Source: an uncultured delta proteobacterium (GTDB lineage: Bacteria; Desulfobacterota; RBG-13-43-22). From it: DNA of 64,000 nucleotides. The stretch covers positions 384,001-448,000 of the forward strand of contig CAWJJC010000020.1 in the NCBI GenBank assembly GCA_963843145.1, read 5' to 3'. The number at the start of each line of letters is the position of its first letter. The stretch's first letter is position 1. This document shows, piece after piece, positions 1 through 64,000 of the stretch. Under the pieces are notes generated by a model. The model did not search any database. It was not told the origin of the DNA and saw only the letters and a list, made by a program, of their open reading frames with translations. Position numbers and translations under genes: made by a program.

Positions 1-831
1 AATGCTGGCCAGGATGGCCTCGCCTTTCTGCTTTTCGGCGATGATCTGTTCGATGTTCAGGGCGCGATAACGCTCCAACTGGGTCGTCATCCGATTGAAT
101 TCTTCCGCCAGCAGCCCGAGTTCATCCCGAGTTTCGACCGGAACCCGGACGGCGTAATCTCCCGAAGTGATCTTTCTGGCGGCTTCCATAAAAAGGAGAA
201 GCGGGCGGACGATCCGCCCGGATAGAAACAGGCTGAAGGAGAGGGCTATAATTAAGGCCGAGCCCGCAAAGATAACGGTAGACCAGATGGCCCGGTTGGA
301 CACGGACCCGGCCCTTTCGCTGGCTTTATACATCGCGGCTTCGTTAAGATGGCGGAGTTGCCGGCAGTCTTGGCGGACGCGGACAAAAGGGAGATAGACC
401 GTTTCCAAATAATAGCGGTGAAGTGTCCGATCCGGAGGCTTATGGTTTGTCCCCGCGGCGGTCCACGCGGAAAACTGCCGTCGATAATGGGCATACTCGG
501 CTTCGATGTCCTGAATCAGTTTTCCTTCACCCGGGACCGTGACATTGTCCTTGGCCCGGGCCAGCCATTCCAGAAAACGGGCCTCATTTTCGCGGAACTG
601 GCCTGCGCCCGTCTCGGGATCTCCCAGGAACAAAAGCAGCACAGCGCTGTCTTGCCGCTCCAGGGCGTCTATCATATTTTCAGCGGCCAGAATGCTTCGA
701 TAGTTCTCCCGAAGAATGGCGTCACTCGCCCGACCCAAAGACACCAGGTTTAAAACCGCCCAGGCGACCACCAGCCCCATCACGATAAAGGCGATACCGT
801 AGCCGATCAAAATTTTCTTCTTGAGGGTCAT
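1..831 (-). CDS. KinB-like sensor histidine kinase, N-terminal part (TM, periplasmic domain, HAMP); runs off the window start
   Basis: Manual translation from ATG at 831: MTLKKKILIGYGIAFIVMGLVVAWAVLNLVSLGRASDAILRENYRSILAAENMIDALERQDS; HAMP-like ETRDELGLLAEEFNRMT near 90-140; adjacent to an AlgB-like regulator. Confidence 0.8.
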   Translation of the reverse strand, partial: MTLKKKILIGYGIAFIVMGLVVAWAVLNLVSLGRASDAILRENYRSILAAENMIDALERQDSAVLLLFLGDPETGAGQFRENEARFLEWLARAKDNVTVPGEGKLIQDIEAEYAHYRRQFSAWTAAGTNHKPPDRTLHRYYLETVYLPFVRVRQDCRQLRHLNEAAMYKASERAGSVSNRAIWSTVIFAGSALIIALSFSLFLSGRIVRPLLLFMEAARKITSGDYAVRVPVETRDELGLLAEEFNRMTTQLERYRALNIEQIIAEKQKGEAILASI

Positions 832-916
832 TGGATAACTCCTGAAGATTTGACATAATTCCTTTGATCAGAGTTGCAAATTCGTCCTTTTTGCGAAACC
901 ATCAAGTTAAGGACAA

Positions 917-933
917 AGCAATTCCTATGCCGA
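917..933 (-). promoter_or_regulatory. Putative sigma-54 (-24/-12) promoter for the kinase gene
   Basis: Minus strand TCGGCATAGGAATTGCT: GG-N10-GC with GGCA and TTGC, ~85 bp upstream of ATG 831. Confidence 0.6.
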
Positions 934-1053
934 TAATCAGTCCTTGAAAATTCAACTGGTTATAGCTTCAACGGAATATTTGAGTTTGAAATTTGAAAAG
1001 AGGGGGTTGGATCAACCTTGCAAAAAGCAAGGTCCGGGAATGATTGGATTGGT

Positions 1054-2412
1054 TTAGATACCGTAGGCCTTTCGCCTGCGCCACAGGGTGGCCTGGTCGA
1101 TGCCCAGGATATCCGAGGCTTCCTGTAGCGATCCGGCCTCGGCCAAGACGCTCCGGATGTGGAGTTCTTCAATCGTGGACAGGGGCACCCGGTCCCCCAG
1201 GATGGGTGTTCTGGGCCTGGGCATGATCGTTTCCGGGAAGTCTCTCCGGTCGATGGTTGATCCGCTTCCCAGGATAACGGCCCGCTCAATACTGTTACGG
1301 AGTTCGCGGACGTTTCCGGGCCAGGGATACCCTTGAAGGGCTTCCAAAGCCTCGGAGGTAAAACCTTGGAGGTTTTTGTGGTTGACCCGGCAAAAATGCG
1401 AAAGAAAATCCTCGGCCAAGGGCAGAATGTCTTCCGGACGCTCCCGCAGCGGGGGCACCAGCAAACTGATGACATTGAGCCGATAATACAGATCTTCCCG
1501 GAACCGGCCTTCGGCCACCCGCTTTTCCAAATCGGCGTTGGTGGCGACAATGATCCGCACTTCGGCCTGGCGGGTAATCGCCTCCCCCAGCCGTTCATAC
1601 TCTTTGTCCTGGATCAACCGAAGCAGCTTTCCCTGTACGGAAGGCGCCAGGTCGCCAATTTCATCCAAGAAAAGAGTTCCTCCGGCGCAAAGGGCCACCC
1701 TGCCCGCGTAGTCCTTTACCGCCCCGGTGAAAGCCCCCTTGGCATGGCCGAAAAATTCGCTTTCGAGAAGGTCCGGGGGCACGGCCGGGCAGGAGATCAC
1801 GGCCATGGGCTTGGCCGCCCTGGGACTCCCCTGGTGTATGGCCCGGGCCAAAATGGACTTGCCGGTCCCGCTTTCCCCCCTGAGCAGGATCGTCGCCTCG
1901 GAAGCCGCTGCTTTCTGAGCGGATTCGATCAGACGTTTCATGCCCGGATTCCTGCTCTGGGGAAGGGCCTCCGGGCCCAGACGTTTTACATCTTCCCGGA
2001 GAGCGGCGACTTCCGCCTCCAGTTCCCTGATGCGGCCAAAGCGTCGGGCTAACATCCTGATCTGGTCAGCGGAGAAAGGCTTCGGCAGATAATCAGCGGC
2101 CCCTCGCCGCATGGCCTCCACGGCAGTTTCGATGGAAGCGTAGGCCGTGATGACCACCACTTTCGTCCAAGGGGAGTCGGACCGAATAGCAGGGATCAGT
2201 TCCATCCCGTCGGTTGGGCCCAATCGGAGGTCAACAAAGGCCAAGTCAAAAAACCGTCTTCGAACCTCGGCCAAAGCATCGGCCGCGTTACTGACCGCAA
2301 CCACCCGGTGGCCCTCAGGCTCCAGGCAATAGGCCAGGGTCTTGCGGATATTGTCCTCGTCATCGACAATCAGAATGGTAAGAGAAGAGACCGCGGTCGG
2401 TACTTGACTCAT
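1054..2412 (-). CDS. Sigma-54-dependent response regulator (NtrC/AlgB-like; REC-AAA+-HTH)
   Basis: ILIVDDE receiver, GESGTGKS Walker A, GAFTGA, LFLDEIGD, C-terminal LGIDQATLWRR HTH. Confidence 0.95.
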   Translation of the reverse strand: MSQVPTAVSSLTILIVDDEDNIRKTLAYCLEPEGHRVVAVSNAADALAEVRRRFFDLAFVDLRLGPTDGMELIPAIRSDSPWTKVVVITAYASIETAVEAMRRGAADYLPKPFSADQIRMLARRFGRIRELEAEVAALREDVKRLGPEALPQSRNPGMKRLIESAQKAAASEATILLRGESGTGKSILARAIHQGSPRAAKPMAVISCPAVPPDLLESEFFGHAKGAFTGAVKDYAGRVALCAGGTLFLDEIGDLAPSVQGKLLRLIQDKEYERLGEAITRQAEVRIIVATNADLEKRVAEGRFREDLYYRLNVISLLVPPLRERPEDILPLAEDFLSHFCRVNHKNLQGFTSEALEALQGYPWPGNVRELRNSIERAVILGSGSTIDRRDFPETIMPRPRTPILGDRVPLSTIEELHIRSVLAEAGSLQEASDILGIDQATLWRRRKAYGI

Positions 2413-2464
2413 TAGACTATCCCCTTGGGGGGCCTTTTTACGGTCGGGGCTTGATTTTCCCGGA

Positions 2465-2920
2465 TTAAAGGCACATGTCTACGAACTGGGCAAACGCCGT
2501 TTCCATTCTCTTGTTCAGGATATTGGCCGCCCGCTTCATGACCAGAAACCCCATCTCATAGTCCTGAACAAGGAGCTTCTCCAGGTCTCCCCCCCTCCAG
2601 GCGAAAACTCGGGTGGGCACTAGGGCCTTGGCATAGCCGATATACTTCCTGTTTTCCGAATCCACCAGGGAAGACAGACCAAAAGTCATTCCCTTGGTGA
2701 TCTCCAGGAAAGCGATACGCCGGGAGGAAGTCTTGGCCAACTCGCGGCTAACCCGGCCTTCGATCACCGCAAACAGATGCTCGGCGTATTCCCCTTCCTG
2801 GAAGATATACTCCTTTTCCCCGTACTTCTTTATCAGGGTGACTTCTTCCAGCTTCTTCAGCATCGGGTCCGTCAGATAGCTCAGCATAATAATGGCTCTT
2901 AAATTAGTTATGTCAATCAT
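2465..2920 (-). CDS. Cyclic-nucleotide-binding domain protein (Crp/Fnr-like, no HTH)
   Basis: IFQEGEYAEHLFAVIEGRV and GMTFGLSSL cNMP-domain pattern; GAGGAGG RBS upstream. Confidence 0.8.
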   Translation of the reverse strand: MIDITNLRAIIMLSYLTDPMLKKLEEVTLIKKYGEKEYIFQEGEYAEHLFAVIEGRVSRELAKTSSRRIAFLEITKGMTFGLSSLVDSENRKYIGYAKALVPTRVFAWRGGDLEKLLVQDYEMGFLVMKRAANILNKRMETAFAQFVDMCL

Positions 2921-2977
2921 GGTTCCCTCCTCCTCACTGGAATTTAAGGATAAATAGGTTCTATTTTTAGACGCTTC

Positions 2978-3279
2978 GCCCTTTTGGGTGGGTACCCCCA
3001 GATCTGGTATGGCCGTGGGGTCTTGGCGAAAGGGTTTTCCAAAGGTACTCCGGACTTCGAATCCGGGCCTAACTTGCTAATTTTATTTAAAGCAGGCCCA
3101 TACTCAGAGTATTTTGATGTCTTCTTGGCTGGCCCTGTCTCCTGGAAACTTTGAGTGTCTGGGGGCCGGGTTAGAACCTAAAAAGCAATATGGAAAACCC
3201 TTTCGCCAAGACCCCACGGCCACGAAGACCCGATTTCAGATTAATCTACTATATATTGTAGCCACCTACCCAAAAGGGC
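2978..3279. repeat. Nested inverted repeats (MITE-like or structured intergenic element)
   Basis: Perfect 32-bp IR 3010-3041 / 3191-3222; outer 16-bp IR 2978-2993 / 3264-3279 with one mismatch. Confidence 0.8.
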
Positions 3280-3361
3280 AACCAACCTCTTTCTTTAGGA
3301 ACTCTTGAACAGTTCATCCGACGCAAGAATAATTTAATGCTTATGCGCCGCCCCCCCGGTC

Positions 3362-6300
3362 TCAGAGGGCCGATTCGATCATAGCCATGACCTGGTCGGT
3401 CTCAAACCCTTTAAGGGTAATCGCCCCCGATCGGCAGGATGCGGTACAAAGGCCGCAACCCTTGCAGAGGGTGGCTTGAATTTGGGCTTTTCCGGTTTTT
3501 TCATTGATCTGCGGGGCGGAATAGGGACAGATGGAAACACAGACTCCGCAGGAGCTGCAGGCCGCCGGGATGACCGAGGCCACCGTGCCCGTCACGCTGA
3601 TCGTCCCGGCCGAGAGCAGGGCTATTGCCCGGGCCGCGGCACCCTGGGCCTCGGTGATGGATTCGTCAATTGATTTGGGGGCCTGGGCCAGCCCGCAGAG
3701 AAAAACCCCGTCGGTGGCAAAGTCCACCGGCCTCAGTTTTACATGGGCCTCGACGAAAAACCCATCGGCGTTTTGCGGTACCTTATAAAACTGGGCCAGG
3801 GGATTCTTCTTTTCGGGAACGATGGCCGAGGCCAGCACCAGGAGATCGGGGCGGACCTCCATAACCCGTTTGAGCGCCGTGTCCGTAAAAGACAGGGTCA
3901 AAGCGCCGTTATCCTGGCCGGCCGTCAAGCCCTGATCAAAATTATAACGTATAAAGGAAATCCCTTTCTGACGGGCTTCCCGGTAAAGGTCCTCTCGCAG
4001 CCCGTAGGTCCGCATATCCCGATAGACGATGAATATTCGCGCTTCGGGGTTGATCTCCTTCAAAGTCAGGGCGCCCTTCACGCTGCGGGTGCAGCAGACC
4101 CGGGAGCAGTAGGGCCGCTCGGGGATCCTTGAGCCGACACACTGAATAAAAACCGCCGTCTTGATCTGCTTCAGGGCCGGATCGCCGTCAATAAACCGTC
4201 GTTGTAATTCCAGCCCCGTTAATACCCGGGCATCCTGACCGTAATAATATTGATCGGGTTTCAGTTCGGAGGCGCCGGTAGCGATGATGGTCACGCCGTG
4301 GGACAAGACTCGGGTCTCCCGTTCCGACTCGATGGTGGTCTTGAAATTCCCCACAAACCCGTCCACCCCCGTTATCTGGGAATTCAGGAACACCTTGATC
4401 CGTTCATCCCGAGTGATGGACTCGATCAACCCGTCCAGAGAAGGCTGCACCTCCTCGCCCTTCCAGGTTTGAAAAACCCGCCGGGCCTGACCTCCGAGAG
4501 CCGCGCTTTTTTCCAGCAGGTAGGTCTTGAACCCCTGATCGGCCAGGGTCCTGGCGGCGGACAGGCCGGCCAGACCGCCGCCGATCACCAGCGCCTTCTG
4601 ATTGATATCGAGCGTCGGCTCCGGCAGGGGCTGCAATAGCACCGCTTTGGCGGCGGCCATCCGGACCAGATCTTTGGCCTTCTCCGTGGCCTGTTCAGGC
4701 TGGTGTTGGTGCACCCAGGAGCACTGGTTGCGGATATTGGCCATCTCAAAGAGGTATTTATTGAGTCCGGCATTGGTTAAGGTTTCCTGGAAAAGCGGTT
4801 CGTGGGTCCGGGGGGTGCAGGCCGCCACCACCACCTTGTTCAGGTGCTGATCCCGGATGATCTGGGCCAGCTTTTCCTGGCTGTCCTGAGCGCAACTGAA
4901 AAGGTTCTGCTCGGCATAGACTACGCCGGGCAGCGTCTTGGCGAAGTCAACCACCGCCGGGACATCGACCACGCCGGCGATGTTGGTTCCGCAGCAACAA
5001 ACAAAAACACCAACCCGGGGAGCTTCTCCGCGGACGTCGATTTCCAAGGGGATTTCCCGGGTCCGCGTTCGAGACCCGCGGGCCTCCGAGAGCAGCCCGC
5101 CGGCACCCGCGGCAGCGGCGCTGGAGTCCACGACGCAGGAGGGAATATCCTTGGGAGCCTGACAGGCACCGCAGACAAAAATGCCGGGCCTCCCGCTTTC
5201 CACCGGATGGAAACTGCTTACTCGGGCATACTGATGGCGGTTGAGTTCCACCCCCAGCTTCCCGGCCAGTTCCACGCCGGACGAAGTCTGGCCCAGACCG
5301 ACGGAGAGCACGACCAGATCGAATTCTTCCTCCATCCGCCGGCCGCTTTCATCGACGTAGCGGACGAGGAGTCGGCCGGTGTCGCCGACCGGCTCCAGGT
5401 GGCTGACCCGGGATTTGATGAACCGGACGCCTAGTTCATCTCGAGCGCGATTATAGTAGCGTTCATAGTCCTTGCCATAGGTCCTCAAATCAATATAAAA
5501 GATGGCCGTGTCCAGGTCACCCTGGACGTGTTCCTTAGCCAGCATAGCCTCCTTGATGGCAAAAGTGCAGCAGACAGCGGAACAATAGCTTCGGGCACCG
5601 GGATGCTCGTCCCGGGAACCGATGCACTGGAACCAGGCGATTTTGCGCGGTTCCCGGCCGTCTGATGGGCGGACCAGATGGCCGCCATAGGGACCGGAGG
5701 AGGAGAGGATGCGCTCAAATTCCAGGGTGGTGACGATGTTGGGAGAGCTCTTATAACCGAAGGTATCGTAAACGGCCGGATCAAAGGTCCGGCTTCCCTG
5801 GGCCAGAACGACGGCGCCTACCTTCAGGGTCCGCTCGCTTTCCCGATCGTCGAAGCGGATGGCGCCGGTGGGGCAAAACTTTTCACAGGCCCGGCATTTC
5901 CCCTTGGTCAGATAGATACATTCCCGGGGATCGATGACGTATTTCAGCGGGACTGCCTGGGCATACTGAACATAGATCGCCTTGCGCTGGCCCAAACCGC
6001 TGTCCTGTTCATTGGCTACCTTACGGGGACATTTTTCGGCGCAAAGGCCGCAGGCGATGCATTTTTCCAGATCGACATACCGGGGATACCGGGTTACCTG
6101 GACTTCAAAGTTCCCTGCCTCTCCCGAAATCCGGTTCACCTCGGACAGGGTAAGCAGCTCGATGTTGATATGCCGGCCGACCTCGACCAGCTTAGGGGAG
6201 ATAATTCAAAGGGCACAATCGTTGGTCGGGAAGGTCTTGTCCAACCGGCTCATCATCCCGCCGATGGAAGGGGACCTTTCCAGCAGATAGACGTAATAGC

Positions 6301-6385
6301 CGGAATTGGCCAGATCCAGCGCGGCCTGCATCCCGGTAATACCGCCCCCGATCACCAGGACCGCCCCGATGGTCTCCTTAGGCAT
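3362..6385 (-). CDS. hdrA: Heterodisulfide reductase subunit A-like protein (double HdrA, ~1007 aa), selenocysteine at codon 60
   Basis: ATG 6385 [18 protein letters not shown]; in-frame TGA 6206-6208 in [18 protein letters not shown] joins the two ORF-track pieces; two FAD GGGxxG motifs, QCxGSR, several CxxCxxCxxxCP. Confidence 0.93.
6172..6191 (-). promoter_or_regulatory. Putative bacterial SECIS hairpin of hdrA
   Basis: GCUGGUCG-AGGU-CGGCCGGC, 8-bp stem (2 GU pairs), loop starts 22 nt after the UGA. Confidence 0.65.
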
Positions 6386-7265
6386 GGTTTGATTCCTCAC
6401 TTGAAAAACGAATAAGCCCGCTGAACTCCGGGGAATCCCCCTGGGGCCAGAGGTACTTCCGGTCGAGGCCCAGCGCAATTCCCAGCAGTTGCGTATACAA
6501 AATGGGAGCTGGTGGTTCTTCAGCTCCCTCGAAGGAGAGCGGCCCCTTTTGGACCGTCTCAAACTGCAACTGACAGAAGGGACAGGCCGTACAAAGGTAA
6601 TCGGCCCCGGCCTCCCGGCTCTTTCTTATCTTGTCTCTCGTCCGCTGTAGAGAGACCCCGTCGTTTACCCCCAGCAGGGGGGCTCCGCAGCAATCCAGCC
6701 GGCTGTCCCAGTCCAGGCTCTCGGCGCCGGTCGCCCGGACCAGGGCGTCGAAGATAACCGGATGGAGGGGATCATCGAACTGGGTTATCCGGCTCGGCCG
6801 GAGGGCATGGCATCCGACCTGGGGGGCGATCTTCAGTCCCTTATAGGGCTTGATGATTTTTCCCTGAAGGGCCTCCAGACCCACATCCTGGTAGAGGACC
6901 GAAAGAAGATGTTTCACCCGACCCCCGCCTTGGTACTTCAGTCCTTCCCGGCCCAGAAACCGGTTCACTTCTTCCCCCAGCAAAGGGTTTTCCTCCAGGA
7001 CCTGGGCGGCCCTTTTCAGGCTTCCAAAACAACATTTGCAGAGGGCCAGAATATCCAACCCGGCCTTTTCGGCGATGGCCAGATTCCTGGCCGAGGACAA
7101 GAGATAGCCTTTCTGGTCTAATGCCCGCAGAGGGTATCCGCAGCACCCGAAACCTCGGAAATCCACCAAGGTGACCCCCAGCCGGTCCAGGACCGCCCGA
7201 GCCGAAGTCAGGTACTGGGCGACTCGAGCCGGGATATTACAGCCGATAAAGAGCGCAAATTTCAA
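6378..7265 (-). CDS. hdrB: Heterodisulfide reductase subunit B (CCG domains)
   Basis: [31 protein letters not shown]; overlaps both neighbours. Confidence 0.92.
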
Positions 7266-9046
7266 GATTCTGCTCCACCTTCTCTGGATAGGCCGGTCGA
7301 TCCCCTCTGATTCCCGGCCGCCAGGTTTTTCAACTCATAGAGGAGATCGGTCACCATAACCCCCTGAGGGCAGTGCTCCTGGCATTGATAACAGGTCAGG
7401 CAGTCCCAGATCATCCGGTTGCCTCGAGCCGGATCGATCAACCCCAGACCCAGGCTGGTCATAATCTGGTGGGGGAGGAGCCCCAGGACCTCCTCCGGAT
7501 TCTCAAAGGCGGCTACCACCGGACAGATATTGGTACAGTTTTGACAGACAAAACAGTTGGCGAAATTGCGGGCGTCCGGCAGGAACACCGGAAGGACCGG
7601 GACCTCAGGGCTCAGGGCCAAGGGATGCTCCGCCGTTTTCCCCTCCTCAAAAGGCAAGGCCACGGCTTGCCTGGCCAGTTGGACGGGTGCCTCATATTCT
7701 TTCCGGGGGTGGATGGCCTGGTTCAGTCCGCGAGCGAATGAATAGGGAGAAAGGATCAGTCGTTCCGGGATACCCCTTTGCACCAGGTCCTCTTTCAAAT
7801 CGACCCAGAGTTCTTTCAGGTTGATTCCCGAGGGGCAGACCACCGTACACCGGTCGCAACTGGTGCAACAATAGACCCCTTCCAAGAGGGACCGGAGCTG
7901 CCGGGGTTCCAGGGACTTTCCGCGAACCAGGGCCTTGAGCGCGTGCAGCTTCTCCGAAGGCAATATATTTTCATTGCCCCAGAGTTCGTAGGCCGCCCCC
8001 ACCGAACAGCGGATACTGCAGGTCCCGCAATGGGTGCAGGCGTCCAGTTCGATCATCTGCCGGGTGGCGACGTTGGCCGGGTGGGACCGCTCCCGGTCCA
8101 TGACCGCATTCATCAACAGGGATAGGGGGGTATAAAGGATATGACCCATCTTGCTGAAGGGCAGGTAGGCCAGGCCGATAAGGCACAACAGGACGTGCAC
8201 CACCCAAAGAATCGCGGGCAGTCCCCTCCGGTCCAGGAAGAGGGCCAGTGGGCTCAGCAGTTTGGCCGTGGGATAACCTAAAAGGGCCCAGGAGGCTGCG
8301 GAATGACATTCCAGGCAAGTCGTTTCGTGGATTTCCTTTCCCTTGGCCAGTACCCGGGGGTCTCCGGGACCCTTGACGTTAGGGGAAACCAGCCCGTATT
8401 GCCGCACCCATAAGGTTTCCAGGGCCTGCAGCTCCTGGTTCCCTTCCCATTGGGAATCGATGGCTCCATAGTCCTCAGCCATCTGCAGAAATTCGGAATA
8501 AGAGGTGATCTTGACCCCTTCCAAAAGGATCCCCGAGCCCAGGATCAGAAGCAGGATGGCCAGGGCATAATAGTCCATACCATGGGTTTTCAGGCGGGGG
8601 ACTTTTTGGATAAAGCGCCGCCAGACCGCCAGGCCCATTCCGGCCAGGACCAGCAAACCGGAGAGGTCGCGCAGAAAAAAGAAAGGGTTGACCGTCGAAT
8701 GATATGAAGGGAAAAGAGGGGCCGTGACCAGGCTCCCCAGGGCATGCATCAGGAGCAGGACCATAAACCCCCAGTAAATGGAGAGATGCATGGCCCAGCG
8801 CAGGCGATCTTCCTTAAAGGTCCTCCTTTGAAGAAACACATCCAGGACCAGGGCCTTGACCAGAGCGCCCGCTTGAAGGCTGAAGATTGTTGTCAAGACC
8901 CCCTGAAAAGCGGCTTTGACCCTTTGCGGGGTGGTAAATCCCCTTGAAGTCTGAACCAGGCCCCGGGAGAACCAGAAGTAGATTTTGTAAATCAGTCCCA
9001 GCCCAAAAATGATCAGCGCTAAGGGCAGGAAAAACTTAAAGACCAT
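7262..9046 (-). CDS. Membrane protein: NarI/HdrE-like cytochrome b region with inserted CxxCH, fused to two HdrC-like 2[4Fe-4S] domains
   Basis: Hydrophobic helices with conserved His, LPFSKMGH, CLECH, then CTHCGTCSIRC, CTSCDRCTVVCP, CFVCQNCTNICP, WDCLTCYQCQEHCPQG. Confidence 0.85.
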   Translation of the reverse strand: MVFKFFLPLALIIFGLGLIYKIYFWFSRGLVQTSRGFTTPQRVKAAFQGVLTTIFSLQAGALVKALVLDVFLQRRTFKEDRLRWAMHLSIYWGFMVLLLMHALGSLVTAPLFPSYHSTVNPFFFLRDLSGLLVLAGMGLAVWRRFIQKVPRLKTHGMDYYALAILLLILGSGILLEGVKITSYSEFLQMAEDYGAIDSQWEGNQELQALETLWVRQYGLVSPNVKGPGDPRVLAKGKEIHETTCLECHSAASWALLGYPTAKLLSPLALFLDRRGLPAILWVVHVLLCLIGLAYLPFSKMGHILYTPLSLLMNAVMDRERSHPANVATRQMIELDACTHCGTCSIRCSVGAAYELWGNENILPSEKLHALKALVRGKSLEPRQLRSLLEGVYCCTSCDRCTVVCPSGINLKELWVDLKEDLVQRGIPERLILSPYSFARGLNQAIHPRKEYEAPVQLARQAVALPFEEGKTAEHPLALSPEVPVLPVFLPDARNFANCFVCQNCTNICPVVAAFENPEEVLGLLPHQIMTSLGLGLIDPARGNRMIWDCLTCYQCQEHCPQGVMVTDLLYELKNLAAGNQRGSTGLSREGGAES

Positions 9047-9302
9047 AGAAAAAACAAACCCTTCTTTAACCTGGGAGGAAAGCGATCAAACGAAGTACGT
9101 TTCACCCAAAGCCGGGCTGGACCACACCCCTTCCCCTGAGTTGGTAATAGCCCGATCAGGGTGGACATCGCGCTAAAGGATACAGGCAGATAGTTACATG
9201 TTAAGGGAACATTAAAAAAAGGTCAACCGGATAACGATCCTTAACAGGTAACGCGAGACGGTCGGCAAACCCGGGTAGCCGCCAATTTTTCGGATAATAT
9301 CT

Positions 9303-9331
9303 TTGACCTTTTGAAATCACTTCATCATAAT
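9303..9331 (+). promoter_or_regulatory. Putative sigma-70 promoter of the nitroreductase gene
   Basis: TTGACC-17 bp-CATAAT; AGGAGG RBS before ATG 9365. Confidence 0.6.
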
Positions 9332-9364
9332 TGAATCTCTGCCGTTTAAAAAAAGGAGGAAACG

Positions 9365-10188
9365 ATGGACCTGATCACCATTGACCGCGAGAAATGCAAT
9401 CAGGACGGTATTTGTATCAGCGAGTGTCCAGCCCGCATCATTCGGATGGATGAAAAGGAGGGCTATCCCCTTCCCACTTCTGATTTTGAGGAGTATTGCA
9501 TCAGATGCGGACACTGTGTGGCCGTTTGCCCCGTGGGGGCGCTGCGCCTTGACTGGCTGGATCCGGAGAATTGCCGTGAACTGGAGAAGGACCTGGCCTT
9601 GACCCCCGAACAGGCCGAGCAGTTTCTCCAGGCCCGGCGCTCGATCCGGAGCTTTAAGGAAAAGACGGTCCCTCGGGAGACCCTGGAAAAACTATTGGAG
9701 GTCGCCTGTTCCGCTCCTTCAGCCAAGAACCAGCAGCCCTGGCACTGGATCGTTGTCCAGGAGCCCCAGGAAGTCCGGCGAATGGCCGGCCTGGTCGTGA
9801 AGGCCATGCGGGCGGTCCTGGAATCAAATCCGGAAGCCGGGAAAACGCGGGGCTACACCGGGTGGTCGCCGCCTGGGACACGGGATTGGATCGGGTTTGC
9901 CGGGAGGCGCCCCATCTCATCATCGGTCATGCCGACCGAAACTGGCTTTTCGGTCCCGAGGACACCGCTCTGGCGTTGAGCCTGCTCGACCTGTACGCCA
10001 CGAGCCTCGGGTTAGGGGTCTGCTGGGGCGGCTACTTGTACAAAACGGTAAATGCCTACCCCCCCCTGTTTGAGGCTCTGGGCCTGCCCAAGGATCATCT
10101 TGCCTTTGGGGCCGTGATGGTCGGCTATCCGAAATTCAAGTACCCGCGTATCCCGGTCCGCAATCCGCCTCGGGTGACCTGGAAATAA
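9365..10188 (+). CDS. Nitroreductase family protein with N-terminal 2[4Fe-4S] ferredoxin; frameshift near 9850-9865 (probably sequence error)
   Basis: CNQDGICISECP, CIRCGHCVAVCP, RRSIRSF, APSAKNQQPW in one frame; GLGVCWGG and VGYP in the next. Confidence 0.88.
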
Positions 10189-10262
10189 ATTTTTGCCTGA
10201 TTCCCATTCCTGGAGTTGTTAGAATTCTTGGAAGTAAAGAAATAAAGCCTGGGAGAAGAAGC

Positions 10263-10544
10263 CTGCAACTTACCCGAATCAGCCCCAAACATCAAATCAC
10301 CATTCCCAAAGAGGTTTTCGAAAAGCTTCAATTGGAGGTGGGAGATTTTTTGGAGGTGGAAGCAACGGAGCCCGGGGTGCTTCTCGTCCCTAAAAAACTT
10401 ATTTCCAAGGATCAGGCCTGGTTCTGGTCCAAGGATTGGCAACAGAAAGAAATGGAGGCGGATCAGGCGATCGAGCGAGGAGATTTGTCAAAACCATTTC
10501 AAAAGGCAGAGGAATTACTAACGCATTTAAAAAAACGCCTATGA
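10263..10544 (+). CDS. AbrB/MazE/SpoVT-family antitoxin (start uncertain, in-frame CTG at 10263)
   Basis: In-frame extension of the 10332 ORF reads TRISPKHQITIPKEVFEKLQLEVGD, a typical AbrB N-terminus; DQAWFWSKDWQQKEMEAD tail. Confidence 0.75.
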   Translation: MQLTRISPKHQITIPKEVFEKLQLEVGDFLEVEATEPGVLLVPKKLISKDQAWFWSKDWQQKEMEADQAIERGDLSKPFQKAEELLTHLKKRL

Positions 10545-10774
10545 ACATCAAAACCACCAGGCCTATTGACAAAGATTACCAAGATCTGCCCAATTCCGTC
10601 AAAGAACAAGCCGACAAACAGCTCGCTCTTTTTTTAAACAACTCACATCATCCATCTTTAAAAATCAAAAAGGTAAAGGGGCATCCCAGAATTTGGGAAG
10701 GAGGGATTACCAAAAACTACCGTTTCACCCTAAATATCTCGAGTAGATCCGATGGTCGCCCTTTCCTTCTCTGA
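10541..10774 (+). pseudogene. RelE/ParE-like toxin, C-terminally truncated near 10740
   Basis: ATGA overlap with the antitoxin; HPSLKIKKVKG..IWEG.ITKNYRFTL; final strand replaced by antisense hicA sequence. Confidence 0.65.
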
Positions 10775-10846
10775 GAAAAGAACATCCCCCCAATTCCAAA
10801 AGTCTGATCAACTCTTTGGTTTTAATGAGGGAATATTTTTAGGCAT
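10725..10846 (-). pseudogene. hicA: HicA-like toxin, N-terminal fragment with frameshift
   Basis: MPKNIPSLKP(fs)KELIRLLELGGCSFLREGKGDHRIYSR; start overlaps the hicB stop. Confidence 0.6.
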
Positions 10847-11105
10847 AAACCGCTCTTAGTTCAAAGGATTCGGACCTGGGCTCCCTTGCTTCCACTGTTA
10901 AAAATTCGTGAAGTTCTTTAATGGAAAGAGGGGCGTTATAGACATCTTCGTCTGTCCGAGCGACTTCTTCAAAGGATTCGATCGCCTCTTTTAGTTTGGA
11001 GACGGCCTTTTTCTTGCTTTTGCCTTGCCCTACCAACCCGTTTTCAAGGCATAAGGCTACCCAATAGTCCCCACTTTTTCTTAAAACAGTTGTATAAAAT
11101 TCCAT
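10839..11105 (-). CDS. hicB: HicB-family antitoxin
   Basis: YWVALCLENGLVGQGKSKKKAVSKLKEAI HicB-like pattern; followed by a hicA fragment. Confidence 0.75.
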   Translation of the reverse strand: MEFYTTVLRKSGDYWVALCLENGLVGQGKSKKKAVSKLKEAIESFEEVARTDEDVYNAPLSIKELHEFLTVEAREPRSESFELRAVYA

Positions 11106-11134
11106 AATTTTCCCCTTTTCCCTTACCTTTTTCC

Positions 11135-11645
11135 TTACCTTGGTACTGCCAAAAGCATGGCATCTAAGAGTCTTTTTTCATCACTCCCCTCAGGATACAG
11201 GGCCGAAAGGGAGTTGGCAAGGCGTAAAAAATCAGGCCCCCGGTCCTGTTTGGCCTTCAAAAGTGCGCAGGGCATTGGTTTGCGCGCTGGATTGTAACCA
11301 CATGGCGGCATGGACCCGGTCAAGGGTGGTGGCGCCTTTATCTTTAATCACCCCTTCAGAAACATCCAAATTGGTTTGCTTCGCTCCCCTTCTGCCTCGT
11401 CCTTTTATTTGGGGTGGGAGGGCTTCTTCCTTCTGCTGAAAAAGAGAAAGTTGGATGTTTCCTTGTGGAGATTGTTCAAACCGTTCGGCAAAGGCATGGG
11501 CGGTTTCTTCCCCAAAAAGCTGTTTGGCCCTTTCCATGACGGATAGAAGCCGATCGACCCCTTTCTCAGTTTCGATAATCCGTCCTTTCCATTCGGGCAA
11601 TCGAATGCCAAGGGGCTGGGCAAACCGGCGTACCACATCAAAATT
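11135..11645 (-). pseudogene. C-terminal remnant of a DUF1156-type adenine DNA methyltransferase
   Basis: Recognised from memory: FDVVRRFAQPLGI..GRIIETEKG..TTLDRVHAAM..ALLKA.QDRGPDFLRLANSLSALYP..EKRLLDAMLLAVPR; no N-terminus. Confidence 0.55.
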
Positions 11646-11770
11646 GACCGCCTTAAGAGGTTCAAGCCTATACTGCATTCGCTCATGGTCGGTTGGATCC
11701 GACCGGCCGACGGGAATGAGGACCATGGGAATCTGAGAAACATGGGGGACAAACCCCCAAATCATTCGTC
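11646..11770 (-). pseudogene. Fragment paralogous to the gene at 53803-54507
   Basis: WGFVPHVSQIPMVLIPVGRSDPTDHERMQYRLEPLKAV nearly identical to the translation of ~54308-54430. Confidence 0.85.
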
Positions 11771-11784
11771 ATCCTTCTATCCCC

Positions 11785-12342
11785 GGCGTTACGATCCACT
11801 CGCAACAGAATTCGGTAATGGGTCCATGAGAGATTCGGATGCAAATTTCCCGGCTGCCAGGGTTTTCCAAACAGTATTGGAAGAGTTGAAGCTGGTATTG
11901 GGGAATCTCCCTGTGGATCGTTCAAAACCTTTTTCCCGGGAGCCTTTGCTTCGAATTTCGAACTCGTTGCGTTCGAATTGAAATAGTCAGAAAAGTTCGA
12001 AGAAATCGAACGCAGTGCGTTCGATTTTTGTCCACCCAGTAAAGCATCTTACTCCAGGTAAAACTTGCGGCAATATTCGAGGTTTCTTACTGACCAACCT
12101 TTTCCAAATTCTTTTCCTAACCGTTCAGCCAAATCTATTAGAAGATTTTCCCCGTAACCCGCTCTTCGTTTGCCCTGCTGCTCTTCCTCAACGATCTCCC
12201 GGCCGATTAGCCAGTTGGACACCACCTGGGTGGTGTTGACCGTGCGGGACACATTCGTCCGGGCCGACTCCAGAATCTGTCGGATGCGTTCATATAGCGG
12301 TGCCTTTTTGTTTTCAGGCAGCTTTGTCGGCGATTCTTTCAC
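11785..12342 (-). pseudogene. DUF1016 (YhcG) family, N-terminal half, disrupted
   Basis: GTG 12342; LESARTNVSRTVNTTQVVSNWLIGREIVEEEQQGKRRAGYG, GKGWSVRNL, later NLSWTHYRILLRV; nuclease half absent. Confidence 0.85.
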
Positions 12343-12727
12343 GGCTCTATCTCCTCGCCCAAAAAGGGGCAACTGCCCCGGTTTGGGCGGGCCTTGGGCA
12401 GATTTTCCACCCGGAGGCTGTAATCGTCATGTCCCCATTCGCAGCGTTTTAAGACGGCATTGGGAATCATTTTGATCGTCAGATTGGGGAAACGGTCGGA
12501 CTTCCCCCGAAAGGCCGAACAAAAAACCAGCAGGGATCGGCTTTGGCCCACTTCATCGTTTAAGCCCTGAAGCTGGTCATGGCTCAGGTTCTGGGTGGTT
12601 ACGTAAATATAATCTCCCTTTCCGTGGAATGGCCGTGCTGCCAATAGATAGCTTCGCTCCGGGCATAGACAAACCCCTCCAGTTTACAGAGGGCCTCGGC
12701 CAACATGGCGGCATTGTATTGCTTAGT
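12339..12727 (-). pseudogene. Type III R-M Mod (DNA methyltransferase) C-terminal remnant
   Basis: KQYNAAMLAEALCKLEGF..YWQHGHSTER..IYVTTQNLS..FCSAFRG..CEWGHDDYSLRVENLP (family recognised from memory; matching res fragment at 51905-52081). Confidence 0.7.
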
Positions 12728-14072
12728 TGTTAAGTGCCATGACATCGTAGACACAATAGTGTGCCAGCACATCGTAGACAAAGTTCTCTGACAATCGAAT
12801 AGCCACTCGGTCATAATCATGAACACCGAAACCAAAATGGAGGTGTTCATGAAGGATGAAGTGGAGTTAACAACGGACCTGGGCGGTACGACGTTTTCTC
12901 TATGGTGAGAAGCCCGAATCAATCTGTGTTTCGCTTCGGTAGATCGAAAGCATGGCTGTATAAGTGGGTCAAGCGGTATCTTGAAGACGATCCTTTCTGG
13001 GTCGAAAACCGGTCTCGACGTCCCCTCAACAATCCGACACACACCGCCAGAAATTGAGGAGATCGTCAAGCTGGTGCGTTTCAATCTTTACAACCAAGAT
13101 TTATTTTGCGGTGCGCAGGCCATCCTGTGGGAAATGGAAGATCTTGGTGTTAAGCCGCTTCCCTCGCTCCGCACCATAAACCGCATTCTCAATGCAGGGG
13201 CTGACTCATCGACGTACAGGGCAATATGAAGCCAAAGGAACACCATATCCCAAGCTGCCGTCGCTGTTGCCGAACCAGACCCATCAGGCTGATCTGGTCG
13301 GCCCGTGTTATCTGAAAGGGCCCGTTCGCTTCTACAGCCTCAATATCGTCGATACGGCCACGGTCCGTTGCGGACTACACCCGTCGCTCTCCAAGGCCGG
13401 CCAGCAGATCATAGACGGTATCTGGGCGATCTGGAAGCGTCTGGGAATACCGGACAACCTCCAGATCGACAACGCAATGTCCTTCTTTGGCAGTCCGACC
13501 CATCCCCGTGGCATGGGGCCGCTTATCCGGCTGTGCCTGCACAACGGAGTCGAGCCATGGTTTATCCCCATGGCCGAACCATGGCGAAACGGGATCATCG
13601 AAAAGTTCAACGACCGTTACCAACAAAGTTTCCTCCAAGGTCACCATGGCAAATCCGGAGATGCTCTCCGGATCGCTGGCCTTTGAGCAGCGGCACAACA
13701 GCAGCTACCGATATAGCAAACTCGGCGGGAAAACGCCCTTGAAAGCGTTGGAGGCGGCTAATCGCGTTTGAGGTTTCCAAACAGGAACAACCTCCTCGGC
13801 ACCGGCTTAAAAAGCCAGAAAACGGACGATACCATGTGGTCCGCCTGATCCGCAGAGATCTGAAGTTAAACATCTTTGGTGAACTCTTCCCGTTCCCCCC
13901 GAGCTGGAGCATGAATACGTGGTGGCTACGATCGATGTCAAAGAACAGAAATTGAAAGCTCTACCTGGACAAAACAGAATCGAGGTAATGTTCGATTACT
14001 AATTACGCTAATAACTGAGTGTCCACGATGTCGTGGCACGAAAATCCGTCCACGATGTCGTGGCACTCAACA
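12728..14072 (+). mobile_element. IS481-like insertion sequence (1345 bp) with frameshifted DDE transposase (~12849-14010)
   Basis: TGT...ACA ends; IRs TGTTAAGTGCCATGACATCGTAGAC / GTCCACGATGTCGTGGCACTCAACA; 20-bp unit repeated at 27-bp spacing at each end; flanks CTTAGT / CGTAGT; HQADLVGP, LQIDN, PWRNGIIEKFN. Confidence 0.88.
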
Positions 14073-15720
14073 CGTAGTAATTTATGCACCGCCGGAACAA
14101 CGTCACCCTTTCACGTTTAGTATAATCAAATGGCAAATTGATCGAATGAAACGCCCGGCCTAATTTGGGGACATATATTGCAAAAACTTCTTTAAAGACA
14201 CGTTCTACTCTTACCCGAACTTGCTTTTCTTTCTGCATGGGGACCTCTAACAAAATTGCATCATGCATAGGTATCAAGAAGCCGACATCATTCATCGATT
14301 CGCTCAGAGTGAGAAGTGATATCTTGAAAATATAAGACGCTGTTCCCTGTATTATCTGATTTGGCACCCATCGCTTTTCTTTTTCTGTTATTTCTCCCTT
14401 TTCTCTTAAGTACCTTCTATTCCCCGAGATTGTAGCGGTATAGCCCTTCTCTTTAGCCTCATTGCAAACCTGGTCTTTCCAAGCAGCAAGCGATTTAAAT
14501 TCGCTAAAGAATTTAAGACCTTGGGCCTTGATTTCGTCCTGGCCGGTGAGATTGACAATAAGTTTCCCAAGTCTTTCCTTTGAAATACCATATAAGAAGG
14601 CCAAAAAAATAGTTTTCGCTATTTTGCGTTTATTCTTCGTTCCAAACAGAAGGATACTCAATTCACTATACACATCACCCTTATTGTACAAATTTATTAG
14701 TTTCGGGTCCTTGGAAAATGATGCAATTATCCCAGGCTCAAACTGGTCAAAATCGGCATATATATAAATCTTACCTTCTCTAGGAGTGAATATGGCGCGA
14801 CAGGTTTTTTTTAGATACTGAATGCCCGGCTTCGTGACCAAGATTCTGCCTGTCACCGTTCCTAAAACATCAAACTCGGGATAAATGTACTTATAGGCGC
14901 TAACGGAGTATTTTAATAGTGTCGAGTAATCCATGGACGCATTTTTTGCCACAAGTAAACATTTCAAAAAATCATCGTATTCAGAGTAGATTTCAGTGAA
15001 TTCCCAAAAATCATAATCCATCTCGGTACTAATATCAGTAAGAGAAGTGTAATCCCTAACGTCTTCCCATTTCATATTGGAAATTATCTTCTGACTTACA
15101 AAATTGTAGTCGAGTTCAAGTCTCTTGATTGATGAAAAACGTGTCGTTTTCAGATCCAAAAGTTTGTCAATGAGTCTATCCTGGGAAAGAACCAGTCCGT
15201 CAAGTTGCGTACGCAAGAATAGATTGTAAATCGGGACCTCCACCTGAGTAAATCTTCCTTTTTCATCTTTTAAATTCAAGTCTTTTTCAATTGCTGCCCA
15301 GGCACTATTAAACCCATTAAGCAGATCAGCAATATTTTTAAGAAAATTCTCATCCGTATCCAATGAAACGACCTCTAACTGGTTAATTTTGTGTAACCAC
15401 ATTAGCGTTTCCCTAGAAACAAATTCCCGAATGATCCCCTTAAGAATCCACGGTTCATTGCCCACCTTATAATCGGATTTAGGACGCCCAGTCAGAAGTT
15501 TTTTTGCCGTCACTATATCAACGACCTTAGGTAACCGGCTTGGTTTTAAGTCTCTTAATTGATCTATACATTCTTCAAAATTATATGCTACTATTTCTGA
15601 GTACCTTAGGATACTTCTGACATATCTGCTATAGAAGACTCGATTTCCTACCTTCATTAGTACATATGGTTTTTCTTCAAGCGGATGTCTCAAGCAAATC
15701 ATGAACAAGGATTCAGACAT
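14008..15720 (-). CDS. Family A DNA polymerase (no 5'-3' exonuclease); true stop probably ~14126
   Basis: TVTGRI, motif A YADFDQFE, motif B RKIAKTIFLAFLYG, NQIIQGTA, motif C MHDAILLE; the called tail reads into the IS end, while one extra T in the T-run near 14182-14186 gives ..EVFCNICPQIRPGVSFDQFAI*. Confidence 0.9.
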   Translation of the reverse strand: MSESLFMICLRHPLEEKPYVLMKVGNRVFYSRYVRSILRYSEIVAYNFEECIDQLRDLKPSRLPKVVDIVTAKKLLTGRPKSDYKVGNEPWILKGIIREFVSRETLMWLHKINQLEVVSLDTDENFLKNIADLLNGFNSAWAAIEKDLNLKDEKGRFTQVEVPIYNLFLRTQLDGLVLSQDRLIDKLLDLKTTRFSSIKRLELDYNFVSQKIISNMKWEDVRDYTSLTDISTEMDYDFWEFTEIYSEYDDFLKCLLVAKNASMDYSTLLKYSVSAYKYIYPEFDVLGTVTGRILVTKPGIQYLKKTCRAIFTPREGKIYIYADFDQFEPGIIASFSKDPKLINLYNKGDVYSELSILLFGTKNKRKIAKTIFLAFLYGISKERLGKLIVNLTGQDEIKAQGLKFFSEFKSLAAWKDQVCNEAKEKGYTATISGNRRYLREKGEITEKEKRWVPNQIIQGTASYIFKISLLTLSESMNDVGFLIPMHDAILLEVPMQKEKQVRVRVERVFKEVFAIYVPKLGRAFHSINLPFDYTKRERVTLFRRCINYYVLSATTSWTDFRATTSWTLSY

Positions 15721-17361
15721 AAAATGACACCTCTCTAATCAGATCATAATATCTGATTTCTCTCGGAGGTTCGATGTATTTTGGGGTTGCAAACTTGCTG
15801 AGAGTCCTAAACATACCCACTGACTCTGCTTTTATATGCGCTTGAACTTTCTCCTTAACCGTTTGATATTCTACTTCCTGGATAGCAATTAGAGCATGCC
15901 TCTGTAAGAAGAAATTGTCAAAATTCGGAAATTTTTCAACAATCCAATCTCTGGAAGTTTTGTCACCGCAGCAACCTAAATACAAGATTGCGCCGGCCTT
16001 ATCAGCATGACTGGAAGTCGTATTAACAACATTCTTGGCGTGCTGAATTAATTCTGAATCACAAAATCGATAATAAGCAAATACCTTCCACAACAAATAG
16101 TTTTGCCAACCATAAATTGCTTTCTTAGTGTCCAATTGAAAATTCCGCAGTAGCTTCAACTCACTGTTCTCCAAGTTGACAGCGACCAGATAAGAATAGA
16201 ATTGGTCGGAAATATGGGGCCACTCTGGTATACAATCAAGGATAGCCCCTGTAATATCTTTGAAGAAATTCGCTGGCTTTGCTATGTCTTTACATAATGC
16301 CAATCGTCCAATTCTATTGACAAAGAAGCGAAATTCTCTATCTGACACTCTCTCTTCTCTAATTGCACTAAGTAGCCCGTCACGAACTTCCTTGAAGGCC
16401 ATCGCAACCAACGGTTTCTTCTTACTATTTAGCAATGAGTCGATTCTTTCGAGGTCAAATTGATTGGAGGTGGTTGCGGGATGACCCGGTTGGCCAGGTT
16501 CAATAATTTTTGTCTTAGAACCATTAACATTTAGACCAATCTTCCTCAGTTCATTTATAAGCTGTTTCAATATATTTCTGGCATCGTATTTGTCTTCACA
16601 AATCACTCTGATATCGTCAACGTATCTATAATAATCGAATTTTCCCCTTAACATAAACAGGTCTAGGGGGCGAAGATATATGCTAGCCAAAAAGGATGAA
16701 ATATCTCTATTTTGAGGGAGTCCATTCACTCCATTGTACGACCAAACCTCTACACAGCGGCATATCGATTCTATGCAGAACCTTAATTTGGCTTTTCCTT
16801 TAGCGGACCCGTCCACCTCACTTAGGCACTGAAATAATGTCGCTTTCAAATCGGCAATTCGGATACTTTCGAAATAATTCTGTATATCGGTTTCAAGGAC
16901 CGTCTTGTTAGCTGAATCTACCCGTACAAATTCTCGGAATTTGGTCCATTGTTCTATTGGGGGTAGGAACAAACTTTTGGGCTTGCCTTTTCGGTAGGAG
17001 ATCTCATCCAAGCGATGGCTCAAGACACGCCGAGGAATTACCGCGTCAAAGTGTTCGATGAGGATCTCACCAAAGGCATGATAAGCAACTCTGTCGTAGA
17101 AACAGGTTTCGAGGGAATATCTTAGCGTGGCCCCTTTTTTGGGAACATTTGCCACTAACTTTTTGATAGGCTGATATACACCATTGTTCGTTTCTATGTT
17201 GCTATGAAAATACCAAACAATATCACTTGTGTTTAACCGATCCTCGAATAGCAAGGGGTCAAGGAACCAATCATCTTTCAAGTCCTGTCTTACGAAACGA
17301 ACTGTTCTATCCAGATCTATAACGCAGTATCCAAGATCCAAAAAGGCTTTTTTTTTCCCAT
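15713..17361 (-). CDS. Reverse transcriptase of the UG/Abi (defence-associated) type with a helical C-terminal domain
   Basis: VPKKGATLR, TDIQNYFESI, GLPQNRDISSFLASIYL, YYRYVDDIRV, GLNVNGSKTKI; ~250-aa helical tail; start is TTG 17341, or ATG 17361 if one base is missing from the homopolymer runs. Confidence 0.93.
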
Positions 17362-17579
17362 ATGTTTACCAAAGGTATTCCGTGGGACTCTTCTTTATTT
17401 CAATGGAGCTTCTCTGTTTATAGTTATCCTGGCTCTTTCATGGGATTAAAAGTTCTTTTTTTGCCAAGGTGGAATATTAATCGTCACATTCCTTCTTCTT
17501 ATACACTCCGAATAGACCAAAATCGGAATGCTTCATGGATTGACCTTTCGATTAAGATTGTTGGCCAAGGAAGACAGTA

Positions 17580-18393
17580 TTATATCTCGCTTAATCTCTT
17601 TGCCTCGGAAAAGAAGATGGCCGATCCAACCGGTTTATCCTGCCAGACCTTCTCTCGGTGAGCCGCTTTATAAACCTGGCGTTCATCGGGGAAGGTCTTG
17701 ACGATCTTCTCGATAATCAACAGTTCTTTCTGGGCAAGGGGTTCGGCCTCGGAATCATCCGCTTTTTTAATCTCTTCCACCAAGTCCCGGTAGTTGTTGA
17801 GCTGTGGCCCCAAAGGCAGAGCGGCATAACCGGCCCCGGTCATGCTGGTCCCCAGATCGCGGAAGGCCAGCATATCCGCATACCAGAGGTATTTGGCTGC
17901 ATAAAGCATTCGGTCTGTTTTTCTGAGAAGCGGCCTTCCTAATTTGTTTTCAAAAGTGGTTAAAACTAATTTGGTCCGCGGGATAGAAAAAGGTTCGGTT
18001 TCCCGAAAAATCGTCTCTCAAACGGTGTCCTATCAGGTGAAGGCGAAGGGCGTGGTCCAGGGACTTGCTCTGGATCAGCCCGGTTTCCCATCGTTTAATA
18101 CTGGCCACTCCGATCTTTAGGATGTCTGCCAAGGCCTGTTGGGTCAACCCTCTTTTTTTGCGTAACGTTTTAATCTCGTCGCCGGTAAGAAGTCCGGTCC
18201 GCTTTCGGAAGGCATCGGCCAAATCCTGTTGAATGGGTCCGGCGGTTTTAGCCGTTCCGGCCTCCATTCCGCATTCCGGGCAGACATAGGCCTCAACCTG
18301 GGAGGGAATCTCCATTCCCCGAAAGCTGACGGTCTTGGTAATTTTCAGGAGTTTCATCCGGTCATGCCCTCGGGGGCAATTTAAAGCCTTCAT
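17580..18393 (-). CDS. MqsA-like Zn-finger + XRE HTH + Panacea (DUF4065/SocA) antitoxin; frameshifted ~17915-18000
   Basis: CPRGH..CPECG, LTGDEIKTLRKKRGLTQQALADILKIGVASIKRWETG, then KYLWYADMLAFRDLGTSMTGAGYAALPLGP. Confidence 0.75.
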
Positions 18394-18402
18394 GATGATT
18401 TC

Positions 18403-19524
18403 CTAGTTCTTTACTGCTTTGAATTTGGAAAATCGAATCCGATTCTTGAGTTTATTGCCTTGTGAAAAGGAAATAATATTTTCATGTTGAAGCCGTCCTA
18501 CAATAATTCCGGGGGCAATGTCTATCTGTTCTGCAAATCGTAAAATCGTATCCGGGCTGAAGTCGTTGCCGGTTATGAAATTTTTATAGGCTTCCTTGGG
18601 AATTAACATTTCCTGGGAAAAAAGATCGGCCTCTTTTTCCTTGGAAATCCTTTCAGGTTCTCGGTGACCATCCCCTGAGGCCTCGATATAGACTTCTTTT
18701 TTCCCATGAAGCAGAATATGACCGGCTTCATGAAAAAAGGTGAACCAGAGATGATCGTCACTTTTTCCGCGCAAACTGAGCTGGATGAGGGCCTTCGAAG
18801 GTTTCAGCCAGCGAGTGGCTCCATAAAGGCGTGTTCCCGGGAGTTCCGGGATGAAGACCACGGCCACGCCGCTTCCCGCGCAAAGTTCCTTCATGGCCGG
18901 TTCAAACACCTCGGGACCCTTTTGAGTCAAGGTCCGTATTTTTTGTAAAGCCTTCAGGAAAGAACGCGGTTGAAAAGATTGGCAGTCAACCTTTTGCCCT
19001 TCAATCTCTCCCCGGCGCAACCAGGCGGCCACGGCGGCCGGATTACTTTGAAAGGCCTTTGAATTGCGGTAGGCCGCTTGAGGGTTTTCCCATATTGCCT
19101 TCCATTCGTTAACGCCGGCTACTCCAAAAAAAGTCAAAAGGTCCCGTACTCTCTTAATCGGGTTATCCTCCTTTGACAACCAGCCCATTTTTACCATGGC
19201 CGCCAGAGGAAACCCCTTTAGCCAATTAGCCTGTTTTTCCAGATAATGGTCTTCTCTAAGCCGGGCCTGCCTTTCTTGATAGTTGCGCTCCAGGTTGTTC
19301 CAGAAAGAAGCCGGGACACCCAGCACCCTTTCCAATTGGAGGGCCGTTTCCGAGGTTATAGCTGCTTTCCCCATGATGATCTCATTAACGGTCTTTTTGG
19401 GGCGGCCTGTCCTCTCCGCCAACTCCGCCTGGCTCATGCCGATCGTTTCCAGCGTTTCTTTCAGAGTTTCACCGGGAGGAACGGCATAGTCCGGTTGAAA
19501 TGATTGGTCGGCATTCCTATTCAT
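18403..19524 (-). CDS. higA: HigA-family antitoxin fused to an ImmA/IrrE-type metallopeptidase domain
   Basis: VPPGETLKETLETIGMSQAELAER..FWNNLE; FTFFHEAGHILLH (HExxH); EKEADLF. Confidence 0.9.
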   Translation of the reverse strand: MNRNADQSFQPDYAVPPGETLKETLETIGMSQAELAERTGRPKKTVNEIIMGKAAITSETALQLERVLGVPASFWNNLERNYQERQARLREDHYLEKQANWLKGFPLAAMVKMGWLSKEDNPIKRVRDLLTFFGVAGVNEWKAIWENPQAAYRNSKAFQSNPAAVAAWLRRGEIEGQKVDCQSFQPRSFLKALQKIRTLTQKGPEVFEPAMKELCAGSGVAVVFIPELPGTRLYGATRWLKPSKALIQLSLRGKSDDHLWFTFFHEAGHILLHGKKEVYIEASGDGHREPERISKEKEADLFSQEMLIPKEAYKNFITGNDFSPDTILRFAEQIDIAPGIIVGRLQHENIISFSQGNKLKNRIRFSKFKAVKN

Positions 19525-19855
19525 GCGTATCCTCAATTCCTAATATCTTGACTTTGGTGATTTTTTTCCAGTTTAGGCCACCGTCCTCTTTCCGAGGACA
19601 ATCTTCATAATCTGGAAGAATGATCAGCCGGTATGGCTGCTTTACATCGAGAGAAATCTGGCCCTTACGGTTTCCGGTTAACTCATGGGCTCGGGCTTGC
19701 GGGAGGGTGCGTAGTATTTCAAGGTTATCGGCGGCCTGAATTTCAGACAGACGCCGGGTAATTTTCCTGGCCTGTTCTTGGCCAAAGACCTTAATCAAAG
19801 CTTTTTCACTCGAAAAGGTTTTTTGATCTTGTTTCCTTCTAAAAGAAATTAACAT
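19517..19855 (-). CDS. higB: HigB (RelE-like, killer protein) toxin
   Basis: RAHELTGNRKGQISLDVKQPYRLII..IEDTHE; overlaps the higA start. Confidence 0.88.
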   Translation of the reverse strand: MLISFRRKQDQKTFSSEKALIKVFGQEQARKITRRLSEIQAADNLEILRTLPQARAHELTGNRKGQISLDVKQPYRLIILPDYEDCPRKEDGGLNWKKITKVKILGIEDTHE

Positions 19856-19882
19856 CGCGCCCGTCTAATGTCAATAAAAAAA

Positions 19883-19897
19883 TAACCCTTAGGGTTA
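19883..19897. promoter_or_regulatory. Palindromic operator upstream of higBA
   Basis: TAACCC-TTA-GGGTTA, 28 bp before the higB ATG and next to a minus-strand TTGACA. Confidence 0.6.
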
Positions 19898-20113
19898 ATA
19901 ATAAATTTTAAATCGGGCTCCGTTAAGATTGAATCGCTATCGCTGCCAAAGCCCCAGCATTCGAATCGTCCGAGGCATCGCGCCCTGAGTTGGATGATAC
20001 TCAAGTATCCTTTTCGCCCAATAAATGATACTTATCAATCAAAAAGATCATTAAACCTTCTGGCTTGACGGACCCGAGTTTCGCGTCCACCTCACCAGTC
20101 CGTCGTTGAAAAT

Positions 20114-20200
20114 AAAAAAGCCCTGCTCCTTGATTACGAAGCAGAACCTTTGAGTTTCATTCATCCTCCCCAAGTTAAGGTTAGGCGGAAAAATAATCGG
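20114..20200 (-). repeat. 87-bp leader/terminator element, copy 1 (copy 2 at 63567-63653)
   Basis: Ungapped match with 14 mismatches in 87 by manual alignment; GGAGG, 8-codon ORF, hairpin plus U-run. Confidence 0.85.
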
Positions 20201-20239
20201 CCTGGATTTCGCCGGCACTGGTGAAAAAAGCTGCCCTTT

Positions 20240-21118
20240 TCAACCCCATTTCTCGCGGAAACGGCTTAAGCGGTAGGAGAGCAGGACCCTGTAAACTTGC
20301 TTGGGCAAAACCCCGGTTCGTTCAGCAATCAGCGGGTGAAGAGCAGAAGATGGGGGACCGGAGGCCGACAGGTATTTCCGGTACTCATTCAGGACGGCGG
20401 TTTCCTGTTCCGAAGTTACATGGGAGACGTTTCGCACTTCTTCTCCCCGTCATGAAGAAGGTCCAGATAGCGGGAGACCACCCAGGGGTTCAAGCCGGTC
20501 TCTTGAGACGATCTGGTCTTGGATTTCCGAGAAGGAATTTTTTCCTTCCAGACGAGAAAAATAGGCCTTTTCGATGGTGAAACGCTCTTCCCGGGTCAAA
20601 TCCTCTACTTGGGCCTGCTGTTGATTCCACTGCCTCAGGGCCAGGACAACGCTCCGGGATGGAATTCCCATATCGGCGGCGATGGTCTTTCGCCTTCCGT
20701 GCGCTGGCCTCTCCAGACCCTGAACATAGATTTGATATCGGTCCACGATTTCCTGAATCTGCGCCGGGGTCAGCTCGATTTCTTCCCTCTTCCGATCGGG
20801 GGTTGGAGGTTCTCCCTGTTTGCCGGTTTTTTCTTTGGGCGCCGGCTGTACCTTCTCCTCGCTTCCCTGGCTTTCGATCTCCCTTGAAACCTCGGACCTT
20901 GGAATATCAATCGGCCCGGAGGCTGGACTTTTTACGATGGATTGTTTTGTTTTCCCCGCTGCTTTTGGCGAGGGCTCTTTTTGGGGGACCGTTTCCGATT
21001 GGGGCCTTGGTTGGCCCTTGCCGGCACATCGTTGGCATATTTTTGCCTTCTTATCCGGGGTTAAAAAACTCCGCCCACACTCCTCGCAATCCTTTCTGAA
21101 GGCCATTCCTCCGGACAT
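20240..21118 (-). CDS. Hypothetical protein with N-terminal Zn-ribbon and HTH-like segments; frameshifted ~20440-20510
   Basis: CEECG..CQRC; AGGAGG RBS; the 20240-20437 ORF continues it. Confidence 0.6.
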
Positions 21119-21155
21119 AAATTCTCCCCTCCTGCTTTTCTTTTCTTGCTGGATT

Positions 21156-21533
21156 TTAGTGCTTCAACCGGCAGGCTAGCGAACACTTTTTCGGCCAGAG
21201 GGCCCAATCTTCGGGAGGTTTACAGATCTTCTCTTCTATCCGGCGTTCCAGGTCCTCCCGGACCTCCGGATCCAACCGGAGATCGTCCAGATGGCCGCTG
21301 ACCTCTTTCCAGAAAAGACCGAATTGAAAAGACTGGAGGTCGAATTCCCGGACGGAGAGGAAGCGTTCATCCAGGGTCCCGAGCAGGAAACAATCTTCTT
21401 CCGCGGCGGTCTTGGCCCCCGGACGGCAACCGATCAGGACAGCCTCCAGCCGAACCTGCATCCTTCCGGCGCCTTCGGACATCGATCTGTTCCGCCATTC
21501 GAACCGCATAGCCGCCTCACTAAAAAACCGCAA
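21156..21533 (-). CDS. Hypothetical protein (start possibly at the downstream ATG, MRFEW)
   Basis: Co-oriented ORF filling the gap after the hdr cluster; no motif recognised. Confidence 0.45.
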   Translation of the reverse strand: MRFFSEAAMRFEWRNRSMSEGAGRMQVRLEAVLIGCRPGAKTAAEEDCFLLGTLDERFLSVREFDLQSFQFGLFWKEVSGHLDDLRLDPEVREDLERRIEEKICKPPEDWALWPKKCSLACRLKH

Positions 21534-21550
21534 ACTCAGGGCGCGGTTTT

Positions 21551-23689
21551 TTAGATTACAAAGGTCTTCGAATCCACCGGGAAGGTGAACCGATCGTAAA
21601 TCCGCTGGATCCCCTTGGCTCGGCGGACCGGGCTGATCCCCAACTGGCGGATCCTCTCCTCCACCGTCTGGCAGGTTTTGAGCAGTTGGGCCAGCATGCC
21701 CGGGCCGACGGTTTCGAACTGGATCCGTTCCGGCTCCAGACCCAGCTCGGACAGGACCTCCCGAAGATACTCCACCCGTTCCAGGGCCTTTTTGTTTCCT
21801 TCAAAGGATTTGCAGCCCTCGATCGGACAGGCCAGGACCACTACTCCGTCGGCCCCTTCCCGAAAAGCGTGCAGCACGTGATCCGGATCGATCTTCCCGG
21901 CGCAGGGGACCTTGATGAACTCAAACCCGATGGGCAGCGGTTCCCGGAACAACAGGGCCTGCTGCAGGGTCTTATCCGCTGAATTCTGGCAACAGAAGGC
22001 CACCACCTGCGGCACGATCGTGTCGAATTTCCGGTCCGTAAAATTCCCGGAGATCTCCCGGAGTACGACGGAATCATGGAAATCCTTGATCTGGATGGCA
22101 TCCATGGGACATTCGGCCGCGCAGACCCCGCAGACCTGGCAGGCCAAGGGATGGGCCTGAGGCCGGCGAAGGACGAAATGCATGGCCTGATGGGGACAGG
22201 ATCGGACGCACGTCAGACAAATGGTGCACTTCTTGCGGTCGACTCGAACCCGCGACTCCACCTCTTGAATCCCCCGGCCGATCAATGCCGCGGCGGACAG
22301 GACCGCTTCCTCCACTTCGGCCCGTATTTCCTCCGGGTCGGCGAAAGGCCGACGGCTGCCGCCCACTACATAAATTCCCGGGCGGGGGGCCCGGACCGGC
22401 AGGGCGTAAACCTGATCCGGAGCCATAAATCCCTTTTGATCCAGCGGCGTCTCCAGGATAGGGGAGAGTTCCTTCAGCCAGGGGTGGGGAAGCAGGTCTT
22501 CCTCCACCACGATGACCTGCGGTTTTAAGATCAGCGTGCGGTCGATGATCTCATCGAAAAACTCCACCTGGAGATCGGCCTCCGTCGCTTTCACGACCGG
22601 AAGATGACCGGTGAAGCGGAAGAAAATGACCCCTTCCTCACGGGCCCGGGTTGACTCCCGCTCCAAACCCTCAGCGGCCACCTTCAGGTTTCCCGACAGG
22701 AAATAGACCTGGGTATTTTCCAGCCCCTGGACTTTTCGGGCGTTACTCAGGGCCCTGGCCAGCACCGGAGGACCGGACTCGGACGCCAGACCCGACAGGA
22801 AAACGATCTCGGTCTGCTCTCCCTGGGGAATCAATTTTTCCCGGTACTCCGGTGAACGTAACAGGGTTTCCAGTTGGTCCAAGGAAAGGACCCGGCGGGA
22901 GGGTTTCAGGCCGAAGGCTTCAAAATTGGGCTTCACTTCCGGCGCCAGGGCGACCAGGACAGCCCCCACCGCTTCTTCCTGAATCCGGTCTTCCCCATCC
23001 AGGTAGCGAACCGTAAAACGCCCGACCTGACCTTCCAGGCTGAGGAGTTTGACCTCGCTCACCAGGCGAAACCCCGGCAGGGCGGTCAATTCGGAGAGGG
23101 ATCCGTCCTCCCCCTCCACCCCGGAGACCTGATCATAATACCCGTCCCGGTCGGATTCCTTGCCGTCCACCAGGACCAGCGCCTCATATCCGAGCCGGAC
23201 GGTTTCCCTGGCGGCCAGCCGTCCCATCGGCCCGCTTCCTAAAATCAACAGGCGGGGAATGGTTTCCACCTGTTCCCGGATCGGGGTCTCGGCGGATGGC
23301 AACCGCAGGAGGGCCTGTTTCAGTAAAAGGATGGATCGTTCCCGGACCAGTTCCGGTTCCGCTGCGGTCCCCCTGAAAACCGGTCGCACATTCACCATGA
23401 ACACTTGATCGGGATGAAGGCCCAGGCGGGTCGCCTCCTTTTGGAAAAAGCCGGATCGGTTCGACCCCCGGTCGGAGACAAAGACCAGCCGGGACAGATC
23501 ATGGGTTCGGATCTCCTGCTCCAGCCGTCCGGCGCTGGCCTCCCAGTGGTCTTCGAACAGGTCCTCCACGACCTTCACCCCGGGGAAGGAACCGGCCAGC
23601 ATTTTTAAATCCTCGCTGCCCGGTGTATCCGGCATTCTCTTTTCTTTATGGTAAAGAAAGACGCCGATCTTCGGTTCTACATCTAGCAT
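21551..23689 (-). CDS. HdrA-like / ferredoxin / MvhD fusion (QmoB-like architecture)
   Basis: ATG 23689; degenerate HdrA body, CTICLTCVRSCP, CQVCGVCAAECP, C-terminal VVAFCC..VPCAGKID..LACPIEGCKSFEGN. Confidence 0.85.
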   Translation of the reverse strand: MLDVEPKIGVFLYHKEKRMPDTPGSEDLKMLAGSFPGVKVVEDLFEDHWEASAGRLEQEIRTHDLSRLVFVSDRGSNRSGFFQKEATRLGLHPDQVFMVNVRPVFRGTAAEPELVRERSILLLKQALLRLPSAETPIREQVETIPRLLILGSGPMGRLAARETVRLGYEALVLVDGKESDRDGYYDQVSGVEGEDGSLSELTALPGFRLVSEVKLLSLEGQVGRFTVRYLDGEDRIQEEAVGAVLVALAPEVKPNFEAFGLKPSRRVLSLDQLETLLRSPEYREKLIPQGEQTEIVFLSGLASESGPPVLARALSNARKVQGLENTQVYFLSGNLKVAAEGLERESTRAREEGVIFFRFTGHLPVVKATEADLQVEFFDEIIDRTLILKPQVIVVEEDLLPHPWLKELSPILETPLDQKGFMAPDQVYALPVRAPRPGIYVVGGSRRPFADPEEIRAEVEEAVLSAAALIGRGIQEVESRVRVDRKKCTICLTCVRSCPHQAMHFVLRRPQAHPLACQVCGVCAAECPMDAIQIKDFHDSVVLREISGNFTDRKFDTIVPQVVAFCCQNSADKTLQQALLFREPLPIGFEFIKVPCAGKIDPDHVLHAFREGADGVVVLACPIEGCKSFEGNKKALERVEYLREVLSELGLEPERIQFETVGPGMLAQLLKTCQTVEERIRQLGISPVRRAKGIQRIYDRFTFPVDSKTFVI

Positions 23690-24951
23690 GGAAACACTCC
23701 TAAATAATCGGCCACCATACGGGCCGCTCGGCCACCGTCGGCAGCGGATTGAGCGATATCCATGGGACCGGTCACCGTGCCCACCGTAAAAATCCCCTCT
23801 TCGGGATGATCCTTTAAGAATCCGTCCACTGTTCGGGGAAGCTGGAACCATTTGGCCCACTGTTCATTTTCCGCTGAAGGCATGAGGCCGACGGAGAGGA
23901 CCAACAGGTCAAAAACCTCTTCCCGGGGCGGCCCCCCGCCTTCCGGCTGATAGCCCAGGGCGATCCGGTCATCCGCGGCGGGATTGATGCTGCCCGGTAT
24001 GCCCCGAATCAGGGTCAGGCTGTCTTTGGCCTCCTCGTAAGCGGGGATAAAATCCTTTCCGAAGTTCTGGAGGTCCATGTAGAAGACATAGGGGTCCATT
24101 TCCGGCCAGCGATGCTTCAGGGCCTTGCCCATGCGCAGGGCGTAACCGCAGCAGACCCGGGAACAGAAGGGATGATCCAGGGTCAAATCCCTGGAGCCCA
24201 CACACTGGATGAAGGCCAGACGCTCCGGTCTCCGTCCGTCCGATGGGCGGCGGACATCCCCTTCCAGCCGGATCATCCGTTCCAATTCCAGGGCGGTAAT
24301 CACATTGGGGAGGATTCCGTACCCCAACCGAGGTTTATCCCGGGGATCAAAAGGGGTATAGCCGGTCGCCACTACCAGAGACTGGACCGGAAACCGATGG
24401 GCCACGGGCGGACGATCCAGGTCAATCGCCTGCTCCGGACAATTCTCCTGACAAAGCCGGGCGTGAGGGTCTTTAAAATAAAGGCAGTGGGCCCGTTGAA
24501 TGGAATACAAGGGATGGGTTACCGAGGAAGGAAGGCCTTTGACGATAGCCCCATCGTCCACCGCCGGGCAGACCTCGTAGCAATGGCCGCAATTGTTGCA
24601 ACGCTCGGGATCGATAAAGGCGGCCTCCTGATCGATGGTTACCATGAACCCCCCGGCGCTCAAGGGTTCGGCTTGCTGCAGCCTGGCCCGAGTCAGGATT
24701 TCGATCCCGGGTTGCCGGACCACCTCGGTCAACCGCTCTTCCACCAGGCAGTAGTTGCATTTTTCACAGGTCTCGGTGGCCTTGCAGAAAAAATTCAGGG
24801 CCTGGCCCCCGATGGAGGGATTTTTTTCCACTACCGTTACGGAAAGTCCCATCCTGCTCAAATGGTCGGCGCAGGAAAGGCCGGCGATCCCGCCGCCAAT
24901 GATCAACACTCTTTTTAAGTCTTTATGATCGGGTTGCGATGGTGCCGTCAA
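23683..24951 (-). CDS. hdrA: Short HdrA-like FAD/Fe-S protein
   Basis: [39 protein letters not shown]. Confidence 0.85.
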   Translation of the reverse strand: MTAPSQPDHKDLKRVLIIGGGIAGLSCADHLSRMGLSVTVVEKNPSIGGQALNFFCKATETCEKCNYCLVEERLTEVVRQPGIEILTRARLQQAEPLSAGGFMVTIDQEAAFIDPERCNNCGHCYEVCPAVDDGAIVKGLPSSVTHPLYSIQRAHCLYFKDPHARLCQENCPEQAIDLDRPPVAHRFPVQSLVVATGYTPFDPRDKPRLGYGILPNVITALELERMIRLEGDVRRPSDGRRPERLAFIQCVGSRDLTLDHPFCSRVCCGYALRMGKALKHRWPEMDPYVFYMDLQNFGKDFIPAYEEAKDSLTLIRGIPGSINPAADDRIALGYQPEGGGPPREEVFDLLVLSVGLMPSAENEQWAKWFQLPRTVDGFLKDHPEEGIFTVGTVTGPMDIAQSAADGGRAARMVADYLGVFPC

Positions 24952-24966
24952 AAGAATCCTCCGTTC

Positions 24967-25854
24967 TTACGAAATCCCTGCTTTCGTCATGATCTCTGGT
25001 AGTCGATGTTCCTGCCCCATGGCCATCAGGTGGACGCCGTCCCCCAGGTTCTGCGCCTTGATTTCTTTGATTAGATTGACCGTCAACTCCAGGGCCCTTT
25101 GGGGGCCTTCGCTTTCGCCGGCCTGGCGAAGCGGGTCAATCAAGGACGCCGGCACCAGCACACCAGGCAAAGAGCCGTCCCGGTAGCCGGTTATTTCCTC
25201 CCAGGTGAGCAGACGAACACCGATGATCACTTTGGCCTCAAACTTTCGGGCATAGTGAATGAACTCCTTAAGCCGGTCGAGTTCAAAGACGGCCTGGCTT
25301 TGAAAAAAATCCAGCCCGATTTCCGCCTTTTTAGTAAACTTCAACAATTGCGGTTCCGGCGGGTCAGCCTCGGGCGTAACCACGCCGCCCAGGCAATACG
25401 TCGGGGCGCCGATCAGGGCGTTGTCGTTCAGGTCTTTCCCGCCCATCATTCCTTTGAGCATTTTCAGGGCCTGGACCGAATCCAGATCATACACCGGCTT
25501 GCTTTCCTTATGATCGCCATGGGTGGTATGGTCCCCGGTCATACAGAGGATGTTGAAGATCCCCAGGCCGGCCGCCCCCAGAGCCTCGGAGGCCAGGGCG
25601 ATCCGGTTTTTATCGCGACAGGCCAGATTGAGTATCGGTTCCCCGCCGGCCTGTTTGGTCAGAAGGCAGGCGGCCAGGGCGCTCATCCGCATGACGCCCC
25701 CGCGATTGTCCGAGAGGTTAATGCCGTCCACCCGGTCTTTGAGGGTTTGCACCTGCCGGACCAACTCCCCGGACTCCACCCCCTTGGGGGGATCGAGCTC
25801 CACCGTCACCAAAAATTTTCCGGACTTCAGGGCTTCCTGGAATGACTTAGGCAT
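24967..25854 (-). CDS. metF: Methylenetetrahydrofolate reductase
   Basis: VTVELDPPKG, CRDKNRIAL, NILCMTGD, VYDLDS, FFQSQAVF, DGVHLMA; ATG 25854. Confidence 0.9.
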   Translation of the reverse strand: MPKSFQEALKSGKFLVTVELDPPKGVESGELVRQVQTLKDRVDGINLSDNRGGVMRMSALAACLLTKQAGGEPILNLACRDKNRIALASEALGAAGLGIFNILCMTGDHTTHGDHKESKPVYDLDSVQALKMLKGMMGGKDLNDNALIGAPTYCLGGVVTPEADPPEPQLLKFTKKAEIGLDFFQSQAVFELDRLKEFIHYARKFEAKVIIGVRLLTWEEITGYRDGSLPGVLVPASLIDPLRQAGESEGPQRALELTVNLIKEIKAQNLGDGVHLMAMGQEHRLPEIMTKAGIS

Positions 25855-26527
25855 GGGATTCAAATCTCCTCTTGTAGGCGGCGTGGGTTTGATAGGCCGG
25901 AGTCGTCCGGCGATCATAACGGCCGGGCTCCAGGGTCCGACGGATTTGGTCCAGGCGGCCGGTTTTTTCCAAACGCTGGTAGATCAAGGTCCAGGCGCAG
26001 GGCTTCTCCGTATCCACTTCGCATTTCCCCCGAACGGTTCCTCCGCAGGGACCGTTGAGCAATCCCTTGGCGCAGATGGTCTTGGGGCAAATCCCCCCGG
26101 TCACATCCAGGACGCACTCGTGGCAGGCCCGGCAGCGTTCGGTCCAGAATCCGACCTCCTCATTCACCCCAATGAAGGTGGTATCCACCCCCGGAAATAC
26201 CGGTTTCTGGTCGTACATTTCAGCCAAAAATTGAATGCCCGCCCCGCAGGCCAGAGAAAGAACGGCCTCGCAGTCCTCGATCGGATCTTTCAGTTCGCTT
26301 AGAAATTCCCGGTCACACTGTCGCTCGACGGTGGCCTCGCCGATCATCAGGGATCGTCCTTTGATCTGGGAGGCAATGGACAACTCGGCGGCCAGCAAAC
26401 CGACTTCCTTTTCCCCGCCGGTCAGGCAAACGGCCACACAGGTGCCGCAGCCGGCGATCAGCACTTTCTTATAAGGGGCCAGCATGGCCTCAATCTCAGC
26501 AAATGGTTTTCTCTCGGCAACGATCAT
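25847..26527 (-). CDS. metV: MTHFR small subunit (MTHFR_C Fe-S/Zn protein)
   Basis: GCGTCVAVCLTGG, ERQC, ACGAG, CRACHEC..GGICP..CAKGLLNGPCGG..GKCEVD..CAW. Confidence 0.9.
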   Translation of the reverse strand: MIVAERKPFAEIEAMLAPYKKVLIAGCGTCVAVCLTGGEKEVGLLAAELSIASQIKGRSLMIGEATVERQCDREFLSELKDPIEDCEAVLSLACGAGIQFLAEMYDQKPVFPGVDTTFIGVNEEVGFWTERCRACHECVLDVTGGICPKTICAKGLLNGPCGGTVRGKCEVDTEKPCAWTLIYQRLEKTGRLDQIRRTLEPGRYDRRTTPAYQTHAAYKRRFESHA

Positions 26528-26542
26528 AGTGCACTCCTTCAG

Positions 26543-27043
26543 TTAGTCCTTGGCCTGTTGGGCCTCAACGACCGTCAGGGGTCGGGGCATCGATCCACAT
26601 TCCATCATCCTTTTCCGAATCGGATTCGGCCCCAGCGACAGGGCCCGTTCGGTCATTTCTCGGACGGCCCTGGCCCAGTTGGGGGCATCGGAGGCCCCGA
26701 TGTGATACATCTCCAGCCGACGGCCATCCAGACCGATTTCATCCAGCAGTTGTTGGGTATAGGCCACTCTTTCTTTCGCTCTGAGATTTCCTTCCAGGAA
26801 ATGGCAGTCGCCGATTTCTCAGCCTCCGACCAGGATGGCGTCCGCGCCGGCTTCAAAGGTTTTCAGCAGATGAATGACGTCTACCTTGCCGGTACAGAGC
26901 AACTTGACAATCCGGACATTGTGCGGATACTGGAGGCGCATGGATCCGGCCATGTCGGCGGCGGTATAGGTACAGTAAGTACAGACCATGGCGATGATCT
27001 TTGGTTCATAGCCGGGCCTGGGATTAAGAGCGCCGTTTTGCAT
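26543..27043 (-). CDS. mvhD: MvhD [2Fe-2S] subunit, selenocysteine-containing
   Basis: CTYC, CTGKVD, in-frame TGA 26819-26821 in LVGG-U-EIGDCHFLEGN joins two ORF pieces; ends LGPNPIR. Confidence 0.92.
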
Positions 27044-27092
27044 AAAAGTTTTTCCTCCCCTTTGGGGTTCAAGTGGCTATCAAAGGCCTTTT

Positions 27093-30000
27093 TCAGGCTT
27101 CCGGGAAAACGCTGCCCCAGCTCCTGGCCGTTCCTCCCCATTCGAACAAGGCCGTTTCTTTGGCCATGATCTGGTCATCCCGCTGGTTTTGAACCTGAAT
27201 CAGCTTGCGGGGACAGGCGCTGGCGCAGTTTCCGCAGCCCTGACAGGCGGCCGGATTGATCTCGATCATCCCCTCTTCATTCACCTGGGGTACGCCGAAG
27301 GGACAGGTGCGCACGCAGGTCAGGCAGACGATACAGCGCTCCTGGTCTACTACGGCCACCTGGCCCCCGACGCTGATTTGTTCCTGGGCCAGGACCGTGG
27401 CGGCCCGGGCCGCGGCCCCCTTGGCCTGGGAGATACTCTCTTCCAGGGACTTGGGGCCATGCCCTAAACCGCAAAGAAACATACCGGCATTGGCAAAATC
27501 CAGAGGCCTCAGTTTGATGTGGGCCTCCAGGAAAAAACCGTCGGCATCCAGCGGCAGTTTCAAAAGGGAAGCGAAGCCTTTGGCTTCCGGGGCCGGTCGG
27601 ACAGCGGCCGAAAGGACCAGGCGGTCCGGACGAAAAACAATTCCGATCTTCAGGTTTTGATCCAGGACCTTGACCTCCAGCTTCCCCTCTTCAACCGTTA
27701 CCTCCGGTTTGGCCTCCGGTTCAAAGCGAACAAAGCGCACCCCGGCCTCTCGGGCCTTTTTGTAAAACAGTTCCTTCTGTCCATAGGTGCGCATATCCCG
27801 ATAGAGGACGATCACCTCGGTCCGGGGGCTGAGCTCTTTTATTTTCAGGGCATTGGCCACGGCCGTGGAACAGCAGACCCGGCTGCAATAGGGATGCGCT
27901 TCCTCCCGGGAACCCACGCACTGGATCATGACCACTTGTTTGACCTGGGAAACCATTTCCGGTTCTCGGCTTAACCACTGGTGAAGTTCCAACTGCGTCT
28001 GCACCCGAGGATCCTGACCATAGGCGTATTCCTCCGGTGTATACTCGCTGCCGCCGGTAGCGACCACTACCGCACCGTATTCCAAAACATCTTTTTGGCC
28101 CTGGTGTTCTATATTACTTTTGAACTTCCCGATGTGTCCTTGGACGTCCAGCAGCTTCGTTTGGGTCAGGAGGCGTACCTTGGGGTGGTCTTGTATCTGG
28201 CCGATCAGTCGTTGCAGGTATTCGTTGACATCAAACCCCTCCAGCGTGAAGGCCAGACGAAGGGCATTGCCTCCCAGCCGATCACTTTTTTCGACCAAAT
28301 AGGTTTCAAATCCCTGATCGGCCAGATTGAGGGCCGCGGTCATCCCGGCCACCCCGCCTCCGACCACCAAGGCTTTCTGATTCACCTGAAAAGGGATCTC
28401 GTACAACGGTTCGAGGAGCTGGGCCCGGGCCACGGACATGCGCACCAGGTCCTGGGCTTTTTCCGTGGCTATCTCCGGATCGGCCTGGTGGACCCAGGAA
28501 CACTGGTCCCGGATGTTGGCCATCTCAAAGAGGTACTTGTTCAAGCCGGCCTTGCGCAGGGTCTCCTGGAAAAGGCCTTCATGGGTCCGGGGGGAACAGG
28601 AGGCGACGATTACCCGATTCAGACCCTCTTCCTGAATGACCTGCTGCATCCTATCCTGACTGTCCGTGGAACAGGTAAAGAGAAAGTGGTCGGCGTAAAC
28701 CACCCCCGGCAGCGTTTTAGCATATTCGGTGACCTTCTCCACGTCCACGATCCCGGCGATGTTGATCCCGCAGTGGCAGATCAGGACCCCGATCCGGGGT
28801 TCTTCCCCCTGGACGCCCCGTTCCTCCGGAAAAACCATCTCTGAAATTTGAGTCCCCCGCGCCTCGGAGAGCAGGGCCGCCGCTTCGGCGGCCGCTCCGC
28901 TGGCCTGGGTAACGGTCTCGGGGATATCCTTGGGATTTTGAAAGACCCCGCTGACAAAGATCCCCGGTTGGGAGGTACCGACAATATTAAATTCCGGGGT
29001 CTGACAAAAACCAAACCGGTCGATTTGCACACCCAGGGTCTTGGCCAGGGCCAAGGCCTCGGAGTGCGGCTTCAGGCCCACCGAAAGAATCACCAGATCA
29101 AAGGTCTCGGTCTGGAAGGCATCCTGCTCGTCGATATACGCTATCTGTAAATCATGAGTCCGGGGGTTTTCCGTAACCCGGGAAATATGACTTCGGACAT
29201 AGCGAACGCCTTGATCCTGTTTCGCCCGTTCATAATAGCGGTCAAAACCCTTCCCTTGGGCCCGGATATCAATAAAAAAGATGGTGGGTTCCACGGCGGG
29301 AATATGTTCTTTGGATATGACCGCCTGTTTGGTGGCATACATGCAGCAGACATAAGAACAATAATCGTTCCCGATGGAGGCGTCGCGGGACCCGACGCAT
29401 TGGATCCAGGCGATTTTTAGCGGTTCCTTTTGATCCGAGGGCCGAGCGATATGTCCTTGAAAGGGACCGCCGGCGGATAGGAGGCGTTCATATTCCAGAC
29501 TGGTCAGGACATTCGGATACCGACCATGACCGAATTCCGGCTTCAGGTCGGCGTTGAAGGTCTCAAAACCCGGAGACAGAATGATCGCGCCGACTTCCAA
29601 TTCGACGATCTCATCTTTCTGGGAATGATTAATCGCCTGGCTTTCACAAAATTCCGTACAGACTTGGCAGCCGCCGGTCTTAAAGTGCAGACAGGTCTGG
29701 GGATCAATGGTCGGTGTATTGGGAACGGCCTGGGGAAAGGGAATATAAATAGGCTTTCGACTGCCTAATCCCATATTGAATTCCGAAGGGATCAGGGCGG
29801 TTTCGAGTTTGGTTACCTGCTGCCGAATTTTTTCGATGGAAATATGGCCAGTAGGGCAAACCGAAGCACAGGCGCCACAGGCCAGGCACATATCGGTCTG
29901 AAGATGAAAGGGGGTATCCACTTTCATGCCCAGACCCCGCCCGGTCAGGCTGATGGCGCTATTCCCAATTTTTTCGCACATCCGAACGCACAGTCCGCAG

Positions 30001-30377
30001 AGAATACAGGTGTCCGTCTCTTCTTTAAATCGCGAGGCCTCCAGGCCGTATTCTTTGGCCAGTTTCTGAAGCAGCGGCACCTCGGAACACCGGGCCAGGA
30101 GCAATTCCACGATAAGCTGGCGGCCCTGCCGAACGGCTGGGGTCTCGGTCTGGACCTCCAACCCTTTCCAAATAGGGTAGTTACAGGCGGTGACAAACCG
30201 TGTTTTTCGGCCGTCGAAAATTTCTACCGTACAGAGACGGCACATTCCGGCAGGTTCCAGGGCCTTATGAAAACAGAGCGTCGGAATTCTAACCCCGTAT
30301 TTTTCAGCAACCTGAAGGATCGTCTGTCCTGCTTCTCCCTGAACCGGCTTATCGTTGAGCTTGAAGGCTATCATCAT
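27093..30377 (-). CDS. hdrA: Fusion of NuoG/HoxU-like Fe-S N-terminus with a double HdrA lacking its first ~130 aa
   Basis: IPTLCFH..GMCRLCTVE..TAC [2Fe-2S]; CILCGLCVRMC; CLACGACASVCP; then PSEFNMGLGSRKPIYIPFPQAVP and the HdrA body. Confidence 0.9.
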   Translation of the reverse strand: MMIAFKLNDKPVQGEAGQTILQVAEKYGVRIPTLCFHKALEPAGMCRLCTVEIFDGRKTRFVTACNYPIWKGLEVQTETPAVRQGRQLIVELLLARCSEVPLLQKLAKEYGLEASRFKEETDTCILCGLCVRMCEKIGNSAISLTGRGLGMKVDTPFHLQTDMCLACGACASVCPTGHISIEKIRQQVTKLETALIPSEFNMGLGSRKPIYIPFPQAVPNTPTIDPQTCLHFKTGGCQVCTEFCESQAINHSQKDEIVELEVGAIILSPGFETFNADLKPEFGHGRYPNVLTSLEYERLLSAGGPFQGHIARPSDQKEPLKIAWIQCVGSRDASIGNDYCSYVCCMYATKQAVISKEHIPAVEPTIFFIDIRAQGKGFDRYYERAKQDQGVRYVRSHISRVTENPRTHDLQIAYIDEQDAFQTETFDLVILSVGLKPHSEALALAKTLGVQIDRFGFCQTPEFNIVGTSQPGIFVSGVFQNPKDIPETVTQASGAAAEAAALLSEARGTQISEMVFPEERGVQGEEPRIGVLICHCGINIAGIVDVEKVTEYAKTLPGVVYADHFLFTCSTDSQDRMQQVIQEEGLNRVIVASCSPRTHEGLFQETLRKAGLNKYLFEMANIRDQCSWVHQADPEIATEKAQDLVRMSVARAQLLEPLYEIPFQVNQKALVVGGGVAGMTAALNLADQGFETYLVEKSDRLGGNALRLAFTLEGFDVNEYLQRLIGQIQDHPKVRLLTQTKLLDVQGHIGKFKSNIEHQGQKDVLEYGAVVVATGGSEYTPEEYAYGQDPRVQTQLELHQWLSREPEMVSQVKQVVMIQCVGSREEAHPYCSRVCCSTAVANALKIKELSPRTEVIVLYRDMRTYGQKELFYKKAREAGVRFVRFEPEAKPEVTVEEGKLEVKVLDQNLKIGIVFRPDRLVLSAAVRPAPEAKGFASLLKLPLDADGFFLEAHIKLRPLDFANAGMFLCGLGHGPKSLEESISQAKGAAARAATVLAQEQISVGGQVAVVDQERCIVCLTCVRTCPFGVPQVNEEGMIEINPAACQGCGNCASACPRKLIQVQNQRDDQIMAKETALFEWGGTARSWGSVFPEA

Positions 30378-30391
30378 GGGATTCCCTGTAT

Positions 30392-32245
30392 TTATCGAAT
30401 AACCACTGCCCCGAACTTGCAGGCTTCATAGCAGATCCCGCATTTTATGCAGAGGCCCTGGTCCAGAAGATGCGGTCCTTTTTTTTCTCCGGCAATGGCT
30501 TCCTTCGGACATTTACGCGCACAGACCTGGCAGCCGGTACAGGCCCGTTCGTCGATCTCGTAATGGAAAAGCGGTTTGCAGACCCCGGCCGGACACTTCT
30601 TGTCCCGAATGTGGGCCTCGTACTCTTCCCGAAAATATAAAATGGTGGTCAACACCGGATTGGGGGCCGAGGTCCCCAAGCCGCATAAAGAAAACCGCTG
30701 AATCGTCTCTCCTAACTCCTGAAGGAGTTCGATATCACCCTCCTGTCCGTGCCCCGCACAGATCCCCGTCAAAATTTCCAGAATCTGTTTGATCCCTTCC
30801 CGACAGGGAATGCACTGACCGCAGGATTCCTCCTTGAGAAAATCCATAAAATAGCGGGCCACATCCACCATGCAGGTGTCTTGATCCATGACGATCATCC
30901 CGCCGGAACCCATCATCGATCCCACTTTGGTCAGTTCATCAAAATCAACGCTCAGATCAAGAAACCGTTCAGGGATGCATCCTCCCGAAGGGCCGCCGGT
31001 TTGAACCGCTTTAAACTTTTTCTTTTTCGGAATGCCGCCCCCGATGTCATAAATAATTTTTCTCAGGGTGGTACCCATGGGGACCTCGACCAGTCCGGTG
31101 TTGACTACTTTCCCCACCAAGGAAAAAATCTTGGTCCCTTTGCTGTGGGGGGTGCCGATGGAAGCATACCAGTCCGGACCGTTATTCAAGATCACCGGGA
31201 CATTGGCCCAGGTTTCCACATTGTTGAGCAGGGAGGGATTTTGACGAAAACCCTTTTCCACCGTATGAATGTATTTGGCCCGGGGCCGCCCGGCTTTCCC
31301 TTCCAGTGAAGTCATTAAAGCGGTGGATTCTCCGCAGACAAAAGCCCCCCCGCCACGGCTGATATGAAGATCAAAATCAAAACCGGAGCCCAGGATGTCG
31401 CTGCCCAACAACCCGTATTCTCGCGCTTTTTCCAGGGCCAGCGTCAAATTTTTCACCGCCAGCGGATATTCGTGGCGCACATAAACATAGCCCTTCCGGG
31501 ATCCAACGGCCAGGGCGCCGATGATCATTCCTTCGAGGACACTGTGGGGGTTCCCTTCCAACAGGCTCCTGTCCATATACGCTCCGGGATCTCCCTCGTC
31601 GGCGTTGCAAATGACGTAGCGATCGCCGTCAAACTTCCGGCACGATTGCCACTTTATGCCCGTCGGAAATCCACCGCCGCCCCGTCCCCGCAACCCGGAG
31701 CTTTTGATGATCTCAATAATTTTTTCGGGGGTCTCGTCAAACAAGGCCTTTTCCAAGGCGGCATAGCCGCCTAAACCGATATAATCCTCAATACTGGTGG
31801 GATCCAGGAGGCCGTTGTTTCCGAAAATGATTCTCTTTTGAAGCCGGTAGAACGGGATGTCCTCTTCTCGGACAATCTTCTTTTTACTGGTCGGGTCTCT
31901 AAAAACAAGCGACTCGACCAGCGCTCCGGTCTTAATGGTCTTCTCTAAAATTTCGGGAACATTTTCCGCCTTAACCTGGGGGTAGAAAATGCCCTCCGGG
32001 TGAATCACCATAATCGGTCCTTTTTCACAAAACCCGTGACAACCCGTCAGCTTGACTTCGACCTCCTCTTGTAAGTTTTGTTGCTTCAATTCCTGAATCA
32101 GGGCCTGATAAACGTTTTCGGTTCCGTAGGCCCCGCAGCCCGAGCCGGCACACAAAGAAATCAGCTTCTTTTTTACCTCCCGGCCTTGGGCCTGAAGGGA
32201 CTGTCGTAAGGCGATCAGCGCGGTTCTATCTTCTAACCTGGGCAT
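30392..32245 (-). CDS. nuoF: NuoF/HydB-like NADH- and FMN-binding subunit
   Basis: [49 protein letters not shown]-terminal 2[4Fe-4S]. Confidence 0.95.
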
Positions 32246-32269
32246 GGTACGTTAATCCCTCCAACCCCA

Positions 32270-32773
32270 TCAACCGGTAGGGGGCCTGTTTTTATATTTA
32301 TCGATCACTTTCAGGACGCTGCTGCGATCCAGCCCGCCATGGGTTTGACGATTCACCGTAATCACCGGGCCTGAGGCGCAACAACCGATACAACGAACGG
32401 ACTCCAGGGTAAAAAGCCGATCGGCGGAGGTCTGACCCTTCTGAATTTCTAATTTTTCTTCCAAGGCGTCAATAATCTTATCCGCTCCCCGTACGTGGCA
32501 GGCCGTCCCGGTGCAGACGTTAACGATATATTTTCCCCGGGGCTCCAGGCTTAAGGCCTTATAAAAAGTGGCCACCCCGTAAATCAAACTTTCCTTTAAA
32601 TGAAGTTCTTGGGCCAGGAGCGGAACCACTTCGGGAGGCACAAAATTATACAGATCGCTGATATCCTGCAAAATCATCAGCAGCGCCTCTTGGTTTCCAC
32701 CATATTTTTCGATGATCTCGTCGACCTTCTGCCGATCAATTTGGATGTGGCTTTCCATGACGTTACTTACCAT
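32270..32773 (-). CDS. nuoE: NuoE/HydC-like [2Fe-2S] subunit
   Basis: GVATFY, VCTGTACHVRG, CIGCCASGP. Confidence 0.93.
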   Translation of the reverse strand: MVSNVMESHIQIDRQKVDEIIEKYGGNQEALLMILQDISDLYNFVPPEVVPLLAQELHLKESLIYGVATFYKALSLEPRGKYIVNVCTGTACHVRGADKIIDALEEKLEIQKGQTSADRLFTLESVRCIGCCASGPVITVNRQTHGGLDRSSVLKVIDKYKNRPPTG

Positions 32774-32885
32774 AATTTTTTTTATTCGAAAAAGGGTGGT
32801 TATGATTTTTACAACGCCCCGTGCTTCCAGAACCCGTTTCGCTCAGACGAGTTCATTTCGGGGGTATTCCGGAATCCGCTACCCG

Positions 32886-33302
32886 TCAGCCGGCCTGTAC
32901 TTGATACCGTACGGGGCAATGTTCAATACAGGCGCCACAGCCGGTGCAGAGATCCGCATCGACATAGCGAGCGCGTTTTCTGACCATCACTTTGAATTTC
33001 CCCGGTTGCCCGCTGACTCCTACCACATCGGCCAAGGTAATGATCTCGATATTCGGATTGGAAGCCACTTCGATGAGCTTGGGAGAGATCATGCAAGTCG
33101 AACAATCGTTGGTGGGGAAGGTCTTATCGAGCTGGGCCATGACGCCGCCGATGCTGACGTTTTTTTCCACCAAATAAACCTTGAAACCGGCATTAGCCAG
33201 ATCCAACGCGGATTGCATGCCGGAAATCCCGGCGCCCACCACCAGTACGGCTCCATTTATTTCTTTTTCCCTAAGGGACGATTCAACGGCAGATGATTCC
33301 AT
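32886..33302 (-). CDS. hdrA: Stand-alone HdrA N-terminal fragment (138 aa)
   Basis: [39 protein letters not shown], then stop. Confidence 0.88.
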   Translation of the reverse strand: MESSAVESSLREKEINGAVLVVGAGISGMQSALDLANAGFKVYLVEKNVSIGGVMAQLDKTFPTNDCSTCMISPKLIEVASNPNIEIITLADVVGVSGQPGKFKVMVRKRARYVDADLCTGCGACIEHCPVRYQVQAG

Positions 33303-33303
33303 T

Positions 33304-34164
33304 TTAGATCAATCCCTTTCTTTCCAGGAGGGGTAGGGGGTTGACGAGGTGCCGGGAGAGCCAGGTTTTTACCTCGGGAATATTCCAGGCCACGCCGATC
33401 AGTTCGGTAAAATAGTAAACCGGCAGATCGTATTTCTTTTTAAACAGCTCGGCGATCTTGGCCTGAGGCATATCCAGGTTGGCCTGGCACATCTGGCAGG
33501 AGACGACGATGGCCTCGGCCCCCGCCTCCAGAGCCCGCTCATAGAGCCGCTGCACCAGGGTGTGAACAATATCCGGGCGGGATATGGTATGGCTGGCCCC
33601 GCAACAGTCGGTCTTATAAGACCAGTCCGGAACCGTGGCCCCCAGGGCTTTTAGCAAGGTATCCATATTCTGGGGGTTTTCGTGTTCGCTCGCCCCAGTG
33701 ATTTTGGGAGGACGGTTGGCCATGCACCCATAGTAAGCAACCAGTGAAAGCCCCTGGAGGGGCTGCTTGACCTGGGCTTGGATTTGAGCCAGCCAGACCG
33801 GTTGGCTTAAGAAATCCAAAAGATCCCAGACCTTGATCCGCCCGGAAAAAGTATAGGGAAGGCCTTCCCCTGCCCCTTGCTCCAGTTCATGGCCGGCTGT
33901 TTTTAAGCGGTTGAAACACATGGGGCAGGGTACCACTACATCCAACCCGGCCTGCTCGGCCAGGGCTAAATTCCGGGCCGGCAAGGCCAGGGATAAAAAT
34001 TTGTCCGTGCTGTGCGCCGCCGTGGCCCCGCAACAGCTCCAATCATTGATCTCGGCCAGCTCAATCCCCAACTGGTTACACACATATTCCAGCGATTCCC
34101 GGTAGTCCCGGGCCGTGGCCTCCAGCGAACAGCCTGGATAGTAGGAAACTTTCATAGCGTTCAT
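33304..34164 (-). CDS. hdrB: Heterodisulfide reductase subunit B
   Basis: YYPGCSL, WSCCGA, CPMC, YYGC, DCCGAS, CQMCQANLD; ATGA overlap with hdrC. Confidence 0.95.
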   Translation of the reverse strand: MNAMKVSYYPGCSLEATARDYRESLEYVCNQLGIELAEINDWSCCGATAAHSTDKFLSLALPARNLALAEQAGLDVVVPCPMCFNRLKTAGHELEQGAGEGLPYTFSGRIKVWDLLDFLSQPVWLAQIQAQVKQPLQGLSLVAYYGCMANRPPKITGASEHENPQNMDTLLKALGATVPDWSYKTDCCGASHTISRPDIVHTLVQRLYERALEAGAEAIVVSCQMCQANLDMPQAKIAELFKKKYDLPVYYFTELIGVAWNIPEVKTWLSRHLVNPLPLLERKGLI

Positions 34165-34760
34165 CCTTGATCCTTTAGCCTTGCTCCTCGTTCCTGGAAA
34201 AGCTGTCGAACTTCGTCCTTCCCTTTGATCGAGTGGGGCAACAGGTTCAGCCTCCCCTTCCGGTACATGGTCCAACCCAGGCGCAGCTCCTCCAGGATGG
34301 ACAGGTCTTTCAATTTAGTGAAAGCCTCGCCACTCTTGAGCAGATAGTTTTGCATCAGCCCCGATTCAAAGATCCGACCCCGTTTGCGGATATCGTCTAA
34401 AAAGACCTGGTGAAAGGTCAGGACCTTCCCCTCCCGGGCCTTCGATTTCTCCCGCACCACCGTCTGCTTCAGGTAGTCCATAGCCCCGGCGATATCCACC
34501 TCGTTCGGGCACCGGGTGGTGCAGGTCTCGCAGGAGGCGCAGACCCAGATGGTCGAACTGTTCAAGACCGGCTCCCGGATCCCCAACTGAATATAGCGCA
34601 TCACCTGGTCGGGATAAAGATCCATGGCAAAGGTCACCGGACAGCCATTGGTGCATTTCCGGCACTGGTAACAGGCCGAAACCTTTACTCCGCTCCCGCT
34701 CTCGACTTCTTCCAGAAATCCCGATTTCAAGACCAAGTATTCTTCTTCCCGCTGCTCCAT
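34161..34760 (-). CDS. hdrC: Heterodisulfide reductase subunit C
   Basis: CYQCRKCTNGCP, IWVCASCETCTTRCP. Confidence 0.95.
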   Translation of the reverse strand: MEQREEEYLVLKSGFLEEVESGSGVKVSACYQCRKCTNGCPVTFAMDLYPDQVMRYIQLGIREPVLNSSTIWVCASCETCTTRCPNEVDIAGAMDYLKQTVVREKSKAREGKVLTFHQVFLDDIRKRGRIFESGLMQNYLLKSGEAFTKLKDLSILEELRLGWTMYRKGRLNLLPHSIKGKDEVRQLFQERGARLKDQG

Positions 34761-34865
34761 AATATTCCCTTGAATAACTTGAATAAGATGTCCGTCGTTA
34801 ACTAAGCCCGCCTAACCCTTCCTATCCGCTGGGGATTCTAGGGAGCCGGAACCTTTCCTATTCCA

Positions 34866-35258
34866 TTAAACGACCAGGCGCTGGAGGCTGCTTAACAGTT
34901 CCTCCGCCTCGGGGGGTTTTTCAATATAGGCCTCGGGTTCGGGGATGGAGGCGCCATGGTAACGGTCCAGCTCCTTGTGCGAGTGAAAAAAAGTCTTCTT
35001 AGATACCGCGGAACACATGATCACCGGGATATGTTTGGTGGCCTCATTGGATTTAATTTCCCGGTATAATTTCAGGCCGCTTTCCTTGGGCATCATCACA
35101 TCCAAAATAATGCCTTCCGGCTTATTTTCTTTAATCATCTTCAGTCCTTCTTCCCCATCCTTGGCCACAATAGGTTTATAGCCGTTGGTTTCCAGCAGGG
35201 TAGAGATAAAAATGCGAATGTCCATTTCATCATCCACCACCAAAATTTTCTTTTTCAT
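34866..35258 (-). CDS. Single-domain response regulator
   Basis: ILVVDDE, LDVMMP, YIEKP. Confidence 0.92.
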   Translation of the reverse strand: MKKKILVVDDEMDIRIFISTLLETNGYKPIVAKDGEEGLKMIKENKPEGIILDVMMPKESGLKLYREIKSNEATKHIPVIMCSAVSKKTFFHSHKELDRYHGASIPEPEAYIEKPPEAEELLSSLQRLVV

Positions 35259-35275
35259 GTCTCCCTCCCTGGTTC

Positions 35276-35752
35276 CTAAAGTTTAAAAATTTTCCCGGGT
35301 AAGCGGATGGCCATTACGGTGCAATGGGCCCGACGGGCTACGTTTTCCGCCGTGCTGCCGAAGGTCGTTTTGTCCAGCTCCGAGCTGCCGGAAGCGCCCA
35401 GGACAATGAAATCCACGTCATGGGCCCGGGCAAAGCGAACGATCTCCACGAAAGGGACGCCGGCCACGACCTGATATTCATAATTCTGAAAACTCCCCAT
35501 TTTGGCCCCATACTTCTCTTTGAGTTTCTGTACCCCCTTTTCCATCACTTCCGGAGACATGAAAAACTCTTCTCCCCCTTCAGACTGCTCATCCACTACC
35601 TGCCGGGTGTACTTGTGAGGAGAGTGGAGCACGTGGAAAACGATGAGGTGCGCCTGATATTTCTCCGCCATGTCCCAGGCCGTAAGAAAGGCATAATCGG
35701 CATCCTCGGAAAAATCAGTGCAGTAAAGAATGTTCTTGTATTTCAGTTCCAT
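35276..35752 (-). CDS. Universal stress protein
   Basis: YKNILYCTDFS, GVPFVEIVRFA, FGSTAENVARRA; ATG 35752. Confidence 0.92.
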   Translation of the reverse strand: MELKYKNILYCTDFSEDADYAFLTAWDMAEKYQAHLIVFHVLHSPHKYTRQVVDEQSEGGEEFFMSPEVMEKGVQKLKEKYGAKMGSFQNYEYQVVAGVPFVEIVRFARAHDVDFIVLGASGSSELDKTTFGSTAENVARRAHCTVMAIRLPGKIFKL

Positions 35753-35799
35753 AAGGGCCTCCTGGATAAAAAGGTTTGCCTCACTCGGCTTTCTCAAAC

Positions 35800-35816
35800 T
35801 GCATCTTCCATACCAA
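35800..35816 (-). promoter_or_regulatory. Putative sigma-54 promoter for usp-RR(-hdrCBA...)
   Basis: Minus strand TTGGTATGGAAGATGCA (GG-N10-GC), 48 bp before the usp ATG. Confidence 0.55.
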
Positions 35817-35990
35817 ATGGTTCACAAAAAAACCTCAGTCCCACCCTCCCGGTCTCCGTTTCCTTTTCAACCCACTGATTTTGCATAGTTAAATAGTTTA
35901 AAAGGCCGGCTCCCTTTCGAATCGACATTAAAAGTGTAGGCTTGCGGAGGGATTTGGCTGGGCCAGGGATTCTTGATTCTTCGAAACCGA

Positions 35991-36017
35991 ACGTTGCATG
36001 CTACAACATTTGTTGCA
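35991..36017. promoter_or_regulatory. Putative enhancer (bEBP binding site); similar copy at 39953-39980
   Basis: ACGTTGCATGCTACAACATTTGTTGCA vs ACGTTGCATCCGTGCAACATCTGTTTCA. Confidence 0.5.
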
Positions 36018-36045
36018 AGCCCATTCATTTCATGTCCTGCCTTTC

Positions 36046-37602
36046 TCAAGCTGCCGGCTGAGAGTGAGTCGTCGGTTCGTTCCGCTGTCTTTTGGGCAAG
36101 ATGACCTGAAAGACCGCGCCTTGCTGGGGAGCGGATTCCACCCGGATCTCTCCCTCATGTTCCTGGACGATTTTATGGGAAAGCAGCAATCCCAGCCCGG
36201 TTCCCCGCGAACCCTTGGTGCTGAAAAAAATGGTAAACAATTTTTTCCGAACTTCGGCCGACATTCCCAGCCCGTTGTCCCGGACTTCCAACAGGATCTT
36301 TTCTTCCGGCAGGGACCGACTGCGAATGATCGTTTCCGGTTCGGAAGGCAGACCCTCCCCCAAGGTGCAGGCATCGATGGCATTTCCCACCAGATTGGCC
36401 AGGACTTGATATATTTCCCTGGGGTCCAAGGACAAGGGCTCCATATTTTCATCGAGGTCGAGCTTTAATCGTACCCCTCGCTCGGCGGCCTGATCCCGAT
36501 ACAGTTCATACACTTCTCGAATCAGATCATTGGGTTGAACGATTTCCCATTCCGGATCCCGTTCCTTACAGAAGGACAGGAGATCCATCGTCAGTTGAGA
36601 TATTTTTTCTATATTTCGCTCCACCATGGCCCACCCGTCCTGGAGGTACTTCATTTCCTTAATTTCCAGTCCTTTATTCACCATGAACCGGCCGCCTTTA
36701 AGCCCTCCCAAAATATTCTTGATCGCGTGGGCCATGCCGGCTACGGTCTGGCCGGTGGCGGCCAGGCGCTCAGCCCGCAGCAACTCTTTCTGCAGGCGAT
36801 CCATTTCCCGCTGGTCTTGGAGACAGCAGATACCGCCGATAATTTGGCCGTTCTCCAGGAGCAAGTTGCCGGAAAGCTGAACCGGGATGTTTTCCTGGGT
36901 TTTGCAGATCAAAAGGCTCCTTTTGATCAGGCATCGGTTTTTTATCGGCCCGAACTCCTGTCCCTGAATCGCTTGGGAGACAAACTCGCTCCACTCGGGA
37001 ACCAACCGGATCAGGGGGTCAGGAATTCCCTGCAGTTCCTCTAGGGTATATCCGGAAAGGGTTTGAGCGCTCTGGTTGAATAAAATGATTTTCCCTTGCC
37101 GATCGGTGCCGACGAAGGCATCCAATGAGCTTTGCAGTAGATTTTCCTGAAGGGTGAAGTTTTTTTTCAGTTCCTCGGTGGCTTCGCGGACTTGGATTTT
37201 TAAATTCTCGTTATAGCGCTTGAGGGCCCGCCGCCAAGCCAATTTTTCTTCGGCCCTTCGGAGCGCCACAAAGAGGGCCTCGTCGTGAATCGGCTTGGTG
37301 ATAAAATCGGAGGCATCCAATTGCAACGATTGGATGGCCACTTCCATCTCGCCGTGGCCGGTAATGACAATCACTTCGGTGTCCGGGCTCAGGGCCTTGA
37401 CTCGACGTAGGACCTCCATTCCGTCCAGGCCCGGCATTTTAATGTCGGTCAGGATAATCTCTGGAGCTTCCTCCTGGAACAGCTCCATCCCCCGTTCCCC
37501 ATCTATAGCGATGGATACCGGATAGCCGGCATCCCGTAAGGAAATCCCCAATAGTTTCCGGATCCCTTCCTCGTCATCGATCAACAGTATCTTGGGTTTC
37601 AT
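36046..37602 (-). CDS. Hybrid REC-PAS-histidine kinase
   Basis: LLIDDE receiver, AGMAHAIKN H-box, DNGLGM, FFSTKGSRGTGLGL. Confidence 0.93.
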   Translation of the reverse strand: MKPKILLIDDEEGIRKLLGISLRDAGYPVSIAIDGERGMELFQEEAPEIILTDIKMPGLDGMEVLRRVKALSPDTEVIVITGHGEMEVAIQSLQLDASDFITKPIHDEALFVALRRAEEKLAWRRALKRYNENLKIQVREATEELKKNFTLQENLLQSSLDAFVGTDRQGKIILFNQSAQTLSGYTLEELQGIPDPLIRLVPEWSEFVSQAIQGQEFGPIKNRCLIKRSLLICKTQENIPVQLSGNLLLENGQIIGGICCLQDQREMDRLQKELLRAERLAATGQTVAGMAHAIKNILGGLKGGRFMVNKGLEIKEMKYLQDGWAMVERNIEKISQLTMDLLSFCKERDPEWEIVQPNDLIREVYELYRDQAAERGVRLKLDLDENMEPLSLDPREIYQVLANLVGNAIDACTLGEGLPSEPETIIRSRSLPEEKILLEVRDNGLGMSAEVRKKLFTIFFSTKGSRGTGLGLLLSHKIVQEHEGEIRVESAPQQGAVFQVILPKRQRNEPTTHSQPAA

Positions 37603-39896
37603 AAATTAGCCTTTGGTTCTTTCTCCTCCCGGTATGGCGGGAAGAGGATGATAAAAGTCGTTCCTTTCCCAGGAGCGCTTTCCACCCGAATTTCGCCCTG
37701 GTAATCCCGGACAATTCCGTAACTGATCGAAAGACCCAATCCGGTCCCCTGCCCCACCCCTTTGGTTGAAAAAAACGGTTCGAAAATCTTGCTTTGAGTT
37801 TCGGAGGAGATCCCGCACCCGTTATCCGCAAAAACGATTTTCACCCGACCCTCCGTAAAACGGGTGGAAATTTTGATTTCTTTTTTAGTGACCACCTGTT
37901 CCTCCAGGGCATCCCGGGCGTTCATGGCCAGATTGATGAAAACCTGCTCCAGACGATTTTTATCGGCCAGCACCGGGGGCAATTCGGGATCCAGATCCAA
38001 GAAAACCTTGATTTGCCGTAGCTCCAACTGCTTGCCGATGACCGTCAGCGTCCCCTGGATGGCTTCGTTGACCTGGGTCGGCGCGGTGAGGATCTCCGTC
38101 TTCCGGCCGAATTCCCGGAGGTGATTGATGATTCGGGAGGCCCGATCCACCTGACTATCCATTTCTTCCGCAATGGTACTCAGGGTGTCCTCGGGGATCA
38201 CCTGCCGCTGGCGGACCTTGCGAAGAAGGAAGCTGCTGCCTGTTTTAATAACGGTCAGGGGCTGATTCAATTCGTGCGCTACCCCGGCAGACATTTCTCC
38301 GAGGGTGGCCATCTTGCTGGCCTGCATCAATTGCTGTTCCGTCTGGATTCGTTCGGTAATATCGTTGGTGGTGATAATATAAACCGGGGTATCCCGGTAC
38401 ATCCCTTCCGAACAGCGCAAATTGACATAAAAGGAAGCTCCGGATTGATCGAGCTGTTTTAATTTGCCCAAGAAATTTTTCCGTTCCCGGAAGAAAGCCC
38501 GTAAGGCTTCCCGGTAATCTTCGGACACCAGATCAAAAAATGTTTTTTGTACTAACTCGGGCTTGTCAAAACCATACAAATCCAAAGCCCGGGCATTGGC
38601 ATCCATGACCTCAAAATCGGCCCGTCGCACCACGAAAATGGGGCTGGGATCGTTATCGAAAATCAGCCGGTAGGCCTTTTCGGACTTTATCAGTTCCTCT
38701 TCCAGAACCTTCAGGTTGGTGATGTTGGTGGATAGTTCCATAACCGATACAATCTCCTTCTTCTCGTTGAAGATCGGAGCGGTGTAAATGAGCATATAAG
38801 CCTTTTTTCCGTCTTTGGTGGTGACTACCTCCTCATTGCTGTACACCGCGCCGGTTAAAAAGGTTTTTTCCACGCTGCAATTGGGACATTTATCATCCCG
38901 ATGCTTATACACCTCATAACAATGGGCCCCGTCGGAGCCTCCGAAATCCTTTCTAAACTCCCTGTTGGTTCGGACCAAATTAAAATTTCGATCTTGAACG
39001 CTGATATAACAGGGCACACTTTCGAAAAGGGTCTGAAATTCTTTTTGGCTTTTTTCTAAAGCGGTCGTCGTAGCCAGAATCTTCAGTCGCATTTCTTCAA
39101 AGGATTGAGACAGGTCTCCAATTTCGTCGGGCGAATGGATGGTCACCGGGTGATTCAAATCTCCGGCCGCGATTTCCCGGGTGCTGACCCGCAAGCGGTT
39201 GATGGGACGATTAACGAAAAAGTAAATGCAGAAGCCTACCAGCCCGGAGGCTCCCAGGAAAAAGAAAATGGCAAAGACTATAATATTGAAGACATTTTTC
39301 CCTTTTTCCCTTTCGACTTCCTTCAGTGAAAGGATGACGTCCAGGACCCCCAGTACGGTCCGATCCGGTGGGTGGGCATGACAGGACGCCGTGCTGCAGG
39401 ATTCCTCGTTGTAAATCGGATTGATATACCCCATAACCCGGTCACCATTTTTTGGGGAAAAAATCCGGCTACGGGCGCTCAGGGGGATTCGCTCCAGAGG
39501 TTTATTTTTCTGGTGGCAACTGAAGCAGGCCTCGGCCTGAAGATTCACCGTCTGACCGATTTCCCTGGTGAGGGTGGAGTACATAATCGTCCCCTTCTTG
39601 TTGAAAATACGTATGCGCTCCACCCCGGATTGTTCTCCGGCAGCCTCGATAATTTTCAGCACGGCTTCGGGCTGATACTTCAGCATGCTGTATTTGGTGC
39701 TTTTTTTCAGCGTGTCGCTGAACATTTCGGCCGTGCCCAGGATCTTCTGAATGCTTAGGGCCTCCTGGGTCTTGATGAGGTAATAGGCATAACCCAGGAT
39801 GGTCAGGAACACCACCAGGCCCACGGAAAAACCCAATTTCAAGCTGAGGCTGTTGAAGAGTCGCTTAATGAACGGTTCGATCCAGGACTTGACCAT
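37599..39896 (-). CDS. Membrane histidine kinase with periplasmic heme-c motifs, HAMP and two PAS domains
   Basis: CFSCH and CSTASCH between two TM helices; DEIGDL HAMP; GVAHELNQPL; PFFSTKGVGQGTGLGL. Confidence 0.92.
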   Translation of the reverse strand: MVKSWIEPFIKRLFNSLSLKLGFSVGLVVFLTILGYAYYLIKTQEALSIQKILGTAEMFSDTLKKSTKYSMLKYQPEAVLKIIEAAGEQSGVERIRIFNKKGTIMYSTLTREIGQTVNLQAEACFSCHQKNKPLERIPLSARSRIFSPKNGDRVMGYINPIYNEESCSTASCHAHPPDRTVLGVLDVILSLKEVEREKGKNVFNIIVFAIFFFLGASGLVGFCIYFFVNRPINRLRVSTREIAAGDLNHPVTIHSPDEIGDLSQSFEEMRLKILATTTALEKSQKEFQTLFESVPCYISVQDRNFNLVRTNREFRKDFGGSDGAHCYEVYKHRDDKCPNCSVEKTFLTGAVYSNEEVVTTKDGKKAYMLIYTAPIFNEKKEIVSVMELSTNITNLKVLEEELIKSEKAYRLIFDNDPSPIFVVRRADFEVMDANARALDLYGFDKPELVQKTFFDLVSEDYREALRAFFRERKNFLGKLKQLDQSGASFYVNLRCSEGMYRDTPVYIITTNDITERIQTEQQLMQASKMATLGEMSAGVAHELNQPLTVIKTGSSFLLRKVRQRQVIPEDTLSTIAEEMDSQVDRASRIINHLREFGRKTEILTAPTQVNEAIQGTLTVIGKQLELRQIKVFLDLDPELPPVLADKNRLEQVFINLAMNARDALEEQVVTKKEIKISTRFTEGRVKIVFADNGCGISSETQSKIFEPFFSTKGVGQGTGLGLSISYGIVRDYQGEIRVESAPGKGTTFIILFPPYREEKEPKANL

Positions 39897-39977
39897 AAAA
39901 CTCCTTCGGGACTTTGGAAACACGGACCGGGAAAGAACAATGGACGGGACAGACGTTGCATCCGTGCAACATCTGTT

Positions 39978-41717
39978 TCAGGGCTTCAGATTGTAACGTC
40001 TCATCTTTCGCCAGAGCGTGGTCCGATCCATGTGTAGCCTTTGGGCGGTAGCCTGGCGATTCCAGTGGTGGGCGCTTAAGGCTTCCCGGATCAAGGCGGC
40101 CTCATCGAACGGTGGGTCAAGGGAACGGGCCGGCAGGCTTTCCCGGTCGCGAGTCCTGCCCTGCACATAGAGCGGCAGGTGTTCCACCTGGATAATCTCC
40201 CCCTGGCAGATCAGGCAGGCGTGTTCGATGATATTTTCCAGTTCGCGGATATTGCCCGGATACGGATATTCCAGGAGAAGGCCCAGGGCCGGCGGATCAA
40301 AGCGTTGAATTCTCTTTCCCTTTTCCAGATTGCTTTGCTTCAGGAAATGATTAATCAGCAAAGGGACATCCTGAACCCGTTCCCGCAAGGGCGGAAGTTC
40401 CAGTCGAATGACATTCAAGCGATAAAACAAGTCCTCCCTGAATTTCCGCTCCCGGATCATCCCTTCCAGATCCTGATTTGTGGCCGCCAGGATCCGCACA
40501 TCCACCTTGACTGTTTTTTTAGCACCCAGGGGGTAAAATTCCTTATCCTCCAGGACCCGCAACAACTTAGCCTGAAGGGCCAGGGGCAGGTCCCCGATCT
40601 CATCCAAAAAAATGGTTCCCTGGTTCGCCAGTTGAAACAAACCAGGTTTGTCGTGCTGGGCGCCGGTAAAGGCCCCGCGGACATAGCCGAACATCTCGGA
40701 TTCCAGCAGATTCTCCGGGATGGCCGCGCAATTGACCTTGATAAAGGGCCCTTGGGCCCGCTGGCTTTGTTCGTGGATGACCTTGGCCACCAGGTCCTTT
40801 CCACAACCGGTGGGACCCTGGATCAGCACCGTCACATCCCGGTTGGCGACGATGGGCAGCAGTTCAAAGATACGGAGCATGCGGGGGTCCTGGCTGATGA
40901 TATCGCCACAGGTAAACCGCTGGTATACTTTCTTTTCCAAATGCTGAATCAGGGAGCGGTCCTCAAACATACCCACCGCCCCCAACGTTTTGCCCTCATC
41001 GTCCCGTAATAAGGTAAAGGCGATTTTTACCGGGACGGCCGTCCCGTCTTTGGACCCGACCTCCCCGTCGATCTCCGACAGGGGTTCCCCATCTTTCAGA
41101 ATCTTTTCCAGGCCGCAATCGGCCTGGCACAGATTGGAACAGAGGATATCCCGGCAGGGTTTACCGATCACTTCCTCGCGGCGAAAACCGGTCATCCGTT
41201 CCGCGCCGGTATTAAAAGAAAGGATATGGCCGCTACGGGTAAAAGTGATCACCCCCAGGGCCATGCTGTCCAGAATTTGACGAAACCGTTCGGTCTGATA
41301 GCGGATCTTTCCATGAAGGTCCCACAAGAGGGAAACATCCTGAAAACTTTCCACAGCCCCGACCAGATTTCCCTGACGGTCCCGAAGGGGGGTGACCGTC
41401 TTATTGATCAGGATGGCATCCCCTTCCCGGTCCATGATTTCCAAATCAAAATTTAAGAAAGAATTGCCTTTCTCAAAAGCCCGGTGAAAACGGCAATCTC
41501 CCTGGCAAAGATTGTTTCCGAAGACCTCGTGGCAGTGTTTGCCGACCACTTCCTCAAGCCGGTAACCGGTTATGCTTACGGCCGCTTCGTTAAAAGAAGT
41601 CACCCGGCGTTCCAGATCAACGGTAAAGACACCGATCCCCATGGAGTTCCAGATAATCCCCAGGGTTTGATGATCCGGCAGGGGGAATAAAGCCTTGTTT
41701 TTCTTTTTGGAAGTCAT
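39978..41717 (-). CDS. PAS-PAS sigma-54 enhancer-binding protein
   Basis: Two PAS repeats, GPTGCGKD, GAFTGA, FLDEIGD, MDRTTLWRKM. Confidence 0.95.
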   Translation of the reverse strand: MTSKKKNKALFPLPDHQTLGIIWNSMGIGVFTVDLERRVTSFNEAAVSITGYRLEEVVGKHCHEVFGNNLCQGDCRFHRAFEKGNSFLNFDLEIMDREGDAILINKTVTPLRDRQGNLVGAVESFQDVSLLWDLHGKIRYQTERFRQILDSMALGVITFTRSGHILSFNTGAERMTGFRREEVIGKPCRDILCSNLCQADCGLEKILKDGEPLSEIDGEVGSKDGTAVPVKIAFTLLRDDEGKTLGAVGMFEDRSLIQHLEKKVYQRFTCGDIISQDPRMLRIFELLPIVANRDVTVLIQGPTGCGKDLVAKVIHEQSQRAQGPFIKVNCAAIPENLLESEMFGYVRGAFTGAQHDKPGLFQLANQGTIFLDEIGDLPLALQAKLLRVLEDKEFYPLGAKKTVKVDVRILAATNQDLEGMIRERKFREDLFYRLNVIRLELPPLRERVQDVPLLINHFLKQSNLEKGKRIQRFDPPALGLLLEYPYPGNIRELENIIEHACLICQGEIIQVEHLPLYVQGRTRDRESLPARSLDPPFDEAALIREALSAHHWNRQATAQRLHMDRTTLWRKMRRYNLKP

Positions 41718-41782
41718 GACAGTTATTCTTGGGTAGGTGCACCTTTTTTAGAAATATACGAAAGCGGTCGTACGGTCATCGC

Positions 41783-42244
41783 TTACCTCTTGGGGTTTCG
41801 AATGCACATCACCGTGCACTGGGCGCGGCGGGCCACATTCTCGGCGGTGCTGCCGAAGTGGAGCTTGTTTGCTTTGGAACTGCCGGCCGCTCCCAGAACG
41901 ATTAAATCCACCTCCTGCAATCGGGCGAAACGGACGATCTCGACAATGGGAACGCCCTTCAACACCTGAAACTCATAATGGGGGTACCCCCCTAATCGGT
42001 GGAGGTACCGATCGATCAGTCTCCGCTTTGCCGGCTCAATCGTCTCCCCGTCATCCGGGCTATCCTTTTGGGCTTCCGGATGGTCTTCTAAGGCGTCGGA
42101 TAAGTTATCCGTTGCCGACAAGACATGAACCAGGTACAGGTGGGCTCCGTAGCGTTCAGTCAGGTCCAGGGCCGTATAAAAGGCATAATCCGCATCCAGG
42201 GAAAAGTCCGAACAGAAAAGAATTTTTTGATATTCCGGTTTCAT
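41783..42244 (-). CDS. Universal stress protein (paralog of 35276-35752)
   Basis: YQKILFCSDFS, FGSTAENVARRA. Confidence 0.92.
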   Translation of the reverse strand: MKPEYQKILFCSDFSLDADYAFYTALDLTERYGAHLYLVHVLSATDNLSDALEDHPEAQKDSPDDGETIEPAKRRLIDRYLHRLGGYPHYEFQVLKGVPIVEIVRFARLQEVDLIVLGAAGSSKANKLHFGSTAENVARRAQCTVMCIRNPKR

Positions 42245-42440
42245 AGCAGTTCCTTAACCCCAAAAATATTTACCCAAACCTCAAGTTTTCCATTGGAAGA
42301 CCCGTTTTTTGCTTTATAGTATATAATTAAGCATATAAAAAATCAAATGCCCTCCCGTCGGCCGGGGCGGCTGTAAAGAGTTTGCCGATAGTGCCTTAAT
42401 GTCTTATTTTTAGTACAAAATAGCTGACTGAAACTCTCTT

Positions 42441-44144
42441 ATGTTATTTCGGCTGACCCTTTATTTTTCTCTTTCTCTCTTCGGAGCGGGACTGGTCTAT
42501 AAACTGGTTTCCTGGTTTCGCTGCCCTCTGGGCGATCAGTCCCGGGGGATCCCCCCAGCCCGGCGGTTTTCCTCCGCGCTCCGGGGGCTGATGGCCGTAC
42601 TCTTCAGCCGCCGGATTCTTCTCCTGGGGAAAATCCTTTTCCAGGACGTCCTCCTCCAGTTGCGTCTGAAGAAAGAAGGGTCCCTCCGCTGGTTCATGCA
42701 TCTTACCCTGTTTTACGGCTTTTTGTTCCTGCTTTTCTTCCATGCCCTGGACCGGTACTTTACCATCAGACTATTCCCCGAATATGTCTCCACCCTGAAC
42801 CCTTTTTTATTCCTGCGCAATTTTTTTGGCGCCCTCCTCCTCCTGGGACTGGCCATCGCCGCTTATCGCCGTATCCGGAACCAGGTCCTGCGTCTGACCA
42901 CCGGACGGCAGGATATCTTCGCCTTGATCCTCCTGGGGCTGATCATCCTTTCCGGTTTTCTGCTGGAGGCCTCCAAGATCGTTTCCCCCCAGCGCTTTCA
43001 GGAGATGGTTCAGGAATACGGTTTTATCCAGGACGACCGGGAACTCCAGGCCTTGCGGGCCTATTGGAGCAGGGATTTCGGGGTGGTCTTCCCGGGACCG
43101 GAAACCCACCCGGGCCCGGAGCTCCTAAAAAAAGGTAGGGCACTGCACGACCTGAATTGCGCCCAATGCCATTCCCGGCCTTCGGCGGCCTTTGTTTCTT
43201 ATGGAATCGCCAGAGCCGTCCGACCCCTGGCACTGACTCTGACCGCTGCCGGGATCAGCACCCTGCTCTGGTACCTTCACTTTTTAAGTTCTTTTCTGGG
43301 GCTGGCTGTCCTGCCCTTCACCAAATTCTTTCATCTCTTTACCAGTCCCCTGATCCTGCTGATCAACGGAGTTACGGATCGAAAGGTCCTCTCCCCGGCC
43401 GACCTGGCCACAATCCAGGCCATTGAACTGGATGCCTGTACCCATTGCGCTATTTGCAGCCAACACTGTTCGGTGCGGCCGATCAGTCTTCGCCTGGAAA
43501 ATCCCTACCTGATGTCTTCTGAAAAGTTGATCGCCTTCAAGACCTTGTCCCGCCAAAAAAACTTGCCCGAATCGGAACTGAAGGCCTTCCAGGAGGGCAA
43601 CTCCCTCTGTACCGGCTGTTACCGTGGCAACTTATACTGCCCCATAGGAATCAATACGCTGCAGCTCTGGTCCTGCATGCAGCAGGACCTGGCTCATCGG
43701 GGTTGTCCCGATCTTTTTAGTTCTACCCGCGACGCTTTCGTTTCCAAGTTTGATGCCGATCGAAGCAAAACGGTGGTGCCCCTGGCTCCGGAAGGTAAGG
43801 CTCTCAAAAAGGAAATGCTGCTCTCCAGTCAGGGAAACAGTTTCAACCCCTGTTATACCTGCCTGACCTGTTCCAATGCCTGCCCGGTGGTGATGAATTA
43901 CTCCAATCCTATTACCGTCCTGGGTCTGCTGCCCCACCAGATCATGTACAGCCTGAAATTCGGGTTGGCCTCCCAGGTTCTGGGAGCCAGGATGGTCTGG
44001 GACTGCCTGGGCTGTTATCAATGTCAGGAAAACTGCCCCCAGGGTATTCGAGTAACCGACATCCTTTTTGAACTCAAGAATCTGGCCTTCCAGCAGTTGA
44101 AGGCTAAGCCCTCGGAAACCGGTCTTGAAGGGGGTGCGTCATGA
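42441..44144 (+). CDS. NarI-like / CxxCH / HdrC-like fusion, paralog of 7262-9046
   Basis: Same architecture: CAQCH, LPFTKFFH, ELDACTHC, WDCLGCYQCQENCPQG. Confidence 0.85.
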   Translation: MLFRLTLYFSLSLFGAGLVYKLVSWFRCPLGDQSRGIPPARRFSSALRGLMAVLFSRRILLLGKILFQDVLLQLRLKKEGSLRWFMHLTLFYGFLFLLFFHALDRYFTIRLFPEYVSTLNPFLFLRNFFGALLLLGLAIAAYRRIRNQVLRLTTGRQDIFALILLGLIILSGFLLEASKIVSPQRFQEMVQEYGFIQDDRELQALRAYWSRDFGVVFPGPETHPGPELLKKGRALHDLNCAQCHSRPSAAFVSYGIARAVRPLALTLTAAGISTLLWYLHFLSSFLGLAVLPFTKFFHLFTSPLILLINGVTDRKVLSPADLATIQAIELDACTHCAICSQHCSVRPISLRLENPYLMSSEKLIAFKTLSRQKNLPESELKAFQEGNSLCTGCYRGNLYCPIGINTLQLWSCMQQDLAHRGCPDLFSSTRDAFVSKFDADRSKTVVPLAPEGKALKKEMLLSSQGNSFNPCYTCLTCSNACPVVMNYSNPITVLGLLPHQIMYSLKFGLASQVLGARMVWDCLGCYQCQENCPQGIRVTDILFELKNLAFQQLKAKPSETGLEGGAS

Positions 44145-44997
44145 AATACGTCCTCTTCCCCGGCTGCAAGATTCCTTATTATGTTCCCTATTTTGGAACC
44201 TCCAGCCGAGCTGTCCTGGAGCGGTTTGGCATCGAACTGCTGGATCTGGAATTTAACTGCTGCGGCTATCCTGTCCGATTTCTGGATTTCCGGTCCTTTA
44301 TTTATTCCTCGGCCCGCAATCTGGCCCTGGCCGGGGAAAAAGGGTTGCCCTTGCTCTGCCTGTGCCAGTGCTGTTACGGCACCTTGCGCTATGCCGATAT
44401 CCTCATGCGGCAAAATGAGGCCCTGTTCAAGGACATCACCCTGCTGCTGAAGGAAGAGGGCCTGCGCTATCCCCCCCGAATTGAAATAAAACATCTCCTC
44501 CACGTTTTAGCCGATGAAATCGGTCCGGAGGCCATTTGGGGGAACAATAAGCGGCCCTTCAAGTCGCTCAAGGTGGCCGCCCATTATGGCTGTCATATCC
44601 TGCGTCCCCGGGATGTGGTTCGGTTCGACCATTCCACCACCCCCACCAAGTTTGAGACCCTGGTGGAGGTAACCGGCGGGATCAGCGTGGATTGGCCCCT
44701 GAGACTGCAATGCTGCGGAGATCCCCTGCGGGATAAAAACGATCCCTTGTCTTTGGAGTTGATGCGAAAAAAAATGGAGTCGGCCCGGAAGGCCGGGGCG
44801 GATGTTCTCTGCGTCGCCTGCCCCCATTGCCAGATGCAATTTACCCGGAAACCCGAGAACCCAACGGGGAAGAAGACCCGGGCCTTTCCCTGCCCTCCCT
44901 CCTGTATCCACAGTTGCTGGGTTTGAGTCTGGGGTTGGATGAAAAGGTCCTGGGTCCTATCGGTTTGGATACGAGCGGTTTCTATACCTCACTCTAA
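44141..44997 (+). CDS. hdrB: Heterodisulfide reductase subunit B; frameshift near 44880-44900
   Basis: FPGC, NCCGYP, HYGCH, QCCG, CPHCQMQF; conserved LYPQLLGLSLG tail in another frame ending at TAA 44995-44997. Confidence 0.88.
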
Positions 44998-45010
44998 ACC
45001 CTATTGGTTT

Positions 45011-45173
45011 TAAATTCGAAATTCGAAGCACGAAATCCGAAACAAATTCAAATGATCAAATCTCAAAATTCAAAACGTTTTTGTTTTGAGCATTTGGATT
45101 TTGGAGCTTCGTGCTTGTTTCGGCCTGCGACGAGCTCAGCCGAGTCGATTTCGTGCTTCGAATTTCGAATTTA
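45011..45173. repeat. Long palindromic intergenic element (MITE/REP-like) with a nested 24-bp insert
   Basis: Perfect 27-bp terminal IR 45011-45037 / 45147-45173; further internal pairing; lies between convergent genes. Confidence 0.8.
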
Positions 45174-45179
45174 TGTGTG

Positions 45180-45998
45180 TTACCCTTTCGGCCAGAAAAG
45201 CAGGATGACCGGGGCCAACGCGATCCGGTACCAGGCAAAAGGCTTTAAGGTCCAGCGGCCCAGCAGACGGATAAAGGCGGCCACGGTAAAGTAGGCCACG
45301 ACGAAGGCCACCGCAAATCCAACCGCCAGAAACCATAAATCCGAGGCGTTGAAGAGGGCCCGGGTTTTCCAGAAATCATATCCGGAGGCCGCGATCATCA
45401 CCGGAACGGCGGCCAGGAAGGAATACTCGGCCGCGGTTTTCCGCTTCAGTCCCCCGAGCATCCCGCCGACAATCGTCGCTGCGGCCCGGGAGATTCCCGG
45501 CCACATGGACAGGCATTGAAACAAGCCGATGACCAGGGCCTGTCCCCAGGTAATATTATCCAGTGAGACGATCCCCTGGTCGCGTTTACGGCGTTCGACC
45601 AGAAGAATGCCCACCCCTCCTACGGCCAGGGCCACGGCCACGCTGCCGGCATTAAAAAGATAGGCCTTGATGGAACTGTAAGCGAATTTACCCACCAGCA
45701 AGGCCGGCAGCGTAGTCAAGCCCAACAACAGACAGCCGCGCAGACCTTTCAGCCCCTGGCTGGTCTTAGTGAATTTCCGCCAGCCTTCCAGCGGCATCAA
45801 GGCTTTAAACCGCTGCCGATAGAGCCAAACCACCGCCAGGATGGCCCCCAATTGGATCACCACGTCAAACGTTTTGGCGACCTGCCCATGGAAACGAAGC
45901 AGTTGCCCGGCCAGGATCAAATGTCCGGTGGAGGAGACGGGGATAAATTCGGTCAGACCTTCGACGATCCCCAGAATGACCGCGGTCCAGAGCGACAT
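45180..45998 (-). CDS. uppP: Undecaprenyl-diphosphate phosphatase
   Basis: GIVEGLTEFIPVSSTGHL, IQLGAILAV, PGISRA, AAEYSF. Confidence 0.96.
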   Translation of the reverse strand: MSLWTAVILGIVEGLTEFIPVSSTGHLILAGQLLRFHGQVAKTFDVVIQLGAILAVVWLYRQRFKALMPLEGWRKFTKTSQGLKGLRGCLLLGLTTLPALLVGKFAYSSIKAYLFNAGSVAVALAVGGVGILLVERRKRDQGIVSLDNITWGQALVIGLFQCLSMWPGISRAAATIVGGMLGGLKRKTAAEYSFLAAVPVMIAASGYDFWKTRALFNASDLWFLAVGFAVAFVVAYFTVAAFIRLLGRWTLKPFAWYRIALAPVILLFWPKG

Positions 45999-46006
45999 GG
46001 AACGGC

Positions 46007-46996
46007 CTACCAGTACCGCCGGCGATAAAGCCGGTAGTAGTCAACGGTTTTTTGGAGTCCTTCGGCCAGCAGGGTGGTCGGTTTCCAACCCGTGTGGGCC
46101 GTCAGTCTGGAGAAATCCGTGACCACATCGCCCACCTCGATGGTCTTCCGTTCTTCCGGCCAGGGCGCGTGGACATAGCGGCCGGACCCGCAGGCTCGAA
46201 GGATCGCCTGGACCAGTTCCAGAAAGGTTATGGCTTCGGCGCTGCCGATGCTGTATACCTGGTTCAGGCAAACCTCCTTCTCTCCCAGAAGCAGCAGACA
46301 ACGGATAATGTCCTCCACATAAATCATCTCCCGCTTCTGGCTGCCATCACCAAAAACCTTGATCTCCTGGTCCTCCAGGGCCAGCCGGATTAAGAAATTT
46401 TGGACTCCGTACTTGGGATGCCGCATTTGATGGCGGGGTCCGTAGGTATTGCCCAGCCGCAAGGAGGTCACCTGAAGACCGCAAATCTTATTATAGAGCA
46501 GGTGGTACCATTCCACGGCCTGTTTGGTGGCGGCGTAAATATCCTTGGGATTTGGCGGGGTCTCTTCCGTGATGGGGATGGTCAGTGCCTGACCGTACTG
46601 GGCCCGGGTCCCGATATACACTACCCGAGTTTGCGGGTTAACGGCGCGAAGGGATTCCAGGAAATGGACCTGGGGAATCACATTGGTTTCCAGATCATAG
46701 ACCGGATTGGCCATGGATTCCAGGTGGCAGGAGTGCATGCCGATGTTATAAATCAGATCTTTGTCCCGCACATAATAATCCGTGGCCGCCCGATCTCCCA
46801 GATTGGCGATAACTACTTTCACCCGATCTTTGACCGGCTCGATATTGAAAAAATTGGCCCCCAAATCCGGGATCATCCCGTCTAGAAGGGTCACCTCGGC
46901 CCCCAGTTCGACCAATCTGATCGCCAGCGTGCTGCCCAGGAAACCCAACCCCCCGGTAATCAGTATTTTTTTACCGAAATAAAAATGTTCCGCCAT
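46007..46996 (-). CDS. NAD-dependent epimerase/dehydratase (extended SDR)
   Basis: ITGGLGFLGS, YAATK, NTYGP, GDGSQKRE; ATG 46996. Confidence 0.92.
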   Translation of the reverse strand: MAEHFYFGKKILITGGLGFLGSTLAIRLVELGAEVTLLDGMIPDLGANFFNIEPVKDRVKVVIANLGDRAATDYYVRDKDLIYNIGMHSCHLESMANPVYDLETNVIPQVHFLESLRAVNPQTRVVYIGTRAQYGQALTIPITEETPPNPKDIYAATKQAVEWYHLLYNKICGLQVTSLRLGNTYGPRHQMRHPKYGVQNFLIRLALEDQEIKVFGDGSQKREMIYVEDIIRCLLLLGEKEVCLNQVYSIGSAEAITFLELVQAILRACGSGRYVHAPWPEERKTIEVGDVVTDFSRLTAHTGWKPTTLLAEGLQKTVDYYRLYRRRYW

Positions 46997-47106
46997 AAAA
47001 TTCCTCGCTTTTATAGATAGATTAAATGCAAGAATCCATCTTATAATAAGGCGCCTTTGTAGCATATCCGGAGTCTAAAAACAACTTATTCCCGGACGAG
47101 GTTATC

Positions 47107-48738
47107 ATGATTAACATTCAGGAATCCACGATAGGCGCCTGGTTGAACCAGGTCGCCCGTGAACATCCCGAGCGAGAGGCTTTAGTCCATCCGCAGCGGG
47201 GCATCCGTTTCACCTACCGGACTTTCCTGGAACAGGCAGGACGACTGGCTCGCGGATTGATGGCCCTGGGAATTCAGAAAGGGGACCCGGTGGCCCTCTG
47301 GGGATCGAACTGTCCGGAATGGGTCCTGGCCCAGGTGGCCCTGGCCAAAACCGGGGCCGTCCTGACGGCCCTGGATCCCGGTTATGGCCTTGAAGAGCTG
47401 CGCTACGCCCTTTCCCAGTCCGGGGCAAAGGCGGTATTAACCCAGGAAGGCCCGAACGGTTCTTACCTGAAAATGCTCCGTTCCCTGGCCCCGGACTTTT
47501 GGGAAACTAATCCCCTTCGGGAGAAACCGCTTCCCTCGCTGCGCTCCATCATTACCTTTTCGGAAACCGAGACCTCGCTCCCCGGCTTAAAGGAGCTGTC
47601 CGCCTGGGGAGAGCGGGTCTCTCCCTCCCAACTGAGGGGACGGGAGGACTCCCTGAAGCCGGAAGACCCTCTGATGCTGCTTTTTACTTCCGGGACCACC
47701 GGGAAACCCAAAGGGGTGGTGGTCGATCACCGAGGGATTTTGAACAAGTCGCTGGCCTCCACGGAAAGGATGAAAATTTCGGCAGAGGATCGCCTTTGCC
47801 TTTTCTTTCCGCTCTTCCACATGTTCGGTAACACCTGCATCTGTCTGTCCGGGTTGATCCGGGGAGCGGCCCTGGTCATCCCTTCGGACCAGTTTTCACC
47901 CCCGGAGGTTATCGCCGCTCTGGGAGAGGAAAGTTGCACCGCCATTTACGGTTCCCCCTCCATGTTCCTGGCCCTTCTCGAAGCGCCCCCATTCAGAGGT
48001 TTTCAACCGGGAAGCCTGCGCACCGGCATCGTCGGCGGAGCGCCCTGCCCCCTGGCCCTGATGAAGCGCATCGTTACTGAAATGGGGGTCCGGGAACTGG
48101 CCATCGCCTACGGCATCACCGAAGCCTCCTCCTGGGTCACCCAGACCCTGCCCGACGATCCCCTGGAATTGCGGGTCTCCACCATCGGGAAGGCCCTGCC
48201 CAATTGTGAAGTCAAGATCGTGGACCCGCTGACCGGCGAAGACCTTCCGGATGGACAGCCGGGGGAAATCTGTACCCGGGGCTTATTGATGAAAGGCTAT
48301 TTTCACAATCCGGAGGCCACCGCCCGGGTGGTCGACCGGGATGGCTGGTATCATACCGGGGACCTGGGTACGCGTGACGCCCAAGGGTATTTCCGGATCA
48401 CCGGACGATTGAAGGACGTCATCGTCAAGGATGGAAAGGAACTATTGCCCACCGAGATCGAAGACGGCGTCTATAAACTGTCGGGGGTGGCCATGGTCCA
48501 GGCCTTCGGGGTCCCCGATCCGGCCCGGGGAGAAGGTGTGGCGGTCTGGGTTAAGGCCAAAGAGGGCGTTTCCTTGACTGAAGAAACGGTCCGGGCCCAC
48601 TGCCGGGAGCAGCTTCCCGAAACGCTCCAGCCGGATTATGTCCGCCTGGTGAATGATTTCCCCATGACCCGTTCCGGGAAGATGCAGAAGTTCAAGATGC
48701 GGGAGATGATGGTGGAGCTGCTGGGGAAAGAAACATGA
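47107..48738 (+). CDS. AMP-dependent acyl-CoA synthetase
   Basis: FTSGTTGKPKG, AYGITEAS, GWYHTGDLG, TRSGKMQK. Confidence 0.95.
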   Translation: MINIQESTIGAWLNQVAREHPEREALVHPQRGIRFTYRTFLEQAGRLARGLMALGIQKGDPVALWGSNCPEWVLAQVALAKTGAVLTALDPGYGLEELRYALSQSGAKAVLTQEGPNGSYLKMLRSLAPDFWETNPLREKPLPSLRSIITFSETETSLPGLKELSAWGERVSPSQLRGREDSLKPEDPLMLLFTSGTTGKPKGVVVDHRGILNKSLASTERMKISAEDRLCLFFPLFHMFGNTCICLSGLIRGAALVIPSDQFSPPEVIAALGEESCTAIYGSPSMFLALLEAPPFRGFQPGSLRTGIVGGAPCPLALMKRIVTEMGVRELAIAYGITEASSWVTQTLPDDPLELRVSTIGKALPNCEVKIVDPLTGEDLPDGQPGEICTRGLLMKGYFHNPEATARVVDRDGWYHTGDLGTRDAQGYFRITGRLKDVIVKDGKELLPTEIEDGVYKLSGVAMVQAFGVPDPARGEGVAVWVKAKEGVSLTEETVRAHCREQLPETLQPDYVRLVNDFPMTRSGKMQKFKMREMMVELLGKET

Positions 48739-48749
48739 AAGGGCGGGTT

Positions 48750-49970
48750 TCAGGCCAACCGGGACCCCAATGCCTCGGCTACGAATTTGGCGCCTGCCCC
48801 TCCACCCCCAACCAGACGCCGGATCCGCTCCAACGTTCCAGGCCGGCATCCGGCCAGTTCGGCCGCCTTCAAAGTGGACTCACAGGCCTTCCAGACGTCC
48901 AGACTGGTAATTTCGTATCCATAACCTTCTACCAGCCAACGCAGGGCCGCCAATCCGGCCTCCAGGGCAAACCGGGGTACTTTCGTCGCCAATTCTATTG
49001 AGGCGCGGGTAAGTGTCTTGGGATCACAGGGGGACTGGTTGGCCAGTTCAATGGCCGTTTCGTAAAGTCCTGCCGATTTGGCTGCCGCGAACCATTTCCC
49101 CTCATTCCCCGGAGTGCTTTTGATCAGATCCTGTAAAATGGCCTCTGGCCCTTTATGGGGATATTTACGGACCAAGGCCCGAAAAGTATTTAGATAAGTC
49201 GTCGATTGATTTGCCAATAGGGCATAACGTCTATAGGCCTCCTCAACCAGACCGCTGGAAAGCAGGATTTCTTCACAAGTTCGGGCAATGGCGACCGGGC
49301 TGTTGCTCAGAGCACGGGAATTCTCGGCGTAATGAAGGGCCTCCGCTTTCTTTTTCATCGACACCAACGCCTTTACCCCCCATTGCCGATAGATCCACAT
49401 CTTATGAGGCTCCTGTTCGAGCAAGGAGAGCAGATCCTCGTATCGGCCCGCCCGATGGAGGGCGCTCAAACAGGCCGTGGTAAACTTTGAAAAACTGTGC
49501 AGTTTCGGGTCCGGGCTCCAGGACAGACGGACGATTCCTATAAATTCATCGGCCCAGTGAGAGGCCCTTTCCACGCTAACGCAAAGATCCCCCCAATAAT
49601 CCGGTAGAAGCTCAATATAAGGAACCTCATCCGCTTCGATGGCTGCGTCCAGTCTTCCCAGCCAGCGATCTCGTAAACGGTCGTCGGCCGGGGCCTCGGC
49701 TATGATGGGGACTAAATCCTCGATCGCCTGGTTGACCGCCGTCCCGATAGCCCCCGAGGAACTATCCACCTGCTCCAGGGCCGGGGAAACCTTCTCCAGA
49801 AAAAGCACCGCCCCTTCGGCTCCCAAAAAGGGATCTTTAACGGCGGCGTTTCTGATCTCGCGTACCGCTTCTTTGACCCGTTGAACGGCCAAGGAGGAGG
49901 AATGCCAGCCATAGGCCTGCCGCCGAAAGCGAGTACTAAAAAGCCATTTATGTGCTGGACTGTTCGTCAT
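48750..49970 (-). CDS. Conserved-looking alpha-helical hypothetical protein
   Basis: 406-aa intact ORF directly after the SEC-C gene; no catalytic motif recognised. Confidence 0.7.
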   Translation of the reverse strand: MTNSPAHKWLFSTRFRRQAYGWHSSSLAVQRVKEAVREIRNAAVKDPFLGAEGAVLFLEKVSPALEQVDSSSGAIGTAVNQAIEDLVPIIAEAPADDRLRDRWLGRLDAAIEADEVPYIELLPDYWGDLCVSVERASHWADEFIGIVRLSWSPDPKLHSFSKFTTACLSALHRAGRYEDLLSLLEQEPHKMWIYRQWGVKALVSMKKKAEALHYAENSRALSNSPVAIARTCEEILLSSGLVEEAYRRYALLANQSTTYLNTFRALVRKYPHKGPEAILQDLIKSTPGNEGKWFAAAKSAGLYETAIELANQSPCDPKTLTRASIELATKVPRFALEAGLAALRWLVEGYGYEITSLDVWKACESTLKAAELAGCRPGTLERIRRLVGGGGAGAKFVAEALGSRLA

Positions 49971-49971
49971 T

Positions 49972-51057
49972 TTAGTCGTTTTCTTTGAGTAGACAGCACT
50001 TCTTGTATTTCTTCCCGCTTCCGCAGGGACAGGGATCGTTTCGACCGATCTTTGGTCTTTTAGATGTATCCTTATTGGAAGAATTCCCCCGATCCACCGT
50101 TTGAATAGGCTCTTCCCGGTCTACAGAGTAGACCGGTTCGGGCGGGTATTTCTTTTTCAGATCCTCTATTTTCTCAGGTTTCCCCAACCGGCCATAGAGC
50201 GGAACCAAGCGTTCGATGGCGCCATCCCGGGTATATCCGTCATCGGTCATCGCCAAGGCCTGGAGGTACAACTGTTCGGCCCGTTCGGTTTGTCCACAGA
50301 GTTCTAAGACGTCTCCGGCCTTGATGATAATCCAGGGATCGTCGGCAAAATTTTTCAGGTTTTCCTCGATTTGCCCTAGCGCTTCCTGACAGCGGCCGGC
50401 TTCAGCCAAAATCAACCCCAGATCCCCCGTCATATTATACGGGTCTACAAAGGAATATCTTCGGGCCGTCTCGACCGCCGGATCCACGAAGCCATCGTAG
50501 GCGAGGTCAAAAGGTAATTCAATCAACCAGTCAAGAAGGGCATAGTCATATTGGTTTAATACATCCTTCATCAAATCACGCAAGGTTAAACCTTTTTTCA
50601 GACTGAAGGCCTCGAGTAGACGATCCAGACGATCCAGTATCCTCAAGAGTTCCGGCATATCCGCTTCCATCCATTTTTTCTCGGATCGCTCTTTTAGCTT
50701 TTCCTGGTATTCTTTCCAGTCGTCGATAAACCAATCGAATTGGTCACGATCCGGAAGCAGCCTTTTCCAAAGCTCCCGGGCGGCCACTTGGAAAAAATCT
50801 CTCCACCGGCCCGCCAATCGGTCTACGCGCAACATCCAGAGAGCGGCCAACTCTCCGGGTTCTGATACATTTTCGGCATCCAACCGGAAAGCATCTTCAT
50901 CCAGGGGAAGCCCTTCACTCTTTAAATGCTCCAGGATGTCTTCCATGGACCACCCACTCAGCCCTTCAACAAGCCAAGCGGGAACCACCAAGGGGGTTCC
51001 CGCGCTCCTTATAATCTTTTTATTCGGTTTCCTTTTATTCGATTTTTTCTTTTTCAC
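49972..51057 (-). CDS. TPR-like protein with C-terminal SEC-C motif
   Basis: [20 protein letters not shown]; TPR-like helices. Confidence 0.85.
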
Positions 51058-51129
51058 TCAATTTCTCTCATTTGATGGATTGGGGAGGACTTGTAAGGCG
51101 CCATCGCTGAGGGCGTCGCACTCGGGCTG

Positions 51130-51180
51130 TCCCCTCGGACTCCCTCTCCCCCACGCGGGAGAGGGTTGGGGTGAGGGGGA
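51130..51180. repeat. REP-like palindrome
   Basis: CCCTCTCCC-CCACGC-GGGAGAGGG inside TCCCCTC...GAGGGGGA. Confidence 0.6.
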
Positions 51181-51196
51181 TAACCGTAGTTTCGTA

Positions 51197-51436
51197 TTAT
51201 CCTTTCCCTACCTCCCCCAAAACCTGCCGCAGGGCCTTGATACGCTTTTCATCCGAAGGGTGGGTCGAAAGGAAGGCCGGCGGCTGGGGACGGCTCCGGC
51301 CCAGGGCCATCATGTTGGTCCAGAAGGCGACCGCCTCCTCGGCCGGGTAGCCGGCCCGGGCCAGGTATTCCACGCCCAGACGGTCGGCCTCCAGTTCCTG
51401 TCGCCGCGAGTAGGGACGGATAATGCCCAATTCCAC
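51197..51436 (-). pseudogene. Peptidase M48 C-terminal fragment
   Basis: PYSRRQELEADRLG..AGY..FLSTHPS..RI; HExxH N-terminal part absent. Confidence 0.7.
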
Positions 51437-51787
51437 TTATTCATATTCCTTAGGTACGGCGCAGATCATGAGGAAGGGGTGATCGGCCGAGGTATTCCGA
51501 TATTGGTGTTTCTCTCCGGGCAAAACCAGGGCAAAATCCCCTTTTTTTACCGGGCTTTCCTTGCCGGCTTCGTTGACCAGGACGCCCTGGCCTTCGATGA
51601 TATAATTCAAGTGCTCGAAGGCATGGGCATGATAGGGGGTATGGCCTCCCGGTTCAATGGTAAATACCCGAAAAGAAAACGACGGCGTCCCGTCCGCCTT
51701 AGAGATAGGGAGTTGTTTATAGACATCTTTGGCCCCTTCCATGGCCATTTTCGACTTCGCAACTTGATCGAGCGATGTTGTTTTCAT
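51437..51787 (-). CDS. Cupin domain protein
   Basis: PGGHTPYHAHAFEHLNYIIEGQG, PGEKHQYRN. Confidence 0.9.
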   Translation of the reverse strand: MKTTSLDQVAKSKMAMEGAKDVYKQLPISKADGTPSFSFRVFTIEPGGHTPYHAHAFEHLNYIIEGQGVLVNEAGKESPVKKGDFALVLPGEKHQYRNTSADHPFLMICAVPKEYE

Positions 51788-51904
51788 GGTCGTTCCTCCG
51801 CATCTTATGGATTAATCAGTCTTTGGTTGAAAGTATAGAAAAAGGGAACCTGGGGGGTCAAGGAGAAAAATCTGTCCACACTGCTGTCGAAATTTGAAGG
51901 ACCG

Positions 51905-52081
51905 TTATGATAAAAGTTGTGGGGTCTTCCCAAAATAAGTCCTGGACGAACGTTCCCTGTTCAGATCAATGCCTTTTCTGGGCGGAACAATCTCCGTGAT
52001 CCGGTCGAGGATTTCTAAAGAGCGGCGCTGGGGCGGGCGCAGACTCAATCGACCGGAAATGGCGTTGACCTGGCGATTCAT
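51905..52081 (-). pseudogene. Type III R-M Res subunit N-terminal remnant
   Basis: Manual translation MNRQVNAISGRLSLRPPQRRSLEILDRITEIVPP (family recognised from memory); ATGA overlap with rhuM. Confidence 0.6.
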
Positions 52082-53139
52082 TGGTTCTTCCTTGTTTTCT
52101 CTTTGGACGGTCTCCCCGGCTTCAACTTCTCTATCTTCCTGATCGACTCCAAAAATGCTATTTCCACCGGACTTGTTTCTGACAGTTGTTTTAAGCGAAA
52201 CTGTTCATATTGTTTTTCGGCCATTTCAATAGCGGCTTCATGGCTGATCTTGCCCGCATGGGTGAGGATTTCCCGTTCACTGAGCCTTAAAAAATCGTCT
52301 AGTTTGGCGATCCAATCCCGCATGTGCATTGGTTTCCGGTTACGGGCCTGGAGTTCCGCAAATTCCAGATAGGCCGTCACAATCCGATTCAGGGCCTCCA
52401 GTTCTTCACCCTGCAAATAGTTCTTGGCCACACCGACATCGGATTTGCGGGGACGGCTGCTCTCCCAAGCGGTCAGGCCCATATAGGGCAACGCGGCATC
52501 GGCCCTTTGAGCAATGACCTCGGCAGCAGTTTGACCATGGGCGGCCCAGTGCATTTTGTTCTGCACGGTGGCAAAAAATTGTTGGGTCATCTCCGTCGCT
52601 GGGATCATAATCAATGCTGGTGGCATAAATGTCAAGCACCTTTCGCCAGAATACCTTTTCAGAGGACCGGATATCGCGGATACGTTCGAGCAGTTCTTCA
52701 AAATAGATTCCGCCGCCCGCCTGCTTCAGCCTGTCGTCATCCAGAGTAAATCCTTTGACTATGTATTCCCGCAGGCGTTCGGTCGCCCAAATCCGGAATT
52801 GGGTACCTCGTTGGGATTTAATCCGGTATCCCATTGCAATAATGACATCCAGGTTATAAAAGGAGACTGCCCGCGAGACCTTGCGGGACCCTTCCTGTCG
52901 AACTATTAAGGAATCCTGGATAGTTGCCTCCGGCAGCAGCTCTCCTTCGGCAAAAATATTGCGGAGATGCATCATTGATGTTAGGGACCGAGGTTTGGAA
53001 CAACTCGGCCATTTGGAGTTGTGTGCAACCAAACCGTATCCCCCTCAAAACGAACCTCAAGACGACTTTTTCCATCCTCGGTTTGGTAGAGGATCAACTC
53101 GGAGTTTTTTGAAGGGTCTTTAGGAATGTTTCTCTCCAT
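52078..53139 (-). CDS. rhuM: RhuM-family protein, multiply frameshifted
   Basis: LILYQTEDGK, TQLQMAELFQ, YNLDVIIAMGYRIKSQRGTQFRIWAT, IRDIRSSEKVF, VQNKMHWAAHGQTAAE, AKNYL. Confidence 0.88.
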
Positions 53140-53333
53140 TATTTCCCTCTTAAAGAAGTCGAACGCAGCGCGTTCGATTTTAGTCCACCCCGGCCAATCA
53201 ACCAGTAGGACACCACCTGGGCGGTTTTGACCGCCCGGGACACGTTAGCCCGGGCCGACTCCAAAATCTGTTGGATGCGTTCAAATAAAGATGCCTTTTT
53301 CTTCGTAGAGAGGATTGGTGGTCTCTCCTTCAC
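53139..53333 (-). pseudogene. DUF1016 N-terminal fragment with internal deletion
   Basis: QQILESARANVSRAVKTAQVVSYWLIGR, paralogous to 11785-12342. Confidence 0.8.
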
Positions 53334-53490
53334 GGTTCCACCTCCTCTCCGAAAAGGAGCAACTGCCCCGGTTTGGGCGGGCCTTTGGGCAGATTTTCCA
53401 CCCGCAGGCTGTAATCGTCATGTCCCCCTTCGCAGCAATTCAAGACGGCATTATACTGCTTATCAATTTATGCACCCCCGGAACGAACGT
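53330..53490 (-). pseudogene. Type III Mod C-terminal remnant, internally deleted paralog of 12339-12727 plus 14079-14104
   Basis: IDKQYNA joined to VLNCCEGGHDDYSLRVENLPK; DNA aligns to island 1. Confidence 0.75.
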
Positions 53491-53802
53491 CTTCTATTCC
53501 TGATCAGAATTCCTGGCTTCCCTGTGATTGCAACCATGATTGCTACTAAATTACAACCAACCCCAAATAAAAGTTGCAATTCCGATAGGCCGAATAATCT
53601 TTTAAATTAGGTAGGTTAAAAGCTAGCCATGGCTTTCGCAAAAAGGATTATTCCTTCCCCTTTAATAGTTGCAATCCGTCCGGGGTGTTTCCTTCCATCG
53701 CTTGGAAAATACCCCCAGGATAAGAGACAAATCAGGGGCCGTCTATTTATTGCTTTATTTCAGGTAGTTGTCTTCAACAGCGTTTCATGGCCACCCCCAA
53801 GC

Positions 53803-54507
53803 TTATAGATTGAATTCCCCAAGTCCATTCCTATAAGTTTCAAGGATACTGTCCTTCGGCAAGATTCCCTCGATCAGCCATTGGACCCATTCATCCAGAA
53901 GCAGCATCGCCTCCCCACTGAGGCAATGGGGAGTCCACTGGAAAGCCTGGTCGAAAAGGGGGAAAGGCTGGAGGTGGTCAAGACGAAGGATGGATTCCTC
54001 CGTGCGTCCCCCACCAGGGAGCTTGTCATAAATATATTGGGGGTATTCGCATCTCCGGATTCTTTTAACAAATTTCTCATTGAAACCGGCTCTTTTTCCA
54101 TCGGATCCGGCTCCGTAATAGGGGGCTACCAACATAGCCGGGAGCGATTGCGACTTGGGAGATCCTTTGATGATTGCCTTGGGGATTTCAGGGCCACCGG
54201 TGCTGACCACCAAGAGGGGCCGTTTTTTGGCCTTGTAGATGCTTAATGACTCGCCTTCGAAAATAGGCAGGGCAGCAACCGGCAGGTAGGGAAGTTTGGG
54301 ATATTGAACGGCCTTTAGAGGCTCAAGTCTATAATGCATCCGTTCATGGTCGGTTGGATCCGATCGGCCGATGGGGATGAGGACCATAGGAACCTGGGAA
54401 ACATGGGGGACGAACCCCCAAACCATTCGCCCTCTTCTAATCCCCGGCGTTTTGTCCTCCACCCACCAACTACTGACAAAGGCCTGGATGCTATCCTCAG
54501 GATACAT
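53803..54507 (-). CDS. Hypothetical protein, possible MazF/PemK-like toxin
   Basis: KKRPLLVVS, MLVAPYY, ESILRLDHLQP resemble the PemK pattern; overlaps a Panacea-like gene. Confidence 0.5.
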   Translation of the reverse strand: MYPEDSIQAFVSSWWVEDKTPGIRRGRMVWGFVPHVSQVPMVLIPIGRSDPTDHERMHYRLEPLKAVQYPKLPYLPVAALPIFEGESLSIYKAKKRPLLVVSTGGPEIPKAIIKGSPKSQSLPAMLVAPYYGAGSDGKRAGFNEKFVKRIRRCEYPQYIYDKLPGGGRTEESILRLDHLQPFPLFDQAFQWTPHCLSGEAMLLLDEWVQWLIEGILPKDSILETYRNGLGEFNL

Positions 54508-55297
54508 CGGGCACCGTACGGGCGGGGGATTTCCAAATAGTTTTCGAAAAAGTTATTTCTCCTTCCTGAGATTCAACCGGTTCCCCTGCCAGACTGTCCA
54601 GCCATCTCACCCCTTCAAAAAAGACTTCATCATATAGGGGAGCCCTTGACGGAATGGTTTGTTCCTTTTTCAACTTCTTTTCCGCTAGCTTGAGCTGGAT
54701 TTGCTCTTTAAGGGTCTTCATATCCGCCTTTCTTTTTTTTGTTGAAGTGGTTTGATAGAGTTCCACAACATCAGAGACACGGCCGACAACTTTGTGCTGG
54801 CCCCCCTCTTCGTAGGTTTCACCTTTAAAGGAAAGCGGCTCGCCGGGCGCAGCTCCCAGCATGGGCGGGGTGTGGTATACGTGATGGAGAAGACTGGTAG
54901 TGTCATCCCCGAACTTATGGATCAGTCCTTTCAAGGTAACGGCCAGTATGAAGGGAAGTTCCGGCTCAAGCTGGTTGAACAGGGACTCATCAACCAGGGA
55001 ATACCGGATTATATCCTCTTCCGTTTTCGACGACGGGATCTCTCTCACCCGGGCCTCGGCTTCGGTAATAACCGGCTCTATTCGGTTATAGACTTCCGAA
55101 GACCAGGGACCAAAATGGTGGAAACGCCAGGGGGCGCCGGTATAGGTTTCCCTTCCCTGTTTTTCAGCAAAAATCAAATCAGCCAGGTAAACGTATTTGA
55201 TCAGGTGAATAGGCCCTAACTCGCGGTGGCCGAAGTCTTCCTGCCCCGCGGCCGTCAAGATATATTTTAACAACAGGTCAACTCTTTTAATATCCAT
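54497..55297 (-). CDS. Panacea (DUF4065/SocA)-domain antitoxin-like protein
   Basis: HLIKYVYLAD..YTGAPWRFHHFGPWSSEVY..LLHHVYHTPPM. Confidence 0.7.
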   Translation of the reverse strand: MDIKRVDLLLKYILTAAGQEDFGHRELGPIHLIKYVYLADLIFAEKQGRETYTGAPWRFHHFGPWSSEVYNRIEPVITEAEARVREIPSSKTEEDIIRYSLVDESLFNQLEPELPFILAVTLKGLIHKFGDDTTSLLHHVYHTPPMLGAAPGEPLSFKGETYEEGGQHKVVGRVSDVVELYQTTSTKKRKADMKTLKEQIQLKLAEKKLKKEQTIPSRAPLYDEVFFEGVRWLDSLAGEPVESQEGEITFSKTIWKSPARTVPDVS

Positions 55298-55726
55298 TCT
55301 TCTATCGCTTTCCGGTATTTTGGACCAAATCTAATTCTGATTATTTGCCCAGGCTCCTCCTTTGTGCCCCTGATGTAACTCGCCGGCACCCGGTCGAATT
55401 CGTCGGAAAGGACCTTGGCTGGTTTGCTTCGACAGCAATCCATCCGCTCTAAACTTCCCTAAATACCGCCTTTGCCCCCCCAAAAAAGTCAATATAGGCC
55501 CCAACCAACACCCCTTTTTCAAACAATCTCAAAAGAATTCAATCAATTGTCATCTCCCGACCCTATTCTAAGAGCCCAAGTTCGCCTTCCAACCCCCTTT
55601 TCCGACTTATGATCATCCGCAACGATTGGCGAGGACACATCAGACTCGCCAACAAAAAGCTCGGCCAGAGGCAGGCGCCCTTTCCCGCCAATTGGTTGAA
55701 GCGTCGGGTAATGTCGATTTTATAGA

Positions 55727-56725
55727 TCAAATTGATACAAGTTCACTGCAATCCTCTAGACTACCCAAGCCAAGAAATTGATATTCCAGCGTATGGGCTG
55801 GACTAGGTGGTAGCCAGATTAACCGGACCTCTTTCTGATAGGAGTATCGAAAATGCTTGCACGAGAACAAGTCGATGCCTTTGTTCGGCGGATCAAGGGG
55901 ATCGTGGTATTTCACAGTTTCGAAGACCCCAATCCATCCTGGGTTGAGTCCTTCAAATGCCATCATGAGCTTTTCCACAAACGGTTTTGGTTCCTTGATT
56001 ATCAAACAAGCGTCGGCATCAAAATCCAGAAACAAGCGTGGAGCGAGAATGGATGAAAGGCAGTAGACGTAGTAATTAGTTCGTGATTCGTATTTGATCT
56101 TGAGATTCTCGGGGGTTATCCGTCCTTTCGGCTTCCCCGTCTTGCCATCAAATACCTCCAGTTTGAAATGTTCAGGGTTCGGCGTGAAACATAACCTGAG
56201 TTCGTCATCCTGGATGGAGGAATTTAGGGATGGATCAACATATGAACTTGCAGGGGAGATTCGGAACTTACCTTCTCTGTGCATCTGTTCTAGAAATGAA
56301 AGCTGTCCGTATTTGAAGAGGTATTTGCCTGGCTCAATTCTTAATTTCCTCACCATTTCACGGGCCTTAGTTGCGGTATCTAATCCTGGATCGGGAATGC
56401 GGATCTGATTAATTAGCCCACGAGGAAACCCTGCCGGGTAAGGGCCGAAGCGTATCACATATTCTTCAAGCAAGTGTGTAAATACCGTCATCCAATATTC
56501 TCCCTCTTGCTTAATCGGATGAAGGCCAAACTTCTTCGCTTCAGTCAGAACCAACTGGTTAAGAAAAATATCCTTCGCACGGTTCTCTAATTCCTGACCA
56601 GAAAGGTGTTCCATATATCTTCGTTCTCGATACTGCAAACGGATCATCTCATGTCTTTTCATGGTTTCCTTGGACATAACGCCAGGCATCACTGGTAGGC
56701 CCGCTATTTGGCCGATCCAGCGCAT
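55727..56725 (-). CDS. Hypothetical protein, DUF2971/ART-like motifs
   Basis: YLFKYG, YVYCLS, VKYHDP, KHFRYSYQKEVRLIW. Confidence 0.6.
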   Translation of the reverse strand: MRWIGQIAGLPVMPGVMSKETMKRHEMIRLQYRERRYMEHLSGQELENRAKDIFLNQLVLTEAKKFGLHPIKQEGEYWMTVFTHLLEEYVIRFGPYPAGFPRGLINQIRIPDPGLDTATKAREMVRKLRIEPGKYLFKYGQLSFLEQMHREGKFRISPASSYVDPSLNSSIQDDELRLCFTPNPEHFKLEVFDGKTGKPKGRITPENLKIKYESRTNYYVYCLSSILAPRLFLDFDADACLIIKEPKPFVEKLMMAFEGLNPGWIGVFETVKYHDPLDPPNKGIDLFSCKHFRYSYQKEVRLIWLPPSPAHTLEYQFLGLGSLEDCSELVSI

Positions 56726-56871
56726 GCCTTGACTATCATTTTTTTCTTTTGCTCGCTCTGATCAAGGACTGTTCTATCTGACAGCTTTTCAAATAAGCTG
56801 TCCCACACAGAACGGCGCCGGGATTTGGCCGACATCATTAGGTGCCATTTGGTGTTGGGAATTAGCATGGG

Positions 56872-58533
56872 TCAAGCCCCGGCTGTGAGTTCGGCGACCA
56901 CAGCATTCATGAGACTCGTTGCAGTCCCCCGGGCGACCGCAAGCTGCGCTTCCAATTGGTCAACTAAGGCCATCAACTGATCGACTTTGTTGACGATCCG
57001 GCGTTGTTCTTGTAGGGGCGGGAGCGGTAGGATGTAGTCTCGTTTGAGATGCGAAATGTAAATTGCCTGCTGAGCACTGAAACCTGAGGTGGTCCTTAAG
57101 TATTCATTACCGTGCTCTGAGTTCAGGTAGATATTCAGATAGGCCGGTAGCACGAAGTCATGGGGTTTGAAAAGAAGGACACTGCCCATAAGGCAGTAGC
57201 CGTCTCTGTCAGATATGATTGTTCGACCGATACCGCCACCACGGCTCACCACCAGAATGTCTCCAATCTCAGGCTTGCAACGGGACCAGCATTTTTTCGC
57301 CACTGATTCGGAGACATGTTTGAAGTCATCCCAAATTAGCTTCTTTGTTCCAACATGCTTTGCGGACAAAATCGGAACCCCGCTGGGTATGTATGTGGGG
57401 GTCAGATGTTCCCCGTCCGTGATAACGCGACACGCTTCTGCAAGAGGAATCCATCGCCACGAATCGGGAATGGCCCATGGAGCTTCGCTATTGTTGTCAC
57501 TCGAGTTTGGAGCTGGCGTTGATGAGCCGGTGCCGCTCACTCTCTTGTACCTGTCCGGGGGAATTGTTCCAATCTGCATCTCAACACCATCGTAAAGTTT
57601 TTCGAGAGCGAGCTTTCCTTGAATGGCAAGGGTGCGGATGGCCTTCCGGAGGTCGGCGGGCTCAATGGTAAAGGAGTCGTGGAAAAGGAAGTTGAGGTTG
57701 GCCGGGGTTGGCGCTTCGGCAAAGCGGGCCAGCGACGCGCGGGCGAGGGCGGCTTGTTGCGTGTCGCGTTCCTGCAACTGCGCCTCCAGCCGATCGCACA
57801 ACGCCATCAACTCATCCACCTTCGCCACGATCCGCTTTTGCTCGGCGAGGGGGGGGAGGGGAAGCGCAGCTCGCCGAGCGTCCTCCGTTCCAAGACGGGG
57901 TAGGTTCATCCCGTAACTCTTTGAGTTGGCATAAGCAAGGAACTCGGGACGTTTGAGTGCGTAGCGAAGGTACGAAGGGTTAACGAATCCAAAAGTTCGA
58001 ATGGGAACTATTTCGGTCGTACAATAACCAGGAGCATCGGCGACGAGGACCTTATTCAGATAGGGACGAAGTTTGCCATATAGGACGTCGTCTACGGCGA
58101 ATGCTGTCTTGGTGCTCTTTGACGGACTGTCACGAAATGCCTTTCGCTGAAGTAGCCGCGAGGTGTCCTTCTCGATGTCTTCAAGGTCTAGAAGCCATGC
58201 GTCGGAAGGAATGTCTGCAGACTCGATTTTGTCGGGTGAACCATACTGAGCCACGTTGCCTAGCCGCACCCACTGCCAGGTCGACGGGAGGTCCGGAAGC
58301 CCTTCAGTTTCCAGCGGCTCGACGGGTAAGCCACCCAACTCCCCATTATTTCGGAGGAGCTTGAAGTGTTTAGTAATTTGCTCGATTAAATTGGATGCAG
58401 GTTCATCCTCCTGTGATTGCTCCACTAACTTCCCATGAGTTGCAAGGTGTAGCCCAAATTCACGCAGCTTCGCTACTGCATTCGGTGCATCGGCAAACTG
58501 GTCGAACTTCTCTAAAAAGGTCTCCAGCTTCAA
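56872..58533 (-). CDS. hsdS: Type I R-M specificity subunit
   Basis: Two TRDs; LPSTWQWVRLG, LPPLAEQKRIVAKVDELMALCDRLE, PLPPLQEQRRIV; TTG 58533 overlaps the upstream stop. Confidence 0.95.
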   Translation of the reverse strand: MKLETFLEKFDQFADAPNAVAKLREFGLHLATHGKLVEQSQEDEPASNLIEQITKHFKLLRNNGELGGLPVEPLETEGLPDLPSTWQWVRLGNVAQYGSPDKIESADIPSDAWLLDLEDIEKDTSRLLQRKAFRDSPSKSTKTAFAVDDVLYGKLRPYLNKVLVADAPGYCTTEIVPIRTFGFVNPSYLRYALKRPEFLAYANSKSYGMNLPRLGTEDARRAALPLPPLAEQKRIVAKVDELMALCDRLEAQLQERDTQQAALARASLARFAEAPTPANLNFLFHDSFTIEPADLRKAIRTLAIQGKLALEKLYDGVEMQIGTIPPDRYKRVSGTGSSTPAPNSSDNNSEAPWAIPDSWRWIPLAEACRVITDGEHLTPTYIPSGVPILSAKHVGTKKLIWDDFKHVSESVAKKCWSRCKPEIGDILVVSRGGGIGRTIISDRDGYCLMGSVLLFKPHDFVLPAYLNIYLNSEHGNEYLRTTSGFSAQQAIYISHLKRDYILPLPPLQEQRRIVNKVDQLMALVDQLEAQLAVARGTATSLMNAVVAELTAGA

Positions 58534-59630
58534 GGTTTCGTCTCCTGCTCTCGCAGCCAATCAAGCAGTTTTTGACGGAGCATTTCCTTGGATGGAAGGT
58601 ATAGCTGGTATTCCCTGGCGTGGATATTGGCGTTGGGCGGTAAGGTGAGTTCGACGATGGCATCCTTTTTCCTTTTGCAGAGTAGTATGCCAATAGTGAG
58701 ATTCTCATCGGGGGTCTTTACGAAGCGATCGAAATAGTTCACGTACATCTGCATCTGACCAAGATCCTGATGATTCAGCTTGTCGAGTTTGAGGTCGATG
58801 AGCACATAGCAGCGTAACAGCCGGTTATAGAAGACGAGATCGACGAAGAAGTGGTCTTCGTCAAAGGTGAAACGCTTCTGGCGGGCTTCGAAGAGAAATC
58901 CCTTGCCGAGTTCGAGCAGAAAATGTTCAAGCCGGTCGATGATGGCGGTTTCGAGGTCGGACTCAGAATAACCCGACTTTTCGTCAAGGCCGAGGAACTC
59001 CAGAACATAGGGTTGTTTCAACATTTCCTGAGGGGTGCTTACGACCTGTCCTTCCTGGCAAAGCTTGCGAACGGCTTCCTTGTCGCGGCTGAGGGCCAGC
59101 CGCTCGTAAAGGCCGGAGGCAAGCTGGCGTTTGAGTTCCGGAAGAGACCATCCGGCCTGGGCAGCCTCGATTTCATAAAAACTGCGTTCGTCGGGATTCT
59201 TGATGGTTAGCAACAGGACATAGTGCGACCAACTAAGGACGAAAGGAGGTTTCTGGAAAGGCTCCGGCGAATTTCCGAGAAGGCTTCTCGGAAATTCGCC
59301 GATTCGGTTTTTCCAGACAAGATAGAACCGCCGCATGTTGGAAAGATTGTCCTCTGAAAATCCACGTCCGAACTCCTCCGTCAACCGTATGGAAAGTTCC
59401 TTCAACAGTTCTTTTCCATATGCGGCCCGCTTCGCCCCTTTCTGCTCATGCTCGACAATGCATCGACCGATCTCGAAATTGGTCAACACTTGCAGGGTGT
59501 TGACCGTTGTCGCGGCAGCGTGGCGCGCTGACCGGATAAGCCCGCGGACCTCGGTGATAAGCGGTGCAAGGTCGTTGCTCGAGGGCTTAGCAGGGGCTTT
59601 GCTCATGCCGTGGACCGTTGGCTTCTTCAT
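58530..59630 (-). CDS. DUF1016 (YhcG) PD-(D/E)XK nuclease-family protein, intact
   Basis: LSWSHY, PYVLEFLGL, FLLELGKGF, DLVFYNRLLRCYVLIDLK, GQMQMYVNY. Confidence 0.93.
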   Translation of the reverse strand: MKKPTVHGMSKAPAKPSSNDLAPLITEVRGLIRSARHAAATTVNTLQVLTNFEIGRCIVEHEQKGAKRAAYGKELLKELSIRLTEEFGRGFSEDNLSNMRRFYLVWKNRIGEFPRSLLGNSPEPFQKPPFVLSWSHYVLLLTIKNPDERSFYEIEAAQAGWSLPELKRQLASGLYERLALSRDKEAVRKLCQEGQVVSTPQEMLKQPYVLEFLGLDEKSGYSESDLETAIIDRLEHFLLELGKGFLFEARQKRFTFDEDHFFVDLVFYNRLLRCYVLIDLKLDKLNHQDLGQMQMYVNYFDRFVKTPDENLTIGILLCKRKKDAIVELTLPPNANIHAREYQLYLPSKEMLRQKLLDWLREQETKP

Positions 59631-61086
59631 CGTGACAAAGCCTCCTGCAATTGTGCCTTCAGTGCGGCGCGGGTCTCCGCGATCTGGGCGAGGAGCTTTT
59701 CGTATTCGGGCAGCAGGTGATCCACGTCGCCGGGGCCGTTGTCGGGGTTGTGCGGGTTCTTGAGGTCGAGGTTGTAGTTGCCGGCCTTGATCTGGTCGAT
59801 GGAGACGCGCCAGGCCTGCTCGTTTTCCACGCGGGCTGTAAGCCGTCTTTCCGCCCCACCAGCGCTTCTCGGCCTCGAACTCCTCGATGCGGATGGGCTT
59901 GCTCTTGTTGTAGCTCTTGGCGCCGGGCGGATAGGGGTGCTCGTAGTACCAGACGTCGGTGGTCGGCTGCGCCCTTGGTGAAGAAGAGCAGGTTGGTCCG
60001 GATGCCGGTGTAGGGGTTGAAGACGCCGTTGGGCAGGCGGACGATGGTGTGCAGGTTGCACTCGGTGAGCAGCGCTTCCTTGATGCGGGTCTTGACGCCT
60101 TCGCCGAAGAGCGTGCCGTCGGGCAGCACGAGCGCCGGCGCGGCCGCCGGGCTTGAGGAGCTTCATGAGCAGCACGAGGAACAGGTCGGCGGTCTCGCGG
60201 GTGCGGAACTCGGCGGGGAAGTTGGTCTCGATGCCGTCCTCCTCCATGCCGCCGAAGGGCGGGTTGGTGACGATGACGTCGACGCGCTCCTTCGGGCCCC
60301 AGTCGCGCAGCGGGCGGGCGAGGGTGTTGTCGTGGCGGACGTTGGAGGGCACGTCGATGCCGTGCAGCAGCATGTTGGTCATGCAGAGGAGGTGCGGCAG
60401 GTGCTTCTTCTCGATGCCGGCGAAGCAGTCCTGGATGCGTGCGCTCGTCGGCCTCGGTCTTGGCCTGCTTGCGCAGGTGCTCGATGGCGCAGGTGAGGAA
60501 GCCGCCGGTGCCGCAGGCGGGGTCGAGGATGGTCTCGCCGAGTGCGGGGATTGACCTGCTCGACGATGAACTGGGTGACGGCGCGCGGGGTGTAGAACTC
60601 GCCGGCGTTGCCGGCGCGACTGCAGGTCCTTGAGGATCTTCTCGTAGATGTCGCCGAACATGTGGCGGTCATCGGAGGCGTTGAAGTCGATGCCGTTGAT
60701 CTTGTTGATGACCTGGCGCATCAACGTGCCGTTCTTCATGTAGTTGTAGGCGTCCTCGAAGGTCATGCGGATGAGGCCGGCGATCTTGTCCGCCGCCGCC
60801 GGTGAGCGCCTTGAGCTTGGGCAGCAGCGTGTTGTTGACGAAGTCGAGCAGCGCGTCGCCGGTGATGCCTTCGTCGTCGGTGGCCCAGGTGCGACCAGCG
60901 GAGGTGCTTGGGCAGCGGCGACTTGTAGTCGTCGCGGAGGAGTTCCAGCTCCTTCTCGCGGTCGTCGAAGATCTTGAGGAAGAACATCCAGCCGAGCTGC
61001 TCGATGCGCTGCGCGTCGCCGTCGATGCCGGCGTCCTTGCGCATGATGTCCTGGATGGATTTGACGATGTTGGAGACGTTGGACAT
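59627..61086 (-). CDS. hsdM: Type I R-M methyltransferase, multiply frameshifted as assembled
   Basis: IQDIMRKDAGIDGDAQRIEQLGW, AGEFYTPR, DPACGTGGF, TNPPFGG, LPDGTLFGEG. Confidence 0.92.
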
Positions 61087-61090
61087 GGGT

Positions 61091-63482
61091 CTAGGCAGCT
61101 TCGCTGATAAAGGTGCGGCTTCGAGTTCGCGGATGGCGGCGAGGTAGCCCGGCTTGCCGCCGAAGAGCTTGACGATCTCGATCGGCGTGCCGAAGTGCGG
61201 TGAGCGGGTCGACCTTGAGGATCTCGAGCGACTCGACGCTGCTCGATGCCCTCGTCGGCGTATTTGTCGAGCAGCGCGTCGAGCACGGCGCGGGCCTTGT
61301 CGCCGTACTTGGCGAAGACGTTGCGCTTCTTGACCTTGCTCGGCCCGCTCCCGGCGGGTGAGCGGCGGCTGGTCGAAGGCGACGTGGCAGATCGAGGTCG
61401 AAGGCGTCGAAGTCGCGGCCGACCTGCTCGGCGAGTTCGTCGAGGAAGACGCCCTGGCTCGCGAGCTCCTCGACGATGGCCTGCTTGCGGTCGGCGTCGT
61501 TCCAGGCGGTCAGGAAGTCGTCGAGCGAGGCGTACGCCTTGCGCACGGTCTTGCGGGTGTAGTCCTTGAGCGACTCGGTGATGAGCTTGCCGTCGGCGTC
61601 GAGGTACTGGACGCGCTCGGCGGCGACGCGTGACCTCCACGTCGTCGACGTAGTACTTCGTGCGGTCGCTCGCCGGCGTCGGCGGCTCGACGTGGTCCGG
61701 GCGGATCGACGTCGATCGCCGGTCGCGCTCGCATCGGCTTCGTCAGCCTGCGTCGCGGCTCATCCGGCGGCACGGGCGGCTCGTCCGGGCCGGGCTCGTA
61801 GATCTGCACCGGATCGCCATCGAAGTCCGGGTCGGCGAACAGCGCGGTGGCCCGCTTGAAATCCATGATGGTGAAGAAGAGCTTGTCGTAGTCCTCGTTG
61901 ATGCGGGTGCCGCGGCCGATGATCTGCTTGAACTCGGTCATCGAGTTGATGCGCTGGTCGAGCACGATGAGCTGGCAGGTCTGGGCATCGACGCCGGTGG
62001 TCATCAGCTTCGAGGTGGTGGCGATGACCGGGTAGCGTCGACTCCGGGTCGATGAAGTTGTCGAGCTGGGCCTTGCCCTCGTCGTTGTCGCCGGTGATCC
62101 GCATGACGTACTTGCTGTTGGCGGCGGCAAGGTCGGGGTTGGCGTTGACCAGGGCCTGGCGCATGCGCTCGGCGTGGTCGATGTTCTCGCAGAAGACGAT
62201 GGTCTTGGCGAAGCGGTCGGTGGCCTTGAGGAACTCGGTGATCTTGGCGGCGACGAGCTCGGTGCGCTTTTCGAGGACCAGGTTGCGGTCGAAGTCGCGT
62301 CTGGTTGTAGTCGCGGTCTTCGATCACCTGGCCGTGCTTGTCGGTCTTGCCCTTCTCGGGCCGCCAGCCGTCGAGGTCCTTGTCGAGGCCGATGCGCACG
62401 ACTTTGTAGGGGGCGAGGAAGCCGTCCTCGATGCCCTGCTTGAGCGAGTAGGTGTAGATCGGGTCGCCGAAGTAGTCGATGTTGGAGACGTCCTTGGTCT
62501 CCTTGGGCGTGGCGGTGAGGCCGATCTGCGTGGCGGAGGAGAAGTAGTCGAGGACCTCGCGCCAGGCGGCGTCGTCGGCGGCGCTGCCGCGGTGGCATTC
62601 GTCGACGACGATCAGGTCGAAGAAGTCGGGCGAGAACTGCTTGTAGATGTTCTGCTCTTCCTCGGTGCCGGTGACGGCCTGGTAGAGGCGAGAGGTAGAT
62701 CTCGAAGGCCTTGTCGACCGTGCGATTGGTGATCTTGGTCATCGCCTGGCCGAACGGCTTGAAGTCGTTGGTCTTGGTCTGGTCGACGAGGATGTTGCGG
62801 TCGACGAGGAACAGGATGCGCTTCTTGGCGCCCGGACTTCCACAGCCGCCAGATGATCTGGAAGGCGGTGTAGGTCTTGCCGGTGCCGGTGGCCATGACG
62901 AGCAGGATGCGGTTCTCGCCGCGGGCGATGGCCTCGACGGTGCGGTTGATGGCGATGAGCTGGTAGTAGCGCGGCGTCTTGCCGGAGCCGTCGTCGTAGT
63001 AGTCCTGCGTGGCGACGGCTTCCTGCGTCGGCGGTGTAGCCCTTGGCGTGCGCGGTAGCGCGCCCAGAGTTCCTCGGGCGAGGGGAACTGGTCGAGCGGG
63101 ATCTCGCGTTCGACGGTGCCGCGCGTTGCCGGTGCGGTCGTGTTCGAGGAAGCCGTCGCCGTTGGAGCTGAAGGCGAACGGCACGTCGAGGATCTCGGCG
63201 TAGTCGAGCGCCTGCTGCATGCCGGCGCCGACGGAGTGGTTGTTGTCCTTGGCCTCGACGACGGCGATCGGGATGTTCGGCTTGTAGAAGAGGAGGTAGT
63301 CGGCCTTCTTGGCTTCGCCGCGCTTGACGGTCTTGCCGCGAACGATGACGCGGCCCTTGGTGAAGTAGACCTCCTCGCGAATCTGGGTCATCACGTCCCA
63401 CTTCTCGCCGTTCGCGCCGACGATGCGCCGGGGTGATGAACTTGGTGCGGATGTCCGCTTCGGTGAGAGCTTTCTTGTCCAT
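61091..63482 (-). CDS. hsdR: Type I R-M restriction subunit (EcoAI/EcoEI-like), multiply frameshifted as assembled
   Basis: [57 protein letters not shown]. Confidence 0.92.
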
Positions 63483-63566
63483 GGTTCCTTTAAGGCGGCA
63501 CGGTACCAGGTCCAGTGCGTCTTTTATGGCCGATGGGAATCCGGGACTTAATTGAATTCATTAGAG

Positions 63567-63653
63567 AAAAAAACCCTGCGTTTTGATTACGAGGCAGGGC
63601 CTTTTAGGTTCAAATATCCTCCCCAAGTTAAGGTTATGCGGAAAAATAATTGG
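63567..63653 (-). repeat. 87-bp leader/terminator element, copy 2, 85 bp upstream of hsdR
   Basis: Matches 20114-20200; preceded by TTGACA-17 bp-TATTTC (63702-63674). Confidence 0.85.
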
Positions 63654-63929
63654 GAAATTAAACGGATAGCTCGGAAATACCACAACTTTTGATGGCTGTC
63701 AATCATTGGAGCGGGGATAAGCATTCGCTTCTTTTAGCATCCAGAATCATCCCATCAATGCGGAAGTCGGCGATGAACAACTCACTGCCGGTCAGGCTGG
63801 TACGGTTGGGCTGGGTGGGGGTCTCTGATTTCATCGAATAGTTTTTCAAAAAATCTATCCGGACTTATTACCCTTATTATTACCCTCTTTTAAAGGCATT
63901 CCTTCTTTTCCACTACAAAGCGCTCGGGC

Positions 63930-64000
63930 CAGCAGGTACGGGTCGCGGAAAACAAGATCCGGCGTGAGCTTATCCTCCTCCCGGAGCTGTTTAATCTCCA
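63930..64000 (-). pseudogene. DUF1016 fragment at the window edge, truncated
   Basis: EIKQLREEDKLTPDLVFRDPYLL, then similarity is lost. Confidence 0.55.

Follow-up and report, generated by a model that had tools for sequence, protein, structure and literature searches.

Two adjacent genes in the 64,000-nt stretch of DNA analysed here (the window) were identified as a UG9 locus of the small variant, which comprises a Class 1 UG/Abi reverse transcriptase (RT) and a dedicated RT-associated family A DNA polymerase (RTasPolA, hereafter PolA). We put the probability of this assignment at about 0.97. As a system the pair is not new, although the first-pass annotation had made it its top candidate: it is already catalogued in PADLOC and in Mestre et al. 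2022 (PMC9226505). The passages of that survey available to us describe UG9 as associated with a family A polymerase, assign 60 of its 79 members to the small variant, report its enrichment in defence islands and cite group D of Kojima and Kanehisa as the origin of the UG9-PolA pairing; UG9 lies outside the systems that were tested there. Our literature searches found no paper with a mechanism, an experiment or a phage test for UG9, and searches under other names (DRT11-13, RT-PolA, PolA-like) returned nothing on UG9, DRT11 being UG5. The available passages of PMC12926913 and PMC8632793 likewise hold nothing on an RT-associated PolA. The features of the locus are listed in Table 1.

Table 1. 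Positions of the features of the UG9 locus, numbered along the window
Feature	Position	Strand	Basis
UG9-small Class 1 UG/Abi RT ORF, 542 aa, in its present form with TTG start	15713..17341	-	ORF call and PADLOC
RT catalytic motif Y240-V-D-D243	16613..16624	-	Y240, D242 and D243 invariant in 107 sequences
RT residues 126-142 (helix), core of predicted PolA-binding face	16916..16966	-	lowest-error contacts
Codon of Tyr541, penultimate RT residue, predicted protein-priming residue	15719..15721	-	tail conservation, DRT3b precedent
RT/PolA overlap, 8 nt, RT stop with PolA start (translational coupling)	15713..15720	-	ORF ends
RT-associated family A DNA polymerase ORF, 570 aa in its present form	14008..15720	-	PADLOC RTasPolA
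PolA residues 184-211 (first long thumb helix), core of predicted RT-binding face	15088..15171	-	complex model
PolA motif A catalytic Asp323	14752..14754	-	present in 94/94 sequences; aligns with motif A Asp of Bst Pol I
PolA motif C H486-D487-A488	14257..14265	-	H and D in 94/94 sequences, A in 89/94
ATATAT tract, PolA frame slip	14173..14178	-	two frames compared with family consensus
Family-like PolA C-terminus CPQIRPGVSFDQFAI, then stop	14126..14173	-	other frame than ORF; consensus CPxIxxxVxFExFxx
ATG (17361-17359), then A9 run (17356-17348); ATG out of frame with RT ORF	17348..17361	-	sequence
Upstream intergenic region, without sign of structured ncRNA	17342..17579	-	Rfam, fold z-score

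Identity of the reverse transcriptase

The RT matched the PADLOC profile RT_UG9_small almost from end to end (E = 8.6e-154, 511 bits; residues 6-541 on positions 8-540 of 541), and the next-best PADLOC profiles were UG9_large (310 bits) and UG21 (173 bits). RVT_1 was its sole Pfam domain (E = 1.3e-12). The C-terminal half of the AF2 model (pLDDT 94.9) is all-helical, with helices spanning residues 294-534, and contains the alpha-helical repeat domain that is the hallmark of Class 1. The best Foldseek matches of the model were DRT4, AbiK, UG15, DRT6, Abi-P2 and AbiA, over about 500 columns each, and alignment with AbiK, DRT4, DRT6 and Abi-P2 extended over the whole length. The RT and alpha-repeat fold is common to AbiK, Abi-P2, DRT4 (UG15) and DRT6 (UG12) (Foldseek E = 5e-11 to 2e-8, TMq 0.45-0.58); these are, however, single proteins without a partner polymerase, whereas UG9 has PolA. 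The intact YVDD and long helical C-terminal domain reported in the first-pass annotation were both found, and the UG/Abi group that it named, UG9, which genomic surveys list beside PolA, proved to be right.

No protease is fused to the N-terminus of the RT and no MBL hydrolase is encoded upstream of it, which sets the small variant apart from the large. Compared with UG9 small and RTasPolA as described (PMC9226505), both proteins match over their full length, and gene order, coupling, lack of protease and MBL and island context all agree; the locus differs in that its PolA is frameshifted near the 3' end, the upstream ATG of its RT is out of frame, and the nearest proteins on record are only 63% (RT) and 55% (PolA) identical.

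We considered whether the RT could instead be of group II intron, retron or diversity-generating retroelement (DGR) type, with PolA an unrelated neighbour. There is weak RT-core similarity to those families, but the scores fall far under the respective cutoffs, at 61 bits against 300 for the intron model TIGR04416 and 32 bits against 235 for the retron model NF038233. We found no maturase or endonuclease domain and no match to an intron, msr/msd or any other Rfam family, and the region from 9500 to 22000 contains neither a direct repeat longer than 28 nt nor TR/VR-like repeats. Together with the near-absolute linkage to PolA, seen from both directions (below), these results leave this alternative practically no chance, in agreement with the earlier exclusion of all three classes. 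In the intergenic region upstream of the RT, a search for structured ncRNA gave no Rfam match at E <= 1 and a fold z-score of -0.62; sites resembling promoters or terminators were as frequent there as in shuffles.

The partner polymerase

PolA matched the PADLOC RTasPolA profile (E = 6.5e-111, residues 14-516) and the Pfam domain DNA_pol_A (E = 5.3e-41). Its homologues are 526-535 aa long and span 91% of the query. In the AF2 model (pLDDT 92.1 overall, poor beyond residue 517) the whole chain superposes on Pol theta, the Bst large fragment and apicoplast Pol (TMq 0.64-0.73). As in the Pol I large fragment (Bst, Klenow, Taq) and Pol theta, a vestigial or inactive exonuclease-like N-domain precedes a complete palm-thumb-fingers unit. 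Unlike that of the large fragment, however, the N-domain is cut to about 125 residues with a lone conserved acidic residue (D68), and the gene for RT-associated PolA, unlike that for Pol I, invariably follows an RT gene. PolA lacks a 5'-nuclease domain as well as primase and proofreading motifs. PolA requires a primer and, being a family A enzyme and not a primase, is therefore unable to prime de novo.

Residues D323, E328, R365, K369, Q458, H486 and D487 were present in all 94 PolA sequences, and there is no variation in Arg, Lys and Tyr of motif B or in the residues that contact template and primer. Motif C of the family is HDA, in contrast to HDE in Bst Pol I, and motif B has Leu where Bst Pol I has Phe. 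Because of these two replacements, of Glu by Ala and of Phe by Leu, the activity of PolA may be unusual or weak.

Linkage of the two genes across the family

Among RT loci in genomes, 74 of the 76 that are informative have PolA immediately downstream in the same orientation, and a UG9 RT lies upstream of PolA at all 69 informative PolA loci in metagenomes (68 assigned by script, and L138 by reading its coordinates). The first-pass annotation had described an overlap between the two genes in the window, which is exact; 40 of the 61 pairs that could be scored share this 8-nt overlap, and six overlap by 4 nt. Pairwise distances among the RTs and among the PolA proteins are strongly correlated (r = 0.97, reached by none of 999 Mantel permutations). 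Neither an RT placed outside UG9 nor frequent intact homologues without PolA, either of which would have spoken against the assignment, was observed.

A conserved third gene was sought by clustering 1740 flanking ORFs from 80 loci and the window, and none was found within 3 kb on either side. The largest flanking cluster comprised three loci and corresponds to the MBL gene of the large variants L072, L074 and L076.

The predicted RT-PolA complex

Co-folding of RT and PolA, which the first-pass annotation had suggested, yielded a predicted complex with a score of 0.75 in three runs, compared with 0.00 for the best of three controls; the mark applied to this score is attained by 58 of 80 solved complexes and by 2 of 110 mismatched pairs. 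The runs agree on at least 83% of contacts, with a partner pLDDT of at least 81. The prediction left out the tail of PolA and residues 1-59 of the RT, within which lies a highly conserved acidic motif. The PolA helix at the core of the interface was assigned in the AF2 model and aligns with the start of the thumb region of Bst.

We calculated covariation for the 25 listed contact pairs from 62 related sequences only, the pairs drawing repeatedly on a small set of residues, and obtained a mean of 0.071 as against 0.004 for entropy-matched random pairs (0 of 5000 draws as high). This signal is only partly register-specific, as shifting PolA by +10, +40 and +100 residues gave 0.042, 0.037 and 0.022. 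The predicted interface residues are no more conserved than the average of either protein (0.44 versus 0.51 for the RT, 0.37 versus 0.44 for PolA). Neither a solved UG9 RT nor a solved RT-associated PolA turned up when the PDB was searched with the two family profiles, and hence no solved complex of this kind is known to us. RT and PolA probably form a physical complex.

A candidate priming residue in the RT tail

The C-terminal tail of the RT is acidic and aromatic, and is disordered in the AF2 model (pLDDT below 50). Its penultimate residue is Tyr in 64 of 76 RT tails, in 99 of 105 homologous proteins and at 42 of 61 metagenome loci, and also at five of the six loci with a 4-nt overlap, where the ATG of PolA excludes the Tyr codon. 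The available passages on DRT3 (PMC13174585) report that DRT3b primes on Tyr666 of 667, on the evidence of cryo-EM density and of a Y666F mutant with loss of defence; Drt3b is of Class 1, and this is the position that Tyr541 of 542 occupies here. Priming residues elsewhere are located in the fingers of AbiK, in the palm of DRT4 and in an alpha-repeat helix of DRT7, as far as the portions of the literature available to us describe them, in contrast to the C-terminal candidate of UG9. By analogy with DRT3b, we lean slightly towards Tyr541 as the priming residue of the RT. The penultimate Tyr is missing from 12 of the 76 tails, among them a subclade ending in ..LPDFIS, in which either priming differs or the tail serves otherwise, for example in partner binding. 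No tail residue is among those named at the predicted interface, which is not evidence for or against a partner-binding peptide.

Genomic setting

The pair sits within an AT-rich island of 11.5 kb, and GC content falls from 0.55-0.61 in the flanks to 0.38-0.40 at 14-17 kb. Nearby are genes for a HigB-like toxin, an HTH-peptidase M78 protein and an MqsA-like antitoxin, together with a SocA/Panacea ORF and fragments of an rve integrase and of a type III methyltransferase; the SocA/Panacea and MqsA-like ORFs lie upstream of the RT, and the rve fragment, just downstream of the pair, is flanked by paired 19-nt repeats in inverted orientation. An IS-like remnant is found 60 nt downstream of the pair. 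No tRNA was detected anywhere in the window, and no convincing flanking direct repeat marks an att site at the edges of the island. None of 40 relatives carries the pair, which was acquired horizontally, into a variable island. The first-pass annotation had characterised both genes as AT-rich and their surroundings as a defence island with toxin-antitoxin modules and restriction-modification debris, and the composition and gene content agree with that description.

The horizontal movement, the absence from all 40 relatives and a GC content far under that of the host would also suit a module that replicates a selfish mobile element, of a retro-plasmid or transposon-like kind, and has no part in immunity, and the literature searched contains no demonstration of defence by UG9. 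This reading is nevertheless very improbable: across the 80 loci the 3 kb to either side contain no conserved gene, whether for an integrase, a transposase or anything else, neither terminal repeats nor an ncRNA were found, and the RT has the fold of Class 1 defence enzymes. The defence-island enrichment reported for UG9 in the available part of Mestre et al. 2022 (PMC9226505) also argues against it. We regard an anti-phage role for the UG9 pair as probable.

Condition of the local copy

The PolA ORF resembles its family only up to about residue 517 (near 14170), where a slip at 14173-14178 amounts to one missing or two extra nucleotides relative to the family. The frame does not run uninterrupted through the family C-terminus; the last 15 family residues are replaced and are readable only in another frame. 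At the other end, one extra A in the A9 run would bring the upstream ATG into the RT frame, and the N-termini of RT homologues reach 2-10 residues past the TTG. The RT start may reflect an error of assembly, a mutation by slippage or real use of TTG. The outer limits given in the first-pass annotation were accordingly right in one sense, as 17361 is a real ATG and 14126 the family-like PolA stop, but neither is the end of an ORF as sequenced. The same annotation spoke of a sequence-corrected pair, which only hinted at the corrections needed: a repair of the PolA frame and, for an ATG start, another upstream of the RT.

With the PolA frame slip and the out-of-frame ATG, the local copy may be impaired, and these frame problems make it a poor choice for experiments. 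It may even be a decaying, non-functional remnant of a family that possibly works elsewhere, a serious possibility to which we give somewhat less than even odds. The PolA C-terminus still legible in another frame, the RT left without an in-frame ATG by the A9 run, the IS-like remnant, the inverted repeats around the rve fragment and the gene fragments in the surrounding island would all fit decay, and visibly broken copies do occur among the 80 related loci (L031, L038, L046, L052, L061, L077, L078). On the other side, the ORFs are otherwise open, with 542 and 517 family-matching residues and every catalytic residue kept, and the TTG start gives an RT of family length. Both indels, moreover, fall in low-complexity runs, which are a common place for assembly errors. 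A search for sequencing runs that span 13900-17600, RNA included, listed none.

A possible mechanism

The first-pass annotation had suggested that PolA copies ssDNA synthesised by the RT. This two-polymerase idea is plausible, because DRT7 and DRT3 are close published analogues and because the complex prediction passes. In the available parts of the DRT7 work (bioRxiv 10.64898/2026.04.18.719102, 10.64898/2026.02.16.706125), a primase-polymerase fused to the RT copies the poly(dT) that the RT has made, and the outcome is protein-primed duplex or fold-back DNA. Like DRT7/UG10, the UG9 pair combines a Class 1 RT bearing an alpha-repeat domain with a second polymerase of the putatively template-copying kind; unlike in DRT7, the latter is a separate family A enzyme and not a fused archaeo-eukaryotic-type primase. 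The likeness is one of logic and not of membership, which calls for a primase-polymerase, fused to the RT or paired with it, and an arch domain: the PADLOC UG10 profile matches no more than the RT core (E = 8.6e-17), and the partner is of family A. In DRT3, as far as the accessible text goes (PMC13174585), two RTs encoded side by side produce complementary strands, an arrangement of adjacent polymerase genes that recalls UG9; the DRT3 partner is, however, another RT, with a template of ncRNA, and the UG9 locus shows no sign of an ncRNA. Membership of DRT3 was rejected on the NCBIfam scores for Drt3a (63.6 against 200) and Drt3b (30.8 against 350), the presence of a single RT and the lack of an ncRNA signal.

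From the complex prediction and these analogies we propose a sequence of four steps. First, RT and PolA would form a complex in which the PolA thumb helix 184-211 docks on RT helix 126-142, with loops of the vestigial exonuclease-like N-domain of PolA and the first alpha-repeat helices of the RT also predicted to be in contact. Second, following the precedent of DRT3b Tyr666 and the shared fold, the RT would, like other Class 1 enzymes, prime DNA on its own Tyr541 in the flexible acidic tail and then polymerise ssDNA without a nucleic-acid template. Third, as in DRT7 and DRT3a/b, PolA would copy the tethered strand, most simply by snap-back of its 3' end, to give a protein-capped duplex or fold-back DNA. 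Fourth, and speculatively, the DNA accumulating during infection would halt the cell or the phage. Taken as a whole, this mechanism has in our estimation slightly under an even chance of being right, and the role of PolA as maker of the second strand is just as finely poised, a shade to the doubtful side.

It is unlikely that PolA is instead an effector or a regulated enzyme. RT-made DNA might, for example, keep PolA inactive until infection, or replication might be poisoned by PolA elongating the RT product on templates from phage or host. The family-wide HDA and motif B Leu would suggest a non-standard activity, a tight predicted complex would suit regulation as well as hand-off, and other Class 1 systems control an effector by their DNA product, as DRT4 does with an RNase according to the passages at hand. 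The invariance of the catalytic Asp pair, of the motif B Arg/Lys/Tyr and of the template- and primer-contact residues nevertheless argues for ordinary templated synthesis, and the closest characterised two-polymerase systems, in their published accounts as available, both yield duplex DNA. A further proposal of the first-pass annotation, that PolA senses phage replication, found no support.

Second-strand synthesis by PolA can be carried further. Tentatively, and with the odds in our view against it, UG9-PolA may be an independently evolved way of achieving immunity by making duplex DNA, the third alongside the DRT7 RT-primase and the DRT3 pair of RTs. The RT would prime on its penultimate Tyr and hand the strand to a docked, remodelled PolA (HDA, motif B Leu), snap-back copying would yield protein-capped fold-back DNA, and the thumb-RT interface would be the hand-off device.

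Significance

UG9-PolA still belongs to those UG/Abi groups of several genes for which no mechanism has been published. The 2026 work on DRT7 and DRT3, in the parts available, establishes that a protein-primed RT and a second polymerase building duplex DNA constitute a real immune strategy. If UG9 does likewise with a Pol I-type enzyme, this strategy would have evolved at least three times, and UG9 would be a compact, separable two-protein pair for writing DNA.

Identity of the pair

[quoted passage not shown] We found that the RT matches the PADLOC RT_UG9_small profile over its whole length (E = 8.6e-154, profile positions 8-540 of 541), and that PolA matches PADLOC RTasPolA (E = 6.5e-111). 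Group II intron RT, retron RT and Drt2-5 were considered as identities for the RT and rejected, as all of these curated models score far below their cutoffs; the RT is thus of neither group II intron nor retron type, as the first-pass annotation had held. An Rfam search of 9500-22000 gave no match, and no DGR-like repeat was found around the pair.

The pairing of RT and PolA is itself already known. In the survey by Mestre et al. 2022 (PMC9226505), UG9 corresponds to group D of an earlier survey, the small variant makes up 60 of its 79 members (the other 19 occur with a protease and an MBL hydrolase), and the type is described as enriched in defence islands, without experimental validation; the systems assayed there did not include UG9. 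Our literature search, made in full texts, found no UG9 mechanism or phage assay, and under the later DRT numbers it showed that DRT11 is UG5, not UG9. The window pair is a real, new and divergent member of the UG9 RT-PolA module and, as this module is already catalogued, not a new kind of system.

Genomic context

Table. Features of the locus and of the corresponding site in two congeners. Coordinates refer to the window.
Feature	Coordinates	Strand	Size	Evidence or content
RT ORF, TTG start	15713..17341	minus	542 aa	ORF call; Pfam RVT_1, E = 1.3e-12; Y240-V-D-D243 intact
PolA ORF, ATG start	14008..15720	minus	570 aa	ORF call; Pfam DNA_pol_A, E = 5.3e-41
Upstream ATG behind A9 run, out of frame with RT	17361	minus		Sequence reading
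HigB-like toxin ORF	19517-19855	minus		Overlaps HTH + peptidase M78 ORF
HTH + peptidase M78 protein	18403-19536	minus		PADLOC PD-Lambda-2_B, E = 3e-35; also matches RmrA and CapP models
SocA/Panacea-domain and MqsA-like HTH antitoxin ORFs	17580-18393	minus	109 and 147 aa	
ORF with methyltransferase tail	12599-13084	minus		PADLOC MTase_III, E = 7.7e-11
rve integrase fragment	13192-13686			
Paired 19-nt repeats	12734-12787	plus		27-nt spacing
Paired 19-nt repeats	14021-14066	minus		27-nt spacing
Inverted repeat arms	10344-10376, 10875-10907		33 nt	79% complementary; arms 498 nt apart
DUF7387-like ORF	10839-11105			
Island site, this genome	10000-21550		11.5 kb	Between nitroreductase-like gene and Hdr/FlpD gene
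Same site in G002 (locus L090)			4.1 kb	HsdM fragment + DUF1016/YhcG PDDEXK nuclease
Same site in G003 (locus L091)			about 8.1 kb	RtcA, RadC, full HsdM

The genes on either side of the island (~10.0-21.5 kb) code for Fe-S, Hdr-like, FlpD and MTHFR proteins of a kind usual in anaerobes, and the island itself carries a HigB-like toxin, an HTH-peptidase M78 protein, an MqsA-like antitoxin, a SocA/Panacea protein, an rve fragment and a type III methyltransferase fragment. Given these ORFs, domains and island genes and the dip in GC, the earlier description of the locus (an RT with YVDD, an 8-nt overlap and PolA, in an AT-rich island with toxin/antitoxin and restriction-modification remnants) is accurate. 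The restriction-modification debris is an ORF ending in 45 residues that match the C-terminal region of a type III DNA methyltransferase. The HigB-like and HTH-peptidase M78 ORFs (18403-19855) may form a toxin-antitoxin or regulator module of their own. The SocA/Panacea ORF lies directly 5' of the RT, with the MqsA-like ORF next upstream; no cognate toxin was identified. The right arm of a 33-nt inverted repeat falls within the DUF7387-like ORF.

The genes flanking the island are shared with two congeners (88-97% identical), with other content between them (Table), and UG9 was found in none of 40 relatives (three congeners, 17 further members of the family and 20 of the phylum; completeness 66-100%). 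The site between the nitroreductase-like and Hdr/FlpD genes is thus a variable hotspot, and this agrees with horizontal acquisition and with the low GC of the pair.

Linkage of RT and PolA

To the RT side of the comparison belong 80 genome loci from many phyla, fetched by RT similarity, of which 76 are informative in having at least 600 nt 3' of the RT. A PolA ORF lies directly 3' of the RT on the same strand in 74 of these 76; the two exceptions are L068, with a truncated RT, and L080, with a distant RT (26% identity). From the PolA side, 80 metagenome loci were fetched by PolA similarity, and all 69 informative ones have a UG9 RT 5' of PolA (68 by script and L138 by coordinates, its RT at 1298-2989 having been passed over only by the script's overlap rule). 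No conserved third gene was found within 3 kb on either side of the pair.

Overlaps were counted in 61 pairs, window included, with an unsplit RT, a profile-covered RT C-terminus and a PolA match beginning by profile position 30. The overlap is exactly 8 nt in 40 of these and 4 nt in six, the others ranging from -14 to +16. Pairwise distances of RT and PolA are strongly correlated (r = 0.97 for 62 intact pairs; none of 999 Mantel permutations as high), which indicates that the two are inherited as a unit and does not as such imply co-adaptation.

Seven of the 80 related loci or thereabouts are visibly broken, with RT or PolA split or interrupted (L031, L038, L046, L052, L061, L077 and L078, of which L077 has a ~2.6 kb insertion in the RT). 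This suggests that the module is often inactivated.

State of the window copy

PolA homologues are 526-535 aa long and cover only 91% of the window ORF, which follows the family to about residue 517. The family C-terminus (consensus CPxIxxxVxFExFxx) is found in another frame at 14173-14126, with a TGA stop at 14128-14126, and the slip sits in an ATATAT tract (14173-14178). At the other end of the pair, the TTG-started RT N-terminus is the shortest aligned, save for one truncated sequence, and one extra A in the A9 run, which would bring the ATG at 17361 into frame, would yield an N-terminus as long as in the closest homologue. Both indels lie in low-complexity runs, and either assembly error or genuine decay may be behind them.

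The PolA ORF as called, running to 14008, crosses two 19-nt palindromic repeats and so enters an IS-like element. The 19-nt repeat has four matches (0.01 expected), arranged as two pairs in inverted orientation that flank ~1.3 kb with the rve integrase fragment. These pairs resemble the termini of a degraded IS or transposon with several binding sites for its transposase, inserted ~60 nt past the true PolA stop.

The reverse transcriptase and its C-terminal tyrosine

In the AF2 model of the RT (pLDDT 94.9, pTM 0.92), the RT domain leads into an all-helical one; the last four residues fall below 50 pLDDT. Foldseek placed Class 1 UG/Abi enzymes at the top (DRT4, AbiK, UG15, DRT6, Abi-P2 and AbiA; ~500 columns each, TMq up to 0.58), and a PDB sequence search found no UG9 RT structure.

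The UG9 RT family closes with an acidic tail and a penultimate tyrosine. Once five loci whose C-terminus is not covered had been set aside, we found this Tyr in 64 of 76 RT tails; 99 of 105 homologous proteins that are 520 aa or longer have it as well, as do 42 of 61 tails from the metagenome loci. At an 8-nt overlap the Tyr codon contributes to the PolA ATG, whereas at a 4-nt overlap it does not; as the Tyr is retained in five of the six loci with a 4-nt overlap, the constraint acts on the protein. One subclade (L021, L022, L025, L029, L030, L035, L059, L072, L074 and L076) has the ending ..LPDFIS or one like it, without acidic tail and penultimate Tyr, and its overlap with PolA is small or absent. 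Its records are mostly of Bacteroidota type, and it takes in the large variants that have an MBL gene upstream.

The Class 1 enzyme Drt3b primes DNA on Tyr666 of 667 in its C-terminal tail, as reported from cryo-EM density, a Y666F mutant and loss of defence (PMC13174585); in other Class 1 enzymes the priming residues lie elsewhere. By this analogy the conserved Tyr541 of 542, likewise penultimate, is the obvious candidate primer of the UG9 RT.

The family A polymerase

From position 130 on, the PolA profile aligns with Bst, Klenow and Taq Pol I in their polymerase domain (E about 1e-47 to 1e-43), and the AF2 model (pLDDT 92.1) can be superposed over its whole chain on Pol theta, the large fragment of Bst and apicoplast Pol (TMq 0.64-0.73); a family-profile search of PDB sequences found no RT-associated PolA structure. 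The position of the 3'-5' exonuclease is taken by a small alpha/beta domain (residues 1-125), in which D68 is the sole conserved acidic residue, so that proofreading is unlikely. Among 94 family members, D323, E328, R365, K369, Q458, H486 and D487 are invariant. Two positions differ from Bst, each in 89 of the 94: Ala in place of Glu follows H-D, and Leu stands where motif B of Bst has Phe. With catalytic residues kept and these two positions changed, PolA looks competent for templated DNA synthesis, with a change in its active site that is specific to the family, and it has no primase or nuclease function.

A predicted RT-PolA complex

Co-folding, a test proposed in the first-pass annotation, was run as one prediction with RT 60-542 and PolA 1-517, the largest cut fitting 1000 residues, each with its own alignment. 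The result is supportive: the score was 0.75 in three runs and 0.00 for the best of three controls, with contact agreement between runs of at least 83% and partner pLDDT of at least 81. Of 80 solved complexes, 58 reach the mark applied, as do 2 of 110 mismatched pairs; these counts are only rough with user-made alignments. On the PolA side, the predicted interface comprises the first long thumb helix (184-211), 266-273 and the loops at 12-14 and 118; on the RT side, it comprises 104-142 (chiefly helix 126-142), 293-316 and 353-359. No solved complex of this kind emerged when PDB sequences were searched with the two family profiles.

Conservation of the interface does not exceed the protein average, which counts against a complex. 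The 25 contact pairs of lowest error have a mean corrected MI of 0.071, compared with 0.004 for entropy-matched random pairs (0 of 5000 draws as high); however, slid-register controls were mixed, the 25 pairs draw repeatedly on a small set of residues and only 62 related sequences were used, so this covariation lends weak support to the interface. RT and PolA are thus predicted to form a complex.

Proposed mechanism

Two defence systems provide analogues. For DRT7/UG10, two 2026 preprints report that poly(dT), protein-primed and made by a Class 1 RT, is turned into duplex or fold-back DNA by a fused primase-polymerase that copies it (bioRxiv 10.64898/2026.04.18.719102, 10.64898/2026.02.16.706125); for DRT3, two RTs are reported to make complementary strands, with a RecBCD inhibitor as the trigger (PMC13174585). 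The identity and linkage of the UG9 pair are observed; by analogy, we infer for it priming, second-strand synthesis and an immune outcome. The RT would prime on Tyr541 and then make ssDNA with no nucleic acid as template; Rfam search and fold test gave no sign of an ncRNA upstream of the RT. The docked PolA would copy this strand, most simply after snap-back, which is favoured because PolA cannot prime.

To a module already catalogued, this analysis adds a linkage that is near-absolute in both directions, a complex prediction that passes and specifies an interface, and a conserved penultimate Tyr matching the proven priming residue of Drt3b. With these three, the mechanism can be put to direct test.
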